Shown: positions 1-64,000 of the stretch, in pieces | How the letters are laid out: every line of letters begins with the position of its first letter | Numbering within the stretch: the stretch's first letter is position 1 | Source: Escherichia phage vB_Eco_mar003J3 | Strand: one strand, 5' to 3' | Length of the DNA: 64,000 nt | Sequence record: NC_048203.1 | The notes under the pieces: model-generated | Database searches by the model: none | What the model was told of the DNA's origin: nothing | The model's input: only the letters and a program-made list of their open reading frames with translations | Position numbers and translations under genes: made by a program

Positions 1-191
1 ACCTGAGAAAATAGTATTGAGGGTTGATGTATCTGGTGTAGTAGAGCAGTGGGATGAAGAGGGATTTATCGCACTTTGCACTGAATCTCAGGATCCTATG
101 CTTAAAGCTATGCTAGCAGTGTATAACTTAGGTATTATTGCAGGTAGTAGATAATAATAAACCCCAGTGGATTATCCACTGGGGTTTTCTT

Positions 192-2417
192 TTACTTAGA
201 ACTTCTTAGTGCATTAAGTTCTCTCTGCATATATTCTAACTGTTCCTTATAGTCCACTATTTGTTTTTGTAGTTCCTGTACAACTGTGATAATATCAGCC
301 ATAACAGCCTTATCATTTACGTTTAGAATCTCAAATTCTTTTCCATTATCATCTACAGACTGACCCCCACTAAAAACATAAATAGGGTCAATAGCTTCCA
401 TCTGCTGTGCTAAATACCCACGCTGGGGAACTACATTTCCTTTATATGTGAATTCTACAATCCCTATTTGTTCAATTCGTTCCCACGCACCCGATTTCGG
501 CAATTTAAAATTGTCTTTGATACGAACATCAGAACCTTGAATAGCAACTTGCCCTAAAGGAGTATGCATTGTGCTGTCCGCTCGCATAGAATACCAGAGA
601 TTTATATTATCAGATCTTGTTAATTGCCATGTATATTGTGCGACTCCATCTACAGTATAAATGTAGTTGGCTACCGTACAGTCAGAGTTTTCAAGATGGG
701 ATAACTTGTTATGTCTAACACCGTCTAACGACTCTTGGCTTTTTAGCTTTACAATTGTAGCAGTGTATGCGTCAGAATTCCCAAAAAGTGCTCGAGCTAC
801 AAGGTTTGATTGTGTTTCTAATCCATTCTGTGGTAGTAAAGTCCCTGGTATATAAAGGTGTCCATTAGAATTAAAACGCATTACTGCTGTATTTGTTCCA
901 TGTGCTTCAACCCTTGCTTCGGTAATTCCATTTCCAATTGCTGCTTGTGCGTAGAAATCTGCACTAAAGTTATCGGTAGCTCCTACTTTATACTTTGAAC
1001 TAACTCTGCCACCACTTACTACAGTATTCACTGGGGGTAATACTGCATCGGCATTGTTAACACTCCAAGAAGTATTTGCCGCAACAAAACCACCAGATGC
1101 ACGAATAACCCAAACACCAACAAAACTACGTGGCAATATGTTGTTTTTTATTGAATATTTTCCATAGACTCCATCACTGGCCCCAGCGTTAATTGTTAAT
1201 ACTGCGTTGTTTCTTACTCTGCTAAAAGTACCATCATTAGGTAAAAATGTATCTTCAACTGCAGAATTATATCCGAAAGCTCCGCTTACAGCTTTAGGTG
1301 CTGGTTGCCAAACTTTTCCGCTTGTATCGTTTGCTGCCGTACCATAAATATTAGGTGCTGCCGCTTCATAGACACGCCCATCTTCGGAAGAATTACCACC
1401 ATCACCACGCCCAAAAAGACTTAACGTAGAATTTGGTTGCGCACCGTTCCGGTCAGGCACACGGAATGTAGTAGATCCGTTACCCGTTGAATACCTACCT
1501 CGTTTTTCTGGGTCAGCAAGCCATTCAGCATCGGAAATAGGCTATAACATTTGAGCGTATGCCCACAATTCAGGCCAGTCTGCGCGATTTAGCAATTGAC
1601 CATCTGATAAGACTTCATATGGTTGAATATACGCACGACTATCACGAAGATGGAAATCACCAACGCCATAGTTCATTACACCATTCATTGTCGGGCCGAC
1701 AGTGCCTGTATTTACAAGGTTTTGCACCCAACGTTTCGTCGCTGCATCATAATCGTTAACTGGATCACCAGACAGTGGGGTAGGACCTTGGGGCCTAACA
1801 ACAGACCATAAAGCTTCCCTATTGGTTACTCCTGTACCTCCCTGTTCAACAGATAATGATATCCACTTGTTTTCTACGTCACTATACGCACCCCAAGCAC
1901 CTGAATTCTGAATAGTTAACCTTGAGCTTTTATCTCCACTATACACTCGAGTTTCTGTTCCAAATTCCTGGCTAAATCTATCAAGTTCTAGTGCAGTTTT
2001 AGCCCCATCTACAGTAGAAGAACCAGTACCACCCTGAGCAATAGTAATAGCTTTGGTAAGTGAATTTAGTTCTGTAATATCGTTATTAGCACCCTTACCT
2101 GCTTTAGTATCTAGGCCAGTATTAATACTCTCAATGGATGTGTTAATACCACCCAAGGCAGAATTAATACCACCAATAGACTCGTTAATGCTACTAACAG
2201 ACTCATTAGTATTGTTAATAGAAGTATCAATTCCACTTAGACGAGTGTTTAATTCTTGCTGATCTATATTATACTTAGAGATTTGTAAGTATTTAGAAGT
2301 TAATACAACAGCACCAGCCTCTCCATCAACAGAGAAAACACCAGCAACAGCAGCATCTCTGTTAACTACAATATATGGCGCCATTGCGCCAGATTTAGGC
2401 ATTAAATTACGTGACAT
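192..2417 (-). CDS. L-shaped tail fibre protein, distal paralogue (LtfB-like); about 741 codons interrupted by one in-frame TAG at 1542..1544
   Basis: ORFs 1542..2417 and 192..1460 share a frame (1544-1460=84); the 27 codons between them are open; C-terminal chaperone-like segment AVMADIITVVQELQ; motif STGNGSTTFRVPD spans the stop and matches STGNGTTTFRLPD in 2816..5458. Confidence 0.7.
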
Positions 2418-2815
2418 AAGATTTCCTAATAAGATTAGAATTACTCCCTAATCTCTTGTAAACTTTTAGAGTAAAGTGCGAGTCCCTTCGCACAATAGGT
2501 TATTATGGAGTATTTTTTATTTTACTCACTTCTGTTTCAAGTGTGGACACACAGTTAACTAAAGCTAGAGCTTGATTTACTTCCGTAAGAAGTTTCTTAA
2601 GAGTAGTAATCCCTCCCTTTAAGCTATCAATTTCTTTTGCTTACTGGTCATTTTCATCCCTTAGCTGAAGAAGAGCTTCATGGTGTAGTACTCTGTCTTT
2701 TCATCGAACATGATGTTGTCCGCATATTGCCGAGTTTGATCGGACTGTATACTCACAACATCCGCGCGGATGTAAAAACCTGCAACAGCATGGTTTAGGA
2801 GGAATCCAAATGGTG

Positions 2816-5458
2816 TTACTTTTGTAACATCAGATTAACTAGTTCTTTAAGCTCTGCGACTTCTGACTTCAGCGTTTCGATTTCCGTATTCTTTCTCTGT
2901 AACTCCTGAACGACGGTTACTACATCCGCCATGACCGCGCGGTCATTTACGTTCATTATCTCAAATTCATTACCGTCATCACCAAGAGCGGTCCCCCCAA
3001 AGTAAGTATAGGTATCGTCGATATCAGCCATTTGCTGTGCAAGAAAACCGCGCTGACGGATTTTACTTCCGTTATAGTAAAATTCCATGACACCTATTTT
3101 AGCAATCCTTTCCGCTGCGCCATCCCTTGCAGGAGCAAAGCTATTCTTAATGCGGATATCAGATCCTTGGATGGCGACGCGCCCTTCAGGGGTGTACATC
3201 CCGTTATCTGCTCGGATCGAAAAATATTTAATATCAAGACCTGTTACGTCCATCCTTGTTACAAACTGTTGTTGTGAACCTCCTGGAGATACAAGATAGT
3301 GATATATTTTTGTTGTGTTATTTTCGACTTGGCTCAGATAGTTGACGTTATCCGCGTCCGTCGACGATCTATCCGCTTTTTTTATGACCGCCGGGCCGAA
3401 AGCGCCATCACGGCCCGAAAATACGCGCCCCCGGGCTTCACTCTCACATGACATATTGCCATCAGAGTCTATCGCCAAAATAGCCTGTTTAAGTACGCCA
3501 CCGATTCTGGATACTGCTGATATGCGAGTCACCACCACTGACGACCCTTTCGTCGCAGCCACGGACATCGACGCATCGGCGATATTAACGCCGTTTTCGG
3601 ATAGTCGGCTAGTCAGCCACCCGCCCGCCGTAGCCCCCGCAGGTAGAACAGTCTCCTTATGTACGACCTGCAACGTGTCCTGGATATTAGGGTTAGTCAC
3701 CTTTTCCAGAACCCAGCCACGCGTCGCGGCATCCATCTCGCTAACTGGATCTGCTGCTAATGGCGTGGCACCTACTGGGCGGACGTTAAGCCAAGCAGCG
3801 GCGCGGTCTGCGAGATCGCTCAAGTTATTTGCTTTCTTGAGTACATCTGAAGAAGCTGGAACTTCTAGGGCAGTTCTAGCCTCTTCTACTGTAGAAGCTC
3901 CGGTACCACCTTTATTTATCGGGATAATATCTTCTACAGAGGCTTCTCCAAGTCCTAAAGCTGATCTTGCAGTCTCAATAGTAGAAGCTCCGGTACCACC
4001 TTTATTTATTGGGATAATATCTTCTACAGAGGCTTCTCCAAGTCCTAAAGCTGATCTTGCAGTCTCAATAGTAGAAGCACCAGTACCTCCTTTAGCTACA
4101 GGTAAAATTCCCTCAAAACTATCTGTAGAAATGGCAATATTAACAGAACCATCTGCAGAAGGTCCAATCCCATTAACCATAGTAATATACGGAATTTGTT
4201 CCTTAATAGCACCAGCGTTTTCCTCGCCTTTTGCAGCAGCACGGAATGCTTGACCCTGCATCATATCAGGTAGACGGAAAGTAGTAGTACCATTACCAGT
4301 GGAGAAATAGAGAGTTGCACCAGCTTGCCATTGTTCCTCAGTAACCGAAGGGATTAAGCCAGCTTCAATAGCTTCCCAAGTATCTGGGTAGTCTACACGT
4401 AGAACCTCACGACCATCAGCAGGAAGAACACCAGGGTACCCAACGCCTGAATCCTTATCATAAGGGAACCAAGTAACTTCACCTAACCACAGAGAAGGAT
4501 TACCACCAGGAAGAGTAATCTGTATGTTACCTACATCATCTGCACGAACGTTATTAATAGAAACTATCTTTTGCTCTGCCTCTACTAACTCTAATTCTGG
4601 AGTCTCAGCAGTTCCAGCTACTTTGTACCACCCATATTTTGAGTCAGTTTGGTTCCATACTAGGATCTTTTCACCTAGTGCGCGACTACTAACGTCAGTA
4701 TCTGCTTCTTCTTTGGTCTTGTAGACTTTGATAAAGCCAGATATATCTTCTTTATCCAGTTTGCTATCTACAATCTGAGTAGCACGATCTGCCTCAGCTT
4801 TAGCACGATCTGCCTCAGTAGTAGCATCGATAGCTTTATCGCCAGCTTCAGTAGCAGAACCAGCAGCATTAGTTTCAGAAATCTTAGCGTTTAGTTCTGA
4901 TTGCTTAGCAGCAGCAGCATGCTCACCAGCAGTTGTTGCAGCAGCATCGGCTCCTTCTTTAGCAGTTTCTGCACCAGTTTGTGCAGTTTCAGCGGCTACT
5001 TGAGCTTGTTGAGCAGCAGTTTTAGCTTGTTCGGCTAGTTCTCTACTTCTTTCAGCATTTTGAGCAGCTAACTGAGCCGCATCTTTGTGTGTGCCGGCTT
5101 CTGTAGCAGATGCAGCGGATTCTTCAGCGCTAGCCTTAGATAATCCAGCTTGTCTCTCAGATTCCGTAGCAGAAGTAGCTGCTTGAGTAGCAGAAGCTTC
5201 AGAAGAATCAGCGTAAATAGCAGCTCTATTTTCTGAGTCTCTAGCGTTAGTTTCAGATAATTTTGCTGCAATTTCAGAATCTTTTGCAGCAGCAGCTGAA
5301 GCTGCGGATGATTCCACAGCCGCAGTCAGTTCACCCGCAGTAATAGAACTGATAGAGTTACCTAAAACTACTGTATATTTAGGATACTTACTAGCAGTAG
5401 TTGTAGTATCATCTATGTTCAGAATCTGCTGTACAATAATTTTAGTTTTAAGTGCCAT
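2816..5458 (-). CDS. L-shaped tail fibre protein, proximal paralogue (pb1/LtfA-like) with C-terminal intramolecular chaperone domain
   Basis: 880 aa; N-terminus [11 protein letters not shown]...SKYPKYTVVLGNSISSITA and Ala/Gln/Glu-rich coiled region; C-terminus AVMADVVTVVQELQ typical of autoproteolytic chaperone domain; directly downstream of p132-like gene. Confidence 0.75.
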   Translation of the reverse strand: MALKTKIIVQQILNIDDTTTTASKYPKYTVVLGNSISSITAGELTAAVESSAASAAAAKDSEIAAKLSETNARDSENRAAIYADSSEASATQAATSATESERQAGLSKASAEESAASATEAGTHKDAAQLAAQNAERSRELAEQAKTAAQQAQVAAETAQTGAETAKEGADAAATTAGEHAAAAKQSELNAKISETNAAGSATEAGDKAIDATTEADRAKAEADRATQIVDSKLDKEDISGFIKVYKTKEEADTDVSSRALGEKILVWNQTDSKYGWYKVAGTAETPELELVEAEQKIVSINNVRADDVGNIQITLPGGNPSLWLGEVTWFPYDKDSGVGYPGVLPADGREVLRVDYPDTWEAIEAGLIPSVTEEQWQAGATLYFSTGNGTTTFRLPDMMQGQAFRAAAKGEENAGAIKEQIPYITMVNGIGPSADGSVNIAISTDSFEGILPVAKGGTGASTIETARSALGLGEASVEDIIPINKGGTGASTIETARSALGLGEASVEDIIPINKGGTGASTVEEARTALEVPASSDVLKKANNLSDLADRAAAWLNVRPVGATPLAADPVSEMDAATRGWVLEKVTNPNIQDTLQVVHKETVLPAGATAGGWLTSRLSENGVNIADASMSVAATKGSSVVVTRISAVSRIGGVLKQAILAIDSDGNMSCESEARGRVFSGRDGAFGPAVIKKADRSSTDADNVNYLSQVENNTTKIYHYLVSPGGSQQQFVTRMDVTGLDIKYFSIRADNGMYTPEGRVAIQGSDIRIKNSFAPARDGAAERIAKIGVMEFYYNGSKIRQRGFLAQQMADIDDTYTYFGGTALGDDGNEFEIMNVNDRAVMADVVTVVQELQRKNTEIETLKSEVAELKELVNLMLQK
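3891..4070. repeat. tandem 90-bp repeat, 2 copies with 1 mismatch, inside tail fibre gene
   Basis: 3891..3980 and 3981..4070 identical except c/t at 3920 vs 4010; encodes repeated IETARSALGLGEASVEDIIPINKGGTGAST. Confidence 0.9.
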
Positions 5459-5880
5459 TATTGAGTTACTCCATCGCTGATGTATACTTTACCTTCCATA
5501 ATACGGAAAGAACTGACTTCAGAGCCAATTACATCACGAGTCATTAGGATATCATAATAACCAGCAAAACGTTGTCTTGGGTTATACTTATCACGTTCTT
5601 TAGATGCTTTTTCACCAATATTAGTAACGTCTGCAACGGAAAGACTAATTGCAGCAGCACCTTGAGCAGCATCAATAACACGAGTTTTAAAGTTAGCTAG
5701 AACCTCGGCGTTCTCATCTAAACTAGACTTAATAGTTCCTCGGAGTGAATATCCGGTTAAGTTAACAGGAACTTCTGTTGGTGGATATACACTGTCATCA
5801 ACATCCATAAACTGCATGATAAGACCATAAGGTACTTTCTCATCAACAACAATATCAATAACTCGGTTTTCTGTACTCAT
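5458..5880 (-). CDS. tail collar protein (T5 p132-like)
   Basis: 140 aa, same size as T5 p132, located between pb4-like and tail fibre genes. Confidence 0.6.
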
Positions 5881-5885
5881 TATAA

Positions 5886-7943
5886 TTACCTTATATGGAT
5901 ATACCCACTATTTAGGTCTATCTTCATCTTGTAGTATGCTTCAGGGTTCCCTGATAACGCAGCATTTCTATCGTAGATTATATTAACACCGATTTGTGAT
6001 AAGAAGGCATTTCCTGCCACAATCTTATCCGCAGTAACAGTTCCATTAACAATCATATTGCCATGAAGAACCATTGCAGGGTTAATCCATCCAGCTCCGT
6101 TCCACTGACGGGTAAATGCTGTTTGTGGAGCATTACTGTTAAATTGTGTTAGAACATCGTATTTAACCGGAGGTTTTCCAAAGTTATTTTGAAAGAATGC
6201 GTTAGCTTGTCCATCATCCCAACCGCCTAATCCAGGAATACCCATGGAGTACATCCCAGGACCACGCTGTCCATCATGTCCTATAGTACCTTCAGTACCA
6301 CTCCATTGAACTACATCAGACCAGCTAGTACCTTCAAGAAGTTTGTTAGTAACTGGATCAAGTGTACCTGTAGTCGCATAGATATTTTGTGTCATATCTG
6401 TACGGTTAGGTGGAGTTTTTGACCAACCAGGAGGTGGATAATCTTGTTCTAGCGGTTTGGCCGGTAAAGATGTTGCTAACTTATAAACAAATACTGTTTG
6501 CTTACCTTGTAAACCAGTTCCAATATCTACGTCACCATTTGGTGTTCCAATCACTACACCACTAGAAATACGCAGAGTAGTACCATCATAACGTATCCAT
6601 TGTGTAGCATTACCAATGTCTAACTTAGCTTTGGCAGAGGTATTATCCATACCCATCCAAATACCAGAGTTATTATCCCCCCAGGATTTACCTTGAGTGT
6701 AAATTGCTGGGTTATCTTTACCAGACAAGTTAGTCATGATAAAGTTCGCAGCATTAATATCTCTAGTAATTACTTTACCATCAACGTTAACAACACGGTT
6801 TATAGGGTCAAAAGAAATAGGTGCTTTACCTTCTTCATCTAGCAGACCAATGTTAATAGCACCAGTAGCTGCATCAATTAGGAATGTTTGTCTCCAGATT
6901 TCCCCATCTTTCATGCTGCCTTTAATAAAGGCATAGTTAACATCAATACCCGTCTCATTGACAAAACTATTATCTAGAGGAGTATCTTCATTCAGAATAA
7001 ACGTTACAGGAGCTGACTCTGTTATATCTTGTTTACTTGGTCCCCAGGCAATTGATGATACCTTAAAAGTATGTTCAACTTTCCATGGGAATGATATAAT
7101 TGTTGCAGCTCTGGCAGCACCCACGTTTATCTTTTGAGCTTTAGCCCATCCGGTTTTAGCATATTCCTCGGAGTTTATGTAAGTAACCAAGAATTCACGA
7201 ACGTTAGCACCAGCACCACGTTCCCAGTCCCACTCAATTCTAACATCATATCGTTCTTTACCATCAGCAATTCGTGCAGCTTTAAAAACAATATCGATAG
7301 GTGCAGTAGGAGGAACAAAATTATAAGCTACAGTTAGAATATTAGTGAACTCATAGTACCCAGAAGAATCAACTGTAACACCATCAGGCATAGTTACTTG
7401 ACCAGATATTCTGATCTTATAATCTCCGATAGGAACTCCACCAAATTTAATAGTAGAACCTAAAGCCCCAATATAATATTTAGTCCATGGACTGTCTTCA
7501 GTGGCTGTACTTTTTAACTCAATAGTACAGTAGCTTGCTTCACCAGTTGTTTCCACAACAACTATTGGTGCGCCCACCCCAACATCCACAGGTTCTGACT
7601 CAGATCTTGCTGCAACAATTATTGGCTTCTCTTTTGTTTTAAAGTTAGTTTCATTAGAGAGGTTAATACCAATTTTTGCATTTAAAAGTTCTGAGTCAAT
7701 AATTGAGTCATAAAAAGCTCCCTGAACCTGATAGGTAGTTGAGGGAGTTAAGTTATTGATCATAACAAAGAAAGTGTCGATTCCAGTGAAATCTCTTCTA
7801 TCCACTTCTTCGCCAAGTTTAAGCCAGAATGATCTACCGATAACATCGTAGTCGGTATAGATAGAATGCTGGATATACGCCATAGTATATCCAGTCATAA
7901 TACTATTTAAGACCATCTTGGCTGGTGCATTATTCGAAATCAT
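5886..7943 (-). CDS. baseplate / central fibre protein (T5 pb4-like)
   Basis: 685 aa (T5 pb4 about 688 aa), synteny after hub protein. Confidence 0.65.
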
Positions 7944-10793
7944 TTAAATAGATGCCCAATCCACAGATTGCTCGCCATTATCACCTTCTGCTCTTATACG
8001 GAAGCGTAACTTCCTATTAATACCTAGAGCATCCTCGTTATGAAGAGCATAGTCTGCCTTATTGTATATCAGTAGATAATCGTAGACATACTGATCTTCA
8101 ATTCGTACACTTCTTAATAAACGATCTAGGTTATCGTAGATTTCGAGAGTGTAGAAGATTCCATCAATGATATCTTCTTCTGGAATTCTATCCCAGGCCA
8201 ACTTAACGTCTGGTCCTACAAACTCCGATACATCTCCTGAAGCTGTATTAGTAACTCTGAAGTTACTAACGACGCTTAAGTTTTTAGCAGAGTTAAGTTC
8301 TACTGATAGTGTTACTGGAGAACTTCGTCTACCATTAATATCTACAGCTCTAATCTCAAATACTGCTAAACCAGCAGGTTCTCCAATAATTTCTTGGATC
8401 ATTCGTAGATTTGGATTAGTTTCTAATTGCTGTACGATATAAGGATCAGCATGTCCAGAGTGAACGATGGAGTAATAAACAACGTTATTAGTTAAGCTAG
8501 GAAGCCAAGATAGCTCACCATTCTTACCAATAGATCCTACTTGTCCACCCGGTGTTGGTGTATACATAAAGTCTCTAGGAGGCAGTACGTTATTACTAAC
8601 ATCAGGGATATCGTTACCACTATTATCAACCTGCTCGGAGTTAATGAATACATCCTCACCGTACTCTTGCAGTGTAATATTAATCTTACCTTCTCTAGAG
8701 TTTTCAACTTCATCAACTAGGAAGTATTTCTTGTCCCAACCATAACGACCGTATGTAAAAGCAATCGGATCGTTAGGCTCAATGCCTATGAAATGATATG
8801 GTAATGAGAATGTGAGAGTTCGTGAGTAACGAGACTTTTTCAGTTCTCTATCTGCAAAGCTACGCGCAGTATAGTAGTTAGTGATGTTTGCAAAAGAAAG
8901 CTGAAGTTTTTTATCTAACCCTTTATCTTGCTCCTTAAATATAGAGTTAAAGAATGTAATGGAGTTAGTTTTCCAGCTTAATGCGGGATCTAGTATAGAG
9001 GCTTGTACTGAGTTGAATTTATTTCTACCAGTAGTATCTGACAATTCCAGATCACCATAGGTATCTAAGAAGTCAATCTCCAGTGGAGTATTCGAGAACT
9101 TCTCAACAGTTATTCTATACTGACCAGATAAGTTGTTGATAGCACCTCCATAAGACTCTATTAATCCCTGCACGTTTTTAAATACTGACTCAGAGGTATC
9201 GAGAATAGTATTCATTTGAACTATTTGTCTATTCTCTCCTACAGCATCAGTCCATCCAACGTATCTCCAGTAGGGTTGCCAAGAAACCTGATAGGATTCA
9301 TCAATGATATCCAGGATAGCTGCTTCTTGAATAAGTTGCTGGAGAGGGAACTGATCAATAGTGATATTAGCACCGTAGCGGTCAGAGGTTAGGTAGTCCA
9401 GAGTTTGCCAGATACCGTTTAAGCTAGTCTTATCAGCAGTTACTCTACCATCTGAATGGTAGATTTTAGTCTTCTTACCTTGAACTTCAGCACTAACTTC
9501 TGGAATTTCTGTTCTGTTTTCGTTAATAGTAAAGCGAACAATAGCATAAGCAGTATCTAACAGTTTATAACGAGAGTCCCAGTATTCCGGTCCATTCTCA
9601 TTCATGTTCTGTAGATAGAAACCTTTCTCTTTTGCAATGTTAACTAGAACATCCGCAGCAGATTGGTCTGCTCTACCATGGTAAGTCCAGATACGGATAT
9701 CACCATTACCATCATTATACCTATATTCCTGTCCATGAACAGAAGGTTCAGAGCTTGATTGACCAGAAGCAATACGTTGCATGGTATCTCCAGCTACTTT
9801 CTTAGTACCAAAGCAAGTACGAGACTTACTATCATTAGGATCAATACAGATCATTGGTACATCACCAAAGTAGAAATCTAGAAATCCATCAATCTCACCC
9901 TCACAGAATGCATACACTATATATACGATATTAGGGTTATGCAGCTCAGTATCTGCGAATACGGGGATTCCAGGAATTTTCTGAGTTCCATACACTACCG
10001 GGAGGAACTTAGCCGCTAAGTTAAAATCGATATCAACTTCCTTAGTCACAGTCTCATAGTATTTCTTCATGCTATAGCTTCTAGAAAGACCAAATAACTT
10101 TTTCTTAGACTGTAACTTGTAGCGTTCTTCCTGAACCTGATACTTAGCTAGAATAGAGATACTCTTATTAGCGTGGAAGAATCCATAGTCCTCTTGATAT
10201 TCAGGTCGCTTAGCGCCGTTAGATGGAACTAATTGGCCAGCAACAATCTCAAGTCCCCTATGGGCAGCATCATCTGTGAAACGTCCGTTTACTCTATCAA
10301 AGTCATAGAATTGATTTGAACAGTTCCATGTGATAGTAGATGTGCTAATTCCAGAAGTACCAATGTTATCCTTAATACCTCCACCAGTAATTTTACCACG
10401 AAAGTAAAGTAAAGGACCATTAGTGTCTGAATCTACAGGAAGAATATTGCCTTCTTCATCAATAACCGCTTGATGGATTGAGATAGACCTATCTAGGAAG
10501 GATACACCATTTTGGACTAGTTTTAATACTTCATCCTCAGCAGTACCTGTGATAGTAAAAGAAAGACTACCAATGGAAAGATCTCTATTTTGTTTATGTG
10601 TTGTTATAGACTTAACCTTACCGGATGTATAAAGAATACCATTATATCTTACATCTCTAAAATAATCTGTAAGATATATGTACGCAGAACTTGATCCGGT
10701 AGAGCTTGGCAATTCAAGAGTAATAAGGCATGCAGTTTTTATTTTATTATTGGTTCTTAGATACTCTCTTGCACTGTCAAGAATTTTCTTCAT
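7944..10793 (-). CDS. baseplate hub protein (T5 pb3-like)
   Basis: 949 aa, same length as T5 pb3; follows Dit gene with 4-nt overlap. Confidence 0.7.
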   Translation of the reverse strand: MKKILDSAREYLRTNNKIKTACLITLELPSSTGSSSAYIYLTDYFRDVRYNGILYTSGKVKSITTHKQNRDLSIGSLSFTITGTAEDEVLKLVQNGVSFLDRSISIHQAVIDEEGNILPVDSDTNGPLLYFRGKITGGGIKDNIGTSGISTSTITWNCSNQFYDFDRVNGRFTDDAAHRGLEIVAGQLVPSNGAKRPEYQEDYGFFHANKSISILAKYQVQEERYKLQSKKKLFGLSRSYSMKKYYETVTKEVDIDFNLAAKFLPVVYGTQKIPGIPVFADTELHNPNIVYIVYAFCEGEIDGFLDFYFGDVPMICIDPNDSKSRTCFGTKKVAGDTMQRIASGQSSSEPSVHGQEYRYNDGNGDIRIWTYHGRADQSAADVLVNIAKEKGFYLQNMNENGPEYWDSRYKLLDTAYAIVRFTINENRTEIPEVSAEVQGKKTKIYHSDGRVTADKTSLNGIWQTLDYLTSDRYGANITIDQFPLQQLIQEAAILDIIDESYQVSWQPYWRYVGWTDAVGENRQIVQMNTILDTSESVFKNVQGLIESYGGAINNLSGQYRITVEKFSNTPLEIDFLDTYGDLELSDTTGRNKFNSVQASILDPALSWKTNSITFFNSIFKEQDKGLDKKLQLSFANITNYYTARSFADRELKKSRYSRTLTFSLPYHFIGIEPNDPIAFTYGRYGWDKKYFLVDEVENSREGKINITLQEYGEDVFINSEQVDNSGNDIPDVSNNVLPPRDFMYTPTPGGQVGSIGKNGELSWLPSLTNNVVYYSIVHSGHADPYIVQQLETNPNLRMIQEIIGEPAGLAVFEIRAVDINGRRSSPVTLSVELNSAKNLSVVSNFRVTNTASGDVSEFVGPDVKLAWDRIPEEDIIDGIFYTLEIYDNLDRLLRSVRIEDQYVYDYLLIYNKADYALHNEDALGINRKLRFRIRAEGDNGEQSVDWASI

Positions 10794-11404
10794 AGACTTT
10801 CCCTCAAGGAAAGTGAAATACCAGTATATGTACCATTACTATTTAACGTAGAGCCAAAACTGTCTCCGTTCATTAATTTAGTTCTAAACAGAATACCATT
10901 AAATACCGGTTTCTCACTACCCGTAGTAGTAATGAATAGATCAGGATAAACACTTATATTCCAAGTATTTCCTGCTGTGTTGATAGAAGTGATTTTGTAC
11001 ACTTTTGGATGGTTGGACAATTTAAATAAATCGCCTGGTTTAGGCAGTCCACGAAGTGTACCTTTAGTGTCCATAATAACTATTGAACCTTTTTGTCCGG
11101 CAGGAATATTTACAGCACTAGTATCACCACGAACTCGGAAAGCTTCATATTGTGGTAATAACACATCAATATAGCTACCTGTTCTTTTATAATCTAGAAT
11201 GAATGAGTCTAATTTAGCAAATTCATCTGGGAATAATTCTGGATAAGAGATATTAATACCCCAATATTGAGCAGACACCTTAACCTCCCTAACTTTACCA
11301 TTAGGTAATTCATCACGAATCATAGGGTCATTGTCTACTAAGTTAACGCTTTCAAAACCTAACCCTGATAGCTCTGGGTTCGTGTATGGGTCTGGTAGTC
11401 TCAT
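10790..11404 (-). CDS. distal tail protein Dit (T5 pb9-like)
   Basis: 204 aa, immediately downstream of tape measure gene. Confidence 0.65.
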   Translation of the reverse strand: MRLPDPYTNPELSGLGFESVNLVDNDPMIRDELPNGKVREVKVSAQYWGINISYPELFPDEFAKLDSFILDYKRTGSYIDVLLPQYEAFRVRGDTSAVNIPAGQKGSIVIMDTKGTLRGLPKPGDLFKLSNHPKVYKITSINTAGNTWNISVYPDLFITTTGSEKPVFNGILFRTKLMNGDSFGSTLNSNGTYTGISLSLRESL

Positions 11405-11512
11405 AGTTAATTTCTCCTCTTAATAACAATATTATAATAGGATTGGAAAATTTTATCAAGAAATTTTTATTTTTCCATAAAGAAAAGGAGGACATAAAGT
11501 CCTCCTCCAGTA

Positions 11513-14500
11513 TTAAGAATTACCAAGTGATTTCAGGGTGGTTCCATTCTCATTAAGAGCCTGTTCTACGGCATCCCTGAAAGCAGCACTGTTGCTCGAA
11601 GCAAAGTCTCGGAAGCTAGCCGCATCCATCGTACTGATGTTCAGCACAATAGGTCTACCCGATGTACCCTTTGAAGATCCTTTGAGTTCATCAGTAGGAG
11701 TAGCCTTCATCGGAACCATAGGAGTGATTACTTCGGTACCATGTTCACCCATCTGGTAACTAACTCCAGGATACATATTACCACCTTCTGCACGGGGTAC
11801 GAAAGAGTTAGCATTACCAATCCCTTGATCTCCTCGAATATAAGAAAGCTCACCTGCGTTAGCCGACATAGAAACGTCTACGTTCTTCTGGCGCTCTCCA
11901 AGAGTTAAGTAACCAGCTGTCTCAGCACCAGAGTCCCCAATAGAAGACATACCAGATGCAGAGGATGCTTGAGCAAGAGCCATAGCACCTGCTAAACCAG
12001 CCGCAACCATCAGAGGAATAGAGAATGGATACGGAACAGCTGTTGCTGCCTGCATCACCGCTACTGCCGTCTGGATAATGATTTGCTTCTTAGCCGCATC
12101 TTGCTGGATCTTGAGCTTTTCAGCCTCTAACTTCTTGATCTTAGCTTTAGATTGCTCAGATTTACCATCACGTTTCTGTTCTGCTGCAATAGCTGCATCA
12201 ATAGCACTTACCTGTTGACCAACACTATACTGAATCATTGAAGATACAGTTTGCATACCAGCCGCTACTAGAGAAGTGGTATCCAGAGATCCTTGTGAAA
12301 ACTGGATCATAGCATTAGTTAGGTTACCCATGCTTTGTGCTACAGCAGTTGCTTCGGAGTTCAGTTCAGACAGCTTAGAAATAGCCTGGTCATAGGATGC
12401 CATTCTATTCTGCATATCCATATTTGCTTTATCATCTCCTTCCAGTCCAGTTGTTGGAGTGTAAACACCACCAACAGAAGAAGTGACTTGCTGCTGCATC
12501 TGAGCATCACGTTGCATCTTAAGCTGTGCTAGAGCTGCCGAAGTTTCTTGGATTTTACGCTTATACTCTTCCTGAGCTTGTGCATTTCCTTTTGTAATTT
12601 CCAGTAAACTTTGGTACAGAGCTTGCTGTTCGGTTAGTCTCTGAGATTCCCCCGTAACGTTTCTGCTAGTCTGTGAAATATTAAGAGCTCTTTCACGTCC
12701 AGAAGCCATTTCCCTTTGCTGATCCTGACGGAATTTCCAGATTTCACGTTCAATTTGTGCCTGAGCTCGTCTTGATTGTTCAGCTTCCTTATGCTTATCA
12801 ACCTGTTTGGAGTACCATTCATACTTTTCTTTCTCGATAGTCAGTTCAAGGTTCAACTGAGCTAAACGATACTGAGTATCTGTCATAGTACGGTTATTCA
12901 GGAGAGCTATTTCACGATCAACACCAAGAATCTTATCAGTATAGTCCTTAACCTTCTTCTGAGCTTCCATACCCTGGTTAGTGATCTTGATACGTTCTAA
13001 CTGAATCTTAGCTATCTCACCTTCGATTGCTTTGTTACCCTTGTTAGTTTCTAGGACACGCTTAAGAGCTGCTTCCTGTTCTTCTAACTGTTGGATTTCC
13101 AGACGTCTACCAGCTTCCTGTGCTTTCTCTTTGTCCTTAGTCTGGTTGTATACTTCTGCAATTTTCTGCTGAACTTCTAACTGATTCTTAGTCTCATTAC
13201 CAGTTAATTTTACGTAACCAGCAAGAGCTTGTGAAGCAGTCTTCATCTCACTAAGAGTATTATACCCTAAGTTCAGGCTCTTAACATACTCATCAGCATT
13301 TTTACCAGTACCAGCAGATAAAGACTCAATAGTCTTAATCGTATCTGATAGGGATGCACTAGTTTTAGCCGCAGTGTTAGTGTTCTGAGCGATGTTCTGG
13401 ATATCGTTAGCTAAATCACTAGCAGTTTTCTTAGCCTGGTCATATGCTTTCTGCTGTTCTGTCAATCCTTTCAGAGTTGCAGAGTTAAAGTCATAAACCG
13501 CATCCGGGTCATTTGCATCTTTCTGTAGGTTAATTTGCTTCTGGAATTCTGTATTAGATTTGGCTGCTGCAGCACCAGCAGCTTGGTATGCCGATTTCCA
13601 TGCATTAAGATTGCCAGTTGAATCCTCTACTTCCTTATCAAGACGCTCTACCTGGAGAGCTAATGCAGCAGTATCTGCAATGAATTTCTGGTTTTCTTCA
13701 GAAGATCCTATGCGAACTCCTCCTACTTCAAAACCTCCTGCAGCTAATCCTACCGGTGCACCTTGAGCAACTAAACGAATAGCCCCTGCTGTAGATGCAT
13801 CTGCTTGCTGCATACGCTTATCTAGATCAGCTTTTAACTTATTACGCTTTTCTAGAGATTCTTTGTACATATCAAGAGCTTTATTATATCCTTCCTCAGA
13901 AGCGGAAAGACTTAAAGCTACAGCACCAACGTTAGTTGGGTCAATCTGACGGTTAGTTTCTTCCTGTGCTCTAGCAGCAGAGGCCGAGATAGATGCTTGA
14001 GAAGTATAGAACACTGCGTTGATAGAATCAATTACTGGCCCTAAATACTTAGCAGCAGCCTGTTGAACCTTTCTCAGGGCAGCATCAGCATTAGCAGCAA
14101 ACTGTTCCCAAGAGGTTGCACGAAGTACATCATCAAGATAGCCGAAACGTTTAGTAGATTCAGCGATTACTGCGTTAGCATATGCTTGTTGCTTCTGGAA
14201 AGTAGAGAGACTATTAACGTTATATGTAATACCTGTGTTAGCAGCATTTAACTGTTTAACGTAGTCAGCGTAAGCATCGTTAAGACGAATAGTAACACCA
14301 AGTTCGTCCAGAAGTTCGATTTCTTGTTTAGATACACCCTTGATTACACGGTTAAGTGCATCAGTCATATCAACACCAAGAACAGCAGCAGCACGACGAG
14401 CTACTAGACCAAATTTATTAAGTTGTTCAGCATCAAATCCATATGCAGAGGCAGAGGATGCCTGTCTCATTGCTTCTTCAAAGGAGATTGCATAACCAGC

Positions 14501-15220
14501 AGCCTCTTGTAGAGATCTAGCTAGAGTTTGTACAGGAGTACCTGTTTGAGTACCAACAATAGTACCAAACTTCTCAAGACGGTTTAACTGGTCACCCATC
14601 TTAAGTTGTTCGAATGCAGATTGTAGAACGAACACGTTAGACGCAATAGCAGCATACATAAGAGGTAGAGAACCACCAACTTTAGCCATTGCTGCGAAGT
14701 CACGAGTAGCACCTCGTGCAGAACCAGAGGTATTACCTAGAGCACGACTAGCACGACCTGCGGATGTGGTAGTATCATTGAAGCCTCTAGTAGTACCCGA
14801 CAAAGCACGGTTTGTATCGTATAATCTATCTTGAACTTTTTCAGTTGCAGCAGCTACATCGTTACCCATTGCCTTAACAGATTTACCAACATGTGTAAAT
14901 CCAGACTCTAGCTTATCAGATACCTCAATCATAGCAATAGCAAGGTCATCTAACTTAGCACCAATACTATCCATAGATTTGGTGATGCCCATCATACCTC
15001 TGCTAGCCTGCATTTTTGTTAGACTTTTGGCTGCCCTATCTGCTGCCCTCTCAATGGAATAAAGAGTTTTGGGCATTTTTCCTAGCTGCTCATTAGTCAG
15101 TTCGGAAGCAGCAGCAGCGTTTTCTAACGCATCAGATACGTTTTCAATAGACTTTGCAGTACGGGTTGCCCCTTTCTGCTTTACATCTATAAGTAATTCT
15201 CGTATTAGCTTATCAGTCAT
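11513..15220 (-). CDS. tail tape measure protein (T5 pb2-like)
   Basis: 1235 aa, long coiled-coil, Gly/Ala-rich membrane-like segment, C-terminal region; canonical position. Confidence 0.85.
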   Translation of the reverse strand: MTDKLIRELLIDVKQKGATRTAKSIENVSDALENAAAASELTNEQLGKMPKTLYSIERAADRAAKSLTKMQASRGMMGITKSMDSIGAKLDDLAIAMIEVSDKLESGFTHVGKSVKAMGNDVAAATEKVQDRLYDTNRALSGTTRGFNDTTTSAGRASRALGNTSGSARGATRDFAAMAKVGGSLPLMYAAIASNVFVLQSAFEQLKMGDQLNRLEKFGTIVGTQTGTPVQTLARSLQEAAGYAISFEEAMRQASSASAYGFDAEQLNKFGLVARRAAAVLGVDMTDALNRVIKGVSKQEIELLDELGVTIRLNDAYADYVKQLNAANTGITYNVNSLSTFQKQQAYANAVIAESTKRFGYLDDVLRATSWEQFAANADAALRKVQQAAAKYLGPVIDSINAVFYTSQASISASAARAQEETNRQIDPTNVGAVALSLSASEEGYNKALDMYKESLEKRNKLKADLDKRMQQADASTAGAIRLVAQGAPVGLAAGGFEVGGVRIGSSEENQKFIADTAALALQVERLDKEVEDSTGNLNAWKSAYQAAGAAAAKSNTEFQKQINLQKDANDPDAVYDFNSATLKGLTEQQKAYDQAKKTASDLANDIQNIAQNTNTAAKTSASLSDTIKTIESLSAGTGKNADEYVKSLNLGYNTLSEMKTASQALAGYVKLTGNETKNQLEVQQKIAEVYNQTKDKEKAQEAGRRLEIQQLEEQEAALKRVLETNKGNKAIEGEIAKIQLERIKITNQGMEAQKKVKDYTDKILGVDREIALLNNRTMTDTQYRLAQLNLELTIEKEKYEWYSKQVDKHKEAEQSRRAQAQIEREIWKFRQDQQREMASGRERALNISQTSRNVTGESQRLTEQQALYQSLLEITKGNAQAQEEYKRKIQETSAALAQLKMQRDAQMQQQVTSSVGGVYTPTTGLEGDDKANMDMQNRMASYDQAISKLSELNSEATAVAQSMGNLTNAMIQFSQGSLDTTSLVAAGMQTVSSMIQYSVGQQVSAIDAAIAAEQKRDGKSEQSKAKIKKLEAEKLKIQQDAAKKQIIIQTAVAVMQAATAVPYPFSIPLMVAAGLAGAMALAQASSASGMSSIGDSGAETAGYLTLGERQKNVDVSMSANAGELSYIRGDQGIGNANSFVPRAEGGNMYPGVSYQMGEHGTEVITPMVPMKATPTDELKGSSKGTSGRPIVLNISTMDAASFRDFASSNSAAFRDAVEQALNENGTTLKSLGNS

Positions 15221-15230
15221 TTATTTTTCC

Positions 15231-15265
15231 CAATAAAAAAGGCTCTGGGCAAATCACCCAGAGCC
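15231..15265 (-). terminator. rho-independent terminator (9-bp GC stem + U-tract) immediately upstream of tape measure start
   Basis: ggctctggg-caaatca-cccagagcc; rc of 15231..15240 gives TTTTTTATTG on the coding strand; shares a 25-bp element with 20238..20262. Confidence 0.6.
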
Positions 15266-15303
15266 AAGCCTCATCGTGGAACGCCCATTGGAGGAAACTT
15301 TTA

Positions 15304-15669
15304 CTAAGCTCGAGATCTAGCATGTGGTTTAATGTTCGGAGTACGACCATTAGGTTTACTATGCTTCTCGGCTCTCTTACGAGCTGCATCTACAGCTTTC
15401 GAATCAAATATATTGATAATGTGTAGAACAAACTCTTTCTCTATAGGATCAGTAATCCCATAGATATCAAATAAAACACCTAATGCACTTTTGTCTTTCC
15501 CTATAAATATAGGAAAGTCACCGGGTATGAAACAATCAATAAGACTATTATAAATATTCATACTAGTAGATACAATAGGTGGAAAATCTTCGAGCTCAAC
15601 AGGCATTGCCTTAGGATCAGGTTCAATACCTAGAGACTCACAAAGCATTAAATATTGTTGTTTTGTCAT
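15304..15669 (-). CDS. tail assembly chaperone, downstream frame (candidate frameshift extension)
   Basis: 121 aa; its frame is open upstream to 15756 and overlaps the 3' end of 15731..16135 in the -1 frame. Confidence 0.45.
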   Translation of the reverse strand: MTKQQYLMLCESLGIEPDPKAMPVELEDFPPIVSTSMNIYNSLIDCFIPGDFPIFIGKDKSALGVLFDIYGITDPIEKEFVLHIINIFDSKAVDAARKRAEKHSKPNGRTPNIKPHARSRA

Positions 15670-15730
15670 TTTAGATGCTGAGGATTTAATGCATTTATCT
15701 GCAAAATCGGCAACAGCATCTAGTAACTGC

Positions 15731-16135
15731 TTACGCTTTTGAGCTACGAAAAGTGTCTAAGTGGAACACTGTCTGGTTGATCCAAGAATCAAACGCAGCA
15801 GAGTTCTGCATAAGCATGATAGCATTATCGCGGCTAAATGGAACTTCAGTAGTAGGATCAGCTTCAGTTTCGATAAGCATCAGCTTCTCAACATCTCCAA
15901 TCGTCAAGCCAGTCCAGCCAGCAATTGCAGTATCAACGAAAGCTTCAATAAACTTATCATCGTCCTGAACCTGAATCATAGTACCGTTAACCCACTCGTC
16001 ACGCTTAGCGGAAGAGATAACACGTTTAGATGCAGCACGAGACATGTAGTTCAGTTGTAGCTTGAAGTTAGGCATACCTGGATAAGCCAGCTCAATAGTA
16101 CGAGTTTCAAGGGTAATATCTTTTAAATTGATCAT
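15731..16135 (-). CDS. tail assembly chaperone, upstream frame
   Basis: 134 aa directly upstream of tape measure gene; overlapping-frame arrangement typical of G/GT chaperones. Confidence 0.5.
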   Translation of the reverse strand: MINLKDITLETRTIELAYPGMPNFKLQLNYMSRAASKRVISSAKRDEWVNGTMIQVQDDDKFIEAFVDTAIAGWTGLTIGDVEKLMLIETEADPTTEVPFSRDNAIMLMQNSAAFDSWINQTVFHLDTFRSSKA

Positions 16136-17031
16136 TTCTTTATTTCTCCAAAGAAGTCGATTCTTACCGGATCAGAGTCTGCAGTAGGGATTACATCCCA
16201 TTCAACTCTATATATATCCGAGAATTGTAGGCGTTTTGTTATACGTGTTGAAGGAAAATCTATCGAAATATGTTCATTTCGGATGGTTAATGGTATGTCA
16301 GTTTCGGGTTCAATATTATAAAACATATCACCAGCAAATCGCTTGGTGTAGTAAAATGCAATTGTTGCCGAAGCATTCATTTCATTAACATAAGCTCTCT
16401 TATTATTATATATTTTGTTTATGTCAAATACGCTTTTATCTTCCCTCCAAGAACATTGTTGCTGGAATGACATAGAAGCGGATAAAAGAGCTGGTAAAAC
16501 GTTACTATTGGTAGATACTCTAGGAGGACTATATGATATGACTTCACCCTGAACAATAGAACCAGCAGGGGTAGAAGTGGATACCTCAGAGAACTTACCA
16601 GATTCAATTCCTACGTTTAGAATAGGAACGCTTTTATCTAGAGAAAAGTCTACAGTAGATACATAGCAATTCTCAAAGTACACACAGTTATTATCTTTAT
16701 TAACTATGTATATATTAAACATTGTTGGCTCAATATTTGTACTATAAAGTGGTAGTAAGAATGTGTTACCCTCTCGGTCAAAGCCCATCCATTCAAAGAA
16801 GTTAGCTTCAGTAAGGGTATTACTAAAATTTATAGCCAGCGATATTGAAGATGGAGTTTGTGCATTAATAATAGAGTCAGCATAGTTGGTTCTACGATGT
16901 ATAGTCCTACGAAGAGTTTTAAATTCCTCATAGGACGTATTGATATCGTAATTTGACAGGGCATCAAAATGATAAGCCCTGCCATCGTACTCAACTATAA
17001 CTTTTGACTCCCTCATTAGAGAGTAGTACAT
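16132..17031 (-). CDS. tail protein (T5 p140-like)
   Basis: 299 aa between tail tube and chaperone genes. Confidence 0.45.
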   Translation of the reverse strand: MYYSLMRESKVIVEYDGRAYHFDALSNYDINTSYEEFKTLRRTIHRRTNYADSIINAQTPSSISLAINFSNTLTEANFFEWMGFDREGNTFLLPLYSTNIEPTMFNIYIVNKDNNCVYFENCYVSTVDFSLDKSVPILNVGIESGKFSEVSTSTPAGSIVQGEVISYSPPRVSTNSNVLPALLSASMSFQQQCSWREDKSVFDINKIYNNKRAYVNEMNASATIAFYYTKRFAGDMFYNIEPETDIPLTIRNEHISIDFPSTRITKRLQFSDIYRVEWDVIPTADSDPVRIDFFGEIKK

Positions 17032-17035
17032 TTAA

Positions 17036-18445
17036 TTAGCCACCAGAAGCAGTAACTGTAATGCTCTTAGTACCTTCTACACCAGAACCATCTTTAGCTA
17101 CAGCTTTCACAGTAACTGCACCGGTCTTAGAAGCATCAGCGGTTAGTAACCCAGAAGTTGCATCAATAGTGGCAGCAGTACCAGAGGAAATAGACCAAGT
17201 TACTTCCTTATTAGTAGCTTCAGCAGGTAAAACATCTACAGTCATCTGAAGAGTTGCACTATTCTCGACGGAAGTTGCATCACCCGCAGATTTAACAGTA
17301 ATACCTGTTACTTTTACTGGAGCTGCTTTACCACCGTCACCAGTTGCAATCAGATTTGCAATAGTAGCTTTGGTGTACTTATTAGAGAAACCAAGATAAC
17401 CTTCATCACCAGTATCCAGATCAGTAGGAATTGCTTTGAACTCTACAGAAGTACCAAGTACATCGTCAGTCTCAATAGTTGGGATGTTTACGTGGGCTTG
17501 CTTAGCAACCAGAACAGCAGCAGGGCGCTCATCATCATATTCACCACCAAGTACTAGAGCGATTTCGAAACGGTTAACTACTTTCAGGGTCTTAATTAGA
17601 TCTTTGTACAGATCCATAGAACCTAGAGCTTTATCGTTAAGATAAGCAGTTAGAGAACCAGTTAGTTCGAATGCACCAGTAAATGAACCGATTGGGATGT
17701 TAACACGGGACATAACGTTCGGAGTCAGGTAGGTGATGTTGTTATTGATTGTAAAGCTACCACCAGTGATCGGAATGTCATATGCCTTACCAGTATCCAT
17801 ATCCTTAATTTTGAGGATAGTCAGTTTGTTCTTGGTATAAGAACCCTGGATAGTCATGTAAGTTTCATCATCAATACCTACAGTATCAGGATCAAATGGA
17901 GCAGCATCCAGAGGGATCAGCTGGTTACCATTACCTGACCAAGTTACACGACCGATATCTTCGATATCAACGTTTACTTCAGCCTGGTTGATCTGGCAGG
18001 AATCGATGTAGCTCCATGCTTTATCAGTAAGGATGTAAATATGTAGCATTGCCAGTTCGTGGTATGCGTTATCCTTAAAGTTAACCATGAAGTTAGTTTC
18101 GTTAGTGTGTGCACCTGTATCACCATCTAGGTTGATAGGCTTACCACTAGAAAGAGCATGCCACAGCATGTAGTCCGGAACGATCTGCTTACTCGTAGTC
18201 TTGTCTAAGTAAGGCAGGATGTAAGTAGAGAAACTCCACTCAGCTGCGTTCAGGGAGTCGTTGAAACGTTTTGAACCACGAGTTGGACGCGGACCAGCTT
18301 CGTTAACAGTAATATCGGTTGAGTTACTGTCCTGACCCCAAGAAATATCATCTTGAACTAGAATCTCTTGCGTGTTGGTCTTATCGTGACCAGTCTTAAC
18401 CGTAGACACGAAGATTCGAGTATTACGTAATAGTTGTAAAGACAT
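17036..18445 (-). CDS. major tail tube protein with C-terminal Ig-like domain (T5 pb6-like)
   Basis: 469 aa; C-terminal VKVTGITVKSAGD...VTVKAVAKDGSG resembles bacterial Ig-like (Big_2) fold; position before chaperones and tape measure. Confidence 0.75.
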   Translation of the reverse strand: MSLQLLRNTRIFVSTVKTGHDKTNTQEILVQDDISWGQDSNSTDITVNEAGPRPTRGSKRFNDSLNAAEWSFSTYILPYLDKTTSKQIVPDYMLWHALSSGKPINLDGDTGAHTNETNFMVNFKDNAYHELAMLHIYILTDKAWSYIDSCQINQAEVNVDIEDIGRVTWSGNGNQLIPLDAAPFDPDTVGIDDETYMTIQGSYTKNKLTILKIKDMDTGKAYDIPITGGSFTINNNITYLTPNVMSRVNIPIGSFTGAFELTGSLTAYLNDKALGSMDLYKDLIKTLKVVNRFEIALVLGGEYDDERPAAVLVAKQAHVNIPTIETDDVLGTSVEFKAIPTDLDTGDEGYLGFSNKYTKATIANLIATGDGGKAAPVKVTGITVKSAGDATSVENSATLQMTVDVLPAEATNKEVTWSISSGTAATIDATSGLLTADASKTGAVTVKAVAKDGSGVEGTKSITVTASGG

Positions 18446-18471
18446 TTATTTATATTCTCCTAATCTGTAAC

Positions 18472-18957
18472 TTATCTGCGAAGTGCCCTACGAGGTGGCT
18501 GATACCTCACTGTTACATTTATTTCCGCTAAACCATATGGGGCCAGTAGACCCTCATCTGTAGCTACTGAGGTAATGCTCATATCAGTTGCCTCACATGG
18601 GAAGGTCGATCCATTAGGTTTACTAACAGTATATTCTAAATTTCCACCTGTGTCAATGACGGTTTTTATGTCAGCTACGAGTTTTTCAAGTTGCTCTTGA
18701 ATATCTGTTTTCTCTTTGTCATACACGAGGATTGGAAGTTCTAAAAACATCCACTGTTGGCCTGAGGGAAGATACTGCCCAGTTTCAGTTCCGATATGGA
18801 CTGCCACATAAGGAAATTCTCGGATTTCCTCGAATTTATAAGTTTGACGAGAAACGTTTCCATAAAGGTTATTGAAATACTCGTCAGGTTGTGAACCATC
18901 CATTTGTGTGGCGATTCGGTCAACCACTGCTTGTGCAATACTTGTTCTGTGATCCAT
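18472..18957 (-). CDS. tail completion / terminator protein (putative)
   Basis: 161 aa directly upstream of tail tube gene. Confidence 0.4.
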   Translation of the reverse strand: MDHRTSIAQAVVDRIATQMDGSQPDEYFNNLYGNVSRQTYKFEEIREFPYVAVHIGTETGQYLPSGQQWMFLELPILVYDKEKTDIQEQLEKLVADIKTVIDTGGNLEYTVSKPNGSTFPCEATDMSITSVATDEGLLAPYGLAEINVTVRYQPPRRALRR

Positions 18958-18960
18958 TTA

Positions 18961-19728
18961 TTAGGTTCCTTGATTAACCTTGATTTTATATCTAGAGTGA
19001 ATCAGGTCTCTTGCAGCTTTTGCGATTGCTTCCCCAATAAGTTTTTGAGGGTTTCGAGCGCCAGGGTAAGGTCGTAGAGAAAGTCTTCGATATGTAGAAA
19101 CTGCGGGGTTGAACACAGAGTAAGGACGAACCATATAGTTATACGTCACATTCAGCTCTGGAGCACCTTTACTAGTTTCTGCATCACGTAACATAACATC
19201 TTTAATCTTTAAGGAGTTAGCAAAGCGACCAGTTCTGAACTTCAATGGTGCCCCTGCTTTTTTCATATCCTTGATTAAGTATTCCTTAGCTACTATCTCA
19301 AGAATAGCACGCATGTTACTATTTGATACGAAACGACCGGAAGCACCTGTTACTGCACCTGAATAGCCATCTTCAGTATCTCTAGGATCTCCAAAGTTTA
19401 CCTGAACTCTACCGGTAGAACGTTTTTTACCAACAGCAGAACGTTTACCTGCGGTTGCTTGAATTAAATTCTCTAGAGCGCCTAAATCACCAGAAAGATC
19501 TAAGTTAGAAGAAACAGCCTTCAGTATAGATGCTGTCCTAACATTTAATAAGTCTTGTGATACTGGTTTTGAGAATTTGAAAGATACCTGTGCAACTGTG
19601 CCATCTCTTGTAGGATCCTTCAAACCAGTCTCAACTGTATATACAACAGTATTCTTATTATTCTCAGATCGTCCTGCAGTATCTAGCTGCTCTTTAATAA
19701 TTTGTCTAGCTAGATCAGAAAGAGCCAT
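18961..19728 (-). CDS. head-tail joining protein (putative)
   Basis: 255 aa, between capsid and tail modules. Confidence 0.4.
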   Translation of the reverse strand: MALSDLARQIIKEQLDTAGRSENNKNTVVYTVETGLKDPTRDGTVAQVSFKFSKPVSQDLLNVRTASILKAVSSNLDLSGDLGALENLIQATAGKRSAVGKKRSTGRVQVNFGDPRDTEDGYSGAVTGASGRFVSNSNMRAILEIVAKEYLIKDMKKAGAPLKFRTGRFANSLKIKDVMLRDAETSKGAPELNVTYNYMVRPYSVFNPAVSTYRRLSLRPYPGARNPQKLIGEAIAKAARDLIHSRYKIKVNQGT

Positions 19729-20240
19729 TACACTCTCCTATAGACTTCGATGATTGTACGAATATGTTCTGGAATACCAGACTTAGTATTGTTAAACGTA
19801 ACTGTCTCACCACCAATAGTCTTGGCTTGACGATAATCTTGCTTATGCCAGTGATCTACTAACAGACATGCTGCCAGTTTAAGATCTTCAGGCATTGGAT
19901 TGAAACCACCTTGAGTATACTCTACATCCATATATCCTTCAGGAGGATTAAACTTAAGGAGGATAACACCATCAGGATACAGTTTAAACTGTTCCGTATC
20001 TATTTCATTCTCGTTAATAGTCATCTTTGTAATAGATGTGGCTGAAGGAGAACTCAGGAAATATTTCCTACGGCTAGGTTTTGTGGTGATTAATTGATCT
20101 ACCGCATCTGCATCATCCATACCTAGAAGGCTTGTAATCAGCGTATTGGCAGCTTTAATCATCATCTCAACCTGAGTTTCCATATCAGGACGTTTTAAAT
20201 TCCCATATAGTTTATAATCTTCAACAGTGATGATTTGCAT
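19728..20240 (-). CDS. head completion / adaptor protein (putative)
   Basis: 170 aa, first gene after major capsid terminator. Confidence 0.4.
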   Translation of the reverse strand: MQIITVEDYKLYGNLKRPDMETQVEMMIKAANTLITSLLGMDDADAVDQLITTKPSRRKYFLSSPSATSITKMTINENEIDTEQFKLYPDGVILLKFNPPEGYMDVEYTQGGFNPMPEDLKLAACLLVDHWHKQDYRQAKTIGGETVTFNNTKSGIPEHIRTIIEVYRRV

Positions 20241-20250
20241 TTATTTTTCC

Positions 20251-20278
20251 CAATAAAAAAGGAGAGCCGAAGCTCTCC
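20251..20278 (-). terminator. rho-independent terminator after major capsid gene
   Basis: ggagagc-cgaa-gctctcc followed on coding strand by TTTTTTATTG; same 25-bp flank as 15218..15242. Confidence 0.6.
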
Positions 20279-20299
20279 TTATCGGCTGAAAAGCCTGTA

Positions 20300-21676
20300 T
20301 TAAGATGCAGCGTAAGCACCAGATACAACGCCGTTTTCGAAGTAACGTTGCAGGTTAACACGCTGAGTAACGTAGTATGCGTCACGCTGTTTGCCAGCTT
20401 GGCGCTCACGTTCAACAGTAACAGCACGCTGACGCGGCATTACGAAGTTATCTTTATAAACAATAACTGCGAATTCTGCAGAAGCAGCTTTAGCTGGGAA
20501 GTACTCAGAAACTACAACCGGCAGACCGTAAATACGACCAACCTGACCCTGCAGTTTAACAGCATCGTTACCAACCTGGGCAACATCCTGCCATTCTTCA
20601 TCTTCCAGCAGATCGTAGTAAGCATCCATAGATACGATCAGTACCAGTTTGCTCAGTTTCAGACCATGACGGCCCAGTTTACGACGCAGCTTGGAGATAG
20701 TCTTAGCAGTTACCAGAACAGAACCGTCAGCTTTAGCTTCGGTAACAACCTTAGCACCATCATCAGCAGCCAGTTTCAGCAGACCCTTAGGCTGACCAGT
20801 ACCATTACCAGACATGAAAGCTTCTTCGATAGAAACAGCGTGTGCTTCGATCAGACGCTTACGCAGCAGAGGCAGCAGGGAGAAGATTGCATCTTCTTCA
20901 GTTTCATCAGTGATGAAGGACTTAGCAGCCAGCTTGTAAGTTTTGAAGCTGATTTCAGTCAGTTGACCTTTAACTTCGTCACCAACAGTTTCGTCAGTAC
21001 CGAATTTGGAAGCATCTACCCAAGTAGCACGACCAGCTTCTGGTTCAACGAGCATTGTAAGGATTTTGCTGGACATTGGCAGTTCATCGAACAGTGCACC
21101 AACTACCAGTTCCTTCTGCAGGTCACGGATAATACGGGTAGAGAAGATAGTTTCGTATGCTTCGCTAGACATGGAAACGGAAGAAGAACCGTTAACAGCT
21201 TTAACGTGAGCCTTACCATGTTCAGTTTCGAATACGTCTTTCTCCATCATATAAGACAGAAGAACCAGTTTCTCAACTTCATCTTCGAAAGCATCCTGAG
21301 TGCCATAAAGAGCTTTAGCTACGCTATCACCAACGAAGGAACGACCTTCACGAGCTGCCAACAGAGACTTGATTTCGTCCTGAAGACCAACGATGGTTTC
21401 CTGCTGCTTTTCTACAGTCTGTGCGAACAGTTCTGCGCTCTTCTTAGACTTCTCGTCCAGGTTCTTAACCAGATCCAGAGCTTCTTCCAGACGCTTACGG
21501 TCTTCACCAACAGCTTTAGATACTAGGTCATTCATACGAGACAGTTCTTTTTCTTCCTGCTCTTCACGCAGACGCTTAGCTTCCGCAGCTTTCTGAGCAG
21601 CAGTCAGACCTTCCAGAGATTTAGCCAGATCACCCAGACCAAGTTCTTCCTTCAGCTTATTAATATCAATAGTCAT
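20300..21676 (-). CDS. major capsid protein precursor with N-terminal scaffolding domain (T5 pb8-like)
   Basis: 458 aa, same as T5 pb8 precursor; N-terminal about 150 aa charged coiled-coil; follows prohead protease. Confidence 0.85.
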   Translation of the reverse strand: MTIDINKLKEELGLGDLAKSLEGLTAAQKAAEAKRLREEQEEKELSRMNDLVSKAVGEDRKRLEEALDLVKNLDEKSKKSAELFAQTVEKQQETIVGLQDEIKSLLAAREGRSFVGDSVAKALYGTQDAFEDEVEKLVLLSYMMEKDVFETEHGKAHVKAVNGSSSVSMSSEAYETIFSTRIIRDLQKELVVGALFDELPMSSKILTMLVEPEAGRATWVDASKFGTDETVGDEVKGQLTEISFKTYKLAAKSFITDETEEDAIFSLLPLLRKRLIEAHAVSIEEAFMSGNGTGQPKGLLKLAADDGAKVVTEAKADGSVLVTAKTISKLRRKLGRHGLKLSKLVLIVSMDAYYDLLEDEEWQDVAQVGNDAVKLQGQVGRIYGLPVVVSEYFPAKAASAEFAVIVYKDNFVMPRQRAVTVERERQAGKQRDAYYVTQRVNLQRYFENGVVSGAYAAS

Positions 21677-21693
21677 TTTTAAATAATTCTCCG

Positions 21694-22326
21694 TTATTCT
21701 TTAACGTAGCCTAAAGCTATCGCAAGTTTTTCTAGTTCAGAAAGATTACGTTCTTGAGCTGGGACAGCCTTAGAACTTGTTGCAGTAAAAGATTTGCGCC
21801 ATTCAGTGTAATCGTGACCATTCATACTCTTAGCGAGGTTGAACGTTGAGTCCTGATTACAAGGTACAGAGACTACCGAAACTTCGTATAGTTCTAAATC
21901 TTTAATAATAAATATGTCAGTAGCTTCATCCCATTCTGCGTCTAGGCAGCGGAATCCGATACTGAATGTTTTCAGTACACCGTTTTTAATTAGTGAGAAG
22001 ATAGCTGGATCAGAACTTTCATAAATCTCGCATTCAATTTCGAGACCCATTTCAGTAGGGTTAAGATCAATACACTTGCCGATTGGACGACGATGGTCGT
22101 GGCCGAAAAGAATAATCGGGTTTTTCATGTAGTTAACAAGTGCATTAGACGTTTTCCATGCCGAAGCAGGAATTACGTCACCAGCGCGATCTTTACTAAT
22201 TGTATTAGCGAATCCACGGATTTTTATAACACCCTCTTTGGATTCGCTATCAATAGACTTAATGTAAGCGTCTAAATGAACCGGTGCTGATTTTAACTTG
22301 TTATAGTCAATAGCAGCATTTGTCAT
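21694..22326 (-). CDS. prohead protease (T5 pb11-like)
   Basis: 210 aa, between decoration and capsid genes. Confidence 0.7.
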   Translation of the reverse strand: MTNAAIDYNKLKSAPVHLDAYIKSIDSESKEGVIKIRGFANTISKDRAGDVIPASAWKTSNALVNYMKNPIILFGHDHRRPIGKCIDLNPTEMGLEIECEIYESSDPAIFSLIKNGVLKTFSIGFRCLDAEWDEATDIFIIKDLELYEVSVVSVPCNQDSTFNLAKSMNGHDYTEWRKSFTATSSKAVPAQERNLSELEKLAIALGYVKE

Positions 22327-22329
22327 TTA

Positions 22330-22812
22330 TTAAGCCTCCGGCGCAGGGTTGATAGTTGTTACACACTCATTAGAAGTAATGGAAGTAGATTTACTATCCG
22401 TTACAACAACTTTGTAAGTACCAGCATCTTCTGCAGCAGCTGTAGCTTTGTTGAAATTAGGGCCAGTAACACCACTTAGTGGAGAACCGTCTTTAGTCCA
22501 AGCATAAGTATATGGTGCAGTACCACCAGTAACTGTTACACCCAGATTAATTGCTGCACCAGTATCAACAGCTAGAGTTTTAGCCAGATTCTTTGTGAAA
22601 GCTAGTGCCGGAACAACCGGAGCAGTAATTTCGTATGCTTCTTTGAACTTGTTCCAAACCTTGCGGTTGGTATGTGCAGTGGTCATTCCAAACTCTTTAC
22701 GTAGAGTAGCGTAGTTTGGAACGAACTTGTGTGCTGCAACCGTAGCAAAGAAGATATGAGATTCTGGCAGCTTTTCACCAAAAATGGCCTTTAGACCAGC
22801 ATAATCAATCAT
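22330..22812 (-). CDS. capsid decoration protein with Ig-like domain (T5 pb10-like)
   Basis: 160 aa; C-terminal TVTGGTAPYTYAWTKDGSPL...GTYKVVVTD Ig-like signature. Confidence 0.65.
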   Translation of the reverse strand: MIDYAGLKAIFGEKLPESHIFFATVAAHKFVPNYATLRKEFGMTTAHTNRKVWNKFKEAYEITAPVVPALAFTKNLAKTLAVDTGAAINLGVTVTGGTAPYTYAWTKDGSPLSGVTGPNFNKATAAAEDAGTYKVVVTDSKSTSITSNECVTTINPAPEA

Positions 22813-24026
22813 TCTTTATCCCCATCGGCAGTGCCTTGCGGTCTACCACCTTCTTGACCAGATACACCTGTTGCAGAACCAGCAATGTTAGCAGGAATAC
22901 GAATCTTATTCATCTGCTCATCATCTAAAGGTTCAAGGTTAAGCTCTTCACGAGCTTCGTTACCAGTCATGATACCGTTATTAACCAAAGAGGTTAAATG
23001 TTTAGCCTCAGCTTCTTTATCTGGCGTCAGTGCAGCCACTTCCTTAGTATTAGGAGTAACCTTGTAGCCAAAGAAGAAAGTAAGAGAACTAGTCAGCTTG
23101 TTCAGCATGGGAATGATAGTCATGTAATAGAACAATTCGATGTTTGGTCGAATGTTAGCATTATTACCACCATCAAGTAACACTTGCGGAACACCAAAGG
23201 CAAGACAGATGGATTTATTAAATCCTTCGATATCTTCCTTGAAGTCTAGATCTTTAAAAGAGGATATTTGGGAGTACGGTTTTGCTTTCATACCACCATC
23301 TAGAATCAGGACAGTAGACTGACCCGTACTAGGATTATAATCGAGTTGTAATTCTTCTTGTTTACGCTCACGCAATTTCTTGTTCAGGATTTCATCCGTC
23401 TCAAGAATAAGACCAATCACAGTGCCGTTATCGAGGAACTTCTCTTTAAAGTTAAGCATTTTAGAACGCTTCTCAAGAGAGTCAATAACTGTAGCAACAC
23501 GAGATTGTCCAGAAATTTGGGAGTTTGTGCCACACACGTAACTGTTATCCTTTATAAAGATAATCTCATCTACGCGATAGTCTATCTGGTTATTAAATAT
23601 GAATTTTTTGATAAACTTATTGGCATCTGCCTCTACTTGCATTAGTGCAGCAGGGACATGGTAAAGTGCTGTGCCATCCCAATAGATGTATGCACAACCC
23701 TCAAAAAGTAGATCAGTGACTACAAGTCTACGGAATGTGCTTATATCCATGAATGGATTAGGTCGTACATTTAAGAGAGTGTCTAGAGTCTTTGCCTTGA
23801 CGCCGTTAGCGTACGTGACAATATTATATTTATCTCCGACAGTATAAGAACACTCCGCCGCACTATCGATAACCATGTTAGCAGTTCGGTTGAGAATCTC
23901 AATCTTACTGTAGGCTTGTCCAGTGGTAAATGGCTTACGGTTAGTGCGATGACTAACTGGTTCCATGTCTCTTATAATACGTTGACCCGGATTTAGCTTT
24001 TCAGTAATCCAGCTTTTTAAACCCAT
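22809..24026 (-). CDS. portal protein (T5 pb7-like)
   Basis: 405 aa, upstream of protease, downstream of terminase. Confidence 0.75.
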   Translation of the reverse strand: MGLKSWITEKLNPGQRIIRDMEPVSHRTNRKPFTTGQAYSKIEILNRTANMVIDSAAECSYTVGDKYNIVTYANGVKAKTLDTLLNVRPNPFMDISTFRRLVVTDLLFEGCAYIYWDGTALYHVPAALMQVEADANKFIKKFIFNNQIDYRVDEIIFIKDNSYVCGTNSQISGQSRVATVIDSLEKRSKMLNFKEKFLDNGTVIGLILETDEILNKKLRERKQEELQLDYNPSTGQSTVLILDGGMKAKPYSQISSFKDLDFKEDIEGFNKSICLAFGVPQVLLDGGNNANIRPNIELFYYMTIIPMLNKLTSSLTFFFGYKVTPNTKEVAALTPDKEAEAKHLTSLVNNGIMTGNEAREELNLEPLDDEQMNKIRIPANIAGSATGVSGQEGGRPQGTADGDKE

Positions 24027-24550
24027 TATAAGAACCTTGCGAATCCTGATTTAGTTTCAGTCTTGACTTGTGTCTTTTCTTGAGGATTCTGTAGCTTTTC
24101 CTTTTGTTTAAGAACCCATACCTTCTGCTTATTAGCAGAGAAAAGGGGTGGTTCTTTAGTGTACACCTTATGTAATAGTTGGTGATGGTGGACACAAAGG
24201 GTAACAGTGTCATCTACTAGCTCATGCCTATATCTTTCATAGAATGCCGTCCTATTTGAGAGGACTATTTCTTCGTCAGTGAAATCCAATTGGAGTTCTT
24301 TAGCAAATTTTTTAACTAGTAGAGACACTGTATGGTAATGATGAAGTTCTAATTCTTCACCACAACCACAGATTTCGCAGCGATCGGCTTTTTTATATTG
24401 ACTTTTTATACCGTCTCGCATGAGTGATATAGCATCACGTTTATATTTTACATTTCCTGCCACAGTATTCTCCTCAACTGTATGAATATAGTATACATAA
24501 TCATGTCGAATTTGTAAAGGGGATTTTAAAATGCAGGAATGGGATACCAA
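24026..24550 (-). CDS. HNH endonuclease
   Basis: CEICGCGEELELHHYH ... CVHHHQLLH zinc-binding HNH motifs; between large terminase and portal. Confidence 0.7.
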   Translation of the reverse strand: MVSHSCILKSPLQIRHDYVYYIHTVEENTVAGNVKYKRDAISLMRDGIKSQYKKADRCEICGCGEELELHHYHTVSLLVKKFAKELQLDFTDEEIVLSNRTAFYERYRHELVDDTVTLCVHHHQLLHKVYTKEPPLFSANKQKVWVLKQKEKLQNPQEKTQVKTETKSGFARFL

Positions 24551-24577
24551 CTGAGTAGTATCCTATCCTATACTTAT

Positions 24578-25894
24578 TTATTTCCCACGGGAAATTGAGT
24601 AAATTCCATAACGCAGTGCGTCACAAAGGTGAGAGTTCGCATCATGACGTGGTTTTTCACGTGATAATTTCTCTTCACCTTCCTGGAAGTCCCACTTGTA
24701 GTTCGCTAAGGCGTGGATCAATGAGGTACATGAAGCATCTACGATGATCTTACCTTGCTGGAACAGTGCTTGCAGGCATGCCAAACCATCTAGGACGGAT
24801 TTCTTAGCAGGAGCAGAAGCGATTTCATGTTCATAAGCTAAGTCCTGACGGAACTGAGCAGCGGCGGAGTCTACAAATATACGATCAACATTATAACGAT
24901 CTATGCAGTGCTGGATATAAGCAGCGTGTTGGGCTGTAGTCTTTTCAGCCTGCTGATACTCTTCTAGTATGTAATAAACATCAGTATCATAGTGATACTT
25001 GATAGTAAGAACTGCTGTAGGGTCACGATAACCAACGTCGATACCAAGTAATGTTTCGAAAGCCTCATCATCTTTAAAGAAGTGACGCATACCTTTGAGG
25101 TCTTTAACGTGCTCGATAGCATTGAAGGTATCAAAGATCTGACCTTCGAATACGGAGAAGTCAGCCTCATATTCTTGACGGAAATAGTTTTTACTAACAG
25201 TACGACGCGCTTCTTCGATATCGTTCAGGTCAGCACGTGGGTTATCACGATATGTACCATGAATAGATACCCAATTAGGTAGCGTTTCGTTAAATCCTTT
25301 CTCATAGAACTCTTTGAACCAGTTACCCCCACGAGGAGTAGAGATAAATAGAGCTTTAGAGTTTGGCTTATCTAGGGTAGGACGTAACTGAATATCGAAA
25401 GCTGCACCACCAACGTCGGAAATCGCTGCTTCGTCAAAAATGATGAAGTCATATGAACGACCAACCGCGGAGTCAGCCTGCGCCGCGGAAGCCAGTTTAA
25501 AGAGTGAACCATTCGCTAATTCAATCTCTTTATCTTTGGCGTTCTCACGTTCAGTCTGTAATCCATACTTTTTAATAAGACCACGAATCTGTGACCAACC
25601 AATGTTAGCCAGTGAGTAGTTAGGTGCAACTACTAGCACCTTCACATTGGGTTCCAGAAGTTTTAAGAACCCAAGTGTATATGCGATGAACGACTTACCT
25701 ACACGACGTGATACACATGCAGTTACGAAACGGTGTCTAGGATCTTCCAGCGCGTTAATAATTGCAACCTGAGGGGCGTTAGGCGTAATCCCCTCTTGAG
25801 CTAGAATGCTAGAGACTGGCAGACGGAAAAATCGTTTGTCAATACCAAAGTCAATAACATCTGTGGTGTTAATATAATCTCTAGAGACCTTCAT
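24578..25894 (-). CDS. terminase large subunit
   Basis: 438 aa (T5 large terminase 438 aa); Walker A-like VSRRVGKS; C-terminal acidic nuclease-like segment. Confidence 0.8.
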   Translation of the reverse strand: MKVSRDYINTTDVIDFGIDKRFFRLPVSSILAQEGITPNAPQVAIINALEDPRHRFVTACVSRRVGKSFIAYTLGFLKLLEPNVKVLVVAPNYSLANIGWSQIRGLIKKYGLQTERENAKDKEIELANGSLFKLASAAQADSAVGRSYDFIIFDEAAISDVGGAAFDIQLRPTLDKPNSKALFISTPRGGNWFKEFYEKGFNETLPNWVSIHGTYRDNPRADLNDIEEARRTVSKNYFRQEYEADFSVFEGQIFDTFNAIEHVKDLKGMRHFFKDDEAFETLLGIDVGYRDPTAVLTIKYHYDTDVYYILEEYQQAEKTTAQHAAYIQHCIDRYNVDRIFVDSAAAQFRQDLAYEHEIASAPAKKSVLDGLACLQALFQQGKIIVDASCTSLIHALANYKWDFQEGEEKLSREKPRHDANSHLCDALRYGIYSISRGK

Positions 25895-26376
25895 TATCTC
25901 TTACCTCCTCCTGCTAGAGCGGTAATAAGATTCATATAGTTTTCGTCACCACTTCCAGCAATAATATTATTCTGAATGTTAGTCTGGTTAGCCGGAGTAC
26001 GGGCTGCTGCCTTCACTTTCTCCAGTTCTACCATCATTTTCATTTCTTCCATCTTCATCTTATGCGCCTTCCAGAGAATATCCATGATATCCTGGTCAGA
26101 ACCCATGCCAGTTTCTTCGAGTTCTTCCAACTTGCGCTTGATAACTTCATCAAGAACTCCGAATAAGCGGTCACGATTACGGAAGCCACTTTCCATAAAG
26201 ATATCGTTGAGATAGTTTTTAACTTCCCCACGATTCATTATATCACGGAATACAATCTCGGACATTCCAAGACTACGAGCGGCGGCAGGAACATCACTAC
26301 CGCACTGTAAATAGGCTTCAATAACATCCATGCCCTCAGGAGACATGAGATCGGGAACTAATACATCATTTGCCAT
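25894..26376 (-). CDS. putative terminase small subunit / DNA-binding protein
   Basis: 160 aa immediately upstream of large terminase, start overlapping. Confidence 0.4.
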
Positions 26377-26386
26377 ATATCCTCCT

Positions 26387-28168
26387 TTAGGTTAGGCGTT
26401 GAACTGTTACACGTAGTCTTGGCAAGAAAACAGCCGCCGCTTCCGCAGCGTGAATGATAACACCCAATTCAACGTTGCCATTACCAAGGTTTTTAATAGT
26501 ATAAATATATCCGTTCCTACGGAAAGCAAACTCATCAGGCCTACTAGCCCAAGTTTGTGTATAACTATAGGAAGTTGTACTGTGATAAGGTACTAGATAT
26601 CCAGGTGGCAGAGTAAGAATCTGGTGGAATACACCATCACCAGCAGTATAACTTTGTTGCCGTCTACCTTGTACCTGCCAAGCACTACCTCCGTAAGTAC
26701 GCACAGGCATTCCAGCAGTATTAAGATTACCCATAATAACTTCGGTAGTTAATATAACAGTAGAGTGAGCATTCGGTAATCCCAACCAAACTGTGGCCAA
26801 AGGTGTGTAGAAGTCACCAGCACCAGGGTAGGATGGAGTTATATCGTCCCCTACATAAGTACTTGCAACGTTGCCTGGGAATAACCTGAGTGGTACAGTA
26901 CTAGGACTCCACACAGGTCCATGTTCATTACCAATGGAGTTGGTATTAGTATCTACATACCATTGTTTACCTACACCAAATTTATATAAGCTAATTTGAG
27001 AAGCTGCACCCCCATAGTTAACTGGTGACCACAACCCACCATTACTAGAGCCGATAAATTCACATCGTGCAGTATTATCACCAAAAACTCCGGTATACGC
27101 AGCGTTATTACCAACATACTCCATATCAGGGCGATAGCCTAAGTTTCCGAAAGCATTCTGGTTAATAAATTTATAGCCTGTATTTGGTAGGCTAACACCT
27201 TTAATAGTAAAGTTAGATGGAGATATTAAGATATCTGAACTGGTAAATGGATTACCAGAAACTCCCATACTACCATTAGAATAGCGCAGATTTAGTACAT
27301 ACCAAATAACCTTAGTTGGCGTAACGTTGTACCAGTCCTGTACATATACCTTTCTAGTGGCTTGTGCAGCCATATTAGTTGTAGAACCCCTACAAACGTA
27401 TACTTTAGTAGGAAAGGAGGGGGATTGGTAGTTAATGTTTACGTTATCTGGTAGTACGCCTTTTTTACCTGCGAAGCCACGAATATTAGAACTACAAACA
27501 TAAAACCAATCATGGCCTCTACCAGCAGAACCAATAGGCGCCTGCCAGTTAGGATCCCAATAATCTGCGTTACCACCATCTAAAGGAACAGTAGAGACAC
27601 CAGTTGGAAAACCCATAAGACTCCAGGCTCTGGCAATGGCTTCACCAGCAGAAACACCACCAGGTCTAAAGATCTGGAAACCAGAGGACTGTAGTAAACT
27701 GCCTCCAGAACCTTGCCTAGCAATAGATTCCTCATGACCAAGACCACCATTATAGATATAAGTACCATGAGCTAAACTATCACCGATCGCAAAAGCAGAT
27801 GTTACAGATAATTCAGCACCAGCACGTGGTGGGTCTTCAAAGAATGATAAGAACTGGCCAACCTGAGATTGAGTACCATTCAGAAATCCACGATGAGTAC
27901 CGTTTATCTCAATAGCAGTTAATATAACTCTACCCGGATCATTGGATTTAATATTTATAATATCCCAAGGCATCTGAGTAACAAAGTATCCATTACCTGC
28001 ATTACCTAGGGCTGCTTCATAAGTCCCATCAACCAGGACGAAAGGCATATCTGAGTGGAAGATACTATTAGTATTTGGAGAATAGTGCTCACCAGTATCA
28101 CCACCATTAGCAGCGTTTAGAGATAATACAGTTTTACCATCACTAAATTTTCCTGCGAAAAAACTCAT
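26387..28168 (-). CDS. receptor-binding tail protein (T5 pb5-like)
   Basis: 593 aa starting MSFFAGK; adjacent divergent lipoprotein gene as in T5 oad/llp. Confidence 0.55.
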
Positions 28169-28251
28169 ACAATCTCCTTCTTTAAAAATGTATTTGCTTA
28201 GGTCCCTCTATTTTGCTATAATATATTTATAAATTAAACAGAGGAACGATT

Positions 28252-28518
28252 ATGAAAAAGTTACTAGCTATCGTAGTTGCAGCAGTAGTGTTGACTGGTT
28301 GTGTACCAGCTCCCGAGCCGTTCTGTAAGGCATACGTGAAGTCTTATGGTCATGTTGGTGAAGAACACTATGCTTTAGATATTCGAGAAGCACGTACTGT
28401 GGGCTACCGATTCCCTAAAACTCAGTTACGCACTAAGTTTGGGTGGTGGGATCTGTCACAGTTTGATCTCAAATATGGCGATTGCAAATTTAAACTAGAA
28501 CAATCTGGTCACTTGTAA
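28252..28518 (+). CDS. llp: lipoprotein, superinfection-exclusion Llp-like
   Basis: 88 aa with signal peptide and lipobox LTGC; divergent from receptor-binding protein gene. Confidence 0.55.
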   Translation: MKKLLAIVVAAVVLTGCVPAPEPFCKAYVKSYGHVGEEHYALDIREARTVGYRFPKTQLRTKFGWWDLSQFDLKYGDCKFKLEQSGHL

Positions 28519-29288
28519 TTAGTATAAAGTAAAAAGATCTCGAAGTAAACAAAAATTTTTATTTCTGGGATGAGGTACAGGTAGCAAACACAATGCAAGA
28601 TGAAGAAAAGCCCTTTCAGGAACCTGTTAACTTTGAAATAGATCCCAGGACTAAAGCAATACATGATGCGATTAACGAAATCATTCAAGACGTCATAGAA
28701 GATACAATATAAGACGTGATGGGAACATCCTTCTTACTAGAAGAATCCGGCTTCGACGAAGTAATGGATCTAATCGGGACAGTCGTAATGGTTCGTGCAA
28801 TTGCTAGGGTATTCCAAATACCAAGACTATAGGAGAAGCAAAGAGATGTCAGACGACAACAGAAGAAAGAACAGACGCGGGGAAGTGTACGAAAGTTGGA
28901 TAAATAGTTTCGGATTCGGAACTGTATTATTCTTTATCTTTGTACTCTTTTGGTTAGCGGCTATGGCGGGGTGGTTATAATGGAAGTAATAATTATTGCT
29001 TTACTAGTTGTGGTAATTATCGGGCAGTGCATTTTAGATAACCACTTAACTCGTATCGAACGTAAGCTGCGGGGAGACAAGTAATGTTTAGTTTTGTAGC
29101 TATCTTCATTATTGGGGTACTTGCGGGAATCTTCGGAACACTCGGGGCGATTAATAAGCATCGTGAATATATTGTGGGAGTATCGCGGGAGCTTTCGGAA
29201 AGGGAGCGGAGGTTTGCAGAAAAACGGGAGGAGTTCGAGCGAGAGTGGAGTGCTGGCTCAAGAAGCTCTCGTAGGAGATTTAAGATAG

Positions 29289-29786
29289 ATGACAAATCAT
29301 AAGCCCTTACTTCCCTTAGAGGAATACCAGAGTAAGTTCGATTATGATCCAGAAACAGGTATATTTACTTGGAACTCGGGGAGTCGTAGAGGTAAACCAG
29401 CTGGCGGCCGTAATGACTCGGGCATTTCCCTTTCTATGGGCAGCAAAGGCAAGTATAAGGCCCACCGAGTGGCGTGGTTATACATGACAGGGGAAGATCC
29501 AGGAGATCTTCTAATAGATCATAAAGATCAAGACCCCTGGAACAATAAATGGAACAACTTACGAAAAGCTACGAATAAAGAAAATAGTAATAACTCTTCC
29601 GGATGGGAAAATAAATCCACAGGTGTAAAAGGGATATATAAGAGGACAGAAGGGAAGTTCGAGGCGAGAATACGTGCTAACGGGGAAAGAATCAACGTAG
29701 GTACATTTGGTAGCCTCGAGGAAGCTGAAAGTGCGATAAGGGAAGCACGTGAGAAAGTATGTGGTGAGTTCACAAACCACGGTTAA
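29289..29786 (+). CDS. HNH homing endonuclease with AP2-like DNA-binding domain
   Basis: IDHKDQDPWNNKWNNLRKATNKEN HNH motif; GVKGIYKR...FEARIRANGERINVGTFGSLEEAE AP2-like; opposite strand to neighbours. Confidence 0.7.
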   Translation: MTNHKPLLPLEEYQSKFDYDPETGIFTWNSGSRRGKPAGGRNDSGISLSMGSKGKYKAHRVAWLYMTGEDPGDLLIDHKDQDPWNNKWNNLRKATNKENSNNSSGWENKSTGVKGIYKRTEGKFEARIRANGERINVGTFGSLEEAESAIREAREKVCGEFTNHG

Positions 29787-29959
29787 TAGCGCTAATTTGA
29801 AAATCTTGAAATTTCATAAGATTACACATGCGGATGTGCTCAGTGGGACTGGAGATAGTTAGTAGTCTAATAATCCCCCTGTGTTACTATTACCATGCTA
29901 ACTGTTTCATCCTGTAACCATTTTTTAATTACAGGATGAAACTATTTTATTTTTAATTG

Positions 29960-30694
29960 TTAGGCAACTTTTAATTTATCAATGAATTGTTGCGGAGCGG
30001 TACTATAGTCTCCCCTTTCTTCCTCAGTCATACCCTGCCAGCACATTTCTAAGCGCTGGCAAAGATATTGATAATCATTATCATCATCTAACGATTCATC
30101 AATAAAGGTTTCACCGATCAATGCTACGCCGATTGATAGGATATCGTTAACGGCTTGGGCGTCCAGTGTTTTGAATCCAGCACTTGCCGCCACCGATAAT
30201 ACGCCTTTATGATCATCAATCATCGTAAAATCAGCGTTTGGATATAGCTGTTTAAATAGTTCAAAGTAATAGCTTTTGTATACAGCGTCTTTGCTGTGGT
30301 ATATTTCGCTAACCTTATCCGCTTCAAAGTATTTGTGTAATGTATCGCGGGAGAATACGCGGATATTGCTATTTCCGCGCCCTCGCAAGCCTTGTTTACG
30401 CAAATAAAAGTAATCGCTTTTAGACATAAGGCGCGCGGTACAAATAACATTTAAAGTATTTGCATCATTCATACATTGGCGCATATATTCAACCAACGGC
30501 AATAAAGAATCCTGCATAATTAAATCATGTTTACAGGCTTCGCGGGAATACTTATTTAAATTTAAATTCCCGTTATCATCAAAGCAAGGCGCTACACGAT
30601 GGAAAGAATTAATGATTGTGCCGTCCAGATCCCAAATCATGACGCGGGAAATATGCGGGAAATTATGGGTAATATTCGTTTTAACTTGATTCAT
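29960..30694 (-). CDS. dmp: HAD-family 5'-deoxynucleotidase (T5 Dmp-like)
   Basis: 244 aa; HAD motif I WDLDGT near N-terminus. Confidence 0.55.
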   Translation of the reverse strand: MNQVKTNITHNFPHISRVMIWDLDGTIINSFHRVAPCFDDNGNLNLNKYSREACKHDLIMQDSLLPLVEYMRQCMNDANTLNVICTARLMSKSDYFYLRKQGLRGRGNSNIRVFSRDTLHKYFEADKVSEIYHSKDAVYKSYYFELFKQLYPNADFTMIDDHKGVLSVAASAGFKTLDAQAVNDILSIGVALIGETFIDESLDDDNDYQYLCQRLEMCWQGMTEEERGDYSTAPQQFIDKLKVA

Positions 30695-30774
30695 TTGTTA
30701 CATTCTCCATTTAAGGGATCTAGGTTAATTCAGCATTACCCGCTATTTATAAGCGGGTAATAATAAATTAACTA

Positions 30775-31167
30775 TTAAAGACCATACGCCAACGCATCAG
30801 CGATAAAACTAATATCCTCACCTGATACACTGGAACGAATCCCCGCGCAAGTGTAGACCTTTGCAGACATAAGAGCATTATCAAGGCAAGCGGGGCATGG
30901 CGCGACAACTGCAAACGCTAGACCTGATTTTACAGCGTCAATAATAACAGTTTGCTCTTTTACGGTATCAATATAAACGCCTTTTGCTTTTGTATGGCTT
31001 GACGCTTTACCGGTAATGTATGCAAATGTTGTTACCTGTAGCGCCTCGTTAAAGTCTAGCAGTTCATCAATAATATGACCCGATTCAACGTGATAACGCT
31101 CGCCATTAGAATAAACTAGAACGATGGAAGAAGTAGCGTGATCAAAAGGAATGTTTTGGTTTTTCAT
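30775..31167 (-). CDS. A2: pre-early protein (T5 A2-like)
   Basis: 130 aa, immediately downstream of A1-like gene. Confidence 0.4.
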   Translation of the reverse strand: MKNQNIPFDHATSSIVLVYSNGERYHVESGHIIDELLDFNEALQVTTFAYITGKASSHTKAKGVYIDTVKEQTVIIDAVKSGLAFAVVAPCPACLDNALMSAKVYTCAGIRSSVSGEDISFIADALAYGL

Positions 31168-31242
31168 GTTTAAAACTCCAGATTATTTAATTAACTTTTT
31201 CGGGAATATAAGCGGGGAATATTCCCCGCTGATTAAATTTAA

Positions 31243-32907
31243 TTAGGCAAAGAATTTGCCATTTTTGAAATCAATCAAGGTACGTTGACCGTTTGCATAT
31301 GTAATTAAATGCGTTTGCGTCCAGCTTGACGCGCCAACGTTGTAACCCATATCGAGACTACCAGCAACGCCAGCGGTATAAACGCCGCCGTATATACTAG
31401 CCGTGTGAGTGTGGCCCGTGTTGAGGCGTCCTAACTTTTTAAACTGTTTAGGATTGCCCCGACTGCCGTTAATGCCGTTGTGACCATGTACACCGCATTC
31501 AATTCCTGCAATCTTGAAAGATTGGTCAGTAGTCAGGAAAATAGCGTTAAATTCGCAACCTGCAACGTTTCTAAGCGCATAATCCAATACGTTAAAGGTA
31601 TCATCTTGTTTTGCAATAGCCGCATAAATCGCAGCGTTTAGGCTGTGATACAGTTCGGCGTTTGCGGGGTCGTCTTTAATGTTAGCGTTACGATCATCAA
31701 GCCAACGGGATAACGCCAAATCATGATTGGATTCCACGATGATTGTTTGAGAAAAATCGCGCTCCATTGACTCCAACACGCGACCGGTATCAATGAGATC
31801 GTCAATAACTTTATCACGTCCGGCGGCGTATTGTTTCGCAAGGAATACACCACTTGCGCGGTTGTGATGGTTACGCGATGTAAAATCATGCACATCATGA
31901 ATAAACTGATATTTCGGTTTAAGAATATCAAGCAAGCTATTTTCGCCCACCCATGATGCAACGGCGCATTCATCATCTAATTTTTCGGCGTGAATATCGC
32001 CATATTGCAAGCCTAGAACATGATCGGACGTTTCAAAACATCCGGTAGGCATAGCGCAAATATTCAAATCATAAAACATTCCGCTTTCATCCATTGTTTC
32101 AAGCTGGCGAACAAAAAATTCGCCGTCGTCGTCAAATTCTACCAACAAAGCGCCGTAATTATGCAGCGCCTCAGCTTTTTGACCTGCTTTCTGCTGAATA
32201 TAGTTTTTAAGTGTAGCCGTTCCGGTGGAGTACATACGGCGCACTACTTCACCTTTTAACGCTGGCACACTTTCAGCGGTAATTTTAGCGTGACCAATTG
32301 CCAGACCTTCAATATTTAAAGCCGTGGCGGTTTCTGCGAATCCTGAAAGCGGATAGTCTGCCGTTGGTAACACGTTAATTTCAGCCATGAAAGCAAAACG
32401 GCGATTATTTAAAAATACGTTTTTCTCGCAAATATATTTATTAAATGCGGGATCGTATTTAATGCCTTCGTTACCTTCTCCATTCTGGAAGCCGTTTTTA
32501 TTGTAAATGAATTTACTAACCAGCAATTCACCGCCGATATATTCAGCGAATTGCTCAAGCACTTTCAAAAAGTTTTTATGTGGGAAAGTATTATTTTGAA
32601 TCGACGTTAGAATAAAACGGCGACCGGATTTAACTTCCCACTGTTCCACGGTACTAGAAACAATCCCCGCCGCTTCTGGGCGATCATCATTTTTAATCGC
32701 CTTTTCAGCTTTTGCCGCTTTCGGTTTCGCTGGCTTATTTGCTTCCAGCCAGTCACAAATTGCGGTCGAATGTTTCGGCGTGTCATAAACAGCTTTTGAA
32801 ATATCGTCACAAACTTCCAATTTAGTAGCGCGTAAACGCTTGCCATAGAAATTAAAATCAGCGGCAAGTTTAGTGATCTGGGACTGTTTTTCTGCGGAAA
32901 TATTCAT
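31243..32907 (-). CDS. A1: pre-early metallophosphatase-fold protein (T5 A1-like)
   Basis: 554 aa (T5 A1 about 556 aa); calcineurin-like motifs GDIHAE, GHNG, GHTHTAS. Confidence 0.6.
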   Translation of the reverse strand: MNISAEKQSQITKLAADFNFYGKRLRATKLEVCDDISKAVYDTPKHSTAICDWLEANKPAKPKAAKAEKAIKNDDRPEAAGIVSSTVEQWEVKSGRRFILTSIQNNTFPHKNFLKVLEQFAEYIGGELLVSKFIYNKNGFQNGEGNEGIKYDPAFNKYICEKNVFLNNRRFAFMAEINVLPTADYPLSGFAETATALNIEGLAIGHAKITAESVPALKGEVVRRMYSTGTATLKNYIQQKAGQKAEALHNYGALLVEFDDDGEFFVRQLETMDESGMFYDLNICAMPTGCFETSDHVLGLQYGDIHAEKLDDECAVASWVGENSLLDILKPKYQFIHDVHDFTSRNHHNRASGVFLAKQYAAGRDKVIDDLIDTGRVLESMERDFSQTIIVESNHDLALSRWLDDRNANIKDDPANAELYHSLNAAIYAAIAKQDDTFNVLDYALRNVAGCEFNAIFLTTDQSFKIAGIECGVHGHNGINGSRGNPKQFKKLGRLNTGHTHTASIYGGVYTAGVAGSLDMGYNVGASSWTQTHLITYANGQRTLIDFKNGKFFA

Positions 32908-33005
32908 ATATTAATTAACTCCATTAAAGGGATTTAAAACATTTTAAAGCTGGCAATATTGCCAAATATAACGCCGTTTATTTACAGCGTTATAATTTGC
33001 AACAT

Positions 33006-33221
33006 TTAACTAATCGGCATTAGGCTAGAACTTACACCAAGAGCAACGGCGGCAATAAAACAAATAAGACCTAAACTCTTTGCGAATTTAGATTTATGCT
33101 TAAAATAATATGAATCTAAATCATTTTGAAAATAAGCGAATAATAATGAGGCCGCCATAATAAACAAGCCTAGAATGAGGGATTCACTAGGAAAGAAGAT
33201 CATTTTAATAACTCCGGTCAA
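33006..33221 (-). CDS. small membrane protein (2 TM)
   Basis: 71 aa, two hydrophobic helices. Confidence 0.45.
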   Translation of the reverse strand: MTGVIKMIFFPSESLILGLFIMAASLLFAYFQNDLDSYYFKHKSKFAKSLGLICFIAAVALGVSSSLMPIS

Positions 33222-33260
33222 AGGGAAATTATAGCGGGGAATATTCCCCGCTGATTAAAT

Positions 33261-33695
33261 TTATTCGCCTGCGGCCTGTTTTACTTCATCGACAACGCCT
33301 AACAATTGCGCCATGGCTTCCAGCGTTTCCAGTTTTGCACTTTCCAAACTTGCCAGATCGTCGGCGTCTTTGATAATGCCTGAATCAATGGCGTGTTTAG
33401 CGATAACGCGCACATAGTGAGCTTTACGGATTGAGCTACCGCCGCCAACTTTGCGCGGCTTGTCGCTTTTCTGGTAGGCTTTTGCACTGGTCAATTTAGA
33501 ACGTACAGAGACAGGGGAAGCCGCGCCAACGGCGGCGGCGATTTCTTTTAAGCCGTCACTGTTAGCAAATTCAACGCCATTTTTTTCGATCATTTCAGAA
33601 TACAAAGAGACAGCTTTCTGCGTGTTTTCTTCATTCCAAGAGAATTTTGCGGCTTTTTCGGTTTTAACGTTAGACATAGTAAATACTCCGTTCAA
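33261..33695 (-). CDS. pre-early hypothetical protein
   Basis: 144 aa ORF in A1 operon direction. Confidence 0.5.
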   Translation of the reverse strand: MNGVFTMSNVKTEKAAKFSWNEENTQKAVSLYSEMIEKNGVEFANSDGLKEIAAAVGAASPVSVRSKLTSAKAYQKSDKPRKVGGGSSIRKAHYVRVIAKHAIDSGIIKDADDLASLESAKLETLEAMAQLLGVVDEVKQAAGE

Positions 33696-33776
33696 TTATT
33701 AATTAAGGGATTATGATTAACTAATGTTAATCGTTATATTGCCCATATTTCAGGGCAATATAAAAGTAACACTAAT

Positions 33777-34028
33777 TTATGCTATGGCTTGCCATTTATC
33801 ATCTTTCTGAATGACCTTTACAACGTCGCCAGATTTAACACGGACGGTATAAATCGGCTTGCCGTGGTTACTGCGTTCCGTTTCCGCGTAGACCGCTTCA
33901 ATCTTATCAAAGGGATCAAGCGCCGCACCTTTAATACGTTCGGCTTTTCCGGTTAATTCATCCGTTTTAGTTACAAAAGGAATGAATACAGATTGACCTA
34001 CTTTCGGCGCGGTAATAACGTTTTGCAT
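33777..34028 (-). CDS. pre-early hypothetical protein
   Basis: 83 aa ORF. Confidence 0.45.
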   Translation of the reverse strand: MQNVITAPKVGQSVFIPFVTKTDELTGKAERIKGAALDPFDKIEAVYAETERSNHGKPIYTVRVKSGDVVKVIQKDDKWQAIA

Positions 34029-34192
34029 TTTTAATACTCCGGTTTATTGGGGATTATTCCACAATAGCGCCTCGATACTTTGAAACGCTATTAGATTATA
34101 ATCCGCTAGGAGTTAGCCTAAACATTACCGTTATCCAAATTGTTAAAGAGCAGTTACTACGGGGAACATCTTAAAACCTATCGGCTAGCGTG

Positions 34193-34402
34193 TCAAGCGT
34201 TTTTTAAACTTTTTTCGATTTGATGGGAGTTATATAAATCAATCATTATATTACGCCACACCATTTCCAGCCCTTGTTGCTTGCCTTTCTTGTATTGCTT
34301 GAATCTGTATTTTACAGATCGTTGCGCTACTGTCAACAAATTTTTTGTTCTGCTATCAAGCGACTTGATAGGCTTGCCAGTGATCAAAAGCGTTTGTTTC
34401 AT
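34193..34402 (-). CDS. pre-early small basic protein
   Basis: 69 aa, Lys/Arg-rich; first gene after the 1.1-kb regulatory region. Confidence 0.45.
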   Translation of the reverse strand: MKQTLLITGKPIKSLDSRTKNLLTVAQRSVKYRFKQYKKGKQQGLEMVWRNIMIDLYNSHQIEKSLKNA

Positions 34403-34808
34403 ATCGTCGATTCCTTATAATATCTAAGTTTACCGCCGATAGGCTTTAAGATGTTCCCTAATTTTTAAAGAGCATGGCAGGGTTTTGAAAGGTCAAACAG
34501 ACTGTCAATCGCTGTTATCCCCGCCGTGTAGTTCGTCATTGCCGCCCTACGTGATAAATAATAGGAGAATACCGAGAAGGGCGCAAGCGTATTTTTGTAA
34601 AGAAACGTAAAGAAAACCACTACTCGCAAACGTCCAGCGGCGCATTAAATTTAATGAAACGGGCGCGCGAATAACACCAAAACAACCATTTTAGCAAGTA
34701 ATTTTTTCATTTATATCTGCTCTAGGGTACTTGACAAAATCTAAAATCCTCGTGGTGAGGTTTTCTCGGTGTACCCCTTATGATTGCCTATCTTTTCCTT
34801 TGAGGCGC

Positions 34809-34835
34809 TTAGAATGCGTTACAGAGCGTTTTAGA
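34809..34835. repeat. 27-bp element TTAGAATGCGTTACAGAGCGTTTTAGA, copy 1
   Basis: identical to 38232..38258. Confidence 0.9.
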
Positions 34836-35165
34836 CCCTGTTAATAACTTATACAAAAAGCAAAAATGAAATTTAATGAGTTATCCACTTGATTTTTCAA
34901 AAAAGTATTTTCTGCTGTTATTTTTCATTGACAAATAAGTCTGGACGTGTATCAGATCGTTAGCAGACTAATAATCGCTAGGATGATAATCACGCTGGTG
35001 GATTGTAACGGCTGAAATCATTAGCAGACTATTAATCAAGGAAAATCCTATTAGCCAACTAACTATTTCATAATATATAATATACATATAAATTAATGAG
35101 AAATAATAAATATGAGAAACTATCGGGCTAAGTGAGAACCACTATCATTTAACTTATACCCAAAG

Positions 35166-35174
35166 TTATCCACA
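35166..35174 (+). promoter_or_regulatory. DnaA box TTATCCACA
   Basis: perfect 9-mer consensus. Confidence 0.6.
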
Positions 35175-35214
35175 GCACAAAATAACTTGACGCAATAGGC
35201 GACGTTTTGGCGAC

Positions 35215-35223
35215 TTATCCACA
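35215..35223 (+). promoter_or_regulatory. DnaA box TTATCCACA
   Basis: perfect 9-mer consensus, 49 bp from first box. Confidence 0.6.
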
Positions 35224-35243
35224 GACTTATATACAGGTTATCC

Positions 35244-35263
35244 TACTGTATAAATATACAGGG
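35244..35263. promoter_or_regulatory. LexA (SOS) box-like palindrome followed by TAGAAT -10-like hexamer
   Basis: TACTGTATAAATATACAGGG: CTGT-N8-ACAG core, 18/20 to TACTGTATATATATACAGTA. Confidence 0.5.
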
Positions 35264-35510
35264 TAGAATGGTAGCAGTAACAACCGCAATCAAATTTAAG
35301 CGGCCTAGAACGCGCTACACGGCGTTTTCTCACTGCTGCCCTTATTATAATAAAGCCTTGTGTACACTTACAGAGTGCTAGAAATAGAAAACGCGCGGAT
35401 ATCATAAAAACAGGCAGTAAGCAAGGAATAAAAAACCTTTTCTTTTTCCTTGCCCCTAGCGAACAAATATCTATATCATTCACTCACCGATTAACGAGGG
35501 AGACAAAGAA

Positions 35511-36536
35511 ATGTCTACTGTAAGAATTGCAGTACCAGCAAACGCCACTATTATTAAGGGTAGTTTGCGCAACCTGCTAGACGGATCAAGTCTAGCAAGC
35601 CTACAGCTAGACGGATCAAGTCTAGCAAGCCTACAACATACGGCGGCAATGGTTGAAAAGATTCACGATGAAATTTTAGATAATAATGATACTCATTATT
35701 GTTTAAGTGATTTCACACAATTACTAGACCCTACCCGCGTTCTAGTGCTTTACAACCGTGACTATCACATCATGCGAAATCAGCGGGGAAGAGATATTGA
35801 TTTTATCATTGTAGGTCACGACGAAAAAAGCTATATTGCCCGTGGTTACAATGTACAAGAAAAAGAAATGGTTTTCGCTACTCGCGTAAATGGTATTAAT
35901 TCCAGCGATGTAGAAGATTTACTATCTAGTATTTGTGGCGAATTGACAAGCGCCATTAAACGTGCTGATAGTTACGCAATCGAAACAACTGGCGTATTGT
36001 GTTTTGGACGCGCTAGAGGTAACATGTTGATCCCTAACGATTATTTAGAGTATGGGAATGAATCAAACGTTGCAAACGCTGGATTTACACTTTTACCGCT
36101 TGACAATGTAACAAAACAGGCTGTACAATCTCAAACTTCAAGCGCAAATGCGCAAACTACTGAAAATAAAGGAAATATTATGTCTAAAGTATCTTCTATC
36201 GTTGCTGCTAATAAATCCGCCGTTGTAAACGCTGCTAAACTGGAAGTGGGTAAAATTGCACTGACTCAAGTCACAAAAGTAGCGGCGAAAAAAGCACCGT
36301 TTATGATTAAAGGGTATATTGATACGCCGATTGGTCGTGTAGTGATCGCTAACCTGCTGAGTGTAGCGGTTGACCAGTACGCCCCGACTAATGCGAAAGC
36401 TAAAGCGGTAGCAGGCGCGGCAATGGAAGCGGCAATGTTGGAAATGGTACAAAGTTTCAATATTGCTGAAATGATCGATGAAATGGTAAAAGGTATTGAC
36501 ATTTCAACCTTTACCCAAAATGCTGAAAGCGAGTAA
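35511..36536 (+). CDS. hypothetical protein with internal tandem duplication and Ala/Val-rich C-terminal region
   Basis: 341 aa; RBS GAGGGAG; rho-independent terminator downstream. Confidence 0.6.
   Translation: MSTVRIAVPANATIIKGSLRNLLDGSSLASLQLDGSSLASLQHTAAMVEKIHDEILDNNDTHYCLSDFTQLLDPTRVLVLYNRDYHIMRNQRGRDIDFIIVGHDEKSYIARGYNVQEKEMVFATRVNGINSSDVEDLLSSICGELTSAIKRADSYAIETTGVLCFGRARGNMLIPNDYLEYGNESNVANAGFTLLPLDNVTKQAVQSQTSSANAQTTENKGNIMSKVSSIVAANKSAVVNAAKLEVGKIALTQVTKVAAKKAPFMIKGYIDTPIGRVVIANLLSVAVDQYAPTNAKAKAVAGAAMEAAMLEMVQSFNIAEMIDEMVKGIDISTFTQNAESE
35577..35636 (+). repeat. tandem 30-bp duplication (29/30 identical) inside CDS
   Basis: ctagacggatcaagtctagcaagcctaca[g/a] twice; encodes LDGSSLASLQ x2. 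Confidence 0.9.
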
Positions 36537-36564
36537 TAATTAGTCTAATGTAAAGTTTTGTAAA

Positions 36565-36590
36565 GGTCGCCCTAATCGGCGGCCTTTTTT
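36565..36590 (+). terminator. rho-independent terminator
   Basis: ggtcgcc-ctaatc-ggcggcc followed by TTTTTT. Confidence 0.65.
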
Positions 36591-36654
36591 GTTATAATGC
36601 CTTTACACCGAAACGGTGGATTGAAAATTTTCCCCGATTTCTAGGAGGCGTTAA

Positions 36655-36882
36655 ATGGTACATTCATCATCTTCTGCAATTTTTAATGGTATGGAATGGG
36701 TATCCGTTCCCACTATTGTAAGCGTTATGGTTTCGGAGTTTGGGATTGGTAAAACTTATGTTACCATTCAGGAGCTTTACGACAATGACAAGATTGATCA
36801 GCAAACAGCCGGATTTTTGCTGGATGAATTGAAAGCTAACCACTGCACCAAAAAGCAAGCGGCAAAAATTGTTTTAATGTAA
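36655..36882 (+). CDS. hypothetical small protein
   Basis: 75 aa; strong RBS CTAGGAGG 7 nt upstream. Confidence 0.55.
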   Translation: MVHSSSSAIFNGMEWVSVPTIVSVMVSEFGIGKTYVTIQELYDNDKIDQQTAGFLLDELKANHCTKKQAAKIVLM

Positions 36883-36930
36883 TTAATAACGGGGCGTTAC
36901 TTTCGCCCCTAATTTCTAGGAGCTAATAAA

Positions 36931-37080
36931 ATGGTTATTTTTCGATCAGTTCTAGCAGGTATCTTGGGCGCTATTTTATCGTTGTTTGCAATAGCTTTCG
37001 GTGTTCATGCCGTTATTATCGGCGCGGGTATCGCGGGGTTTTCTTACCTGTTAGGCTGTATGACTGGTAAAGGGGGATAA
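36931..37080 (+). CDS. 49-aa hydrophobic glycine-zipper membrane peptide (not in ORF track)
   Basis: ATG at 36931 preceded by TCTAGGAGC; MVIFRSVLAGILGAILSLFAIAFGVHAVIIGAGIAGFSYLLGCMTGKGG; stop 37078..37080. Confidence 0.5.
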   Translation: MVIFRSVLAGILGAILSLFAIAFGVHAVIIGAGIAGFSYLLGCMTGKGG

Positions 37081-37082
37081 AA

Positions 37083-37295
37083 ATGTTAAAAAATGTAAGC
37101 CTTGCCCGTTCTAAAGGTTTTAAGCTGGTGGATGTTAACACGTTCGAGCGTCCAGATTGTAAAATCGAATATGTAGCACGCAACAAAAACGCGTTTCGTG
37201 TTACAGAAAAGAAATTTGACAAGCGCGGCAATTTGGTAGCCGAAACGGTTAAACACTTTGCCACCTTTTACGCTGCGTTTCGGGGAGTGTTATAA
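37083..37295 (+). CDS. hypothetical small protein
   Basis: 70 aa, starts 2 nt after the membrane peptide stop. Confidence 0.5.
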   Translation: MLKNVSLARSKGFKLVDVNTFERPDCKIEYVARNKNAFRVTEKKFDKRGNLVAETVKHFATFYAAFRGVL

Positions 37296-37296
37296 A

Positions 37297-37641
37297 ATGG
37301 TAATTTACGAGGGCAACCGATTTGTAACTAATTGCCGTCCGGCATTATTAGCAAACTATTTAAATCAGCTTTCACCAGTTTATAAAGGCGTGGTTAATAT
37401 CTATGAGGGCAAAGCACATTATAAAATTTCTGCCGTTGTCGCCCGTGAACTAGCGTTTCAATTTTTAACTTTTGGGTCTTGTGACGTTCAGGTTATGGGG
37501 GAAGCGTTAATAGCGGAAAATGAAAATGAATTTATTGACATTTTCCGCAAAGTATGTACAGAGCGCCTGATTATGAAAGGCGCGTATATTCAATCAACCG
37601 CTGAAAGTATCGAAACAGCGTTTCGAAAGGTGGCGCAATGA
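37297..37641 (+). CDS. hypothetical protein (likely start at internal ATG 37297 rather than 37258)
   Basis: RBS GGGGAG upstream of 37297; stop of upstream gene at 37293..37295. Confidence 0.5.
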   Translation: MVIYEGNRFVTNCRPALLANYLNQLSPVYKGVVNIYEGKAHYKISAVVARELAFQFLTFGSCDVQVMGEALIAENENEFIDIFRKVCTERLIMKGAYIQSTAESIETAFRKVAQ

Positions 37642-37823
37642 CTAGAAATGAAGCTGTTAAAGCTATGTTAGAAGGTAAAAAAGTAACTCATCGTTATTTT
37701 TCCATGCATGAATATTTATTCATGAAATATGAAGTGATCACCACGGAGGATGGTTATAAATTTAATCATGAATTTTATAGCCGTGAAATGTTTAATGATG
37801 GCTGGCAGCTTTATTATGAATAG
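37638..37823 (+). CDS. hypothetical small protein
   Basis: 61 aa; ATGA start/stop overlap with upstream gene. Confidence 0.5.
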   Translation: MTRNEAVKAMLEGKKVTHRYFSMHEYLFMKYEVITTEDGYKFNHEFYSREMFNDGWQLYYE

Positions 37824-37949
37824 CTGGTGGCGAAAAACACAAAGCCATAAATCTAATAATACCGCTGGGAAACATTCCCAGCGTTTACGATTTGGTAATG
37901 GCTTCACAATGATATTGATAATCATTCTCATTCTAGGAGCAATGGCGTT

Positions 37950-38144
37950 ATGAGTGATAAAATTGTTGTAACTAAAACTACTGTTACCGTTGATACTTTC
38001 TTTGTGCCTGATACGCTGGAAAATCGGCAAGCGGTGGAGCGTGGCGATTATGATAAAGTGATTTATGATAACGATGGTTACTATCAACATTTGGTAGACT
38101 CCTACGGCGAAAGCGAAAAGATCACACATCGACTACCAGACTAA
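37950..38144 (+). CDS. hypothetical small protein
   Basis: 64 aa; RBS TAGGAGC upstream; terminator downstream. Confidence 0.5.
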   Translation: MSDKIVVTKTTVTVDTFFVPDTLENRQAVERGDYDKVIYDNDGYYQHLVDSYGESEKITHRLPD

Positions 38145-38150
38145 TAATAA

Positions 38151-38180
38151 CGGGGCGCAACTATCGGCCCCGTCTTTTCT
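38151..38180 (+). terminator. rho-independent terminator ending the plus-strand cassette
   Basis: cggggc-gcaactatcg-gccccg then TCTTTTCT. Confidence 0.65.
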
Positions 38181-38231
38181 GGCCTTCCTCAAATTTCCCC
38201 TTATTAAAATACCTCCGCCAAAAATAAACGC

Positions 38232-38258
38232 GTTAGAATGCGTTACAGAGCGTTTTAG
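38232..38258. repeat. 27-bp element TTAGAATGCGTTACAGAGCGTTTTAGA, copy 2
   Basis: identical to 34809..34835. Confidence 0.9.
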
Positions 38259-38289
38259 AGCTATATTAGAGTTATTCACTACGCAGGAA

Positions 38290-38309
38290 TACTGTATAAA
38301 TATACAGTA
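38290..38309. promoter_or_regulatory. LexA (SOS) box-like palindrome followed by TAGAAT
   Basis: TACTGTATAAATATACAGTA: 19/20 to E. coli LexA consensus. Confidence 0.5.
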
Positions 38310-38390
38310 GAATAACCTGTTGATAAGTCTGTTGATAACGCCCCAAAATCGCTAGGATTTTGTCAAGTCAAATCGTGCTGTTAATAAACC

Positions 38391-38399
38391 TGTGGATAA
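38391..38399 (-). promoter_or_regulatory. DnaA box TTATCCACA (reverse orientation)
   Basis: plus strand tgtggataa. Confidence 0.55.
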
Positions 38400-38430
38400 C
38401 TTAAATAACAGTGTTTCTCACTTCGCTTTG

Positions 38431-38575
38431 TAAATGCGAGTCATTCTCATTATCATTAGCGTTTCCCTTCCTAAATGCAAATCATTCTCATTCGTATTCC
38501 GGTAGTCAAATGATAACTGTTCTCATTCGCATTCAACTTCTCAAATGCGAATCATTCTCATTATCATTCGCATTT
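38431..38575. repeat. three copies of AAATGC(G/A)A(G/A)TCATTCTCATT motif; third copy is a hairpin AAATGCGAAT...ATTCGCATTT
   Basis: copies at 38431..38459, 38471..38498, 38541..38575. Confidence 0.8.
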
Positions 38576-38606
38576 CGGCAGGCAGGGCAATTTGCCCTGC
38601 GCTTTT

Positions 38607-39207
38607 GTGCAAATCCGACATTTGCCCCCACGGATTACGTGCCAGTGTGCATGTGCGAATCCGACAATTTTTGGTAGTGTGCAAATCCGATGGGAAATAT
38701 TTTTTATATGTGCGAATCCGACAATGAATTTTCCTAAAAACTCCAGCAATCCGCAACTGCGATGCAATCCAGCTGGATTTACTAGAATATGTGCAAAACC
38801 GACAAGTGTTAAGGTGTGCGAATCCGACAAGATTTTTGTGACTTCGATTGGAGGGTGTGTGATTGTGTGGGTTTGGGGAGAAGTGCGAATCCGATGAGAT
38901 TTTGGGAGGAACTACGGAAGGAGCAGCGGTGATGGTGCTTTAGCACCGATTTGCTGCATTTTTGGGGATAATGCGGGATGTTTTGGCTAGAATTGAGATT
39001 AGTGGAGATAAAGCGAAATTTTATTAGCAAAATGGGGCAAAATCGCTTGACAAGTGAAAATTCCTGTGGCTCTAAAAACTCAGGCAATCATGGGCCTTCG
39101 GCCCGAAATAATGCTGCTATTTTCAGTGTTCCTAAAAACTTTGGAGACTCCTATCAATGTGCAAATCCGACCATAAATTTCTAGAAACATAATGTGCAAA
39201 TCCGATA
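38607..39207. repeat. array of 9 direct copies of 14-bp motif GTGCRAATCCGAYN with irregular spacing (injection-stop-like region)
   Basis: copies at 38607, 38653, 38679, 38710, 38791 (variant), 38816, 38883, 39159, 39194; no ORF with RBS; also CCTAAAAACT x3 and AACCGCCCT x3 nearby (39071..39300). Confidence 0.8.
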
Positions 39208-39739
39208 GCAATTTCCAGAAATGTGTTTTGGAAAAATGTCTCCTAGAAATAACCGCCCTCCCTATAACCGCCCTGTATAGGAAACCGCCCTAGGATATGT
39301 AACGTTGGAGAGAAACTGCCCTAGAATGCGTGAGAAACAGATTTAAAGTTTAGTGTAAACTCTAGAGTTAATGCTCAACTATTCCTAGAAACTTAGGAGT
39401 CTACTAGAAAGTGTTGTGCCATCCTAGCAGATGAGCGGCAACCGGTGTATCATCTTGAACACAAATATTGCCTTTAAATATTATAAGGTAAATAAAAGTT
39501 AATATACCCCCATTTCATGAGAGTTAGCCCCTCTAGGCGCGTGCGATTTGATACATCCTCCTGAGTCTCGGGGAGGAAGAACAATTGACGAGAACCTGCA
39601 AGCAGAACCGTCATCAAGTATTTTCCTACGAGGAATGATGTAAATCTACGGCCTAGAGGTAAAAACAAGTTGATGTTTTTAATCTATGAGATTATTATAA
39701 CATGCAGCTCAAATAATGTCAAGAAGATTTTGCTAACGT

Positions 39740-40465
39740 TTATAGATCGTGATTGACTTTGAGTATGACTCCCTTCGATGCCATGAAAAGGAATGTTGCT
39801 AGGTAAGATGACTCGGAATTTAGCGCAGAATAATCTACACTTCCTCTAGGTCTAGTTTCTTGTTTAGTGTCAAGAATTGTTTCGATATCAAACTTAACAG
39901 ATCTTGCAACTTTTCTAGCTTGTTCAGGATCACGTAAGATTTCAAAGTGAGCAGCATCTAGAATATGGTTAGATGATGTTGATTCGTCAACTATACTTAG
40001 ATGAACCTGCGCAAGTGTAGATACGATTCCTAGCTTTAATTCAGATAGAGAAGAATATGGTGGTTCTACTTTCTTTGTAAGTCTAGGGAGATGATCGTAT
40101 TTACATTGCTTTTGAGGAATCATCAGAATATTAGGATAACATTCTAAACATGACTTTGCATTTCCTTCTTTAAAATGCGGGAGTTCTTTATCTGCAAAGA
40201 CGTGGAATGAATCTGCTGAAAATCCTTTAATAGTAGGATCAACAGTTTGAATCAGACGACGTAAACTAATATATGAAGGAGCTAATGTGACTTCTTCTGC
40301 ATCTTTATTATATTTAGGTTGCCCACTAGCATTAATATATGCTGGATAAAACTCTGCACAAAATGCTACTGCATGAGCTTCTAACTCATTAAGTTCGGAA
40401 ACATTCTTTCCATTACAAGCTCTAGCTAACTTAATAATCTCTGCTAAATTCTTTTTTATACTCAT
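39740..40465 (-). CDS. early hypothetical protein
   Basis: 241 aa; first minus-strand gene after repeat array. Confidence 0.5.
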   Translation of the reverse strand: MSIKKNLAEIIKLARACNGKNVSELNELEAHAVAFCAEFYPAYINASGQPKYNKDAEEVTLAPSYISLRRLIQTVDPTIKGFSADSFHVFADKELPHFKEGNAKSCLECYPNILMIPQKQCKYDHLPRLTKKVEPPYSSLSELKLGIVSTLAQVHLSIVDESTSSNHILDAAHFEILRDPEQARKVARSVKFDIETILDTKQETRPRGSVDYSALNSESSYLATFLFMASKGVILKVNHDL

Positions 40466-40770
40466 ATATAATCATCCGGTTTTGTTTTAGTTTTTGTTAC
40501 TGATTTCACTGAAGGATCTAACTTAATCCACGTAAACCCTAGCTGCTCAGATAAGTGAGATATATTTCTAGGTGTTATTTTTATATTTGGAGGTAACTTA
40601 AATACTAGGTCTTTAAGTAACTTCATATCATCTGAACCAATGAAGAGAATATACTGCATATCTTCTTTTTGTTCATATTCGTTTTCAGATAATGTACTAA
40701 CTCCGACTGTATGTTTATTGAGTGTGGCCACCTTACAGCGGCCTACAGTAAACTGAGTAATTATATCCAT
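40462..40770 (-). CDS. early hypothetical protein
   Basis: 102 aa, 4-nt overlap with neighbour. Confidence 0.5.
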   Translation of the reverse strand: MDIITQFTVGRCKVATLNKHTVGVSTLSENEYEQKEDMQYILFIGSDDMKLLKDLVFKLPPNIKITPRNISHLSEQLGFTWIKLDPSVKSVTKTKTKPDDYI

Positions 40771-41381
40771 TAACGACCTCTAGCCTTATCTGCATCAATA
40801 GCTTCGAATACTTTCGTTAACATTTCTTCAAGCTCACCTTCTTTGCTAGGATTGCTCAAACGAATAGTATATGAGTTCCTAGAAACTCCTGAGTCTTCTT
40901 GTGCTCCGCGATCTTTTGCAAAGCCCATCATTGCAACGCCAGCTTTATTCCACTCGTCTACGCTAGATGCTTCCCCAAATTTATATGATTGCGTATTGCT
41001 TACCACGCCACCACAAGGAACATTGTGCATATCCGACATTAATCTTTTATCAGAATTATTCAGCATTGCGATTGGCCCTGACTGCCACGGATCCCGAATA
41101 GTCACTGGAGTACTAGGGCGATTCACCTCAGTCTTCACGAGTTTGTATCCAGCATCGATTAGTGCATTAATCAGATTATCAGCCGGGATACGAGCCGTGC
41201 CAAAGATAGCACGAGCATTCATAAGCTTAGCCTGAAATTCCTTGCAACCTTGAAGATCAGTGTGCAAAAACGACAGTTGCATAGATTTAAACTGTACTGT
41301 AGCAGTCAGATCTTTAAAGCTGTAATCCCATGTGTCGAGTTCATGATCTGCAACTACTTTAATGGTTTGTTGTGTAAACAT
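40770..41381 (-). CDS. early hypothetical protein
   Basis: 203 aa. Confidence 0.5.
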   Translation of the reverse strand: MFTQQTIKVVADHELDTWDYSFKDLTATVQFKSMQLSFLHTDLQGCKEFQAKLMNARAIFGTARIPADNLINALIDAGYKLVKTEVNRPSTPVTIRDPWQSGPIAMLNNSDKRLMSDMHNVPCGGVVSNTQSYKFGEASSVDEWNKAGVAMMGFAKDRGAQEDSGVSRNSYTIRLSNPSKEGELEEMLTKVFEAIDADKARGR

Positions 41382-41566
41382 TATCTATTCTCCAGTTTAT
41401 CTAACAGCTTACGAGCTGCGATATTATGTTGTTTAATTTCTCGGTTAAGAATTTCATTTTCACTATTTAATTCTAGATTCTTGGTATTAAGACTACTACA
41501 GCAAACCACTAACCCTAGAACTGCCACTAGAGACGCTACTAATATAACGAGAAATAATATTTCCAT
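41381..41566 (-). CDS. small membrane protein
   Basis: 61 aa, N-terminal TM helix. Confidence 0.4.
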   Translation of the reverse strand: MEILFLVILVASLVAVLGLVVCCSSLNTKNLELNSENEILNREIKQHNIAARKLLDKLENR

Positions 41567-41799
41567 TATTTAATTCCCATGTATCTTTTTAGGTATTCGA
41601 TGAAGTCTTCAGCTTTATGCTCTTGACTGCCCTGAGCCACGAATAACTTTAGAACCTCACGCTGTTGTTTAAGAACAGAGACTTCTCTCCGCAATTTCAC
41701 AGTATCGTCAATGATCTGGTTAGCATAACGAGTCTTGCGCACAGCGGTATTGATAGCGAAGACTAGTGCGATTAGTAAAATAATTAATACATATTCCAT
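41566..41799 (-). CDS. small membrane protein
   Basis: 77 aa, N-terminal TM helix. Confidence 0.4.
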   Translation of the reverse strand: MEYVLIILLIALVFAINTAVRKTRYANQIIDDTVKLRREVSVLKQQREVLKLFVAQGSQEHKAEDFIEYLKRYMGIK

Positions 41800-42086
41800 C
41801 AGTTACTCCAGATTAGCATCCAGCTCTTGTCGAACGTGGCTGCTCTGTTAATTAATTCGCCCATAGAAACGTTATTGTTGTCTATGGCTTCTTGTACAAA
41901 CTCTTTACCGAAATCATCTACTAGGTATTCTGTACCATTTATAATAATCTTGTAGAGAGTTGGGACTAAAGGATGTTGATGATTAAGAGGACTCTCGTTA
42001 ACAATTATCTCATTCCTTCCCCACGTCGTTTTGAACATTTTATGGGATAGTAGAGCTAATGGATTTGACCAGACTACGTACTCCAT
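41799..42086 (-). CDS. hypothetical protein
   Basis: 95 aa. Confidence 0.4.
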   Translation of the reverse strand: MEYVVWSNPLALLSHKMFKTTWGRNEIIVNESPLNHQHPLVPTLYKIIINGTEYLVDDFGKEFVQEAIDNNNVSMGELINRAATFDKSWMLIWSN

Positions 42087-42552
42087 CTTTCTTTAACTCC
42101 TGTTTTAACTTTTGATCTTTATTATACCAAATTATGTGCTCACCGTCAACTACAAATTTGTGGAAAGGTGCTGGTACGGTATACACTCCATATTCTGTTA
42201 AGCGTGTTACAACTTTATGAGCACATAATCGGCAACCATGTCCTTCTAAGTGAGACCGTGCAGTTTGTAAGAAGTAACCATCGTGATCTGGGCAATAGAT
42301 CTCAACCTGCTGTTGCATAGTTCTATACTTAACTCTTTCATATCCAAAGAACTTACCATGTGCTTCTACAGCTCTCCTGATAAAGATTAGATTAAGTGCA
42401 TCTTGCTGGAAGTCTATATGAAGTTGTTTGAGTTTAATTCTATTAATAGATCCATCTGATTTAGTGAATCTATTTATGGGAAACTGTAATGCTTCCTCAT
42501 AAAGTAATTCGTTTATTTTATCTCTCATAGTATACACGAAAGGCCAGAACAA
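42040..42552 (-). CDS. hypothetical protein with Cys/His cluster
   Basis: 170 aa; CPDHDG...HLEGHGCRLCAH. Confidence 0.45.
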   Translation of the reverse strand: MFWPFVYTMRDKINELLYEEALQFPINRFTKSDGSINRIKLKQLHIDFQQDALNLIFIRRAVEAHGKFFGYERVKYRTMQQQVEIYCPDHDGYFLQTARSHLEGHGCRLCAHKVVTRLTEYGVYTVPAPFHKFVVDGEHIIWYNKDQKLKQELKKDGVRSLVKSISSTIP

Positions 42553-42572
42553 TTAAGTCCTGGCCTCTAGGA

Positions 42573-43022
42573 TTAGTGAAGTTGCTTGCCGTTTAAGGCC
42601 ATATCAGCAGTTTCCAGAAGAGATTCAGTAATCTCACGAGAAACTAGATATTCATCAATTGAGTGGCGGCGTTTATAAGCGTAAGCATTAACAATCAGAT
42701 CTAGAGCACCGAGAACATCATGAACAGTTACTTCTTCATTATTGTCTAGCTCTTCTTGGGTAATCTCAATTAACTGGCCAACTGCCATTAAAAGCCCAAG
42801 AATATCTGCTGTTTCACCTGCCACCAGCGGATTAGCACATCCTACTGTAAGATCGAAAGCATGATTGACAATTGACTGTCCATCAACGCTTCCTTCCTCA
42901 ATCTGCTTCTCCAACTGCTTCATCTGCTCTAGCACTGGATTTTTCTTTTGTGTCATGGTAAAGATTTCCTGTATCAGTTGGAAGGAATGCCGATTGTGCC
43001 TTCGGCGGATGTTGTTTAGCAA
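42573..43022 (-). CDS. hypothetical acidic protein (true start probably at internal Met near 42956)
   Basis: 149 aa in track; overlaps next ORF in another frame. Confidence 0.4.
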   Translation of the reverse strand: MLNNIRRRHNRHSFQLIQEIFTMTQKKNPVLEQMKQLEKQIEEGSVDGQSIVNHAFDLTVGCANPLVAGETADILGLLMAVGQLIEITQEELDNNEEVTVHDVLGALDLIVNAYAYKRRHSIDEYLVSREITESLLETADMALNGKQLH

Positions 43023-43365
43023 TCCAGTTGAGGATCAGTACACGGCTAGGAACGATATCGGTATTATACCAGAAGTCATGAACCCAATGTCGTGCATCTT
43101 CGAACTTACCGAACTTATATGCTTTCTTGAACAGTTCAAAACCAAAGCAGTCAGGTGCAAAATCTACGTCACGATAAAGAATTACCTTAGAACCGGTGAG
43201 ATCTTGAATCGCTGCGTTAATCTCTGTATGTGAGAACTTCGTCTCATGGAAAGTATTAAAGAAGCGGTAATTAAAACGTCCGTTCGTTTCGACAAACAAC
43301 TGGATGAATAAATCATTAAATTGGCCATCAAACCAGTAATTCTGTAATCTTTGCAGTGCTGTCAT
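42898..43365 (-). CDS. hypothetical protein
   Basis: 155 aa. Confidence 0.45.
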   Translation of the reverse strand: MTALQRLQNYWFDGQFNDLFIQLFVETNGRFNYRFFNTFHETKFSHTEINAAIQDLTGSKVILYRDVDFAPDCFGFELFKKAYKFGKFEDARHWVHDFWYNTDIVPSRVLILNWIAKQHPPKAQSAFLPTDTGNLYHDTKEKSSARADEAVGEAD

Positions 43366-43562
43366 TTACGAACTCCATTTATTGCTGCTATAACGCCTTC
43401 ATACATGAAAGGAAGAACTTGTGAAATGTGGAAATCTTGAACTGTCCAACCAGCCTCTTGATACATAATGTTAATGATTGCACAACTTAACATAAAAGCT
43501 GGTAGAATTATAAAGTAATCCCACGTTGCTTTCTGCAAGTTAGGGTTATAAAAATTAATCAT
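43362..43562 (-). CDS. small membrane protein
   Basis: 66 aa hydrophobic. Confidence 0.4.
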   Translation of the reverse strand: MINFYNPNLQKATWDYFIILPAFMLSCAIINIMYQEAGWTVQDFHISQVLPFMYEGVIAAINGVRK

Positions 43563-43662
43563 CTATTTTTAAGTCTCCGTATTACTTTGGCCTGCTCAAC
43601 GATTATGAAAACGGCAACCACTAAACCGAAGATTAGGATTGCCGTAACAGTTGTTAAATCAA

Positions 43663-43995
43663 TCAAGGCAGACGCCAAACGTAATGGGCTGTCCAAAGTG
43701 TTTCTGGTTCATCGTCATTATGCATCACTAGGGACTCTGGAGAATAACTATTAGCTAGTTCTTTACGAACCATTTCACGTTCTTCACCAGTTTCAATATT
43801 TTTAACAATCACTTTCATATTAAGAGGAGTTAGCTCAGAAAGCGGTCGCCATAAGTCTTCCAGATCTGTTTTAGTTTTATTCTGGATGGATTGCAAGACT
43901 TCTAGTGTCTGAGGATTTACATTAATAAACCCACGTTCAGTAACAAAACCTAGAAACTCGTCCAGCAGGATTAATTCACTAAAATTAAGCTTCAT
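43663..43995 (-). CDS. hypothetical protein
   Basis: 110 aa. Confidence 0.45.
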   Translation of the reverse strand: MKLNFSELILLDEFLGFVTERGFINVNPQTLEVLQSIQNKTKTDLEDLWRPLSELTPLNMKVIVKNIETGEEREMVRKELANSYSPESLVMHNDDEPETLWTAHYVWRLP

Positions 43996-44230
43996 CTTTC
44001 AGAATATCCTCGATCATGTCAGAAGATTGCTGTAGTTCGTCTACAATGCGTTTAACGTCAGTTTTTGTCACTTTACCTGCCAACATCGTGAACAACATAG
44101 CAACAATGATGATAGGGACTGGCAGAACAAACAGTGCTACTTTACCAACGTTCTTTGGAGTCCAGGTGTGATACTTAGTAACCAGAATACCAACAATAAC
44201 CAGATAAAAAGCTAAGATAATTAACATCAT
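43985..44230 (-). CDS. small membrane protein (2 TM)
   Basis: 81 aa. Confidence 0.45.
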   Translation of the reverse strand: MMLIILAFYLVIVGILVTKYHTWTPKNVGKVALFVLPVPIIIVAMLFTMLAGKVTKTDVKRIVDELQQSSDMIEDILKDEA

Positions 44231-44508
44231 TTCTTAATCTCCGTGATTACCTGAGCGCGCAGGACTTTAATAGGAAGTTTAGTGTTACCAACAAGAGCTT
44301 CAATATTCTTTAGCTTTTCTTTGAGAAGATCTGAACGTCTTTGTGTGTCCTCGATATCTTTTTCAGCAGCTATATATTTTTCCCAGAGCGCATTATTGGT
44401 GGCCTTCATTGCTTCCATATTTTTATTAGCATTAAGAATGCCAATGATTCCACCAATTGCTGCTAAAGTAGTGAGAACCAGCAATCCAATTAAAATTTCT
44501 GTAATCAT
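44227..44508 (-). CDS. membrane-anchored coiled-coil protein
   Basis: 93 aa, N-terminal TM. Confidence 0.45.
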   Translation of the reverse strand: MITEILIGLLVLTTLAAIGGIIGILNANKNMEAMKATNNALWEKYIAAEKDIEDTQRRSDLLKEKLKNIEALVGNTKLPIKVLRAQVITEIKK

Positions 44509-44912
44509 TTAAATACTCCATTAGCACACCACATCGAGGGTGGTACTTCTTCTACATTTCCATAAAATTTGATCTTAAATAAGACACTACCACTATTTTG
44601 GCAGAAAATCTTTCCTTCCTCTACCATAATTTTTGCTTGATTTGTGTCTCCAGATCTTAAAACATCTATTACTGTAACCCCTGTAAATCTGGAGAATTGC
44701 TCATCAGCATATTCACCTTGTTGACGGTGTCTCTGCTCCATTTCCATGGCTGCTTTCTTTGCCTCTTCCCATTTATCCTTATGTTGGGTTGGGGTTTCCT
44801 GAATTTCTACTTTATCACGCTGGTTAAGCATGAAGTCGCTAACACCGAGGGTGATAGCTAAGGAAACTAGGGCATTTAGCCCTAGTACAAGTAAGAATTT
44901 TCCGTTAGTCAT
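44505..44912 (-). CDS. secreted / membrane-anchored protein
   Basis: 135 aa with N-terminal signal-like helix. Confidence 0.45.
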   Translation of the reverse strand: MTNGKFLLVLGLNALVSLAITLGVSDFMLNQRDKVEIQETPTQHKDKWEEAKKAAMEMEQRHRQQGEYADEQFSRFTGVTVIDVLRSGDTNQAKIMVEEGKIFCQNSGSVLFKIKFYGNVEEVPPSMWCANGVFK

Positions 44913-45181
44913 TATTTCTTACCTTTCAGTTGCTTAACTTCACGCTCAAAAGATGCTGCACGACGTTCGGCAGTTGCCTGATGCTCTTTCGCAAAACGTG
45001 CTTCTTGTTTCGCAAGGTTGAATGCCATAGCATTCTTGTTCAGAGAATCATACATCTTTTTCATTGCCGGAATAGACATCTTCATGAGCTGACCTTCAAA
45101 ACCCTGCATATCGAGGAGAATTGCCAGAACGTTAGCCATTTCAGTTTTAGTCATGTTTTCCATTAGAATTTCCTCTCTCAT
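44912..45181 (-). CDS. hypothetical protein
   Basis: 89 aa. Confidence 0.4.
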   Translation of the reverse strand: MREEILMENMTKTEMANVLAILLDMQGFEGQLMKMSIPAMKKMYDSLNKNAMAFNLAKQEARFAKEHQATAERRAASFEREVKQLKGKK

Positions 45182-45241
45182 TAATTTATGAACTTATTAT
45201 ACAGAATTTTAAAGCTAGAAGCAACTGAATTTTTTATTTAC

Positions 45242-45673
45242 TTACCAATCGTTAACGAAACCTGAGAATTCAGAAGCAAATACTAGCTCAAATTTCTCAG
45301 CAATTTCAGTGTGATCCTTACAGATCAGTTCTATGCACTTCTCAGGTTCCATACCATCTTCTTCAGGATCACCGTAATACTTGTCCCAAAGATCATCAGG
45401 AATAACTTGCTCAGCTAGATCTTGGAAGTTCACTAACTGATAGCGTGGAGTATCCTCATTAATAAAGATCTCATGCAATTCCTCAGATACTTCTCCCTTA
45501 TAATCGGAAATTAGCAGAGCATTGCAAGCAAAACATTCCCACATCATCAAACGCTCAGAAATAGGGTTAGATTTGTCTCGAACATAGGACTGAAAGACTG
45601 CCTTAAAAGTAGCCTTAACTTGCTCAAACTTATCTGCTGTTGCGATTAAAAGTGCTTTATCAATCTTTTGCAT
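45242..45673 (-). CDS. hypothetical protein
   Basis: 143 aa. Confidence 0.45.
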   Translation of the reverse strand: MQKIDKALLIATADKFEQVKATFKAVFQSYVRDKSNPISERLMMWECFACNALLISDYKGEVSEELHEIFINEDTPRYQLVNFQDLAEQVIPDDLWDKYYGDPEEDGMEPEKCIELICKDHTEIAEKFELVFASEFSGFVNDW

Positions 45674-45834
45674 TTTGATTCCTTCTCATCAATTTATAAA
45701 GTAATTATACAGAAAACTAAGCATTTTAGCAAATGAAGTTTTAAAATAAAAGGCCTAAGCCTAGGCCCGTAAAGAAAGAGATAAGAACTACTATACCTAT
45801 TGCTATAAATATCTCACGAGCCATGCCATCAAAA

Positions 45835-46425
45835 TCAAACATTGATATCTCCTCTCAATACCGCCGCCACATCTTCATCGATTTGGAGTATTTCACCAGT
45901 AGTGCAGTTAACCACTTTATCATAGCTTGTGAACTTGCCAGACACAATATCCTCTAGAGGAATAGGAGTCTTGCTCATCTCAAAAGAGACGTTGATATAA
46001 CGTGGATCACGCACAGAATTGGTGTGCACATGTCCGTGAATGTTTAGCTTACCACGAAGTTCTGCTTCGTGCAATGGACAGTGTGACAGCCAAAACTTCT
46101 TGCCACCACCTGTTTGCTTACCTAGAGCCTGAATATCATCATAAACGTCTACAAGATCTTTAATACGCAGACCCTGACGTTCAGCATCGTGGTTGCCCAT
46201 GATTAACTGGTTAGGCACATTGTGGATAACCGACTTTAATTTAGCCAACCCTTCACGCCCCACGGCAATATCCCCTAGCAAGACGAGCTTAGTACGCTTG
46301 CCAATGTGCTTGGACAAAGTATCTAGGATATATTCATCATGTTCTTTCATATTCTTAAACCACGGACGGAAGCGAAGAGTTCCAGGGTGGTCTAAGTGCA
46401 AATCCGACCAGAATTTAACTTTCAT
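45835..46425 (-). CDS. calcineurin-like metallophosphoesterase
   Basis: DLHLDHP ... GDIAVG ... GNHD ... HGHVH motifs. Confidence 0.65.
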   Translation of the reverse strand: MKVKFWSDLHLDHPGTLRFRPWFKNMKEHDEYILDTLSKHIGKRTKLVLLGDIAVGREGLAKLKSVIHNVPNQLIMGNHDAERQGLRIKDLVDVYDDIQALGKQTGGGKKFWLSHCPLHEAELRGKLNIHGHVHTNSVRDPRYINVSFEMSKTPIPLEDIVSGKFTSYDKVVNCTTGEILQIDEDVAAVLRGDINV

Positions 46426-46631
46426 TATTTATCCCTTACACATGTGGATGTAATAGTATAACTATCGTAGAATATACCTTTTGTGAGTCCAATTTGAATA
46501 CTGGAATAATCTAGCTCACCTCCAGCTACATCACATAAGTGTTTTGTATCTTCTGCAGTAAATCTCATATTATCATCGTAGGAATCACATCCAGCTAGTA
46601 TTAGTACTGATAATAGTAGTAATCTCTTCAT
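46425..46631 (-). CDS. small lipoprotein
   Basis: 68 aa, lipobox LAGC. Confidence 0.5.
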   Translation of the reverse strand: MKRLLLLSVLILAGCDSYDDNMRFTAEDTKHLCDVAGGELDYSSIQIGLTKGIFYDSYTITSTCVRDK

Positions 46632-46999
46632 TACAGAACTTCCTCCGCATATTTATTCCAACCCTGACAATAACTACTAATACCACGAAGTTTGAATATT
46701 TCATCATGAATCTCATTATGTTCTTTTGCTTCTTGATATCCTTTGTCAAGTTCTTCTTGTCGTGCTTGCTCAAAATCAACACGATTCTCTAGCATTTTCC
46801 AGACTTCTTCATACTCTGGCCAGTCATGCTCTACCACAACGGTTTTGAGATCCTCTTTTCCACGTTGTGCTCGACTATACCACAGTTTGGATAAGATATG
46901 TTCCAAAGTGGTAAAGTTGCTTTGAGTGATATGCCCTAATTCTAGGGCTTTCTCAATATCAGACAACTTTATAACTACATAACGTTCTTCACGTTCCAT
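46631..46999 (-). CDS. hypothetical protein
   Basis: 122 aa. Confidence 0.45.
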   Translation of the reverse strand: MEREERYVVIKLSDIEKALELGHITQSNFTTLEHILSKLWYSRAQRGKEDLKTVVVEHDWPEYEEVWKMLENRVDFEQARQEELDKGYQEAKEHNEIHDEIFKLRGISSYCQGWNKYAEEVL

Positions 47000-47862
47000 T
47001 ATAGAATCCTCTGTACACCACAGCTATCATTTTTATCTGTGGTAAATGTCAAGATCTTACCAGCTTCATCATTAACTTGCGCAACCGTCAACTGCCCGTT
47101 GAAAACACCGCCAGTATCGAGATAAACACGGTTCTTGTACAGAATTGGGTAAGGAACACCAGTGTGGCCATGGAATACGAAATCTACACTTTCAACTTCT
47201 GGCACTTCCACAGTCAGTTCATCTTTAAATCCTGCATAACGCTGGAAATAGGGGTGCTCTGCACCTTGCTTAGACAGATGAAAACCAATTTCCTGAATTA
47301 CATCACGATCCCATAGATATGGCTCAATGTAATAACTAGGATGATCATTAGGATCATTTTCACTTGCAGCGATATGATCAATAATATCATCCCAATTAGG
47401 TGTATGTACATCGAATCCCGCATCTTTATATTGGAATGGTATTCCACCATGAACAACACCATATTTCTTGCCACGATGGAGTACAGTCATGAATACTGGC
47501 ATTTTAACTGCCATATCTTCTGCGATACCTTTAATTGTATCGGTATCTAGATCATTCATTGCCCACATTCCACCATTATACATCCAGTTGGCGTAGTCAC
47601 CAGCAATCATAAACTGATCATGGTTGCCACGAACGCTGCGGAAGCGTGGGTTATATAAGAATTTGGCTAGAACCTGTAAGTTCTGCGGGCCACGGTCAAT
47701 TAAGTCGCCAACACAGACAACATAGTCACGCTTCTCTTTATATCCTGCTAGTTTAAGAGCATCTTCCAGCATATCATTACAGCCGTGAATATCTCCTACG
47801 AAGAACAGGTTAACATCGTCTGGTACTACTAACATTTCATGCAGGTTAAATTCTTTTTTCAT
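46999..47862 (-). CDS. Ser/Thr protein phosphatase (PPP family)
   Basis: GDIHGC, GDLIDRGP, GNHD motifs. Confidence 0.75.
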   Translation of the reverse strand: MKKEFNLHEMLVVPDDVNLFFVGDIHGCNDMLEDALKLAGYKEKRDYVVCVGDLIDRGPQNLQVLAKFLYNPRFRSVRGNHDQFMIAGDYANWMYNGGMWAMNDLDTDTIKGIAEDMAVKMPVFMTVLHRGKKYGVVHGGIPFQYKDAGFDVHTPNWDDIIDHIAASENDPNDHPSYYIEPYLWDRDVIQEIGFHLSKQGAEHPYFQRYAGFKDELTVEVPEVESVDFVFHGHTGVPYPILYKNRVYLDTGGVFNGQLTVAQVNDEAGKILTFTTDKNDSCGVQRIL

Positions 47863-47964
47863 TATCTGGTTCCTTTCTCAAGTTTATAGGTATATTATAT
47901 CAAAATTTTAAGCGTTTAGCAAATAAAGAAAAACCCAGATCAGCTAAGATCTGGGTTAGATTTA

Positions 47965-48255
47965 TTAATCTTCTGGATTATCTTCCAGGAAGTTTTTGAT
48001 TGCGTCATGCATAGTTTCTTTACGAAGTTGACGACCAATCAGAATGTGGTTGGCTTCCACACGACCATTAGGGAGACGATCTGCTAGAACTACTACAGGA
48101 ACCTGACGAACGCCAAATTTCTGCATAAGTTCTGTGTTATCAGTCTCTTTATGAACTTCTAGACTGTAGTCCTGTACTACTTTATCGAATACAGGCTCGA
48201 ACATTTTGCACGGATTGCAGGTAGATCCCTTTAATAGGTATACTAATTTACTCAT
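47965..48255 (-). CDS. glutaredoxin/thioredoxin-like protein
   Basis: 96 aa with CNPC active-site-like motif near N-terminus. Confidence 0.5.
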   Translation of the reverse strand: MSKLVYLLKGSTCNPCKMFEPVFDKVVQDYSLEVHKETDNTELMQKFGVRQVPVVVLADRLPNGRVEANHILIGRQLRKETMHDAIKNFLEDNPED

Positions 48256-48658
48256 GTTTATTAATGGCCTCCAAAAATGCCTTCATCACTTTAACAGTTG
48301 CAGTGCTAAGATCTAAGGTAGCACCTAAGCACTCAGATACAGCAGCCTGATAAGGGGCTTTTAGCCTGCCTTCCGGTACTTGTACTTTCTTATAGGTTTT
48401 CTTTTTGACTTTATCCAGCATCGTTTCAAGAACATTGAGAGGCAACTTCTGACCTTCAATATTCACGCCAAGCTCTTCCATTAGCATGGTATTTAAGTCA
48501 ATACGAGTAAGTTTCTTGCCTTTGCTAGACATACGAATTCCCGCCTTTTTCTCAAGTTTTGCACGCTCTGGTGAATCGAGGTCACGTAATGCGATGTTCA
48601 ATTCATACGGAGCCATATTGTAATGGTTAGCCATCTGAGTATAGTAACGATCTGACAT
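48248..48658 (-). CDS. hypothetical protein
   Basis: 136 aa. Confidence 0.45.
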   Translation of the reverse strand: MSDRYYTQMANHYNMAPYELNIALRDLDSPERAKLEKKAGIRMSSKGKKLTRIDLNTMLMEELGVNIEGQKLPLNVLETMLDKVKKKTYKKVQVPEGRLKAPYQAAVSECLGATLDLSTATVKVMKAFLEAINKHE

Positions 48659-48733
48659 TTGTGAAACTCCTCTGATTCAATTTATATAAATATTATATAA
48701 AAATTTCAGCGGAAAGTCAACTACTTTTTTATA

Positions 48734-49150
48734 TTAGTGTGCTTGATGTGGGAATCTCTTCCTAACTAAGTACATAGTTATTGGATATATTGAATACATA
48801 AGTATAGGGGAGAAAAGGGTGAAATAAGCCGTGACTCCCCCAGCTAACATTAGTGGTATCAATGCTAGAGTAAGGGCCATAAGAATCATACCGAATGAGA
48901 CAGCCAGGGCTACTGTGATGCAGTTCTCTAACTCCATCCAAAGCCAACAATATTTCGTATTCCTCTGGCAGTTGCATTTGCAAACGCCGAATGTGCCCAT
49001 AATTATATACTCTAGCCCATGAACGACTTTCTTTAATGTATCATTTTGGGTAACTAGTGCGACAACAGTGAGAATTATCATTAAGATGAAAATTACTAGG
49101 CTTATTTTCCATATTCCTAGTAATATCATGGTGAATAGTTCTGCAAACAT
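48734..49150 (-). CDS. multi-pass membrane protein
   Basis: 138 aa, at least 4 hydrophobic helices. Confidence 0.5.
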   Translation of the reverse strand: MFAELFTMILLGIWKISLVIFILMIILTVVALVTQNDTLKKVVHGLEYIIMGTFGVCKCNCQRNTKYCWLWMELENCITVALAVSFGMILMALTLALIPLMLAGGVTAYFTLFSPILMYSIYPITMYLVRKRFPHQAH

Positions 49151-49225
49151 GGCTTTCTCCTATCATTAAGTTTTTAAAGCCCCCTTTGCTTTAAAAGGCG
49201 GGAATTACCCCGCCTTGATTTATTA

Positions 49226-49639
49226 TCAGACTAATTCTACGTGACCACCGTCGTAAGTACCACGATCGATCTCATCATGATAATCACCAGAACTATTCCA
49301 GTCGGCACCAAAACGAAGTTTGACACCAAGTTCCTTACCGGCTTGTTCAAAAGCCTTCTTAACAGCCCAAAATGCTTCCAGATCTTTCCAATCAATCTTT
49401 CCATTAATATATGGTGCAAAATCGATAGCGTCTCCAGTTACATGCTTACTCTTGCTAGGGTCTTTCAAAAATGAAGTACCATTAGCAATGTTTTGGGCAC
49501 TTTGTGCTACTGTACGAATACCCTGTACGATTGTGAAATCATATGGAGATAATTCTAAAGCCCTACGAGCTACCTTTTGTAGCTCGGGCTTAACAGTTGC
49601 TAATTGTTTTTCGCTATTTTTACCAAATTTAAAACTCAT
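49226..49639 (-). CDS. endolysin, L-alanyl-D-glutamate peptidase (T5 EndoT5-like)
   Basis: 137 aa (T5 endolysin 137 aa); HVTGDAIDFAPY and WNSSGDYHDEID metallopeptidase-like motifs; directly downstream of holin. Confidence 0.7.
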   Translation of the reverse strand: MSFKFGKNSEKQLATVKPELQKVARRALELSPYDFTIVQGIRTVAQSAQNIANGTSFLKDPSKSKHVTGDAIDFAPYINGKIDWKDLEAFWAVKKAFEQAGKELGVKLRFGADWNSSGDYHDEIDRGTYDGGHVELV

Positions 49640-50292
49640 ATAGATCTACCTAATGATCTCCGTTGTGGGGAACAGAGCTTTGCTAAGTACTCATTAAATT
49701 GTTCCGAATCAGCTGTATCTACGGGTTTATCCTTCCATGCAATACCTATGTATCCAGCATAGATATTATTTAGGTTGAAATATGGACAAGTGTAGACGTA
49801 ATTAAAAGTAATGTTCTTAAATGCTGGTATATTTGACCCAGTATATTTATTTACTTTTACACTTAAATCCGCAGCGTAGTTAAAGCCTTCCAGGTGACGT
49901 CTATAAAGTTCAGACGTCTTATTTACTGCTTTATCGGCCAAGTCAGCCCTATCCAATTGCGCATTGCTTTCCCATGCAATAATGTTTGAATAATCATTTA
50001 TAGCATCTGGTTTATACTTTACTACAAAAACGGCATCCGCACCAGTCTGGGAGAAAAGAACCATACTCTTTTCTCGTGCTACATTAGGAAAGTTATCTAT
50101 CCTTTGGGTTTGAACATCCTGTAAAACCGAAGACGTGGAGAAAGTCTTTAAAAATGACATCACCTCGCTAGTGTTACTTACAAACAAGAAAATAATGACA
50201 GCAACTAAGATAGTTAGCAGACGTTTTAGTAGCGAAGCTGGATCTTTCGCTTCTTGTAGCAGTATCGTTAATAGTTGTATAAACTTTTCCAC
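49636..50292 (-). CDS. holin (T5-type, single N-terminal TM)
   Basis: 218 aa; TM LLTILVAVIIFLFV; overlaps endolysin start. Confidence 0.55.
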   Translation of the reverse strand: MEKFIQLLTILLQEAKDPASLLKRLLTILVAVIIFLFVSNTSEVMSFLKTFSTSSVLQDVQTQRIDNFPNVAREKSMVLFSQTGADAVFVVKYKPDAINDYSNIIAWESNAQLDRADLADKAVNKTSELYRRHLEGFNYAADLSVKVNKYTGSNIPAFKNITFNYVYTCPYFNLNNIYAGYIGIAWKDKPVDTADSEQFNEYLAKLCSPQRRSLGRSI

Positions 50293-50448
50293 TTGTAACC
50301 TCCTCTAACCACTACCATTATACTAATTCTAGAGTAAAATTACAATGTGTTTTTTAAGATCACTTCTGGAGCACAATTTTTTGTCGTTGTCAAGAAGAAT
50401 TTTAGGCAAAAGAAAAGCCAGAGTCGTTAAACTCTGGCTTAAAACTAC

Positions 50449-51048
50449 TTACACTTCTCCATGTTCTTCTGGATGCGGGGCTTGAGCTTTACTACACTGC
50501 TCTTTACGATAATTCGCCAAAATTTCAATACGCTTATTGATTTCTTTGCTGTTGAGATAGATATTCTTATTCTCTTTTACCATGTCCTCGATTTCGTCGA
50601 CAGAGAAGAACGGAAAGTAAATATCTAGCATCATATCTTCTACAAACTGGTTGTAGGATTCATATGCTTTCTTGATTTCTTGACCTTTCTCGCAGAATCC
50701 GCCAGAGAACGTATGTCCCATAAGCGTAGCATGTGGATGTACAACCCAACCGTGGCAAGATAGGAAGATTGTGCAGTAAGCAGAAGCACTAGGACCGAGT
50801 AGGTGTCCAATAACAGTTCCACGACAGTTAGCGATTAGGTTAGATAGTTGTGCAGCAGTATCAACGTAACCACCCGGCCCATTAATCATCAGATTAATTT
50901 CATCATCTTCACCAGCCTGCATCAGTATCATGGATAGGTCACGATACTCCTCCGGTGAGCCTAATTCTTCATCAAAGAAAAAGGTATATTCGTTAGATTG
51001 GCGAACAGTGTGAAACAGGTTAGTCTTTTCTTCTTTCTTATTAGTCAT
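50449..51048 (-). CDS. ClpP-like serine protease (putative)
   Basis: 199 aa; NGPGGYV...GHLLGPSASAYCTIF resembles ClpP/S14 core. Confidence 0.45.
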   Translation of the reverse strand: MTNKKEEKTNLFHTVRQSNEYTFFFDEELGSPEEYRDLSMILMQAGEDDEINLMINGPGGYVDTAAQLSNLIANCRGTVIGHLLGPSASAYCTIFLSCHGWVVHPHATLMGHTFSGGFCEKGQEIKKAYESYNQFVEDMMLDIYFPFFSVDEIEDMVKENKNIYLNSKEINKRIEILANYRKEQCSKAQAPHPEEHGEV

Positions 51049-51060
51049 AGTGATCCTTAA

Positions 51061-51813
51061 TTATCCAACTAGTGGTTCTAGCTCTAAGTCACAGAAGTGG
51101 TATACATCAGTACGAAGTGCATCAAGTCCGTTGAAGGTATTCTCAAATTTATGAGAAATGTATTTTTCAGGAATACCGCTTTCAGACGGATGATCTGTCT
51201 CGATGCGATACTTATTAGTAATACCAGATTCAACCTTAATAAGTATGGAATCCATATCTAGAGTATTGGATTCCATGATTAGCTCTCCCTCATTTGGAAA
51301 ACGCACATCGGTAACGATTGCGACGTCTGGGTCGTCTTTATCGATGGATTGCTCCAGAATTATGAGCCAAATGCGTTCATGCACCAGCTGCCTTCCTAAC
51401 TCAGTACCTACAAGCTGTAGCATTTTTCTTGGGGAGATAAATACGCTATACAGCGCATCATCAGCTTGCCCAATTAACTGCTGAGGATCAAGGTATTTTC
51501 CTTCAAAAATAGGCCAAACGTACGAGAAGTCCTCAAACTTATCGATACCATACTTAAACCATACGTCTCTAGCTCGCTCCAGCTGAGATTGTGTGACCGT
51601 AAACCATTGGTCAATCTCCTTTCCCCTGCGCTCTCCCAGAAACTCTGGAGTTACCCCGAGGATTACGGATGCAAGTTCGTAAACGGGTTTAGCAAAACTG
51701 TAACGACGGGATAAACACGTTGGGAACGTGTCATTACACCAGTCAATCATTAATTCTGCAACGGTATCTTTTCCCGCACCAGCCTCACCATGTAAACCGA
51801 CTAATACTGACAT
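51061..51813 (-). CDS. deoxynucleoside monophosphate kinase (P-loop)
   Basis: 250 aa; Walker A GLHGEAGAGKDT. Confidence 0.6.
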   Translation of the reverse strand: MSVLVGLHGEAGAGKDTVAELMIDWCNDTFPTCLSRRYSFAKPVYELASVILGVTPEFLGERRGKEIDQWFTVTQSQLERARDVWFKYGIDKFEDFSYVWPIFEGKYLDPQQLIGQADDALYSVFISPRKMLQLVGTELGRQLVHERIWLIILEQSIDKDDPDVAIVTDVRFPNEGELIMESNTLDMDSILIKVESGITNKYRIETDHPSESGIPEKYISHKFENTFNGLDALRTDVYHFCDLELEPLVG

Positions 51814-52166
51814 TAATCTTTCCTATTTGTAATGGGTGGATAGTAAACTAAGCAACGTTTTTCTTGTAAATCTTGACGATAGAAGCAAACCATACCAGTC
51901 AGTCGTGAAATGTAAGAGTAAACTGCTTCCTCACATTTTGCTTTTGCATTCCAATCTTTGTAAGGTACAACAACTACTACGCCATCTTCACCATTTGTAG
52001 CTAATTTCTTTTCGAATTTGAAATCAAAACTACACGGCTGAAGTCCTTTAGGCCAATCTACATGAGCTTGCTTTAACTCATGGGATGGCTCCGGTTTTAT
52101 TTCTTCTGCACAGCCTGTGATTGTGATTGCGGCTGCAAGCAGTACTCCAAGTTTCCAGTTAAACAC
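51813..52166 (-). CDS. outer-membrane spanin (lipoprotein) candidate
   Basis: 117 aa; lipobox ITGC; overlaps 3' end of preceding coiled-coil gene. Confidence 0.45.
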   Translation of the reverse strand: MFNWKLGVLLAAAITITGCAEEIKPEPSHELKQAHVDWPKGLQPCSFDFKFEKKLATNGEDGVVVVVPYKDWNAKAKCEEAVYSYISRLTGMVCFYRQDLQEKRCLVYYPPITNRKD

Positions 52167-52540
52167 GCTAATCTTTCCTCGAACTCTTTATTCTGCTTTT
52201 TAGCAATTAATGTTACCAATCCAGGCTTTGCAGCGATAATATCTTGACGACTAAGAGCTTTATCTAACTGCTTAATCTTTTTGTCTAGATCTGCTTGCGA
52301 AATATTATTCATTGTGAAATACTGATTCATTCGAGTCTCACGAAGTTCACTCTCAGCTTTCACCTTATTAAGGGAGGTTTCTAGAGAAGAGATTTTTTTA
52401 GTAGCTACCGCAAGATCTCCCGCTAAAGTCTCCACTTTATCTACTAAGTGATAAGCACCGAATCCGATACCTATCGCAAGACCAGCTCCCAGGATATACC
52501 ACTTACCTTGCCATAGAGAACTAATAAAGTTTTTTATCAT
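52097..52540 (-). CDS. inner-membrane spanin candidate
   Basis: 147 aa; N-terminal TM then coiled coil. Confidence 0.45.
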   Translation of the reverse strand: MIKNFISSLWQGKWYILGAGLAIGIGFGAYHLVDKVETLAGDLAVATKKISSLETSLNKVKAESELRETRMNQYFTMNNISQADLDKKIKQLDKALSRQDIIAAKPGLVTLIAKKQNKEFEERLACLTGNLEYCLQPQSQSQAVQKK

Positions 52541-53217
52541 CTTTTCATATTCCTGAATGACGTAACCGTATCAAATCCATGTGCTGCTAGGCGGTCTTTA
52601 TCAGAAATGGTAATAATATCTGGTTCTCCTGTTCCAAGCACGCCCCAGATATATTGTTCAATTCTCTGGTGTAATCGATATAGGTTGCTTTCAATTTCCT
52701 GCCACGGAATACCTGATAGGTGTAGACGCGGATTAGTTATAACCTTGAAGTATTTATTGTTATCTTTATCATTTGGAACTAATGAATCTAGAACTGCTAA
52801 CGGTACTCTTAGCTCAGATAAGGCTTCTTTAGCTTTCGGGGTAACTTCATCTTGCCATGATAAGATAGACTCTTTTGGCTTCCCTCTATTTATATCTAGT
52901 AGAGAAAATCCCGTTGACCATCCATTCTCTTTCAAAACTTCTAATGCTTTGTCTAGGTTGAAAGTTTTTACTTGAGTATCCAATACATCAATATGGTACA
53001 TCCAGTAAATCTCTCCTGCTAGGAAAAACGGTAGAATTTTAAAGTAGCCTTTCTTTTCACCAACACGAGCAATCATACGTTCTTGCATAATCATGTAGTT
53101 GCCATCATCTGGAGCCTTTATTATTAGCTCTTCAGTTTTACGCTCCCAAGCACGATCGGGGTCAAACAAGCTGTTCTGCAAATCATATACATCTGCCCAT
53201 TTACTAATAATTCTCAT
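52537..53217 (-). CDS. hypothetical protein
   Basis: 226 aa. Confidence 0.5.
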   Translation of the reverse strand: MRIISKWADVYDLQNSLFDPDRAWERKTEELIIKAPDDGNYMIMQERMIARVGEKKGYFKILPFFLAGEIYWMYHIDVLDTQVKTFNLDKALEVLKENGWSTGFSLLDINRGKPKESILSWQDEVTPKAKEALSELRVPLAVLDSLVPNDKDNNKYFKVITNPRLHLSGIPWQEIESNLYRLHQRIEQYIWGVLGTGEPDIITISDKDRLAAHGFDTVTSFRNMKR

Positions 53218-53362
53218 ATTTAATCCTCTTGCCTCAATCTATAAACATATTATACAATACTTGTGGCATCTGAGCAACTGAAATTTTATTACAAAAATAG
53301 CCCAGTCGCAAAATTGCAGGCTGGGCTTTGTCATTATTATTCTTGCTAGGAGGTGATTATCA

Positions 53363-53710
53363 TCACTCTTGTTTACTTAATTCTCTAGCACGACGTAGCG
53401 ATCCCGCGGTTCTCCATAGTTTAATGTCGTCAACAACTTCTTTGTAGGGAGCAATAGTAAGACCTAGCGCCCCCGCTACCAACAGTCCAAAGAAACCAAT
53501 TACACGCATGTAAAGCAAGCATTCTTTGGGAGTCATTGACTGGACAGCCTGTCTTTCCTCAGCACTGTCGAACTCGTGTTCTTGATCGTCTAAACGTAGG
53601 TACTTAATAAACCATTCAGCAGAATATTCATCCAGATGACGAATAACTGCAATAGCATAGCCTAAACCAATAATAAACCATGCTGCTACAATGAATAAAA
53701 TAAAGCTCAT
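53363..53710 (-). CDS. membrane protein (2 TM)
   Basis: 115 aa. Confidence 0.45.
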   Translation of the reverse strand: MSFILFIVAAWFIIGLGYAIAVIRHLDEYSAEWFIKYLRLDDQEHEFDSAEERQAVQSMTPKECLLYMRVIGFFGLLVAGALGLTIAPYKEVVDDIKLWRTAGSLRRARELSKQE

Positions 53711-53826
53711 GATATCTCCAGTTAAAGTTGAGGTCAGCTACCAACTCACCACTTACCGCACTAAGGGGCACGACTCCCTTATCCGTAACAGTTGCAGGTG
53801 ACGCAACTCGGTCCTACGCGAGTTCT

Positions 53827-54111
53827 TTACTTGCTCTGCATTTCAGCGCGAAACTTTTTCATCTTACGAGTTTTACGGAAGAAGAAGTAAGTAGCTACTG
53901 GCCCGAACAAGGTGTCCATGATAAGCATACCTGACATAATGAATTTGAACATCTTTTCATCGTCAAATTCTGCTAATTCTGGTGTACGATATTTGTTTAT
54001 AACATAAAGAATAACATCTTTATTTTTAGAGATATACAGATCATCAATCAGGCTGTAAATCGCGACAACTGCACCAATAACAAACCACAAAGCAAATGGA
54101 GAGATAATCAT
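53827..54111 (-). CDS. membrane protein (2 TM)
   Basis: 94 aa. Confidence 0.45.
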   Translation of the reverse strand: MIISPFALWFVIGAVVAIYSLIDDLYISKNKDVILYVINKYRTPELAEFDDEKMFKFIMSGMLIMDTLFGPVATYFFFRKTRKMKKFRAEMQSK

Positions 54112-54401
54112 TTAAGATCCTTTTCATCAATTAGAATAGTAACAAACAATGGTACACAACCTGGGCACAAATCTTTACCAAACTTTTCCATCACATCCCA
54201 AAGTGGTAAAGTAATCACACCATTCTTAACTCTAGGATCTGTATACTCAGCTATTCGTTTATTTGCAAAATCAGTAGCTAAATCTGAGTTATGCTCGTAG
54301 CTATAATCAGTCCAGAATTTAACATGATCCTTTATAAGATATTCTAGTACAGCATCAGTTGCTGGAATCTGTACTAGACTGTTGAGATTTAGCTCTTTCA
54401 C
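54108..54401 (-). CDS. hypothetical protein
   Basis: 97 aa. Confidence 0.45.
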   Translation of the reverse strand: MKELNLNSLVQIPATDAVLEYLIKDHVKFWTDYSYEHNSDLATDFANKRIAEYTDPRVKNGVITLPLWDVMEKFGKDLCPGCVPLFVTILIDEKDLK

Positions 54402-54852
54402 GTTCTGCTCTCCGACGTTTGCGTTCTTTCATCATGTAAGCTGCTACAACTTCATGGTAGTAGTCGTTAATGTTACCTTCAGGCAAGAAATGCTTAATCG
54501 TTTCTAGCTGGCAGACAACACGGTAAAGATGTTTATTTGGTAAACATAATTTCATGCCCATAACAAATCCAGAGAAGCCTGGAACACTGAACATGGGTTG
54601 GGCTTCTACGTTGCCCTCTGGATTGATACTAAGTTCAATCGAGATGCCCATTTTCATGCTATAAAGCTGACAGCCTTCACCATTGCCAAATCTTGACCAA
54701 ACAGTGAAGTCCTCATCTATCTGATCTTGGATTTCTTCGACTGCATGTTTAATTCTAGGGTCTAAATTACTCATCTTCACCTTCAAAGCCGCAGTCATAA
54801 CGGCAAGTAAAAGAATCAGAACTATTAGTACGTTGAGTAGTGATTTCACCAC
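54355..54852 (-). CDS. hypothetical protein with N-terminal TM
   Basis: 165 aa. Confidence 0.45.
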   Translation of the reverse strand: MVKSLLNVLIVLILLLAVMTAALKVKMSNLDPRIKHAVEEIQDQIDEDFTVWSRFGNGEGCQLYSMKMGISIELSINPEGNVEAQPMFSVPGFSGFVMGMKLCLPNKHLYRVVCQLETIKHFLPEGNINDYYHEVVAAYMMKERKRRRAERERAKSQQSSTDSSN

Positions 54853-55132
54853 GTTTACTAACAGTAATAGCCGGAGTAGAGAAGTTTTTATTAGTATAGA
54901 TTTCTACTTTGCCATTACGTTCTTTAACATCACGTACTTTACCATATTCGGTGGTAATGCCGTTCTGCTGAACTTTAACATTACCATTTTTCATAGAAAC
55001 TTTGGTAGATGCCAGAGAACCGAAACTAACTGCTGAGATTACTAGAGCAATAATAAACTTATTCATCTTCATCGTCCTCTTTACAGTCACGGCATACATC
55101 ATAATCATTGAAAGAATGTTCGTGAGCTTCAC
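54767..55132 (-). CDS. secreted small protein
   Basis: 121 aa with signal peptide. Confidence 0.4.
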   Translation of the reverse strand: MKLTNILSMIMMYAVTVKRTMKMNKFIIALVISAVSFGSLASTKVSMKNGNVKVQQNGITTEYGKVRDVKERNGKVEIYTNKNFSTPAITVSKRGEITTQRTNSSDSFTCRYDCGFEGEDE

Positions 55133-55340
55133 ACCACCAAGAACAAGAATCGCACAAGAAAATTTCTGTTTTCTCTATTGCCTGTCCAAGCAGTTCGTCT
55201 GCTTCATCTTCTGTAATTTTCAAACTACAAACATCAGCAACACGTTTAACAATCATTTTACCTGCTTCATGATAAGACATACAAGTCCCAACAACATCAT
55301 GCTCAAGTACGTGAACAGCACAGTCTAGTCGAGTTTTCAT
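55059..55340 (-). CDS. Cys-rich acidic protein
   Basis: 93 aa; CDSCSWWCEAHEH...CRDC. Confidence 0.4.
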   Translation of the reverse strand: MKTRLDCAVHVLEHDVVGTCMSYHEAGKMIVKRVADVCSLKITEDEADELLGQAIEKTEIFLCDSCSWWCEAHEHSFNDYDVCRDCKEDDEDE

Positions 55341-55416
55341 TTCAAAGCCCTCTCATCAATTTATATAAATATTATATCAAAAGGAGAGGGTTTTAGCAAA
55401 TGAATTATTTACGAAA

Positions 55417-55812
55417 TTAGTCGTAGCACCACCATAACCCACGCTTACGCAGATCATGATCGCGATTATAGTCGTAATTTTCTGGATCTTTCATCACACG
55501 ATGAAGTTCGCGACGGTTTCCCTGACGAACCATTTTGTTAGAATGCCACTTAACATTCCTACTAACAGAATCCCACCAGTGCCCATCTTTCTTCTCGTTA
55601 CGGATGATATTTTCCTGAATCTCCTTCTCAATTTCATCCCAAGTTTTAGCCCATGCTTCATTGGATCGAACTTGATAATACTTCCACTGCTTACCATCCC
55701 TATCCGTGTAGGTATACGGAATACGGATATTAGTGCTATGAAAATTATAAGTAGAACGATGTGCATCACGCCAGTGACGATCACCAGATTGTTTACGATA
55801 TGTACGGCTCAT
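55417..55812 (-). CDS. basic Trp-rich protein
   Basis: 131 aa. Confidence 0.45.
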   Translation of the reverse strand: MSRTYRKQSGDRHWRDAHRSTYNFHSTNIRIPYTYTDRDGKQWKYYQVRSNEAWAKTWDEIEKEIQENIIRNEKKDGHWWDSVSRNVKWHSNKMVRQGNRRELHRVMKDPENYDYNRDHDLRKRGLWWCYD

Positions 55813-55870
55813 ATTACCTCCATTAAGTCTTTTAAATTAACTTAATGTGGGCGAACTTCAAAATATAACA

Positions 55871-56056
55871 TCAGTAATCTCCGTTGTTGTTGTATACTAC
55901 CCCACTGCTCGGGAGTTCTTCTACTGTCACATCCTCGAATTCTATAGAACTTCTATGGTTTCTAGTCAGTTCGATTGCTTCTTCTGCAGTTTCTGCAACG
56001 ACAATAGCTGTACCACCTAACCACAGGCCGCTATAGTTCACTTTAAAAATTTTCAT
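55871..56056 (-). CDS. hypothetical small protein
   Basis: 61 aa. Confidence 0.35.
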   Translation of the reverse strand: MKIFKVNYSGLWLGGTAIVVAETAEEAIELTRNHRSSIEFEDVTVEELPSSGVVYNNNGDY

Positions 56057-56120
56057 TTCGAAAATCCTACATACAAGAAAACCCCAGACTACTTATTCAA
56101 TAGCTGGGGTTTATTATTAA

Positions 56121-56420
56121 TTAGATAATTTCGACAATATCCTGAGTTACAAAACCGTCGAATTCATCAGAGATACCACCTGTAAAGGTGATGCCCATAA
56201 TCATTGCATCCATCTTTTTAATCTCCGAGATTTTAATACCTGCTTTACTATTCTTATAGTATTTGCGAGGATTCCCACACATCCAACAAGAACAGATGCA
56301 AGGAGTGGTAGTGATAATGCCTAGCCGCTTAGGACTTTCTTCGTGTGGGAAGACTGTCCAATACTTTTTGCGATTGTTTTTCACACGTTGCCGGTGATGG
56401 CGTCTTAATGCTCGATCCAC
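56121..56420 (-). CDS. zinc-finger-like small protein
   Basis: 99 aa; CICSCWMCGNPRKY. Confidence 0.4.
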   Translation of the reverse strand: MDRALRRHHRQRVKNNRKKYWTVFPHEESPKRLGIITTTPCICSCWMCGNPRKYYKNSKAGIKISEIKKMDAMIMGITFTGGISDEFDGFVTQDIVEII

Positions 56421-56501
56421 ACATTTCTCCTAAAACTTGGGAGATAAATGGAGTTTGCTCGACTACCTTGCGTAGCTGGGAGAAATCGTATCCAAACCCC
56501 A

Positions 56502-56870
56502 TTATATCGCCTGAGTAAATGTACGACTAATAACGTCGTTCTGTTGTTCACGCGTCAATGCGTTAAATCGAACAGCATAGCCAGAGACACGGATGGTCAA
56601 CTGAGGATATTTTTCAGGATGTTTCTGCGCATCCAAAAGCTGATCACGGCTTAACACATTGACATTTAGGTGCTGACCACCCTCGACTTGAGGAACCACT
56701 TCCACATCTACAATGCGAAAGGCCTCAGGGTCAAAGTGAGGTGTGATACCTTCTAGATCTTCGACTAGAACTTTCTGTTTAAGTTCACCATCTTTAGAAT
56801 ATAGTTGAATGATCTGATTGTTATGAACAATGTTAATTACGCCAGACTTAAGACTTTGATATGCTTTCAT
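56502..56870 (-). CDS. autonomous glycyl-radical cofactor (GrcA/YfiD-like)
   Basis: C-terminal [12 protein letters not shown]...[23 protein letters not shown] matches the pyruvate formate-lyase glycyl-radical motif RVSGY. Confidence 0.7.
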
Positions 56871-57242
56871 TAGATCTCCCTGATGTTAGAATTTGGCTCA
56901 GCTTTTTGTTAACCCAGAAGCAAGATAAAAACTGGAAGGCAGGCTTGCTTATTATCTAATCACTAGCTACGGTTGGGGTGCTAGCATTCCGGTGAGATTG
57001 ATGGTCTCGATTAGATAAATAAGCACTGGAACTTTGATTTTAACGTTGCGATCTTCCAGGTCTGTTGCAACTACGTGATTGCTCACGCTAAGACAATGGC
57101 TATCTAAAGTCCTAGCTTCTACATTTATACTCCTGGATAGCATGGAGTTACAGTCTACTTCCTGCTGTCACGCCCGGCCATTTATAGAATGTGGACTCTC
57201 TTCTCAGAAGGATCTGGTACAATGACCTGATCCTCTGTTTAG

Positions 57243-57315
57243 TAGTTAGTAGTGGATTTGAACCACTGTAGTCGCTCCGTATGAAGGAGGTGCATAACCG
57301 CTCTGCCAACTAACT
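57243..57315 (-). tRNA. tRNA, anticodon CAU (Met or Ile-lysidine)
   Basis: hand-folded cloverleaf; T-arm AGTGG-TTCAAAT-CCACT; acceptor AGTTAGT/ACTAACT. Confidence 0.6.
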
Positions 57316-57321
57316 ATAATT

Positions 57322-57397
57322 TGGTACTCCGACTTGGGATCGAACCAAGATTTGACGATTATCGGTCGCCTGTTCTAACCTGTTGAACTATCAGAGC
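57322..57397 (-). tRNA. tRNA-Ile, anticodon GAU (CCA encoded)
   Basis: acceptor GCTCTGA/TCGGAGT; anticodon loop CCGATAA; T-loop TTCGATC. Confidence 0.55.
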
Positions 57398-57398
57398 A

Positions 57399-57692
57399 TT
57401 ACATCATTTCATCTAAGTAAGAAGTATACTGGTATTTAGCTTCACCAGTCTTATCTACTTCTACCTCAGTTCGTGGTACTTTACGAACTAGACCATGAAT
57501 CATCTTGTACTGAATAGACTTAGATGGTTCGTGATCTTTTGGAAATACTTGTTTAACCGTTACTACTTTGAAGCCTTCACGAGGTGTTAATACAACAACT
57601 TGATCACCTTCTTTAATTTTCCAGGACTCAGGAAATTCATAAGTGTAGCGTTGACCACCAGTTTGGAACACGACAGAAAGATAACGTTTCAT
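57399..57692 (-). CDS. hypothetical protein
   Basis: 97 aa between tRNA genes. Confidence 0.45.
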   Translation of the reverse strand: MKRYLSVVFQTGGQRYTYEFPESWKIKEGDQVVVLTPREGFKVVTVKQVFPKDHEPSKSIQYKMIHGLVRKVPRTEVEVDKTGEAKYQYTSYLDEMM

Positions 57693-57767
57693 TTGGTTTC
57701 CCTCTCATTAATTTATATAAATATTATAACAAGAAATAAGAGAGAAGGCAAATGAATTTTTTAAATT

Positions 57768-57842
57768 TGGTGCTCCTACCAGGAATCGAACCCGGTTCAG
57801 ATGCTTACAAGGCAACTGCATCGCCAGCAATGCTTTAGGAGC
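57768..57842 (-). tRNA. tRNA-Thr, anticodon UGU (CCA encoded)
   Basis: acceptor GCTCCTA/TAGGAGC; loop CTTGTAA. Confidence 0.6.
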
Positions 57843-58009
57843 AATAAACCCATTATTTCAACGGGATTTCTTTTTCAAATATAGGGGACTTATCAGACAT
57901 TACTGTCATAGCCAACTGCTGTAGAAATTCGAATGAGAGTTTTAAACGTTCTTCTCCTAACTCAACCTCAACTCACTTCATTCGTTTATCTACTTTTAGC
58001 TTTAGATTA

Positions 58010-58231
58010 TCAGACATCTTCGGATTCTCGTTGCTCGGCTACTGCTAGCCAGTCTGGTAAAAGAAACTTAGTACGAAACTCTTCATAAGGTTCTTCTGGA
58101 TAAAAGCTAAAATTTGCTTTCTCATCATTCAAGATAACAGAGCCGTCAGTTTGTTCGTATGCTAGGTATGTTTCTCCAATAACAATAACTCGTTTATTGT
58201 TACTTTTATCACGAAACTCAAAAACGTGCAT
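58010..58231 (-). CDS. hypothetical protein
   Basis: 73 aa. Confidence 0.4.
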   Translation of the reverse strand: MHVFEFRDKSNNKRVIVIGETYLAYEQTDGSVILNDEKANFSFYPEEPYEEFRTKFLLPDWLAVAEQRESEDV

Positions 58232-58248
58232 AAATGTTTCCTTAAAGT

Positions 58249-58324
58249 TGGAGCGGCTAGAGGGAATCGAACCCTACTCAGCGGGGCTTGGAAGGCCTGC
58301 GGCACAACCCGTGTGCTTAACCGC
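58249..58324 (-). tRNA. tRNA, anticodon unresolved (possibly UCC or CCA); weak anticodon stem
   Basis: good acceptor and T-arm (TTCGATT), CCA encoded; anticodon arm has mismatches. Confidence 0.45.
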
Positions 58325-58332
58325 TTATTGGC

Positions 58333-58410
58333 TGGCAGGGGATATTGGATTTGAACCAATGATCTCGACTTCAAAGGCCGAAGCTTTAGACCAAGCTAAG
58401 CTAATCCCCA
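58333..58410 (-). tRNA. tRNA-Gln, anticodon UUG
   Basis: anticodon arm TCGGC-CTTTGAA-GTCGA; T-arm ATTGG-TTCAAAT-CCAAT. Confidence 0.55.
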
Positions 58411-58416
58411 ATTGTT

Positions 58417-58492
58417 TGGCTGGGATGCCACGGATCGAACGTAGAACCTTCGGAGTCAGAGGCCGACGATCTACCAATTGATCTACATCCCA
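58417..58492 (-). tRNA. tRNA-Gln, anticodon CUG
   Basis: standard numbering fits; D-stem GATC/GATC, G18G19, loop CTCTGAC, T-loop TTCGATC. Confidence 0.6.
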
Positions 58493-58499
58493 ATAATTT

Positions 58500-58700
58500 T
58501 TATTCTACAGGAACCGTGGCAATTGGATCTGGTTCTTCTAGACGTTTACCATTATGATCAACACGAATAATACCACAACCTTCACAGATTACAACAGCAC
58601 CATAGCCTTCTTTAACTTCGGCTTCTATAATCAGACCAGAAAGATCACCAGTATCTTTGCCCCACATATCGATAGAGCATTCTTTGCAGAAATCAGCCAT
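58500..58700 (-). CDS. small Cys-cluster protein
   Basis: 66 aa; FCKEC...CEGCG. Confidence 0.4.
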   Translation of the reverse strand: MADFCKECSIDMWGKDTGDLSGLIIEAEVKEGYGAVVICEGCGIIRVDHNGKRLEEPDPIATVPVE

Positions 58701-58724
58701 ATTTTAGTTCCTATATAAGTTAAT

Positions 58725-58799
58725 TGGTGCATCCTCAGGGAATCGAACCCCGATCGTAAAGTTCGTAGCTTTACATTCTTTCCATTGAAATAAGGACGC
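58725..58799 (-). tRNA. tRNA-Arg, anticodon ACG
   Basis: anticodon arm GTAAAG-CTACGAA-CTTTAC; acceptor GCGTCCT/AGGATGC; CCA encoded. Confidence 0.7.
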
Positions 58800-58805
58800 A
58801 ATATT

Positions 58806-58882
58806 TGGGGTGGCTAGTGGAATTCGAATCCACATAGGCCTGATTCACAATCAGGATCATTAACCAATTATGATATAGCCAC
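58806..58882 (-). tRNA. tRNA-His, anticodon GUG
   Basis: acceptor GTGGCTA/TAGCCAC; anticodon arm CCTGA-TTGTGAA-TCAGG; T-arm GTGGA-TTCGAAT-TCCAC. Confidence 0.7.
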
Positions 58883-59216
58883 AATTGAAAACTCGCAGGG
58901 TTAGCGAAACCATCCTCAAATAGCATTTTCTAGAATACTAATCAAGTTATCCCCTATTGCACGAAGCTCAAGACGAGTACGAATTTTCAATTGTGGCGGC
59001 TCTCCGAAACTCTTCCCACTTACAACTAGTTGATTACTCCTAGATTGTCGCCCAGGAAATTCTCTAGAAAGGAGCACCGTTACTCTTTGAGCCATTGAGG
59101 TGGGATAGTCTCTTATCTCTACTAACTACTTGATCCTTACAATCAGTCGGTTAGCACGAGCAGCGACTCTTCATATATAATTTATAGTGCTCAGAAGGTC
59201 ATTAGAAGCACTTATC

Positions 59217-59300
59217 AAGAAGCAGAAGGACTCGAACCTTCACGAGATAGACCATTTATCTCAGCCTCGTTTTCGGGTATCTTATGAGGAGTGGATGTTC
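59217..59300 (-). ncRNA. tRNA-like element (T-arm GAAGG-TTCGAGT-CCTTC plus 6-bp hairpin), cloverleaf not resolved
   Basis: no complementary 5' acceptor strand found by eye. Confidence 0.3.
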
Positions 59301-59379
59301 CCCTTACGCCCTTTAGGAAGCCCCGTCTACCGATTCCGGCATACTTCAAGATTCTGCTAGTCCGAGTCATGCTATAGCA

Positions 59380-59721
59380 TCAAATGCTCGGTGTTAGTGG
59401 TTTCCAAAGTTTAGCAAACTTTAAAACATTTGGTATATCGTTAGAACTTACTGGCATAACTACTAAACAGCTGGGTTCTGCGTTACAAATAGTACGCTCA
59501 AATCCTTTACTACACTCTAGCGTAGACAGAATCTTCTTAAATTCTTTCTTGTTAACCTTAATAACTACCTTAAAGAAGCAGTTGTCAAACCAATCCTTAT
59601 ATCTAGGATCATCCTGAAATTTAACATGAGCATTTAAAACAGAGTGTGCCACTAGAGTCGGCACCATATAATCAGGGGCTTCATCTAATACTGCAATATA
59701 CATCTTACTATAAGTACTCAT
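59380..59721 (-). CDS. hypothetical protein
   Basis: 113 aa. Confidence 0.45.
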   Translation of the reverse strand: MSTYSKMYIAVLDEAPDYMVPTLVAHSVLNAHVKFQDDPRYKDWFDNCFFKVVIKVNKKEFKKILSTLECSKGFERTICNAEPSCLVVMPVSSNDIPNVLKFAKLWKPLTPSI

Positions 59722-59737
59722 ACTGTTCCTTATAATT

Positions 59738-59827
59738 TGGAGGAAGGTAATGGAGTCGAACCATCACCATATCGCTACAGCGGGCAGGTTTTCAAGACCT
59801 GTTACATACCACTATGTCCTACCTTCC
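59738..59827 (-). tRNA. tRNA-Ser, anticodon UGA (type II, long variable arm)
   Basis: acceptor GGAAGGT/ACCTTCC; anticodon arm CAGGT-CTTGAAA-ACCTG; 90 nt. Confidence 0.7.
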
Positions 59828-59834
59828 AGTTGTT

Positions 59835-59924
59835 TGGCGGAAGAAGAGAGATTCGAACTCTCAAGCCGTTTTACCAGTCAGCCACTTTCCAAGCGGTTTT
59901 CGTCACCTATCGATTTGCTCTTCC
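59835..59924 (-). tRNA. tRNA-Ser, anticodon GGA (type II)
   Basis: acceptor GGAAGAG/TTCTTCC; loop TTGGAAA; T-arm GAGAG-TTCGAAT-CTCTC; 90 nt. Confidence 0.65.
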
Positions 59925-60098
59925 GTAGATCTCAGGATTAAATCATAAACTTCATTAGCGGATACTGGAAGTATGAGATTATACATCTTTTGGTCATACC
60001 TCTGACCATACTCTATAAACACATACTCTTTAGTTAATGTATTAACAGCTAACCAGATATCAGTTATAGGAGTTTTCATCATGAGTTAATCCAATGTT

Positions 60099-60179
60099 TG
60101 GTAGGGATGGAGGGACTCGAACCCACACCCGAAGACTAGAACCTAAATCTAGCGCGTCTGCCAATTTCGCCACATCCCC
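60099..60179 (-). tRNA. tRNA-Leu-like, anticodon UAG, 9-nt variable region
   Basis: anticodon arm CTAGA-TTTAGGT-TCTAG; acceptor GGGGATG/CATCCCT. Confidence 0.55.
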
Positions 60180-60186
60180 ATTTTAT

Positions 60187-60405
60187 TTAGTTAGAAATAA
60201 ATAGTAACCCTGCAACAATGGAACCTATGCCACTGAATACCATTATCAGCATAGCTTCTAAGCTGATAAAGCGGACGTTATATGGAGCGCCCCAAGAATA
60301 ATCAGTAAAGAAAGTTTTCTTTTCTTTAGCTAAATCTTTAATAGTTCTAAAATAGATAGCTAGTGCTAAAGCTGCAAGAACTACAGAGGCTGCTAAGAAT
60401 ATCAT
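60187..60405 (-). CDS. small membrane protein (2 TM)
   Basis: 72 aa. Confidence 0.45.
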   Translation of the reverse strand: MIFLAASVVLAALALAIYFRTIKDLAKEKKTFFTDYSWGAPYNVRFISLEAMLIMVFSGIGSIVAGLLFISN

Positions 60406-60424
60406 ATTATTTCCTTAATTTGTT

Positions 60425-60500
60425 TGGTGGAGTCACTCAGAATTGAACTGAGTTCCACTGCTTGCAAGGCAGTAAGTTTAACCAAATAACCTATGACCCC
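60425..60500 (-). tRNA. tRNA-Ala, anticodon UGC (G3-U70 present)
   Basis: acceptor GGGGTCA/TGACTCC; anticodon arm ACTGC-CTTGCAA-GCAGT. Confidence 0.7.
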
Positions 60501-60505
60501 GAATT

Positions 60506-60584
60506 TGGTGGAGAATAAGAGATTCGAACTCTTCTGATATCCTCGGTGCAAGCGAGGTGTCCACTCCAAGCAGACCCATTCCCC
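60506..60584 (-). tRNA. tRNA with anticodon UGC and G3-U70 (second Ala-like tRNA)
   Basis: acceptor GGGGAAT/ATTCTCC; anticodon arm CCTCG-CTTGCAC-CGAGG. Confidence 0.55.
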
Positions 60585-60867
60585 AAAATCTTTAAGTTTA
60601 CTAAGGCTATTAGCTCGGTGTGCGTATTACCCTCAGACATTAGCCAGTAGAGGATAACCGCTCTTCACAAACCCGATACACTATTCAGTTGCCGCTGAAT
60701 CTAGTGGACTAATCTAGAACTTATTGCAAAGTATCCCCCGCCATTAAGGGTCTAATTGCAATTGTGCTTTTTGGCAGCCAGTCCTAGGTCGAGCTAATAC
60801 CTTAGTGAACTTTGATGAGGATTTCTCCTCATCAATTTATATAAATATTATAACAAGAAATTAAGCA

Positions 60868-61227
60868 TCAAGCAAGTACATTTTTAGCGATTTCTTGTAT
60901 TTCCTTAACGTCACTAACGAAAAGGTAATCAGAGCTTCCAGAGTGCATACTCTGCATAACCACACCATCCTCTGGTGCATCTTCTTTCAGTGTGATACCT
61001 AACCAGAACTCGGCAAAACTAGGTGTTACCTCACCTTGACTTGCCTTGAATACATCGGCTTCTGTAATCTCTTGACCAGTGGAGAGTCCCATGTATGGTA
61101 CGTTCAGATCAATATCTTTGTAGAATTCAGCTAGATCTTGTTCGAAGTCCCAACCTTTAGAGATAGCGAACTCACTTGTTACATGACCGAAATAGCCTTG
61201 AACCTTGCTTGATAATTGCATTTGCAA
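60868..61227 (-). CDS. hypothetical acidic protein
   Basis: 119 aa. Confidence 0.45.
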   Translation of the reverse strand: MQMQLSSKVQGYFGHVTSEFAISKGWDFEQDLAEFYKDIDLNVPYMGLSTGQEITEADVFKASQGEVTPSFAEFWLGITLKEDAPEDGVVMQSMHSGSSDYLFVSDVKEIQEIAKNVLA

Positions 61228-61246
61228 TTCCTTATTTTGAGTTAAT

Positions 61247-61320
61247 TGGTACTCGGTGATAGAATCGAACTATCGCAACCGCCGTGTAAAGACGGGGTTC
61301 TCCCATTAAACTAACCGAGC
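61247..61320 (-). tRNA. tRNA-Val, anticodon UAC
   Basis: acceptor GCTCGGT/ACCGAGT; loop TTTACAC; T-arm GATAG-TTCGATT-CTATC. Confidence 0.65.
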
Positions 61321-61329
61321 AAAGTAATT

Positions 61330-61407
61330 TGGTGGGTCGTGAAGGACTCGAACCTTCAACCTATTGCTTAAAAGGCAAGTGCTACTAACCAATTGAGCTA
61401 ACGACCC
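61330..61407 (-). tRNA. tRNA-Lys, anticodon UUU
   Basis: acceptor GGGTCGT/ACGACCC; loop CTTTTAA; T-arm GAAGG-TTCGAGT-CCTTC. Confidence 0.6.
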
Positions 61408-61591
61408 TTAATACGGATAAACTTCCTTAATAGAGTAAGCTTCTAAGTAGCGATGATTAATACCAAATTCAGCCATTACTTCATTTTCATCTTTACCATA
61501 GTGGGCTAAGGTATACTTCGAACGATCTTTGCTAGAACGTCGATCACTTACTACTAATCGAAATAATTTCATTTCGTATCCTCTACTAAAT

Positions 61592-61669
61592 TGGAAGCGG
61601 GTGTAGGAATCGAACCTACCTCTTACTAGCTTATGAGACTAGTGATCTCTACCAGAGATCTAACCCGCA
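61592..61669 (-). tRNA. tRNA, anticodon CAU (Met or Ile-lysidine), second copy
   Basis: anticodon arm CTAGT-CTCATAA-GCTAG; D-stem GATC/GATC. Confidence 0.55.
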
Positions 61670-61675
61670 ATTGTT

Positions 61676-61752
61676 TGGTCTCCAATGAAGGACTCGAACC
61701 TTCAACCCCACCGCCCCAAACGGTGTACTCTAGCCAATTGAGCTAATCGGAG
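61676..61752 (-). tRNA. tRNA-Pro, anticodon UGG
   Basis: acceptor CTCCGAT/ATTGGAG; anticodon arm CACCG-TTTGGGG-CGGTG. Confidence 0.65.
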
Positions 61753-62139
61753 AATATTATTTCTTTAGCCACAACATACTTAATCCTAGCATTGTGAAGC
61801 CTGTACTTAGTCCTACTACTTTCCACATCGTAGAAAGTACATCTATATTAAAGCCAACAATTATTACTGGAATTACCCAAGTACACATAAATACGGATGC
61901 AATTTTTACCTTCATTTCGCTTTCCTTTCATCACTTTATAAAATATATTATACAGAGAATTAAGCAGAATAGCAAATGAATTTTTAATAAATTTACTTAT
62001 TGTGTAGGCCACCTGGAGGCTATGAACCCCACGGCTGACAAAGAAGTTTGCGAGACCTCTCTTAAATGCCAGAATAGACCCGCCGATCTATCGGAACCTA
62101 CATAATAAGTAAACTTTCGCTTACTTATAAGTCAATCTA

Positions 62140-62260
62140 GGCAGGACTTGAACCTGCTATCACTTGTGCGGATTTACGAGAACCATTCTTTCACTCGAAT
62201 CGAACGAGCTTCTACCCTCGGCAAGCTGGTGACCCCTCTCCACCACGCTAGAATGTTTAA
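62140..62260 (-). ncRNA. two tRNA-like T-arm motifs without resolvable cloverleaves (possible degenerate tRNAs)
   Basis: GCAGG-TTCAAGT-CCTGC and GCTCG-TTCGATT-CGAGT present; acceptor pairing not found. Confidence 0.25.
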
Positions 62261-62261
62261 T

Positions 62262-62339
62262 TGGTACACCTGCTGAGATTCAAACTCAGTATCTTCCGAT
62301 TAAGAGTCGGTTGCTTTAAGTCAACTAAGCTACAGATGC
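62262..62339 (-). tRNA. tRNA, anticodon CUU (Lys-like)
   Basis: acceptor GCATCTG/CAGGTGT; loop CTCTTAA; T-arm CTGAG-TTTGAAT-CTCAG. Confidence 0.5.
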
Positions 62340-62345
62340 ATTGTT

Positions 62346-62420
62346 TGGCGGTACTAAGGGTAATCGAAACCCTACCTCTCCCGTGACAGGGGAGTATCCT
62401 AACCATTAGACTATAGTACC
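62346..62420 (-). tRNA. tRNA-Asp, anticodon GUC
   Basis: acceptor GGTACTA/TAGTACC; anticodon arm CTCCC-CTGTCAC-GGGAG. Confidence 0.7.
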
Positions 62421-62992
62421 TTTAACTTTTTAAGTTCTTTAGGATTGCCTCCTAAAGAAGTGTATCTTTTACGCAACCCATTGTCTGAATAACTTAACTT
62501 TCTCCCTGCACCTGACCAGCCTAGCTCTCTTACTGTAACCTCGATTATTTCTTTAGTTATAGAGATATCTTTTGGTTTATGTGAAGAGCACTCCTGACAT
62601 TTTTCAGCTTTTAAAGAAATAGCTTTACCACAATCCTTACAATAATTATCATGGTTTAGTTTACTAAATCCTTTGTCTTTTAAAGTCTTTTCTAGATGCT
62701 GCTCTTTTGTGAGCACTTGTAAGTTATTAAGACCCCAATAAGTAATGTCTGTGTTAATATGGTCAACTTCTAGTTCAGAGTCTAGACTTGGTAATTTCTT
62801 AAATGCACATGCTAAAATCCTATGTACACCGGTATTTCTCGGTTGACCATTTTTATGGAGACGTATAGATAAGTATCCGTAATTACTGGTTATTGGGGTT
62901 AGTATTTTGTTTGATTTGATACTAAATACTAACCCATCCAAACTTACTAAGTACTCCTCAAACCCTGGAATGGGTAAGGATATTCCGTGCAT
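62411..62992 (-). CDS. HNH homing endonuclease
   Basis: EVDHINTDITYWGLNNLQVLTKEQH HNH motif; embedded in tRNA array. Confidence 0.65.
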   Translation of the reverse strand: MHGISLPIPGFEEYLVSLDGLVFSIKSNKILTPITSNYGYLSIRLHKNGQPRNTGVHRILACAFKKLPSLDSELEVDHINTDITYWGLNNLQVLTKEQHLEKTLKDKGFSKLNHDNYCKDCGKAISLKAEKCQECSSHKPKDISITKEIIEVTVRELGWSGAGRKLSYSDNGLRKRYTSLGGNPKELKKLKVL

Positions 62993-62995
62993 AAT

Positions 62996-63181
62996 TTATT
63001 CAGCCCGAAGTTTTTCGATAGCTTCCTCAACCTCTTTTAGAGCTTCACGACGTGCATTCTGTTGCTGCATATCTTGAATTAATGTCAGTTTTTGGTTTTC
63101 AATTTCTTGATCACGAACCTTAATATTATTAATCAGATTATCACGATCAGCTTCTAGTCGAGCAATTGCACGAGTTGTCAT
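62996..63181 (-). CDS. small coiled-coil protein
   Basis: 61 aa. Confidence 0.4.
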   Translation of the reverse strand: MTTRAIARLEADRDNLINNIKVRDQEIENQKLTLIQDMQQQNARREALKEVEEAIEKLRAE

Positions 63182-63208
63182 ATCTATTTCCTCAGTTGTT
63201 AATGAAAT

Positions 63209-63291
63209 TGGCGGGCCGTGTAGGATTCGAACCTACGTTGTCTTTCGACATGGATTAACAGTCCACCGCCAAACCGCTTGGCTAACGACCC
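63209..63291 (-). tRNA. tRNA, anticodon GUU (Asn-like) with unusually long 13-nt variable region
   Basis: acceptor GGGTCGT/ACGGCCC; anticodon arm GTGGA-CTGTTAA-TCCAT. Confidence 0.5.
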
Positions 63292-63298
63292 TAAAATT

Positions 63299-63374
63299 TG
63301 GACGACCGCATGAGATTCGAACTCACATAAGGAGGTTTTGCAGGCCTCCGCCTAAGCCATTCAGCCAACGGTCG
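63299..63374 (-). tRNA. tRNA-Cys, anticodon GCA
   Basis: acceptor CGACCGT/GCGGTCG; loop CTGCAAA; T-arm GTGAG-TTCGAAT-CTCAT. Confidence 0.6.
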
Positions 63375-63552
63375 ATTTATCTTGCTTTTCGAGATTAGTA
63401 AACTCTAGATCTATAGAATGTCCTATAGATCTAGCATAATAGCCATCTCCAGCATCATAGCCTGACTTACCACACTCACACATCTTAAACTCTCTATAAC
63501 GAGTGAAAATATGTTCAGAACCACAACACTTAAATTTAACTAACATTTTCAT
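63361..63552 (-). CDS. small Cys-rich protein
   Basis: 63 aa; CCGSEH...CECGKSG. Confidence 0.4.
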   Translation of the reverse strand: MKMLVKFKCCGSEHIFTRYREFKMCECGKSGYDAGDGYYARSIGHSIDLEFTNLEKQDKSTVG

Positions 63553-63791
63553 TTAACACGCTCCGGTAAATCTTCGAGTTTATATTGAGTAGCCACATTA
63601 GCAGCATCTAGTAACAAACCCATATGTTTAAGAATCCTAGTGATAGCCTCGCCTTCTGCTTCTTCTACAAAAGTGCGTAGTTGAATGAAGTCAATACCAC
63701 CATCCATACCAGAGAAAATGTTAAGTAAGCGAAGCATTACCAGCTTACGTTCTTTCAGTTCTTGTTCTATCATGTTGCTTCTCCAGTTCAA
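63549..63791 (-). CDS. hypothetical protein
   Basis: 80 aa. Confidence 0.4.
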   Translation of the reverse strand: MNWRSNMIEQELKERKLVMLRLLNIFSGMDGGIDFIQLRTFVEEAEGEAITRILKHMGLLLDAANVATQYKLEDLPERVK

Positions 63792-64000
63792 TTTATGTAA
63801 TAATTATACAGAACTTTAAGGATTTAAGCAACTACATTTTTCAGAAATTTGATGCCTTTCTTACGCTTCTTATACCACCACGTCTTAGAGTTTTGTCGAT
63901 TATGAACGCTTGAGATCTTCGCCTCATTAAAGTGCTTCAAAAGCATATAATCAGCCCCTAATTGCTCAAGTGGAATGTGATCTCCACTAGAATCATAAAC

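Follow-up and report, generated by a model that had tools for sequence, protein, structure and literature searches.

Two proteins frame what is known about stand-alone glycyl-radical cofactors. According to PMC8683613, which cites the work of Wagner et al. (2001), Y06I of phage T4 and YfiD (GrcA) of E. coli are the only two spare-part proteins that have been validated biochemically; PFL-AE installs the radical in them, and pyruvate formate-lyase (PFL) that has been cleaved by O2 is reactivated. In vivo, GrcA rescues PflB G734A, and the radical passes from Gly102 of GrcA to Cys419 of PflB (PMC12338860). Synthetic heptamers around Gly734 are direct substrates of PFL-AE (PMC9326890). The N-terminus of GrcA is disordered by NMR, and the N-terminal half of the protein is important for binding cleaved PFL and for efficient installation of the radical (PMC8683613).

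Both the gene that we describe here and its family are already known: the T5 copy, T5.056 (YP_006884), was already picked out when that genome was annotated, and its counterpart in T4, vs.6 (Y06I; NP_049730), was characterised in 2001. We analysed a 64,000-nucleotide stretch of DNA (the window) in which a first-pass annotation had called the minus-strand ORF at 56502-56870 a phage-encoded, GrcA-like glycyl-radical protein. That reading did not mention that this is a known and widespread phage gene (T5.056, T4 vs.6).

The locus compares most closely with T5. T5.056 is the orthologue of the gene, likewise encodes 122 aa, is 94% identical and likewise lies between the early tRNA cluster and a T5.055-like ORF with a terminator; further orthologues of T5.056 are found in Demerecviridae of the genera Tequintavirus and Epseptimavirus. 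T4 Y06I is 120 aa long as compared to 122 aa here, and the two proteins have in common the MKAYQ start, the RVSGYAV domain and a match to PHROG 1209. E. coli GrcA (P68066; 6OWR; TIGR04365) belongs to the same size class; however, the T5-type gene is viral and lies in an early tRNA-rich region, not at the host grcA locus. Regulation of host grcA is stress-inducible. E. coli PflB and TdcE carry an identical 10-residue radical loop (residues 94-103 here), but they are approximately 760 aa long, and the 122-aa protein has neither their ten-stranded barrel nor the catalytic Cys418/Cys419 and therefore cannot be an enzyme alone.

The gene is a stand-alone ORF of a T5-like phage

Over the 2 kb around the gene, the DNA is 98.6% identical to E. 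coli phage vB_EcoS_Ace and to two Salmonella phages, OSY-STA and bux (Epseptimavirus), all of them T5-like; the order of the window also follows that of bux through the structural, pre-early and early regions. The DNA thus comes from a T5-like phage of Salmonella/E. coli (Demerecviridae), and the gene is phage-encoded, as the first-pass annotation had it. Proteins that are 100% identical have already been deposited from Salmonella phage Sw2 and E. coli phage Shin27. The features of the locus, in the order in which they would be transcribed, are as follows.

57723..57751, minus strand: sigma-70-like promoter, TTGCCT-17-TGnTATAAT, probable start of the unit (10/12 consensus match, extended -10; inferred to be at the position of T5 P11)
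57242..57397, minus strand: tRNA-Met(CAT) and tRNA-Ile(GAT), co-oriented, directly upstream of the gene (ARAGORN; Rfam tRNA; T5 annotation)
56876..56880, minus strand: Shine-Dalgarno sequence GGGAG, 5 nt before the ATG (read from the sequence)
56502..56870, minus strand: coding sequence, 122 aa and TAA stop, of the probable T5-type GrcA-like autonomous glycyl-radical cofactor, orthologue of T5.056 (ORF, homology, pN/pS)
56688..56870, minus strand: codons 1-61, N-terminal region specific to the T5-like clade (no pairwise match to vs.6; under constraint by pN/pS)
56505..56687, minus strand: codons 62-122, PFL-type glycyl-radical domain, equivalent to GrcA 67-127 and PflB 699-759
56571..56591, minus strand: codons 94-100, radical-bearing loop RVSGYAV (read from the sequence; invariant in 32 family members; aligned to GrcA and PflB)
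56580-56582, minus strand: GGC codon of Gly97, equivalent to GrcA Gly102 and PflB Gly734
56121..56420, minus strand: T5.055-like ORF of 99 aa, downstream and co-oriented, the last before the terminator (hypothetical in bux and T5; no Pfam family)
56073..56110, minus strand: rho-independent terminator, ACCCCAG...CTGGGGT then TTTCTTGT, which ends the unit (read from the sequence)

In the ORF list, the reading frame runs from an ATG start through 122 codons to TAA, and its bounds coincide exactly with 56502-56870 on the minus strand. The gene has translation signals of its own, namely the ATG and a conserved GGGAG Shine-Dalgarno sequence, and what lies upstream is tRNA genes or non-coding DNA; across T5-like phages, the arrangement (G)GGAGA(T/G)CTA-ATG is kept in all 30 of the loci that we compared. 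The gene thus encodes a small stand-alone protein (approximately 14 kDa class) and is not just the 3' part of a longer PFL gene; the translation contains no cysteine.

Reading along the strand, we found the P11-like promoter, a 97-aa ORF, tRNA-Ile, tRNA-Met, a 350-bp insert, the GrcA-like gene, the T5.055-like ORF and the terminator, an order that suggests a single transcription unit from promoter to terminator. We took the boundaries of this putative unit from synteny with T5, since promoter-like sites in the region were no commoner than in shuffled sequence in a pattern scan, and the terminator was missed by the scan because its loop is long; the promoter region aligns with the T5 stretch that holds the annotated promoter P11, and the terminator aligns with the one annotated in T5 after T5.055. 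Twenty tRNA genes on the same strand make up the early tRNA cluster (57242-63374), and the GrcA-like gene sits at its edge. We propose that the product of the gene is made early in infection. The locus differs from that of T5 in nothing substantial; it has a stretch of approximately 350 bp between tRNA-Met and the gene that is absent in T5, where tRNA-Met abuts T5.056. An Rfam scan of the insert region returned only the two tRNAs, a 58-codon ORF within the insert had no family match, and a search of nine flanking ORFs against Pfam gave no family except DUF7295.

The C-terminal half carries an intact PFL-type glycyl-radical domain

In the C-terminal half, we found that approximately 60 residues are homologous to PFL residues 693-759, with the glycine in RVSGYAV. 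Over the last 61 residues, the protein is identical to TdcE at 52 positions, to GrcA at 49, and to PflB and T4-like vs.6 at 48 each, which amounts to 79-85% for the three host proteins. The Pfam family Gly_radical (PF01228) matches with E = 4e-18; among PDB entries, E. coli GrcA ranks first (6owr_A, E = 2.2e-29) and PflB next (E = 1.6e-26). When we aligned the protein by BLASTP to sequences taken from genome records, K-12 GrcA matched residues 51-122 with 74% identity (E = 1e-37) and T4 vs.6/Y06I matched residues 1-122 with 51% identity (E = 5e-38). The close resemblance of the last 60 or so residues to enterobacterial GrcA that the first-pass annotation had reported, and the 10-residue motif that it quoted (residues 94-103), are thus borne out, and the alignments to GrcA and Y06I that it proposed as a check are both significant. 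The match to the phage family is full length in the profile search as well: the PHROG 1209 profile aligns residues 1-122 to its positions 1-121 of 121 (E = 7.2e-47). In an alignment of 32 family members, there are 35 invariant columns, all of them in the C-terminal domain, and the protein keeps 35/35, including RVSGYAV and Gly97.

At the DNA level, the domain is identical to E. coli grcA, pflB and tdcE at 129-137 of 183 nt (136-137 for pflB and for tdcE), and the 3' half of the gene is approximately 75% identical to host pflB and tdcE. As candidate donors of the domain, grcA, pflB and tdcE lie too close together to tell apart, both in protein (48-52/61) and in DNA (129-137/183). In T4-like phage AR1, the vs.6 domain is all but identical to that of host grcA (60/61 aa, 179/183 nt); in contrast, the T5-type domain is only approximately 80% identical in amino acids and approximately 70% in nucleotides to any host paralogue.

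An AlphaFold2 (AF2) model built from 34 sequences is of moderate quality (mean pLDDT 75, pTM 0.41). In this model, the C-terminal part is predicted to adopt the YfiD/PFL fold of strand, glycine hairpin and helix, with a helix at residues 75-83, the strands of the Gly97 hairpin at 92-95 and 98-101, and a second helix at 107-117. The top PDB match in a Foldseek search was the NMR structure of YfiD, 6OWR (E = 8e-6, TM 0.76 over its 60 ordered residues), and the next were PFL crystal structures. The predicted layout is common to the T5-type protein and GrcA and consists of N-terminal strands, a low-confidence EGGQHLN segment, a helix, the glycine hairpin and a C-terminal helix. By size, translation signals, RVSGYAV domain and predicted fold, the protein thus appears to be a stand-alone glycyl-radical cofactor of the GrcA/YfiD-Y06I kind (IPR011140).

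The protein does not reach the 170-bit cutoff of TIGR04365, the NCBIfam equivalog model for GrcA, scoring 118.3 bits with a match that covers residues 54-121 only. When we calibrated this model, E. coli GrcA scored 234, T4-like vs.6 scored 154.9, copies from jumbo and Vibrio phages scored 135-137 and T5.056 scored 121.5; the vs.6 protein that scored 154.9 is identical to the validated Y06I at 118/120 positions (98%). No phage copy that we scored passed, the near-copy of Y06I included. A score below 170 bits thus speaks to whether the name "bacterial GrcA equivalog" applies and leaves function aside; the threshold sorts bacterial copies from those of phages and is weak evidence as to what the protein does. 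All NCBIfam matches were to GrcA or PFL-clade enzymes, and none was to NrdD. We also considered whether the protein could itself be a formate C-acetyltransferase (PflB/TdcE) and rejected this identity: at 122 aa, it aligns to positions 683-743 of the 744 in TIGR01255 and scores 84 bits against a cutoff of 994.

The N-terminal half is divergent

In contrast to the radical domain, residues 1-50 have no pairwise similarity by BLASTP to the N-terminus of GrcA or of T4-like vs.6, and GrcA is matched within the N-terminal half by residues 51-61 only. Used as a query by itself, the segment 1-59 had no genuine relative among 1.84 billion representative proteins. The search returned only a 46-aa piece of this very protein and a PPR/TPR-like repeat protein of 869 aa (28 residues aligned at 35% identity; four repeated stretches), and we set the latter aside as a compositional or repeat artefact. 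Unlike pairwise BLASTP, however, the PHROG 1209 profile spans the N-terminal half too, and a multiple alignment of the family brings out a common MKxxQ start and a [FY]RxVxVExxP lead-in. From these sequence comparisons, the N-terminal region appears to be a divergent counterpart of the N-terminal half of GrcA.

The family alignment and the AF2 model together point to an extra beta-hairpin at approximately residues 17-27 in the T5-type protein, which T4-like vs.6 lacks, and the N-terminal halves of the two have no significant pairwise similarity. In the model, the N-terminal beta strands have pLDDT values of approximately 80-86, and comparable strands are predicted for bacterial GrcA; Foldseek found no structural match to the strands in BFVD or the PDB. 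Since the N-terminus of GrcA is modelled alike and yet is disordered by NMR, the predicted strands are uninformative about order in the free phage protein, and we rejected the idea that the N-terminus is a folded, phage-specific domain.

The gene is widespread in phages and under purifying selection

By tblastn, a homologue is present in 1,582 phage records, of which approximately 440 are T5-like records at 80% identity or more and more than 1,100 are T4-like and other records at approximately 50%. When we searched with the protein, copies of GrcA size also turned up in jumbo phages of approximately 350 kb and Vibrio phages of approximately 250 kb, beside bacterial GrcA.

To measure selection, we used 30 T5-like loci from IMG/VR, which hold 28 distinct alleles. 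The 122-codon gene is intact in all 30 loci. Across the 28 alleles, pN/pS is 0.086 for the whole gene with a pS of approximately 0.30, and it is lower in the C-terminal radical domain (0.022) than in the N-terminal half (0.139); both halves are therefore under purifying selection. The gene is real, well conserved and maintained, and is not a relic.

A probable spare part for host pyruvate formate-lyase

We consider it likely that the protein is an autonomous glycyl-radical cofactor, which the phage supplies as a spare part for host PflB, and probably for TdcE too, and which host PflA activates. In a fermenting or micro-aerobic host, O2 would cut active PflB at the radical-bearing Gly734 and leave the enzyme inactive, and the paralogue TdcE would probably suffer likewise. 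The phage protein would then dock on cleaved PFL, with its N-terminal half binding and its C-terminal 61 residues replacing the lost domain. Host PflA, a radical-SAM activase, would take a hydrogen from Gly97 in the RVSGYAV loop, and the radical would move to Cys419 of PflB, so that conversion of pyruvate and CoA to acetyl-CoA and formate could restart. The 122-aa protein keeps the RVSGYAV loop exactly, and we take this to be the sequence of the heptamers on which PFL-AE acts. For the phage, such rescue would keep up the supply of acetyl-CoA, formate and ATP for phage production in micro-aerobic, fermenting cells. T5 degrades host DNA early in infection, and the benefit would fall at a time when fresh PflB or GrcA can probably no longer be produced by the infected cell. 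A literature search gave no report of what any phage copy does in vivo, and none on the expression of T5.056 or vs.6.

What the phage itself encodes bears on this scheme. With E. coli PflA and NrdG as tblastn queries, we detected no homologue of either in the T5-like DNA examined, and the sole PflB-like sequence found there was the GrcA-like gene itself; therefore, both the activase and the target must be host proteins. The ORFs next to phage nrdD are DUFs or HAD proteins, with no radical-SAM protein among them. In this respect, the T5-like DNA differs from T4, which encodes NrdG.

A related idea, which was part of the first-pass annotation, is that the protein repairs a class III ribonucleotide reductase (RNR); it would then replace the O2-cleaved tail of phage or host NrdD, with NrdG as the activase. 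An NrdD is indeed present in T5-like phages (bux_74, Pfam NRDD, E = 6e-173) and has a Gly_radical domain of the same Pfam family, some GenBank records name the gene "ribonucleotide reductase subunit", and O2 damage is common to all glycyl-radical enzymes, with non-PFL spare parts having been speculated upon (PMC8683613). However, BLASTP against the NrdD of a near-identical T5-like phage gave E = 17, that is, no similarity. The NrdD glycine lies in TRRVCGYLGNP after a four-cysteine site (CGECGF...CPICG), whereas the 122-aa protein is cysteine-free; moreover, its domain identity and NCBIfam matches lie with PflB, TdcE and GrcA and never with NrdD, and the GenBank name comes without supporting evidence. 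We regard RNR repair as very unlikely, so that of the two roles put forward in the first-pass annotation the GrcA/Y06I-like identity with possible PFL rescue holds, through the alignments, profiles and predicted fold, and the RNR role is not supported. It is distinctly unlikely, though less so than RNR repair, that the protein acts as a decoy or modulator that binds host PflA and/or PflB and dampens or redirects fermentation, or serves as a radical sink, its divergent N-terminus having changed what it binds. The N-terminal half is unlike that of both validated proteins and yet constrained; it is also the half that governs binding of cleaved PFL in GrcA, and sequence cannot tell productive from non-productive binding. 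Against this, a decoy would not need a full catalytic loop, and yet all the invariant positions are kept in a domain with the lowest pN/pS of the gene; the homologous Y06I restores PFL activity in vitro (PMC8683613); and a phage gains from running the energy metabolism of its host.

The protein could also serve a PFL-clade enzyme other than PflB, namely TdcE (2-ketobutyrate formate-lyase) or another host enzyme, which as an exclusive role we consider unlikely. TdcE has the highest identity over the domain, the 20-residue C-terminal tail equals that of TdcE except at one position, and some records name the gene "2-ketobutyrate formate-lyase". However, a difference of 3-4 residues in 61 is a weak signal, DNA identity to pflB and tdcE is equal, and TdcE and PflB are themselves identical to each other at 52/61 positions in the domain. 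TdcE and PflB share the activase PflA. With their domains so alike and the activase shared, a spare part would probably serve both, and reading the protein as a part for TdcE is a refinement of the PflB spare-part explanation and not a true alternative to it. Least credible of all is that the gene is a non-functional remnant, a captured 3' fragment of host pflB, tdcE or grcA that stays open by chance. In its favour, only the 3' half is host-like at the DNA level; against it, the gene and its Shine-Dalgarno sequence are intact throughout the T5-like loci, the non-host-like N-terminal half is constrained too (pS is approximately 0.30), and several unrelated phage lineages retain homologues of GrcA size. 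The selection analysis, which shows constraint, refutes the remnant.

Within the PFL spare-part reading, target recognition by the T5-type protein could differ from that by GrcA, because the N-terminal 50 residues diverge and this half matters for binding of PFL by GrcA. Going further, T5-type proteins might form a functionally distinct subclass of spare parts, in which the clade-specific and constrained N-terminal half, with its extra predicted hairpin, together with a radical domain equidistant from the host paralogues, alters what is recognised; with an NrdD and no activase, these phages would then carry an "anaerobic infection module" that runs on host radical-SAM activases. We think this unlikely. 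Possible altered targets of such a subclass are intact or differently damaged PflB, TdcE and another host glycyl-radical enzyme.

Significance and naming of the family

On the PFL spare-part reading, T5-like, T4-like, jumbo and Vibrio phages would all encode a part that repairs an enzyme of host fermentation, which fits infection in a gut where oxygen fluctuates. The divergent N-terminus would make the T5-type protein a natural variant for probing how a spare part recognises damaged PFL. The practical value is modest, and the locus reveals no new kind of system.

GenBank names for the homologues are inconsistent and include "ribonucleotide reductase subunit", "pyruvate formate-lyase", "2-ketobutyrate formate-lyase", "acetyltransferase", "glycyl radical cofactor" and "hypothetical". 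The T5 record itself calls T5.056 a "putative acetyltransferase-related protein", based on InterPro IPR001150. When we compared the names with what defines each of them, "pyruvate formate-lyase", "2-ketobutyrate formate-lyase", "ribonucleotide reductase subunit" and "acetyltransferase" each failed on its own defining features. One consistent name, autonomous glycyl-radical cofactor (Y06I/GrcA-like), appears justified in place of misleading names in hundreds of GenBank records, and some relatives are already labelled "glycyl radical cofactor" or "autonomous glycyl radical cofactor".

Origin of the radical domain and its activation

We compared vs.6, the T4-type homologue of the GrcA-like gene, from the T4-like phage AR1 (5181-5360 of the AR1 DNA) with E. 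coli K-12 grcA (1070-1252 of the K-12 grcA DNA). The 3' 183 nt of AR1 vs.6 match grcA at 179 of 183 positions, and 60 of 61 amino acids are identical over this stretch; the 5' half of AR1 vs.6 is phage-specific. Because a near-identical 3' part is joined to a phage-specific 5' half, the sequence comparison points to either a very recent capture from the host gene or gene conversion with it. In contrast, the T5-type gene has a DNA identity of only ~70-75% to any host paralogue. Thus, the same domain has different histories in the two phage lineages.

T5-like phages also encode the class III RNR large subunit NrdD, which is 52% identical to E. coli NrdD; in bux, a near-identical Salmonella phage, it lies at 22814-24688 of the bux DNA, outside the window. 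We could detect no NrdG or PflA activase in the window or in three further T5-like phage DNA sequences, including bux (tblastn E > 0.7). As neither is detectable in this DNA, it seems that NrdD and the GrcA-like protein, the two phage glycyl-radical proteins, both rely on radical-SAM activases of the host.

Annotation of the gene in databases

The same gene is named differently from one GenBank record to another: 'ribonucleotide reductase subunit', '2-ketobutyrate formate-lyase', 'pyruvate formate-lyase', 'formate acetyltransferase', 'acetyltransferase-related protein', 'glycyl radical cofactor' and 'hypothetical protein' (seen, for example, in MT833283, MN187969, NC_048008, KM236244 and Citrobacter phage YZU-L1). 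PHROG 1209 is labelled 'unknown function', and one cluster (P0035, 67 aa) seems to be a copy whose start site was called too late.

A small ORF overlapping the stop codon

56329-56502, minus strand: 57-codon ORF, its ATG overlapping the stop codon of the GrcA-like gene (TAATG)

This ORF, which is unannotated in T5 and in bux, occupies the 81-nt 'intergenic' space and then runs into the start of the T5.055-like ORF downstream. All 30 T5-like loci examined keep this frame open, at 53-57 codons. In its 26 non-overlapping codons, pN/pS is 0.34, as compared to 0.61 and 1.00 in the remaining two frames. These values may hint at a coding sequence; the conservation may instead reflect translation signals of the downstream gene.

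Flanking features

56880-57228: ~350-bp stretch between tRNA-Met and the GrcA-like gene
57242-63374, minus strand: 20 tRNA genes with small ORFs in between
56073-56110, minus strand: clear rho-independent terminator, formed by a 7-bp G+C-rich stem with a 16-nt loop and followed by a T-rich tail
55417-55812, minus strand: 131-aa ORF, two genes downstream of the GrcA-like gene

T5 lacks the ~350-bp stretch, and its tRNA-Met abuts the gene. Only a subset of T5-like genomes carries the stretch, with 6 of 30 loci having it at full length, and the site looks like a hot spot for indels. The stretch contains neither a tRNA nor anything that matches Rfam, and its 58-codon ORF (56967-57143) has no Pfam family.

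The tRNA cluster, which includes two genes each for Gln, Ser, Ala, Lys and Met, has the arrangement typical of the T5 early region. The terminator is homologous to the annotated T5 terminator after T5.055; its loop was too long for the consensus scan to pick it up. The 131-aa ORF gives a full-length match to Pfam DUF7295 (E 3e-60) and is conserved in T5-like phages.

What the first reader, a model, noticed from the sequence alone, without database searches (positions are those of the whole stretch)
57243..63374. Array of about 20 tRNA genes with apparent isoacceptor pairs and several non-canonical or unresolved members
I hand-folded 20 minus-strand tRNAs; most encode CCA. There are apparent pairs (two CAU, two Gln UUG/CUG, two Ser, two UGC tRNAs both with G3-U70, two Lys-like UUU/CUU), a UAG-anticodon tRNA with only a 9-nt variable region, and a GUU tRNA with a 13-nt variable region. 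Three loci (58249..58324, 59217..59300, 62140..62260) have good T-arms but cloverleaves I could not complete. Anticodons read by eye have moderate reliability. Unusual phage tRNAs can be decoys or substrates for host anticodon nucleases, which makes the odd ones worth folding properly.
Basis: seen in the sequence. Interest (0 to 1): 0.5.

Follow-up and report, generated by a model that had tools for sequence, protein, structure and literature searches.

The report
T5-type phage tRNA gene cluster
This is the well-known transfer-RNA gene cluster of a T5-like phage: 21 tRNA genes, plus two tRNA-shaped RNAs and several other small RNAs that were named in phages T5 and BF23 long ago and whose function is still unknown.

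Summary
The window is a T5-like phage (Demerecviridae, Epseptimavirus-like), and the array is syntenic with the annotated tRNA region of T5 and BF23.

The three "unresolved" loci are all known features:
- 58249-58324 is tRNA-Gly(UCC), called tRNAG1 in T5/BF23.
- 59207-59350 is "RNA1, tRNA-like RNA with unknown functions".
- 62130-62255 is "RNA2", described the same way.

Homologues of stable RNAs RNAI, RNAIII, RNAIV and RNA2H fill the other non-coding gaps.

The odd tRNAs are conserved alleles in hundreds of related phages: Leu(UAG) with a 9-nt variable region, Asn(GUU) with a 13-nt one, and two Ala(UGC).

New here:
- Covariation supports RNA1 as a class-II tRNA cloverleaf whose anticodon loop is replaced by a two-helix arm capped by an invariant loop.
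- RNA2 belongs to a family also found in tRNA arrays of T4-like Acinetobacter phages.

Function is mixed. A-ending codons read by the U34 tRNAs are 1.4-5x enriched in the phage. Published work shows that T5 Lys/Thr/Asn/Tyr tRNAs replace host tRNAs cut by defence nucleases. The decoy idea for the odd members is untested.

The parts
57242..57315 (-). tRNA-Met(CAU), elongator (T5/BF23 tRNAM). 3' end encodes CUA instead of CCA.
   Evidence: ARAGORN. Rfam 49.9 bits. 98.6% identical to BF23 tRNAM. The CCA>CUA allele is in 3 of 19 related loci.
57322..57397 (-). tRNA-Ile(GAU)
57768..57842 (-). tRNA-Thr(UGU). Its anticodon arm is identical to that of T5 and has G39 where E. coli has U39, next to the PARIS AriB cut site.
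   Evidence: PMC12409363
It encodes CCA. It has a pyrimidine-pyrimidine mismatch at the top of the anticodon stem, and this allele adds an A.C mismatch.
   Evidence: Found by ARAGORN only at -ps80, a setting that gives 2.4 false calls per shuffle. Support therefore rests on 97% identity to BF23 tRNAG1, on annotation as tRNA-Gly in IrmaTschudi, T5 and BF23, and on the Sugarlandvirus copy, which changes all 4 D-stem pairs and 2 anticodon-stem pairs while keeping pairing.
58333..58410 (-). tRNA-Gln(UUG)
58417..58492 (-). tRNA-Gln(CUG)
58725..58799 (-). tRNA-Arg(ACG)
58806..58882 (-). tRNA-His(GUG). Position -1 (58883) is T, not the G-1 that E. coli encodes.
   Evidence: 100% identical to the 78-nt BF23 tRNAH, which includes that base.
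58884..58989 (-). Homologue of T5/BF23 RNAIII (stable RNA, function unknown)
   Evidence: 96% identity over all 106 nt
58990..59096 (-). RNAI-like module. Both ends match T5 RNAI; the middle differs.
   Evidence: 87-89% identical to copies in Sugarlandvirus and Hongcheonvirus.
59101..59206 (-). Extra ~106-nt non-coding module. It is absent from T5/BF23 and present in Klebsiella Sugarlandvirus phages.
   Evidence: 81% identity to L063 and L059. No ORF of 30 aa or more.
59207..59350 (-). It is a class-II cloverleaf with an acceptor stem of 6 bp plus a U.U, a 3-bp D stem, a 6-bp variable arm and a T arm. The anticodon loop is replaced by two extra helices capped by the near-invariant loop ACAUCCAC. 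No CCA is encoded.
   Evidence: Annotated rna1 in AY692264 and NC_042564. Covariation: 34 pairs, 98.5% paired, 14 with compensatory change, 0/500 shuffles. Found in 491 phage records.
59738..59827 (-). tRNA-Ser(UGA), class II
   Evidence: 88.9% identical to BF23 tRNAS1.
59835..59924 (-). tRNA-Ser(GGA), class II. This is the least canonical of the 20, with a weak D arm.
   Evidence: Rfam gives only 25 bits to tRNA-Sec. The BF23 counterpart is annotated as not convertible to an amber suppressor, and the T5 record flags it as pseudo.
60099..60179 (-). tRNA-Leu(UAG), 81 nt. The 9-nt variable region contains a C(UUCG)G hairpin. It has A73 and a tRNA-Leu-type D arm.
   Evidence: Relatives have 85 nt (T5), 81 nt (IrmaTschudi) and 77 nt (BF23; amber-suppressor test positive).
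60425..60500 (-). tRNA-Ala(UGC), G3.U70
60506..60584 (-). tRNA-Ala(UGC), 79-nt isodecoder with G3.U70 and enlarged D and variable loops
   Evidence: (38 bits). Matches in 413 phage records, annotated tRNA-Ala in most of the listed ones. A different allele from the 74-nt Ala at this position in the closest relatives.
60600..60806 (-). Homologue of T5/BF23 RNA 2H (stable RNA), downstream of a promoter homologous to P13b
   Evidence: Fold z-score -5.9.
61247..61320 (-). tRNA-Val(UAC)
61330..61407 (-). tRNA-Lys(UUU). The anticodon arm is CUUGC-CUUUUAA-GCAAU, so position 39 is G where E. coli has U.
   Evidence: E. coli sequence and AriB site from PMC11464382 and PMC12409363
61592..61669 (-). tRNA-fMet(CAU) initiator (T5/BF23 tRNAfM), with a U1.U72 mismatch
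   Evidence: 96% identity
61676..61752 (-). tRNA-Pro(UGG)
62001..62103 (-). Homologue of T5/BF23 RNAIV (stable RNA)
   Evidence: 96% identity over 103 nt
62130..62255 (-). It has a 7-bp acceptor stem, a D-like stem and a genuine T arm. Between the D-like stem and the T arm sits a long-range helix GGGY/RUCC, which encloses a second T-loop hairpin and a GAA-UGG-UUC mini-hairpin. No CCA is encoded.
   Evidence: Annotated rna2 in AY692264 and NC_042564; 90% identity. Covariation: 16 core pairs, 99.4% paired, 8 with compensatory change, 0/500 shuffles. Acceptor-stem pairing is kept with different sequences in other lineages.
62262..62339 (-). tRNA-Lys(CUU)
62346..62420 (-). tRNA-Asp(GUC)
62411..62992 (-). 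HNH/NUMOD4 homing-endonuclease ORF. Its last 10 nt overlap the 5' end of tRNA-Asp.
   Evidence: Annotated as a homing endonuclease in IrmaTschudi.
63209..63291 (-). tRNA-Asn(GUU), 83 nt, G73, with the 13-nt variable region GUCGAAAGACAAC. The anticodon arm keeps the E. coli-like UAAUCC.
   Evidence: (59 bits). 86 nt in IrmaTschudi and 78 nt in T5.
63299..63374 (-). tRNA-Cys(GCA)

Best explanation
The region is the tRNA gene cluster of a T5-like phage (Demerecviridae). It is the same unit as the annotated tRNA region of T5 and BF23. The window ends at 64000, so the array probably continues beyond it; relatives carry Phe, Glu, Tyr, Leu UAA, Ile2 and Ser GCU further on.

Contents: 21 tRNA genes (the 20 called at default, plus tRNA-Gly UCC), two non-decoding tRNA-shaped RNAs (RNA1 and RNA2), four or five other small structured RNAs (RNAI-like, RNAIII, RNAIV, RNA2H and one extra module), small ORFs and a homing endonuclease.

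Shown here:
- identity and synteny with T5/BF23;
- the tRNA folds and anticodons;
- covariation-supported structures for RNA1 and RNA2.

Inferred from the T5/BF23 annotation and general tRNA biology:
- The genes are transcribed from several sigma-70 early promoters as multi-gene precursors.
- Host RNase P and 3' trimming enzymes cut these into mature RNAs. RNA1 and RNA2 are probably processed the same way because they keep an acceptor stem, T arm and D arm.

What the tRNAs do is twofold.
(a) Codon supplementation. The U34 tRNAs read A-ending codons that this AT-rich phage uses 1.4-5 times more than E. coli.
(b) Replacement of host tRNAs destroyed by defence nucleases. This is shown experimentally for T5 Lys(UUU), Thr(UGU), Asn(GUU) and Tyr. 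In the window, Lys and Thr carry a substitution at position 39 beside the PARIS cut site.

RNA1 and RNA2 cannot decode. Their role is unknown. My best guess is that they bind or titrate a factor that recognises the acceptor/elbow half of tRNA.
For: Identity and synteny:
- 614 phage records match. The best are about 93% identical and are Epseptimavirus.
- Element-by-element mapping to the BF23 and T5 annotation.

tRNAs; the shuffle control gave 0 false calls.

tRNA-Gly: homology plus compensatory changes in the Sugarlandvirus copy.

RNA1: 98.5% of cells paired, 14 of 34 pairs with compensatory change, and none of 500 shuffles reached it for percent paired, pairs or cells changed on both sides, or covariation score.

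RNA2: 99.4% paired, 8 of 16 pairs with compensatory change; 0/500 shuffles for percent paired and covariation score, 11/500 for the number of pairs changed on both sides.

Codon usage, as relative synonymous use in the window's late genes against 40 E. coli K-12 genes: CUA 4.9x, GGA 2.6x, ACA 2.2x, GUA 2.0x, CCA 2.0x, CAA 1.5x, UCA 1.4x, GCA 1.4x.

Codon compensation does not cover everything. Cognate codons of the G34 tRNAs (Ile, His, Asp, Asn, Cys, Ser GGA) and AAA are under-used, at 0.45-0.78x. Several of these anticodons belong to known nuclease targets.

Anti-defence role:
- T5 tRNA-Lys is not cleaved by AriB, and U39>A alone abolishes cleavage of E. coli tRNA-Lys.
- T5 Lys+Thr+Asn tRNAs neutralise PARIS (PMC11464382, PMC12409363).
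- T5 tRNA-Tyr counters retron-Eco7 (cited).
- The window's Lys and Thr both have G39, and the Thr arm is identical to that of T5.
Against: - No expression or processing data for this phage. Promoters are inferred from homology; the simple consensus scan was not enriched over shuffles.
- tRNA-Gly(UCC) and Ser(GGA) score poorly in general tRNA models. The BF23 Ser2 counterpart failed a suppressor test, so not every gene need be a working tRNA.
- The window's tRNA-Asn keeps the E. coli-like AriB site UAAUCC, so it may not be nuclease-resistant.
- RNA1, RNAI, RNAIII and RNA2H fall inside the T5-123 deletion by my coordinate mapping. That phage is viable, and T5 tRNA-Lys alone rescues it on PARIS+ cells. 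These RNAs are therefore dispensable in the laboratory and not needed against PARIS.
- The proposed role for RNA1/RNA2 is a guess.
Confidence: 0.85

Rival explanations
1. The non-canonical members (short-arm Leu, long-arm Asn, duplicate Ala, the unresolved loci) are decoys or sacrificial substrates that soak up host anticodon nucleases.
For: - T5-encoded tRNAs are themselves cut by at least one defence nuclease: RorSlfn5 cuts T5 Ala UGC and Met CAU (PMC13056530).
- Anticodon arms of same-anticodon tRNAs differ strongly between related phages, as expected under selection by nucleases.
- RNA1 and RNA2 keep the tRNA elbow and acceptor half, with conserved loops.
Against: - The published mechanism for T5 tRNAs is resistance plus functional replacement, not titration.
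- RNA1 and RNA2 have no 7-nt anticodon loop, so nucleases that read the anticodon stem-loop have nothing to recognise.
- BF23 Leu, Ala, Lys, Thr and Gln2 counterparts work as suppressors when the anticodon is changed, so they are working tRNAs.
- T5-123 lacks RNA1 and is rescued on PARIS+ cells by tRNA-Lys alone.
Confidence: 0.1
2. Pure codon compensation. The array exists only to supply tRNAs for codons that are rare in the host.
For: Eight of nine U34 tRNAs match codons enriched 1.4-4.9x in late genes. Relatives also carry Arg UCU, Leu UAA and Ile2 for AGA (11x), UUA (2.6x) and AUA (3.8x).
Against: - Cognate codons of Ile GAU, His, Asp, Asn, Cys, Ser GGA, Gln CUG and Lys UUU are used less than in E. 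coli, at 0.45-0.78x.
- Experiments show anti-defence roles for T5 Lys, Thr, Asn and Tyr.
- This view does not explain RNA1 or RNA2.
Confidence: 0.2
3. The unresolved loci are decaying tRNA pseudogenes, disrupted by insertions and without function.
For: RNA1 looks like a class-II tRNA with a 41-nt insertion at the anticodon loop. Neither RNA1 nor RNA2 encodes CCA. Both are dispensable in laboratory deletion mutants (inference).
Against: - Compensatory changes occur in every RNA1 helix that varies, including the two helices of the insert.
- The apical loop ACAUCCAC (17 of 18 sequences) and the variable-arm loop (all 18) stay constant across sequences from three Demerecviridae lineages.
- RNA1 is 93% identical between Epseptimavirus and Sugarlandvirus, although the surrounding tRNA regions differ in gene order and share only short non-coding modules at the DNA level.
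- The RNA2 core is conserved, with covariation, in T4-like Acinetobacter phages and in uncultivated phage contigs.
Confidence: 0.04
4. RNA1 is an intron-containing tRNA that is spliced into a working tRNA.
For: No such call appeared in 60 shuffles.
Against: - 41 nt is far too short for a self-splicing group I intron, which established knowledge puts at about 200 nt or more. No Rfam intron family matches.
- The flanks form an A-rich internal loop, not a bulge-helix-bulge.
- The residual 'anticodon' differs between lineages, and the insert's stems covary like a permanent structural arm.
- There is no CCA, and position 1:72 is U.U.
Confidence: 0.02

Closest known systems
tRNA gene region of phages T5 and BF23 (GenBank AY692264, AY587007, NC_042564)
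   Same: The order of elements matches: Cys-Asn...Asp...RNA2-RNAIV-Pro-fMet...Lys-Val-RNA2H-Ala...Ser2-Ser1...RNA1-RNAI-RNAIII-His...Gln2-Gln1-Gly1...Thr...Ile-Met, followed by the glycyl-radical ORF. Individual elements are 78-100% identical, and an HNH endonuclease is interspersed.
   Different: - The window has Arg(ACG), Lys(CUU) and a second Ala, which T5/BF23 lack at these positions.
- It has an extra ~106-nt module between RNA1 and RNAI, and a ~290-nt non-coding insertion after tRNA-Met.
- It has different alleles of the Leu(UAG), Asn, Lys(UUU), Ile and Cys anticodon or variable arms.
Epseptimavirus phages such as IrmaTschudi (Bas28) and SUT_E1620
   Same: They are the closest overall, about 93% identical over 7 kb. 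They share the long-variable-arm Asn (86 and 83 nt), the 81-nt Leu(UAG), the Arg(ACG) and the Lys(CUU).
   Different: They carry a 74-nt Ala where the window has the 79-nt isodecoder. IrmaTschudi has an extra tRNA-Gly(GCC) and a second homing endonuclease. Neither record annotates RNA1, RNA2 or Ser(GGA).
Nuclease-resistant phage tRNAs (T5 tRNA-Lys/Thr/Asn against PARIS AriB; T5 tRNA-Tyr against retron-Eco7)
   Same: The anticodons are the same. The window's Thr arm is identical to that of T5. The window's Lys has a substitution at position 39, the position whose change abolishes AriB cleavage.
   Different: The window's Lys has G39/A41 where T5 has A39/C41. The window's Asn keeps the E. coli-like site. 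Resistance was not tested.
T4 species 1 and species 2 RNAs (rnaC, rnaD)
   Same: They are small stable RNAs of unknown function embedded in a phage tRNA cluster. rnaC ends in a T arm plus an acceptor-like stem.
   Different: I saw no sequence similarity to RNA1 or RNA2 by eye. No homology test was passed, so this is only an analogy.
tmRNA tRNA-like domain and bacterial Y-RNA-like (YrlA) tRNA mimics
   Same: Both are RNAs that keep the acceptor/T-arm half of a tRNA and replace the anticodon half with something else.
   Different: ARAGORN's tmRNA search finds nothing. No Rfam family matches RNA1 or RNA2 at E<=1. There is no G3.U70, no tag reading frame and no CCA. In YrlA the acceptor-like helix is closed by a loop (from memory), which is not the case here.

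Membership tests
Canonical bacterial-type tRNA | Cloverleaf with a 7-bp acceptor stem, D arm, 5-bp anticodon stem with a 7-nt loop, and a T arm with the TTCRA loop | tested here: met
   ARAGORN at default gives 20 genes, against 0 in 60 shuffles.
Canonical bacterial-type tRNA | Score at or above the Rfam RF00005 gathering threshold (29 bits) | tested here: inconclusive
   Met for 17 at default filters, and for the 79-nt Ala (38 bits) in the permissive search. Ser UGA, Ser GGA and Gly UCC are listed only under the related tRNA-Sec model, below its threshold. This is expected for class II tRNAs but weak for Gly.
Canonical bacterial-type tRNA | Aminoacylation and decoding | not testable with these tools
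   The only support is the BF23 record's notes on amber-suppressor tests of counterparts: positive for Leu1, Ala, Lys, Thr, Gln2 and Glu; negative for Ser2, Pro, Gly2 and Gln1.
T5/BF23-type tRNA gene cluster | Synteny and sequence identity with the annotated T5/BF23 tRNA region, including the named stable RNAs | tested here: met
   RNA1 81%, RNA2 90%, RNAIII 96%, RNAIV 96%, RNA2H 78-80%. tRNA identities run from 88.7% (Gln2) to 100% (His); tRNA-Asp matches over only 30 nt.
T5/BF23 RNA1 (tRNA-like RNA) | Homology to annotated rna1, with a conserved structure | tested here: met
   blastn hits whose annotated feature is rna1. Covariation on 18 distinct sequences.
T5/BF23 RNA2 (tRNA-like RNA) | Homology to annotated rna2, with a conserved structure | tested here: met
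   (90%). Covariation on 10 sequences, including 4 non-T5-like ones. Acceptor-stem pairing shown.
Nuclease-resistant replacement tRNAs (PARIS evasion) | Same anticodon as the host targets Lys UUU, Thr UGU and Asn GUU | tested here: met
Nuclease-resistant replacement tRNAs (PARIS evasion) | Substitution at or next to the AriB site U36-A-A-U39-C40|A41 | tested here: inconclusive
   Met for Lys (G39) and Thr (G39, identical to T5). Not met for Asn, which has UAAUCC as in E. coli.
Nuclease-resistant replacement tRNAs (PARIS evasion) | Not cleaved by the nuclease, and rescues infection | not testable with these tools
   Needs cleavage and plating assays.
Intron-containing tRNA (group I intron in the anticodon loop) | Self-splicing intron of about 200 nt or more with a group I core | tested here: not met
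   The insert is 41 nt. There is no Rfam intron match. The insert helices covary as a permanent arm.
tmRNA | tRNA-like domain with G3.U70 and CCA, plus a tag reading frame | tested here: not met
   The ARAGORN tmRNA search gave 0 hits. Neither RNA1 nor RNA2 has CCA or G3.U70.
T4 rnaC/rnaD stable RNAs | Sequence homology | not tested
   I compared the sequences only by eye and saw no obvious similarity. I treat them as an analogy.

The most novel reading that the evidence does not exclude
RNA1 and RNA2 may be dedicated non-decoding tRNA mimics. Each has a tRNA acceptor/T-arm/D-arm 'top half' joined to a conserved specialised arm. In RNA1 this arm carries the near-invariant ACAUCCAC loop and an invariant AAUGGUC loop. 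In RNA2 it carries a second T-loop and a UGG-loop hairpin. The RNA2 type is shared by T5-like phages, T4-like Acinetobacter phages and uncultivated phages, and has no Rfam family. These RNAs could bind a host factor that recognises the tRNA elbow or 3' end, such as a defence effector or a tRNA-processing enzyme. Alternatively they could bind tRNA NCCA ends through the conserved UGGU. Either way they would be a new class of phage counter-defence or translation-control RNAs.
Probability: 0.12. Interest if true: 0.7.

Novelty: already known. Interest (0 to 1): 0.27.

Why it matters
As a finding about a tRNA array it is ordinary. T5-like phages have long been known to carry about 20-26 tRNAs, and recent work explains several of them as replacements for host tRNAs cut by PARIS and retron-Eco7.

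Two practical points remain.
1. Most modern GenBank records of these phages leave RNA1, RNA2 and the other stable RNAs unannotated, or cover them with spurious 'hypothetical proteins'. tRNA-Gly(UCC) and Ser(GGA) are inconsistently called.
2. RNA1 and RNA2 are strongly conserved, clearly structured and still without a function. RNA2-like elements recur in tRNA arrays of unrelated large phages. The structures given here make deletion, pull-down and nuclease assays straightforward to design.

Tried and rejected
1. Lowering ARAGORN thresholds. -ps80 and -i -ps85 recover the Gly and an RNA2 'tRNA', but full shuffles give 2.4 and 3.4 false calls per 7.5 kb. Those calls count for nothing alone. My first shuffle control was flawed because the shuffling was incomplete, and I discarded it.

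2. Thermodynamic folding of single sequences. For RNA1, RNA2 and Gly the z-scores were -0.8, +0.4 and -0.5, which is uninformative. Covariation was needed.

3. I guessed from memory that the 113-aa ORF next to RNA1 (59380-59721) is a PTH2-type peptidyl-tRNA hydrolase. It has no Pfam hit, no PDB sequence hit and only phrog_5822 'unknown'. Only 6 of 55 homologous loci carry 3 or more tRNA genes within the fetched flanks. I dropped the idea.

4. Apparent similarity of RNA2 to the tmRNA PK1 region (GCCGAGGG...CUCGUAAA...CCGCA), recalled from memory. The pairings it implies are not kept in the distant RNA2 homologues, and ARAGORN finds no tmRNA. I rejected it as chance.

5. Looking for a parent tRNA of RNA1. 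With the insert removed it aligns about equally to Ser, Leu and Tyr class-II tRNAs. The D loop resembles tRNA-Leu, but no parent can be named.

6. The IMG/VR scan with a 16-base RNA1 pattern returned many chance matches, as expected from the database size. Only T5-like contigs held real RNA1.

7. The SAR202 hit in the genome-contig scan for RNA2 looks unrelated.

8. Literature searches for the original T5 RNA I/III/1/2 papers found nothing in the held library.

Full report
**1. What is there**

ARAGORN at its default threshold finds 20 tRNA genes in the 64-kb window. All are on the minus strand between 57242 and 63374, and none lies elsewhere.
- Met CAU (two genes), Ile GAU, Thr UGU, Gln UUG, Gln CUG, Arg ACG, His GUG
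- Ser UGA, Ser GGA, Leu UAG, Ala UGC (two genes), Val UAC
- Lys UUU, Lys CUU, Pro UGG, Asp GUC, Asn GUU, Cys GCA

Sixty full shuffles of the 7.5-kb region gave no default-threshold calls. The Rfam tRNA model passes its gathering score for 17 genes. The 79-nt Ala reaches 38 bits with permissive filters. The two class-II Ser genes are listed only under the related tRNA-Sec model.

Details confirmed:
- Nineteen of the twenty encode CCA. The tRNA-Met at 57242-57315 has CUA, a minority allele seen in 3 of 19 related loci.
- Both Ala genes have G3.U70.
- Leu(UAG) is 81 nt. Its 9-nt variable region, UCUUCGGGU, contains a C(UUCG)G hairpin.
- Asn(GUU) is 83 nt with a 13-nt variable region and G73.

**2. 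Where it comes from**

The 7-kb region matches 614 phage records. The best, at about 93% identity, are Epseptimavirus members of the Demerecviridae, such as SUT_E1620 and IrmaTschudi. The rest of the window carries T5-type late genes: tape measure, pb4 straight fibre, capsid, portal and terminase.

Two GenBank records from the laboratory that studied the T5 tRNA region annotate it in detail: T5 st0 (AY692264) and the BF23 tRNA gene region (NC_042564). Mapping the BF23 features onto the window gives a one-to-one correspondence.

**3. The three unresolved loci**

*Locus 1 (58249-58324)* is tRNA-Gly(UCC), called tRNAG1 in T5/BF23.
- It is 97% identical to the BF23 gene and encodes CCA.
- ARAGORN finds it only at a relaxed threshold. 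That threshold is noisy on its own, with 2.4 false calls per shuffle.
- It scores low because the top of the anticodon stem has a pyrimidine-pyrimidine mismatch in all lineages. The window allele adds an A.C where T5 has A-U.
- The copy in a Klebsiella Sugarlandvirus changes all four D-stem pairs and two anticodon-stem pairs while keeping pairing.
- GGA is used 2.6-2.9 times more in the phage than in E. coli.

*Locus 2* is the 3' part of RNA1 (59207-59350), annotated 'tRNA-like RNA with unknown functions'.
- With introns allowed, ARAGORN calls it at default threshold as a class-II tRNA with a 41-nt insert in the anticodon loop. No such call occurred in shuffles.
- On 18 distinct sequences from T5-type, Epseptimavirus-type, Sugarlandvirus and Hongcheonvirus phages, I tested a seven-helix structure. 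It has an acceptor stem of 6 bp plus a U.U, a 3-bp D stem, a 5-bp 'anticodon' stem, two further helices formed by the insert, a 6-bp variable arm and a T arm.
- This structure is 98.5% paired, and 14 of its 34 pairs show compensatory changes. No shuffle out of 500 reached it, and slid controls fall to 41-53% paired.
- The apical loop ACAUCCAC is the same in 17 of 18 sequences, and the variable-arm loop (A)AAUGGUC in all 18.
- There is no encoded CCA and no 7-nt anticodon loop, so RNA1 cannot decode.
- It occurs in 491 phage records and is almost never annotated.

*Locus 3* is RNA2 (62130-62255), annotated in the same words.
- It has a 7-bp acceptor stem, a D-like stem and a true T arm.
- Between the D-like stem and the T arm there is a long-range helix, GGGY/RUCC. 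It encloses a second T-loop hairpin (CUCG-UUCGAUU-CGAG) and a small GAA-UGG-UUC hairpin.
- On ten sequences these 16 core pairs are 99.4% paired, with 8 showing compensatory changes (0/500 shuffles for covariation score).
- Acceptor pairing is kept with quite different sequences in other lineages.
- RNA2-like elements are not confined to T5-like phages. They sit inside the tRNA arrays of the T4-like Acinetobacter phages 133 and ZZ1, in a 167-kb MAG contig with 14 tRNAs in 8 kb, and in an 86-kb uncultivated viral contig. Two shorter viral contigs also carry one, one with 3 tRNAs nearby and one with none in the fetched stretch.
- No Rfam family matches RNA1 or RNA2 at E<=1.

**4. The other gaps**

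- The stretch between RNA1 and tRNA-His holds an extra ~106-nt module (absent from T5, present in Sugarlandvirus), an RNAI-like module and RNAIII at 96% identity.
- RNAIV follows RNA2.
- The stretch upstream of the Ala genes is RNA 2H. It folds far better than shuffles, with z = -5.9.
- After tRNA-Met there is a ~290-nt non-coding insertion (part of the 371-nt gap 56871-57241). About 147 records share it, and it folds moderately better than shuffles, with z = -2.2.

**5. The 'odd' tRNAs are conserved alleles**

- The 79-nt Ala matches 413 records, including Klebsiella, Proteus, Aeromonas and Yersinia phages, and is identical in several Salmonella phages.
- The long-arm Asn is 86 nt in IrmaTschudi and 83 nt in SUT_E1620, against 78 nt in T5.
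- Leu(UAG) ranges over 85 nt (T5), 81 nt (the window and IrmaTschudi) and 77 nt (BF23). The BF23 record states that the 77-nt form becomes an efficient amber suppressor when its anticodon is changed. From established knowledge, E. coli LeuRS does not need the long variable arm. The window gene keeps A73 and the Leu-type D arm.
- The two CAU genes are not duplicates: 61592-61669 is the initiator (tRNAfM, U1.U72) and 57242-57315 is the elongator Met.
- Ser(GGA) is the weakest of the 20. Its BF23 counterpart failed the suppressor test, and one T5 record flags both Ser(GGA) and Ser(UGA) as pseudo.

**6. How it works**

I compared codon usage in 23 late-gene ORFs (8,754 codons) and 33 other ORFs of the window with 40 annotated E. 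coli K-12 genes.
- Codons cognate to the U34 tRNAs are over-used in the phage: CUA 4.9x, GGA 2.6x, ACA 2.2x, GUA 2.0x, CCA 2.0x, CAA 1.5x, UCA 1.4x, GCA 1.4x.
- Codons cognate to Lys UUU and to the G34 tRNAs (Ile, His, Asp, Asn, Cys, Ser GGA) are under-used, at 0.45-0.78x.

Codon supplementation therefore explains roughly half the set. For the rest, published experiments on T5 give a second role:
- PARIS AriB cuts E. coli Lys(UUU), Thr(UGU) and Asn(GUU) between positions 40 and 41.
- T5 tRNA-Lys is not cut, and U39>A alone abolishes cleavage of E. coli tRNA-Lys.
- The three T5 tRNAs together neutralise PARIS (PMC11464382, PMC12409363).
- T5 tRNA-Tyr counters retron-Eco7.
- A bacterial Schlafen cuts T5 Ala and Met tRNAs (PMC13056530).

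In the window, Lys(UUU) and Thr(UGU) both have G39, and the Thr arm is identical to that of T5. Asn keeps the E. coli-like UAAUCC. Anticodon arms of same-anticodon tRNAs differ widely between T5, BF23, IrmaTschudi and the window. This fits diversifying pressure, but that is inference.

For RNA1 and RNA2, the structure is shown and the function is not. They keep the parts of tRNA that RNase P and the CCA-adding enzyme recognise, so they are probably matured like tRNAs. By my coordinate mapping, the T5-123 deletion (29191-32442) removes RNA1, RNAI, RNAIII and RNA2H. That phage is viable and is rescued on PARIS+ cells by tRNA-Lys alone. These RNAs are therefore accessory and unrelated to PARIS.

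**7. Comparison and novelty**

The array is a member of the T5/BF23 tRNA cluster by every test I could run. The closest analogy for RNA1 and RNA2 outside the family is the pair of T4 stable RNAs, rnaC and rnaD, in the T4 tRNA cluster. I saw no sequence similarity to them. tmRNA, Y-RNA-like and intron-containing tRNA were considered and not supported.

The finding is therefore already known. What may be new are the covariation-backed models of RNA1 and RNA2, and the presence of RNA2-like elements in unrelated phage tRNA arrays. I could not check the older literature, which the held library does not contain.

**8. Verdict**

Interest is low to moderate (0.27). The residual value lies in the two conserved tRNA mimics of unknown function.

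Noticed in passing
window 56871-57241 (-): About 290 nt of this 371-nt non-coding gap between tRNA-Met and the glycyl-radical ORF is an insertion relative to T5 and IrmaTschudi. It contains a long-range helix (GCUUAUUUAUCUAAUC / GAUUAGAUAAUAAGC). It is complete in about 147 phage records. A 63-nt piece lies next to RNA1 in Sugarlandvirus. Fold z-score is -2.2. It is mostly unannotated, or covered by a 'hypothetical protein'.
   Followed up: partly
window 59101-59206 (-): An extra ~106-nt non-coding module sits between RNA1 and the RNAI-like element. T5/BF23 lack it. It is about 81% identical to elements in Klebsiella Sugarlandvirus phages, where it sits elsewhere in the tRNA region. The small non-coding modules appear to move independently of their neighbours.
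   Followed up: partly
L117 7630-7760 (Acinetobacter phage 133), L129 1500-1610 (ZZ1), L124/L009, L131-L134: RNA2-like elements share the core GUUCGAUUC...UGAAAGNAUGGU...CGUAAAUCCGCA. They occur in tRNA arrays of T4-like Acinetobacter phages, in a 167-kb MAG contig and in an 86-kb uncultivated phage contig, and also in two shorter viral contigs with few or no tRNAs nearby. All are unannotated, and Rfam has no such family.
   Followed up: partly
window 58883 (-), just 5' of tRNA-His: The base at position -1 of tRNA-His is T, not the G-1 encoded in E. coli and needed by HisRS (from established knowledge). The BF23 record annotates a 78-nt tRNA-His that includes this base. RNAIII ends immediately upstream.
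   Followed up: no
window 57242-57244 (-): The 3' end of elongator tRNA-Met reads ACUA instead of ACCA (C75>T). Two IMG/VR T5-like contigs share this; 16 other loci have CCA. It would need 3' repair by the CCA-adding enzyme.
   Followed up: yes
L002 4483-8329 (SUT_E1620, OQ939939): This GenBank record annotates a 'tRNA-Gly' joined from two pieces 3.8 kb apart, spanning a dozen other tRNA genes. It is almost certainly an annotation artefact. One piece lies at the tRNA-Gly(UCC) locus.
   Followed up: no
window 59380-59721 (-): This 113-aa ORF next to RNA1 (phrog_5822, no Pfam or PDB sequence match) has relatives at 44-66% identity in 55 diverse viral contigs. Most of these carry no tRNA genes within the fetched flanks. 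Function is unknown.
   Followed up: partly
window 56502-56870 (-): The ORF just downstream of the array has a glycine-radical domain (Pfam Gly_radical, E = 4e-18). It resembles a small spare glycyl-radical subunit of the GrcA/YfiD type and is conserved at this position in T5 and BF23.
   Followed up: no
window 62411-62420 (-): The HNH/NUMOD4 homing-endonuclease ORF overlaps the first 10 nt of tRNA-Asp. IrmaTschudi has the same arrangement.
   Followed up: no
window 59252-59262 and 62183-62193 (-): RNA1 and RNA2 both display a conserved AAUGGU in a hairpin loop. UGGU is complementary to the ACCA 3' end of tRNAs. This is a lead only; nothing was tested.
   Followed up: no

What the first reader, a model, noticed from the sequence alone, without database searches (positions are those of the whole stretch)
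58878..59216. ORF-free 340-bp segment in the tRNA array bounded by a perfect 14-bp inverted repeat
GCCACAATTGAAAA (58878..58891, overlapping the 5' end of tRNA-His) and TTTTCAATTGTGGC (58985..58998) are exact reverse complements enclosing 93 nt, followed by a further 200 nt with no ORF and no canonical tRNA. This could be a small structured RNA, an RNA-processing signal or the footprint of a small mobile element.
Basis: seen in the sequence. Interest (0 to 1): 0.45.

Follow-up and report, generated by a model that had tools for sequence, protein, structure and literature searches.

The report
Phage T5 stable-RNA genes, processing stem
The "ORF-free" stretch is a row of three small structured RNA genes in a T5-like phage's tRNA operon: two are already annotated in phage T5 (RNA III and RNA I, function still unknown), one is an unannotated pseudoknotted RNA, and the inverted repeat is the core of a 20-base-pair stem that probably marks where host RNase III cuts RNA III free.

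Summary
All genes here are on the minus strand. By homology with the annotated T5 genome, the segment holds RNAIII (58884-58989, 96% identical to T5) and RNAI (58994-59093, T5-like ends, different interior). It also holds a 120-nt element I call X (59094-59213), which T5 lacks. T5 labels RNAIII and RNAI "stable RNA with unknown functions".

The repeat is the centre of an uninterrupted 20-bp helix in the precursor. That helix pairs the CCA end of RNAI, a CAAU spacer and the RNAIII 5' end with the RNAIII 3' end and the first five bases of tRNA-His. In relatives, five unrelated RNA cassettes fill the same slot, and each keeps a 19-21 bp helix. The RNAIII ends annotated in T5 sit inside the helix with a 2-nt 3' overhang. 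I therefore infer an RNase III processing stem; this is not shown.

X occurs in 73 phage records and is annotated as an RNA in none of the listed records. Its fold, including a pseudoknot, has strong covariation support. What any of these RNAs does remains unknown.

The parts
58806..58882 (-). tRNA-His (GUG). Its first five bases, GUGGC (58878-58882), form the outer end of the 3' arm of the bracket helix. Position -1 (58883) is U, not G.
   Evidence: ARAGORN; Rfam tRNA 59.9 bits; leader sequences
58884..58989 (-). RNAIII homologue, 106 nt. Predicted fold is a 12-bp closing stem around three hairpins, so it looks like a cloverleaf.
   Evidence: 96.2% identical over all 106 nt to T5 misc_RNA rnaIII. 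Same position next to tRNA-His. Found in 281 phage records, all at 90% identity or more. Fold z = -2.23.
58878..58897 (-). 3' arm of the 20-bp bracket helix (RNA: UGCGAGUUUUCAAUUGUGGC). It comprises the last 12 paired nt of RNAIII, then AU, then U(-1), then GUGGC of tRNA-His.
58978..58997 (-). 5' arm of the 20-bp bracket helix (RNA: GCCACAAUUGAAAAUUCGUA). It comprises GCCA (the 3' end of RNAI), the CAAU spacer and the first 12 nt of RNAIII.
58990..58993 (-). CAAU spacer between the CCA end of RNAI and the 5' end of RNAIII. T5 leaves these four bases unannotated.
58994..59093 (-). RNAI homologue, 100 nt, 'type B' interior. It is a rod-like hairpin closed by GGCUC/GAGCC and followed by GCCA.
   Evidence: The first 21 nt and last 22 nt are 95% identical to T5 rnaI, but the interior cannot be aligned. 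The closing pair covaries: U-A here, C-G in Klebsiella phages. Interior pairs also covary.
59094..59213 (-). Element X, about 120 nt. It is absent from T5 and carries no RNA annotation in any listed record. Hairpin H1 (59186-59212) has an invariant 13-nt loop, CUAAUGACCUUCU, and is followed by an AU-rich linker. The 3' domain (59102-59162) has hairpins H2, H3 and H4, plus an H-type pseudoknot between the H2 loop (GCUAAC) and the H3-H4 linker (GUUAGU).
   Evidence: No match in the T5 tRNA region. 73 phage records. Homologues in Sugarlandvirus, Stephanstirmvirinae and Aeromonas Shenzhenvirus. Covariation: 96.4% of cells paired, 12 of 21 pairs changed on both sides, 0 of 500 shuffles as good.
59214..59350 (-). 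RNA1 homologue, the tRNA-like stable RNA of T5.
   Evidence: 80% identical to T5 misc_RNA rna1; canonical T arm GAAGGUUCGAGUCCUUC

Best explanation
The segment is part of a polycistronic early tRNA transcript of a T5-like phage (Demerecviridae), read from the minus strand in the order RNA1, X, RNAI, RNAIII, tRNA-His. RNAIII and RNAI are the 'stable RNAs' already annotated in T5. X is a further structured RNA of the same general kind.

One strand is the GCCA end of RNAI, the CAAU spacer and the first 12 nt of RNAIII. The other strand is the last 12 paired nt of RNAIII, then AAU-type trailer bases, then GUGGC of tRNA-His.

I infer that host RNase III makes a staggered cut in this duplex, 8 bp from its outer end. 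That cut would do three things:
- release RNAIII with a 12-bp closing stem and a 2-nt 3' overhang;
- leave a 4-nt CAAU trailer on RNAI, which exonucleases then trim back to CCA;
- free the 5' strand of tRNA-His so the tRNA can fold.

RNase P would make the 5' end of RNAI, and with it the 3' end of X.

Shown: the identity of the genes, the existence of the helix and its conservation. Inferred: which enzyme cuts, and in what order. Unknown: what RNAIII, RNAI and X do once released.
For: Identity:
- T5 (AY543070) and phage 5 (AJ604531) annotate the homologous interval as misc_RNA rnaIII, rnaI and rna1, 'stable RNA with unknown functions'.
- The window aligns with them: RNAIII is 96% identical, RNAI matches at both ends, RNA1 is 80% identical.

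Helix:
- It is 20 bp with two G-U pairs in the window and in T5.
- Four other, unrelated cassettes occupy the slot in phages bux, GEC_vB_N7, TrudiGerster and PRF-SP13. They are 63-143 nt long and each forms a 20-21 bp helix from a different inner sequence.
- In Klebsiella phage pzk-kv23 and in phage Eos the flanks themselves differ (CCAAAUUUGA... / ...UCAAAUUUGG) yet still pair, giving 21 and 19 bp. The RNAI CCA end is again drawn into the helix.

Mature ends:
- The T5-annotated RNAIII runs from UGAAAA... to ...UUUUCAAU. Both ends lie inside the duplex with a 2-nt 3' overhang, and four bases (CAAU) are left unassigned after the RNAI CCA.
- T5 RNAIV is bracketed in the same way: a 13-bp flank helix, one mismatch, then 6 bp. 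That flank helix is conserved in the window.

Folding: the 205-nt precursor is predicted to keep the whole 20-bp helix at the expense of the tRNA-His acceptor stem (z = -3.57; 0 of 200 shuffles fold as well).

Transcription signals: no promoter-like site is predicted on the transcribed (minus) strand between 58883 and 59379, and the one terminator-like site (58908-58892) abuts tRNA-His.

Precedent: RNase III cuts the double-stranded stems of rRNA operon precursors and takes part in T4 tRNA maturation (PMC4810235).
Against: There are no cleavage or expression data for this phage.

The T5 mature ends come from database annotation. I could not read the primary papers.

RNAIV shows a 1-nt overhang rather than 2 nt.

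Some genomes weaken the helix: 118970_sal2 has an A-A mismatch at the cut site and an A-C mismatch at the outermost pair, and L021 and L023 also have the outermost A-C.

The constant outer 8 bp in Markadamsvirinae could be conserved simply because they belong to RNAI and tRNA-His.

I did not check the helix against the known RNase III antideterminant base pairs.

RNAIII is too conserved to give covariation for its internal fold.

The tRNA region of T5 is dispensable in the laboratory and is a deletion hotspot (PMC12483538). None of this is therefore essential to the phage.
Confidence: 0.6

Rival explanations
1. The repeat is only the closing stem of a stable RNA, and it protects RNAIII from exonucleases. 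On this view the extension into RNAI and tRNA-His is incidental. It arises because the GCCAC of RNAI resembles the 3' acceptor strand of tRNA-His, and because CAAU is the usual spacer. The ends would be made by RNase P at tRNA-His, RNase E, and exonuclease trimming, with no RNase III.
For: CCA-AACAAU type spacers precede many tRNAs in this window, so CAAU is generic. The 3' end of RNAIII lies 1 nt from the tRNA-His 5' end, where RNase P cuts anyway. Mature RNAIII keeps a 12-bp stem, which would stabilise it.
Against: This view does not explain three observations. Unrelated cassettes all give a continuous 19-21 bp duplex. Klebsiella and Eos phages keep the extension with different flank sequences and a different downstream neighbour. 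RNAIV has a 13-bp helix made entirely of flanking sequence outside the mature RNA. In addition, RNase E needs single-stranded RNA, whereas the RNAIII 5' end lies inside the predicted duplex.
Confidence: 0.25
2. The repeat marks the boundaries of an exchangeable or mobile cassette. This could be a MITE-like element, or a recombination module that moves small RNA genes between phages. The inverted repeats would then act at the DNA level.
For: At least five unrelated sequences occupy the same slot between identical flanks, CCACAATTGA and TCAATTGTGG. The modules RNAIII, RNAI, X and RNA1 occur in different combinations across genomes. X also sits in other tRNA clusters, including those of non-Demerecviridae phages. 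The T5 tRNA region is a known hotspot of repeat-associated recombination (PMC12483538).
Against: The repeat has no second copy in the window. There is no target-site duplication and no transposase. The inner parts of the arms differ between cassettes and belong to the RNAs themselves. Exchange by ordinary homologous recombination through the conserved RNAI and tRNA-His flanks explains the pattern without a mobile element. X has no hit in bacterial genomes or metagenomes, and the 331-nt RNAIII-RNAI-X query has none in 5,426 E. coli genomes.
Confidence: 0.08
3. The segment is protein-coding (the 59-aa ORF at 58916-95 on the minus strand), or the repeat is an intrinsic terminator or attenuator.
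For: The ORF exists. Several GenBank records annotate 'hypothetical protein' over the homologous DNA. A terminator-like hairpin followed by UUUU is flagged at 58908-58892.
Against: The ORF frame is broken by five stops in T5. The region is annotated as RNA in T5 and phage 5. The 'terminator' is followed immediately by tRNA-His, which must be transcribed, and its stem competes with the 20-bp helix that dominates the predicted fold.
Confidence: 0.02

Closest known systems
Phage T5 stable RNAs RNAIII and RNAI (misc_RNA rnaIII and rnaI in AY543070 / NC_005859, and in phage 5 record AJ604531)
   Same: RNAIII has the same length (106 nt), 96% identity and the same position against tRNA-His. RNAI has the same termini, the same GCCA end and the same position.
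   Different: The RNAI interior, about 57 nt, is replaced by an unalignable 'type B' sequence shared with Klebsiella and Eos phages. The window carries an extra gene, X, between RNA1 and RNAI.
RNase III processing stems: the stems flanking 16S and 23S rRNA in rrn operons, and RNase III involvement in the phage T4 tRNA cluster
   Same: A long duplex of about 20 bp forms between sequences on either side of a mature RNA. The mature ends lie inside the duplex, staggered with a 3' overhang. The general role of RNase III is as stated in PMC4810235.
   Different: Here the duplex is short, exactly two helical turns. It borrows the CCA end of one RNA and the 5' acceptor strand of a tRNA. Cleavage has not been demonstrated for T5-like phages in anything I could read.
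Phage T4 'species 1' and 'species 2' stable RNAs (rnaC, rnaD) in the T4 tRNA cluster (from my own knowledge; not checked here)
   Same: They are small stable RNAs of unknown function, co-transcribed and co-processed with phage tRNAs.
   Different: No sequence relationship was tested. Rfam has no family for either the T4 or the T5 set, so no formal comparison was possible.
H-type pseudoknot RNAs such as tmRNA pseudoknots and plant-virus tRNA-like structures. This is a resemblance in how X folds, not a claim of family membership.
   Same: In X, a hairpin loop pairs with a downstream strand. The pairing is 6 bp and 5 of those pairs change on both sides.
   Different: There is no Rfam match at E<=10, no CCA end, no tag ORF and no evidence of aminoacylation.

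Membership tests
T5 RNAIII (stable RNA) | Full-length sequence homology to T5 rnaIII | tested here: met
   96.2% identity over 106 of 106 nt
T5 RNAIII (stable RNA) | Position: immediately 5' of tRNA-His and 4 nt 3' of the RNAI CCA end | tested here: met
T5 RNAIII (stable RNA) | Accumulates as a discrete stable RNA during infection | not testable with these tools
   Known only from the T5 annotation
T5 RNAI (stable RNA) | Conserved termini: GGCUCAAAG...GUAACGGUGC at the 5' end and ...GAGUUUC..GAGAGCCGCCA at the 3' end | tested here: met
   21 nt and 22 nt at 95% identity; the closing helix covaries
T5 RNAI (stable RNA) | Homology of the interior sequence to T5 rnaI | tested here: not met
   The interior cannot be aligned with T5. 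It belongs to a second type, shared with L025, L087, L088, L096, Klebsiella phages and Eos.
E. coli RNase III substrate | About two turns (roughly 20 bp) of uninterrupted double-stranded RNA | tested here: met
   20 bp here; 19-21 bp across seven cassette and flank combinations
E. coli RNase III substrate | Products with staggered ends and a 2-nt 3' overhang | tested here: met
   The T5-annotated RNAIII ends give a 2-nt overhang inside the helix. This rests on annotation only. RNAIV gives 1 nt.
E. coli RNase III substrate | Cleavage depends on RNase III (rnc) | not testable with these tools
   Needs an in vitro cleavage assay or an rnc mutant infection
E. coli RNase III substrate | No antideterminant base pairs in the proximal and distal boxes | not tested
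   I did not have the rule set to hand
tRNA | Cloverleaf that scores with ARAGORN or Rfam RF00005 | tested here: not met
   Nothing in 58883-59213, even at E<=10
Any Rfam 15 family | A covariance-model hit | tested here: not met
   for the window; for the whole T5 tRNA region, where only tRNAs hit
MITE or other small mobile element | Terminal inverted repeats with a target-site duplication and several copies | tested here: not met
   The repeat 14-mer occurs only at the two arms. No direct repeats flank it.
Intrinsic terminator | GC-rich hairpin and U-tract at the end of a transcription unit | tested here: not met
   The flagged site at 58908-58892 is weak (5 bp) and abuts tRNA-His. It is outcompeted by the 20-bp helix.

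The most novel reading that the evidence does not exclude
The 20-bp helix acts as a molecular ruler. It fixes an RNase III cut exactly one nucleotide upstream of tRNA-His. The phage tRNA-His has the E. coli acceptor stem and C73 but encodes U, not G, at position -1. The cut would let it keep a -1 residue that RNase P would otherwise remove. The helix would also create a standard 'socket', into which T5-like phages swap unrelated small RNAs (RNAIII and at least four alternatives). X and RNAI would be further members of a repertoire of exchangeable structured RNAs. These would act in trans, for example as decoys or inhibitors of host tRNA-targeting or RNA-sensing defences.
Probability: 0.15. Interest if true: 0.7.

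Novelty: new member of a known kind. Interest (0 to 1): 0.4.

Why it matters
The stable RNAs of the T5 tRNA region remain annotated only as 'stable RNA with unknown functions', and they are in no RNA-family database. As a result, annotators label them 'hypothetical protein' or nothing at all.

This analysis adds three things that make the old question more approachable:
- A specific, testable model of how RNAIII is cut out, and of how that cut is coupled to the maturation of RNAI and tRNA-His.
- The observation that the RNAIII position is a variable slot holding unrelated RNAs. That pattern usually signals conflict with hosts or with competing phages.
- A new structured RNA, X, with a pseudoknot proven by covariation, shared by Salmonella, Klebsiella and Aeromonas phages from at least two families.

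The core of the finding is nevertheless a rediscovery of annotated T5 genes.

Tried and rejected
- Rfam at the gathering threshold and at E<=10 gave no family for RNAIII, RNAI or X. The only hits were tRNAs and chance matches.
- A 15-mer from the X loop scanned against IMG/VR gave 56 hits. All but two were chance or coding matches.
- A strict structural pattern for X gave nothing beyond phages already known from GenBank in IMG/VR, and nothing in bacterial genomes or JGI metagenomes.
- The 331-nt segment has no match in 5,426 complete E. coli genomes, so there is no sign of host mimicry or a prophage origin.
- I looked for antisense targets of the invariant X loop in the window. There were 5 sites with 3 or fewer mismatches, against 6.5 expected, so no signal.
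- Coding reading of the 59-aa ORF: rejected.
- Possible 9-aa peptide in RNAIII (AGGAG, 5 nt, then UUG): I consider it unlikely. It lies inside a predicted 12-bp hairpin, and the few substitutions between T5 and the window are non-synonymous. This rests on inspection only.
- A whole-interval fold has z = -0.19 and is uninformative. Single-sequence folds of RNAI and RNA1 are not better than shuffles, so their structures rest on comparative data.
- Literature: I found no paper in the searchable library on the function or processing of T5 RNAI or RNAIII. The Glukhov 2018 paper on T5 deletion mutants is not held.
- Covariation for the internal fold of RNAIII is not obtainable, because all 281 copies are at least 90% identical.

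Full report
**Observation.** The sequence GCCACAATTGAAAA lies at 58878-58891, and its exact reverse complement lies at 58984-58997. The left arm overlaps the first five bases of tRNA-His (58806-58882, minus strand). That 14-mer is expected 0.02 times per window. Any perfect 14-nt inverted repeat with a loop of 150 nt or less is expected about 0.05 times per 64 kb; the window has three. ARAGORN and Rfam, even at E<=10, find no tRNA or known RNA family in 58883-59213. "ORF-free" is not strictly correct, because a 59-aa ORF lies at 58916-59095 on the minus strand. The same frame in T5 stops after 22 codons, so it is a chance ORF. The real non-coding interval is 58883-59379.

**What the segment is.** The window comes from a T5-like phage (Demerecviridae). 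The interval matches more than 500 phage records, mostly Salmonella, Escherichia and Klebsiella phages. T5 (AY543070) and phage 5 (AJ604531) annotate the homologous interval on the same strand as three misc_RNA genes. These are rnaIII (106 nt, abutting tRNA-His), rnaI (107 nt) and rna1 (tRNA-like, 144 nt), all described as "stable RNA with unknown functions".

Alignment and BLAST give this map for the window, all on the minus strand:
- RNAIII at 58884-58989, 96% identical to T5.
- A CAAU spacer at 58990-58993.
- RNAI at 58994-59093. Only its first 21 nt and last 22 nt match T5; the interior is replaced.
- A 120-nt element with no counterpart in the T5 tRNA region, at 59094-59213. I call it X.
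- RNA1 at 59214-59350, 80% identical to T5.

No promoter-like site is predicted on the transcribed (minus) strand inside the interval, and the one terminator-like site (58908-58892) abuts tRNA-His. This fits co-transcription with the tRNAs.

**What the repeat is.** Read as RNA, the repeat is the middle of an uninterrupted 20-bp duplex with two G-U pairs: GCCACAAUUGAAAAUUCGUA pairs with UGCGAGUUUUCAAUUGUGGC. The 5' strand is the GCCA end of RNAI, the CAAU spacer and the first 12 nt of RNAIII. The 3' strand is the last paired 12 nt of RNAIII, then AU, then U(-1), then GUGGC of tRNA-His.

The comparative data are the strongest evidence that this duplex matters:
- Among 33 loci, the slot between the RNAI CCA end and tRNA-His holds five unrelated cassettes. 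They are T5-type RNAIII (106 nt), a bux type (121 nt), a GEC_vB_N7 type (63 nt), a TrudiGerster type (133 nt) and a PRF-SP13 type (143 nt). Each forms a continuous 20-21 bp helix from a different inner sequence.
- In Klebsiella phage pzk-kv23 and in phage Eos the flanks themselves differ (CCAAAUUUGA... / ...UCAAAUUUGG) and the downstream neighbour is not tRNA-His. A helix of 21 or 19 bp that includes the RNAI CCA end is still kept.
- A few genomes carry one mismatch.

**Inferred mechanism.** The RNAIII ends annotated in T5 (5' UGAAAA..., 3' ...UUUUCAAU) lie inside the duplex, 8 bp from its outer end, and leave a 2-nt 3' overhang. The four bases after the RNAI CCA are assigned to no RNA. This is the product geometry of RNase III, which cuts double-stranded stems in rRNA precursors and is involved in T4 tRNA maturation (PMC4810235).

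A second T5 stable RNA, RNAIV, is bracketed the same way: a 13-bp helix made only of flanking sequence, one mismatch, then 6 bp. The window conserves that arrangement at 62104-62116 and 61989-62001.

In the predicted fold of the 205-nt precursor, the 20-bp helix forms in full and the tRNA-His acceptor stem does not (z = -3.57; 0 of 200 shuffles fold as well). A cut would therefore be needed, or at least helpful, for tRNA-His to fold.

I conclude that the repeat is most likely an RNase III processing stem. It would release RNAIII and couple the 3' maturation of RNAI to the 5' maturation of tRNA-His. The existence and conservation of the helix are shown. The enzyme and the order of events are inferred. 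The T5 ends come from annotation that I could not trace to primary data.

**RNAIII and RNAI as molecules.**
- RNAIII is predicted to form a 12-bp closing stem around three hairpins (z = -2.23). It occurs in 281 phage records, all at 90% identity or more. That is much tighter than its neighbours, so selection probably acts on its sequence and not only on its fold. The same conservation means no covariation is available to test the internal fold.
- RNAI folds as a rod-like hairpin closed by GGCUC/GAGCC and followed by GCCA. The closing pair covaries (U-A here, C-G in Klebsiella phages), and several interior pairs covary in the window's interior type.

**Element X.** X is found in 73 phage records and has no RNA annotation in any listed record. 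These include a subset of Salmonella Epseptimavirus phages, Klebsiella Sugarlandvirus phages (copies in two different tRNA contexts within the genus) and three ~145-kb Klebsiella phages, of which KP13-26 is classified in Stephanstirmvirinae. A 3'-domain homologue occurs in Aeromonas Shenzhenvirus. X always sits between tRNAs or stable RNAs.

A 12-sequence alignment of the 3' domain supports three hairpins and an H-type pseudoknot between the H2 loop and the H3-H4 linker. In it, 96.4% of cells are paired, 12 of 21 pairs change on both sides, and 0 of 500 shuffles do as well. Slid controls pair at 53% or less. In the pseudoknot helix, 5 of 6 pairs change on both sides.

The 5' hairpin has an invariant 13-nt loop, and 4 of its 7 stem pairs are compensated between two lineages. 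The loop's GACCUUC could pair with the invariant GAAGGGUC downstream. The Aeromonas versions keep an equivalent ACC/GGU pairing with compensatory changes (UACC/GGUA, UACU/AGUA). This second pseudoknot remains tentative.

A strict structural pattern for X finds nothing in bacterial genomes or metagenomes. The segment has no match in 5,426 E. coli genomes.

**Function.** Nothing here reveals what RNAIII, RNAI or X do. The T5 tRNA region is a deletion hotspot and is dispensable in the laboratory (PMC12483538), so any role is conditional. The variable slot, the mosaic distribution of modules and the tight conservation of RNAIII would fit trans-acting RNAs involved in host or phage conflict. That is speculation. 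I looked for antisense targets of the X loop in the window and found none above chance.

**Comparison and novelty.** RNAIII is a clear member of the T5 RNAIII family. RNAI is a member by its ends and position, with a variant interior. The helix meets the structural criteria for an RNase III substrate, but cleavage itself is untested. The mobile-element, terminator and coding readings each fail their defining tests.

The core of the finding is a rediscovery of annotated T5 genes. As far as I could check, three things are new: the X RNA family, the variable cassette slot with its conserved two-turn helix, and the link to the 5' end of tRNA-His, which carries U rather than G at position -1.

Verdict: new member of a known kind, of moderate interest.

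Noticed in passing
window 58883 (minus strand); same in all 33 loci: The phage tRNA-His has the E. coli acceptor stem (GUGGCUA/UAGCCAC) and C73 but encodes U, not G, at position -1. T5 annotates the tRNA as 78 nt including this U. Bacterial HisRS normally depends on G-1, so how this tRNA is matured and charged is an open question.
   Followed up: partly
window 62001-62103 (RNAIV), flanks 62104-62116 and 61989-62001; also RNA2 at 62131-62255 and RNA2H at about 60665-60799: Other T5 'stable RNAs of unknown function' are present in the window. RNAIV is bracketed by a 13-bp helix made of flanking sequence (AAGUUUACUUAUU / AAUAAGUAAAUUU), the same design as at RNAIII.
   Followed up: partly
L029 582-700, L087, L088, L096 (slot between the RNAI CCA end and tRNA-His): Four further unrelated small-RNA cassettes of 63-143 nt replace RNAIII in relatives. 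The bux, PRF-SP13, Klebsiella and Eos cassettes share a 3' motif, GGAGGNCUGAUCANCCC. The bux cassette also contains AGGAG followed by a 16-codon GUG ORF.
   Followed up: partly
L087 652-858 (GECvBN7_gp079c); L088 628-813 (bas27_0126); several rows: GenBank records annotate 'hypothetical protein' CDSs across the RNAI and RNAIII DNA. Given the T5 RNA annotation and the lack of a conserved frame, these are probably annotation artefacts.
   Followed up: partly
window 59214-59350: RNA1 has a tRNA-like top half (class II type D arm, canonical T arm, 6-bp acceptor stem). Its lower half is replaced by extra hairpins, one of which has a conserved loop, AACAUCCRCU, and a covarying stem. One GenBank record calls it tRNA-Leu (H47).
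   Followed up: partly
L028 about 1607-1690 (Klebsiella phage KP2025): Directly upstream of the X copy lies an unannotated tRNA-like sequence with a CCA (Trp) anticodon loop and a canonical T arm. ARAGORN does not call it.
   Followed up: no
window 159-187 and 29904-29942: These are the only two other perfect 14-nt inverted repeats with short loops in the window. They may be terminators; I did not examine them.
   Followed up: no
T5 record AY543070 40848-41566 (L026 16849-17567), outside the window: T5 annotates a 719-nt 'RNAX, stable RNA with unknown functions' next to tRNA-Arg. It matches no Rfam family.
   Followed up: no
hit H204, OR848495.1 'Listeria phage LM 4-14-1' (5.7-kb record): A record labelled as a Listeria phage carries T5-type RNAIII at 95% identity. 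This probably reflects contamination or mislabelling.
   Followed up: no
window 59380-59721 (minus strand): A 113-aa ORF lies between RNA1 and tRNA-Ser. T5 has a shorter, different ORF there (T5.063, 57 aa), so this is another variable spot in the operon.
   Followed up: no
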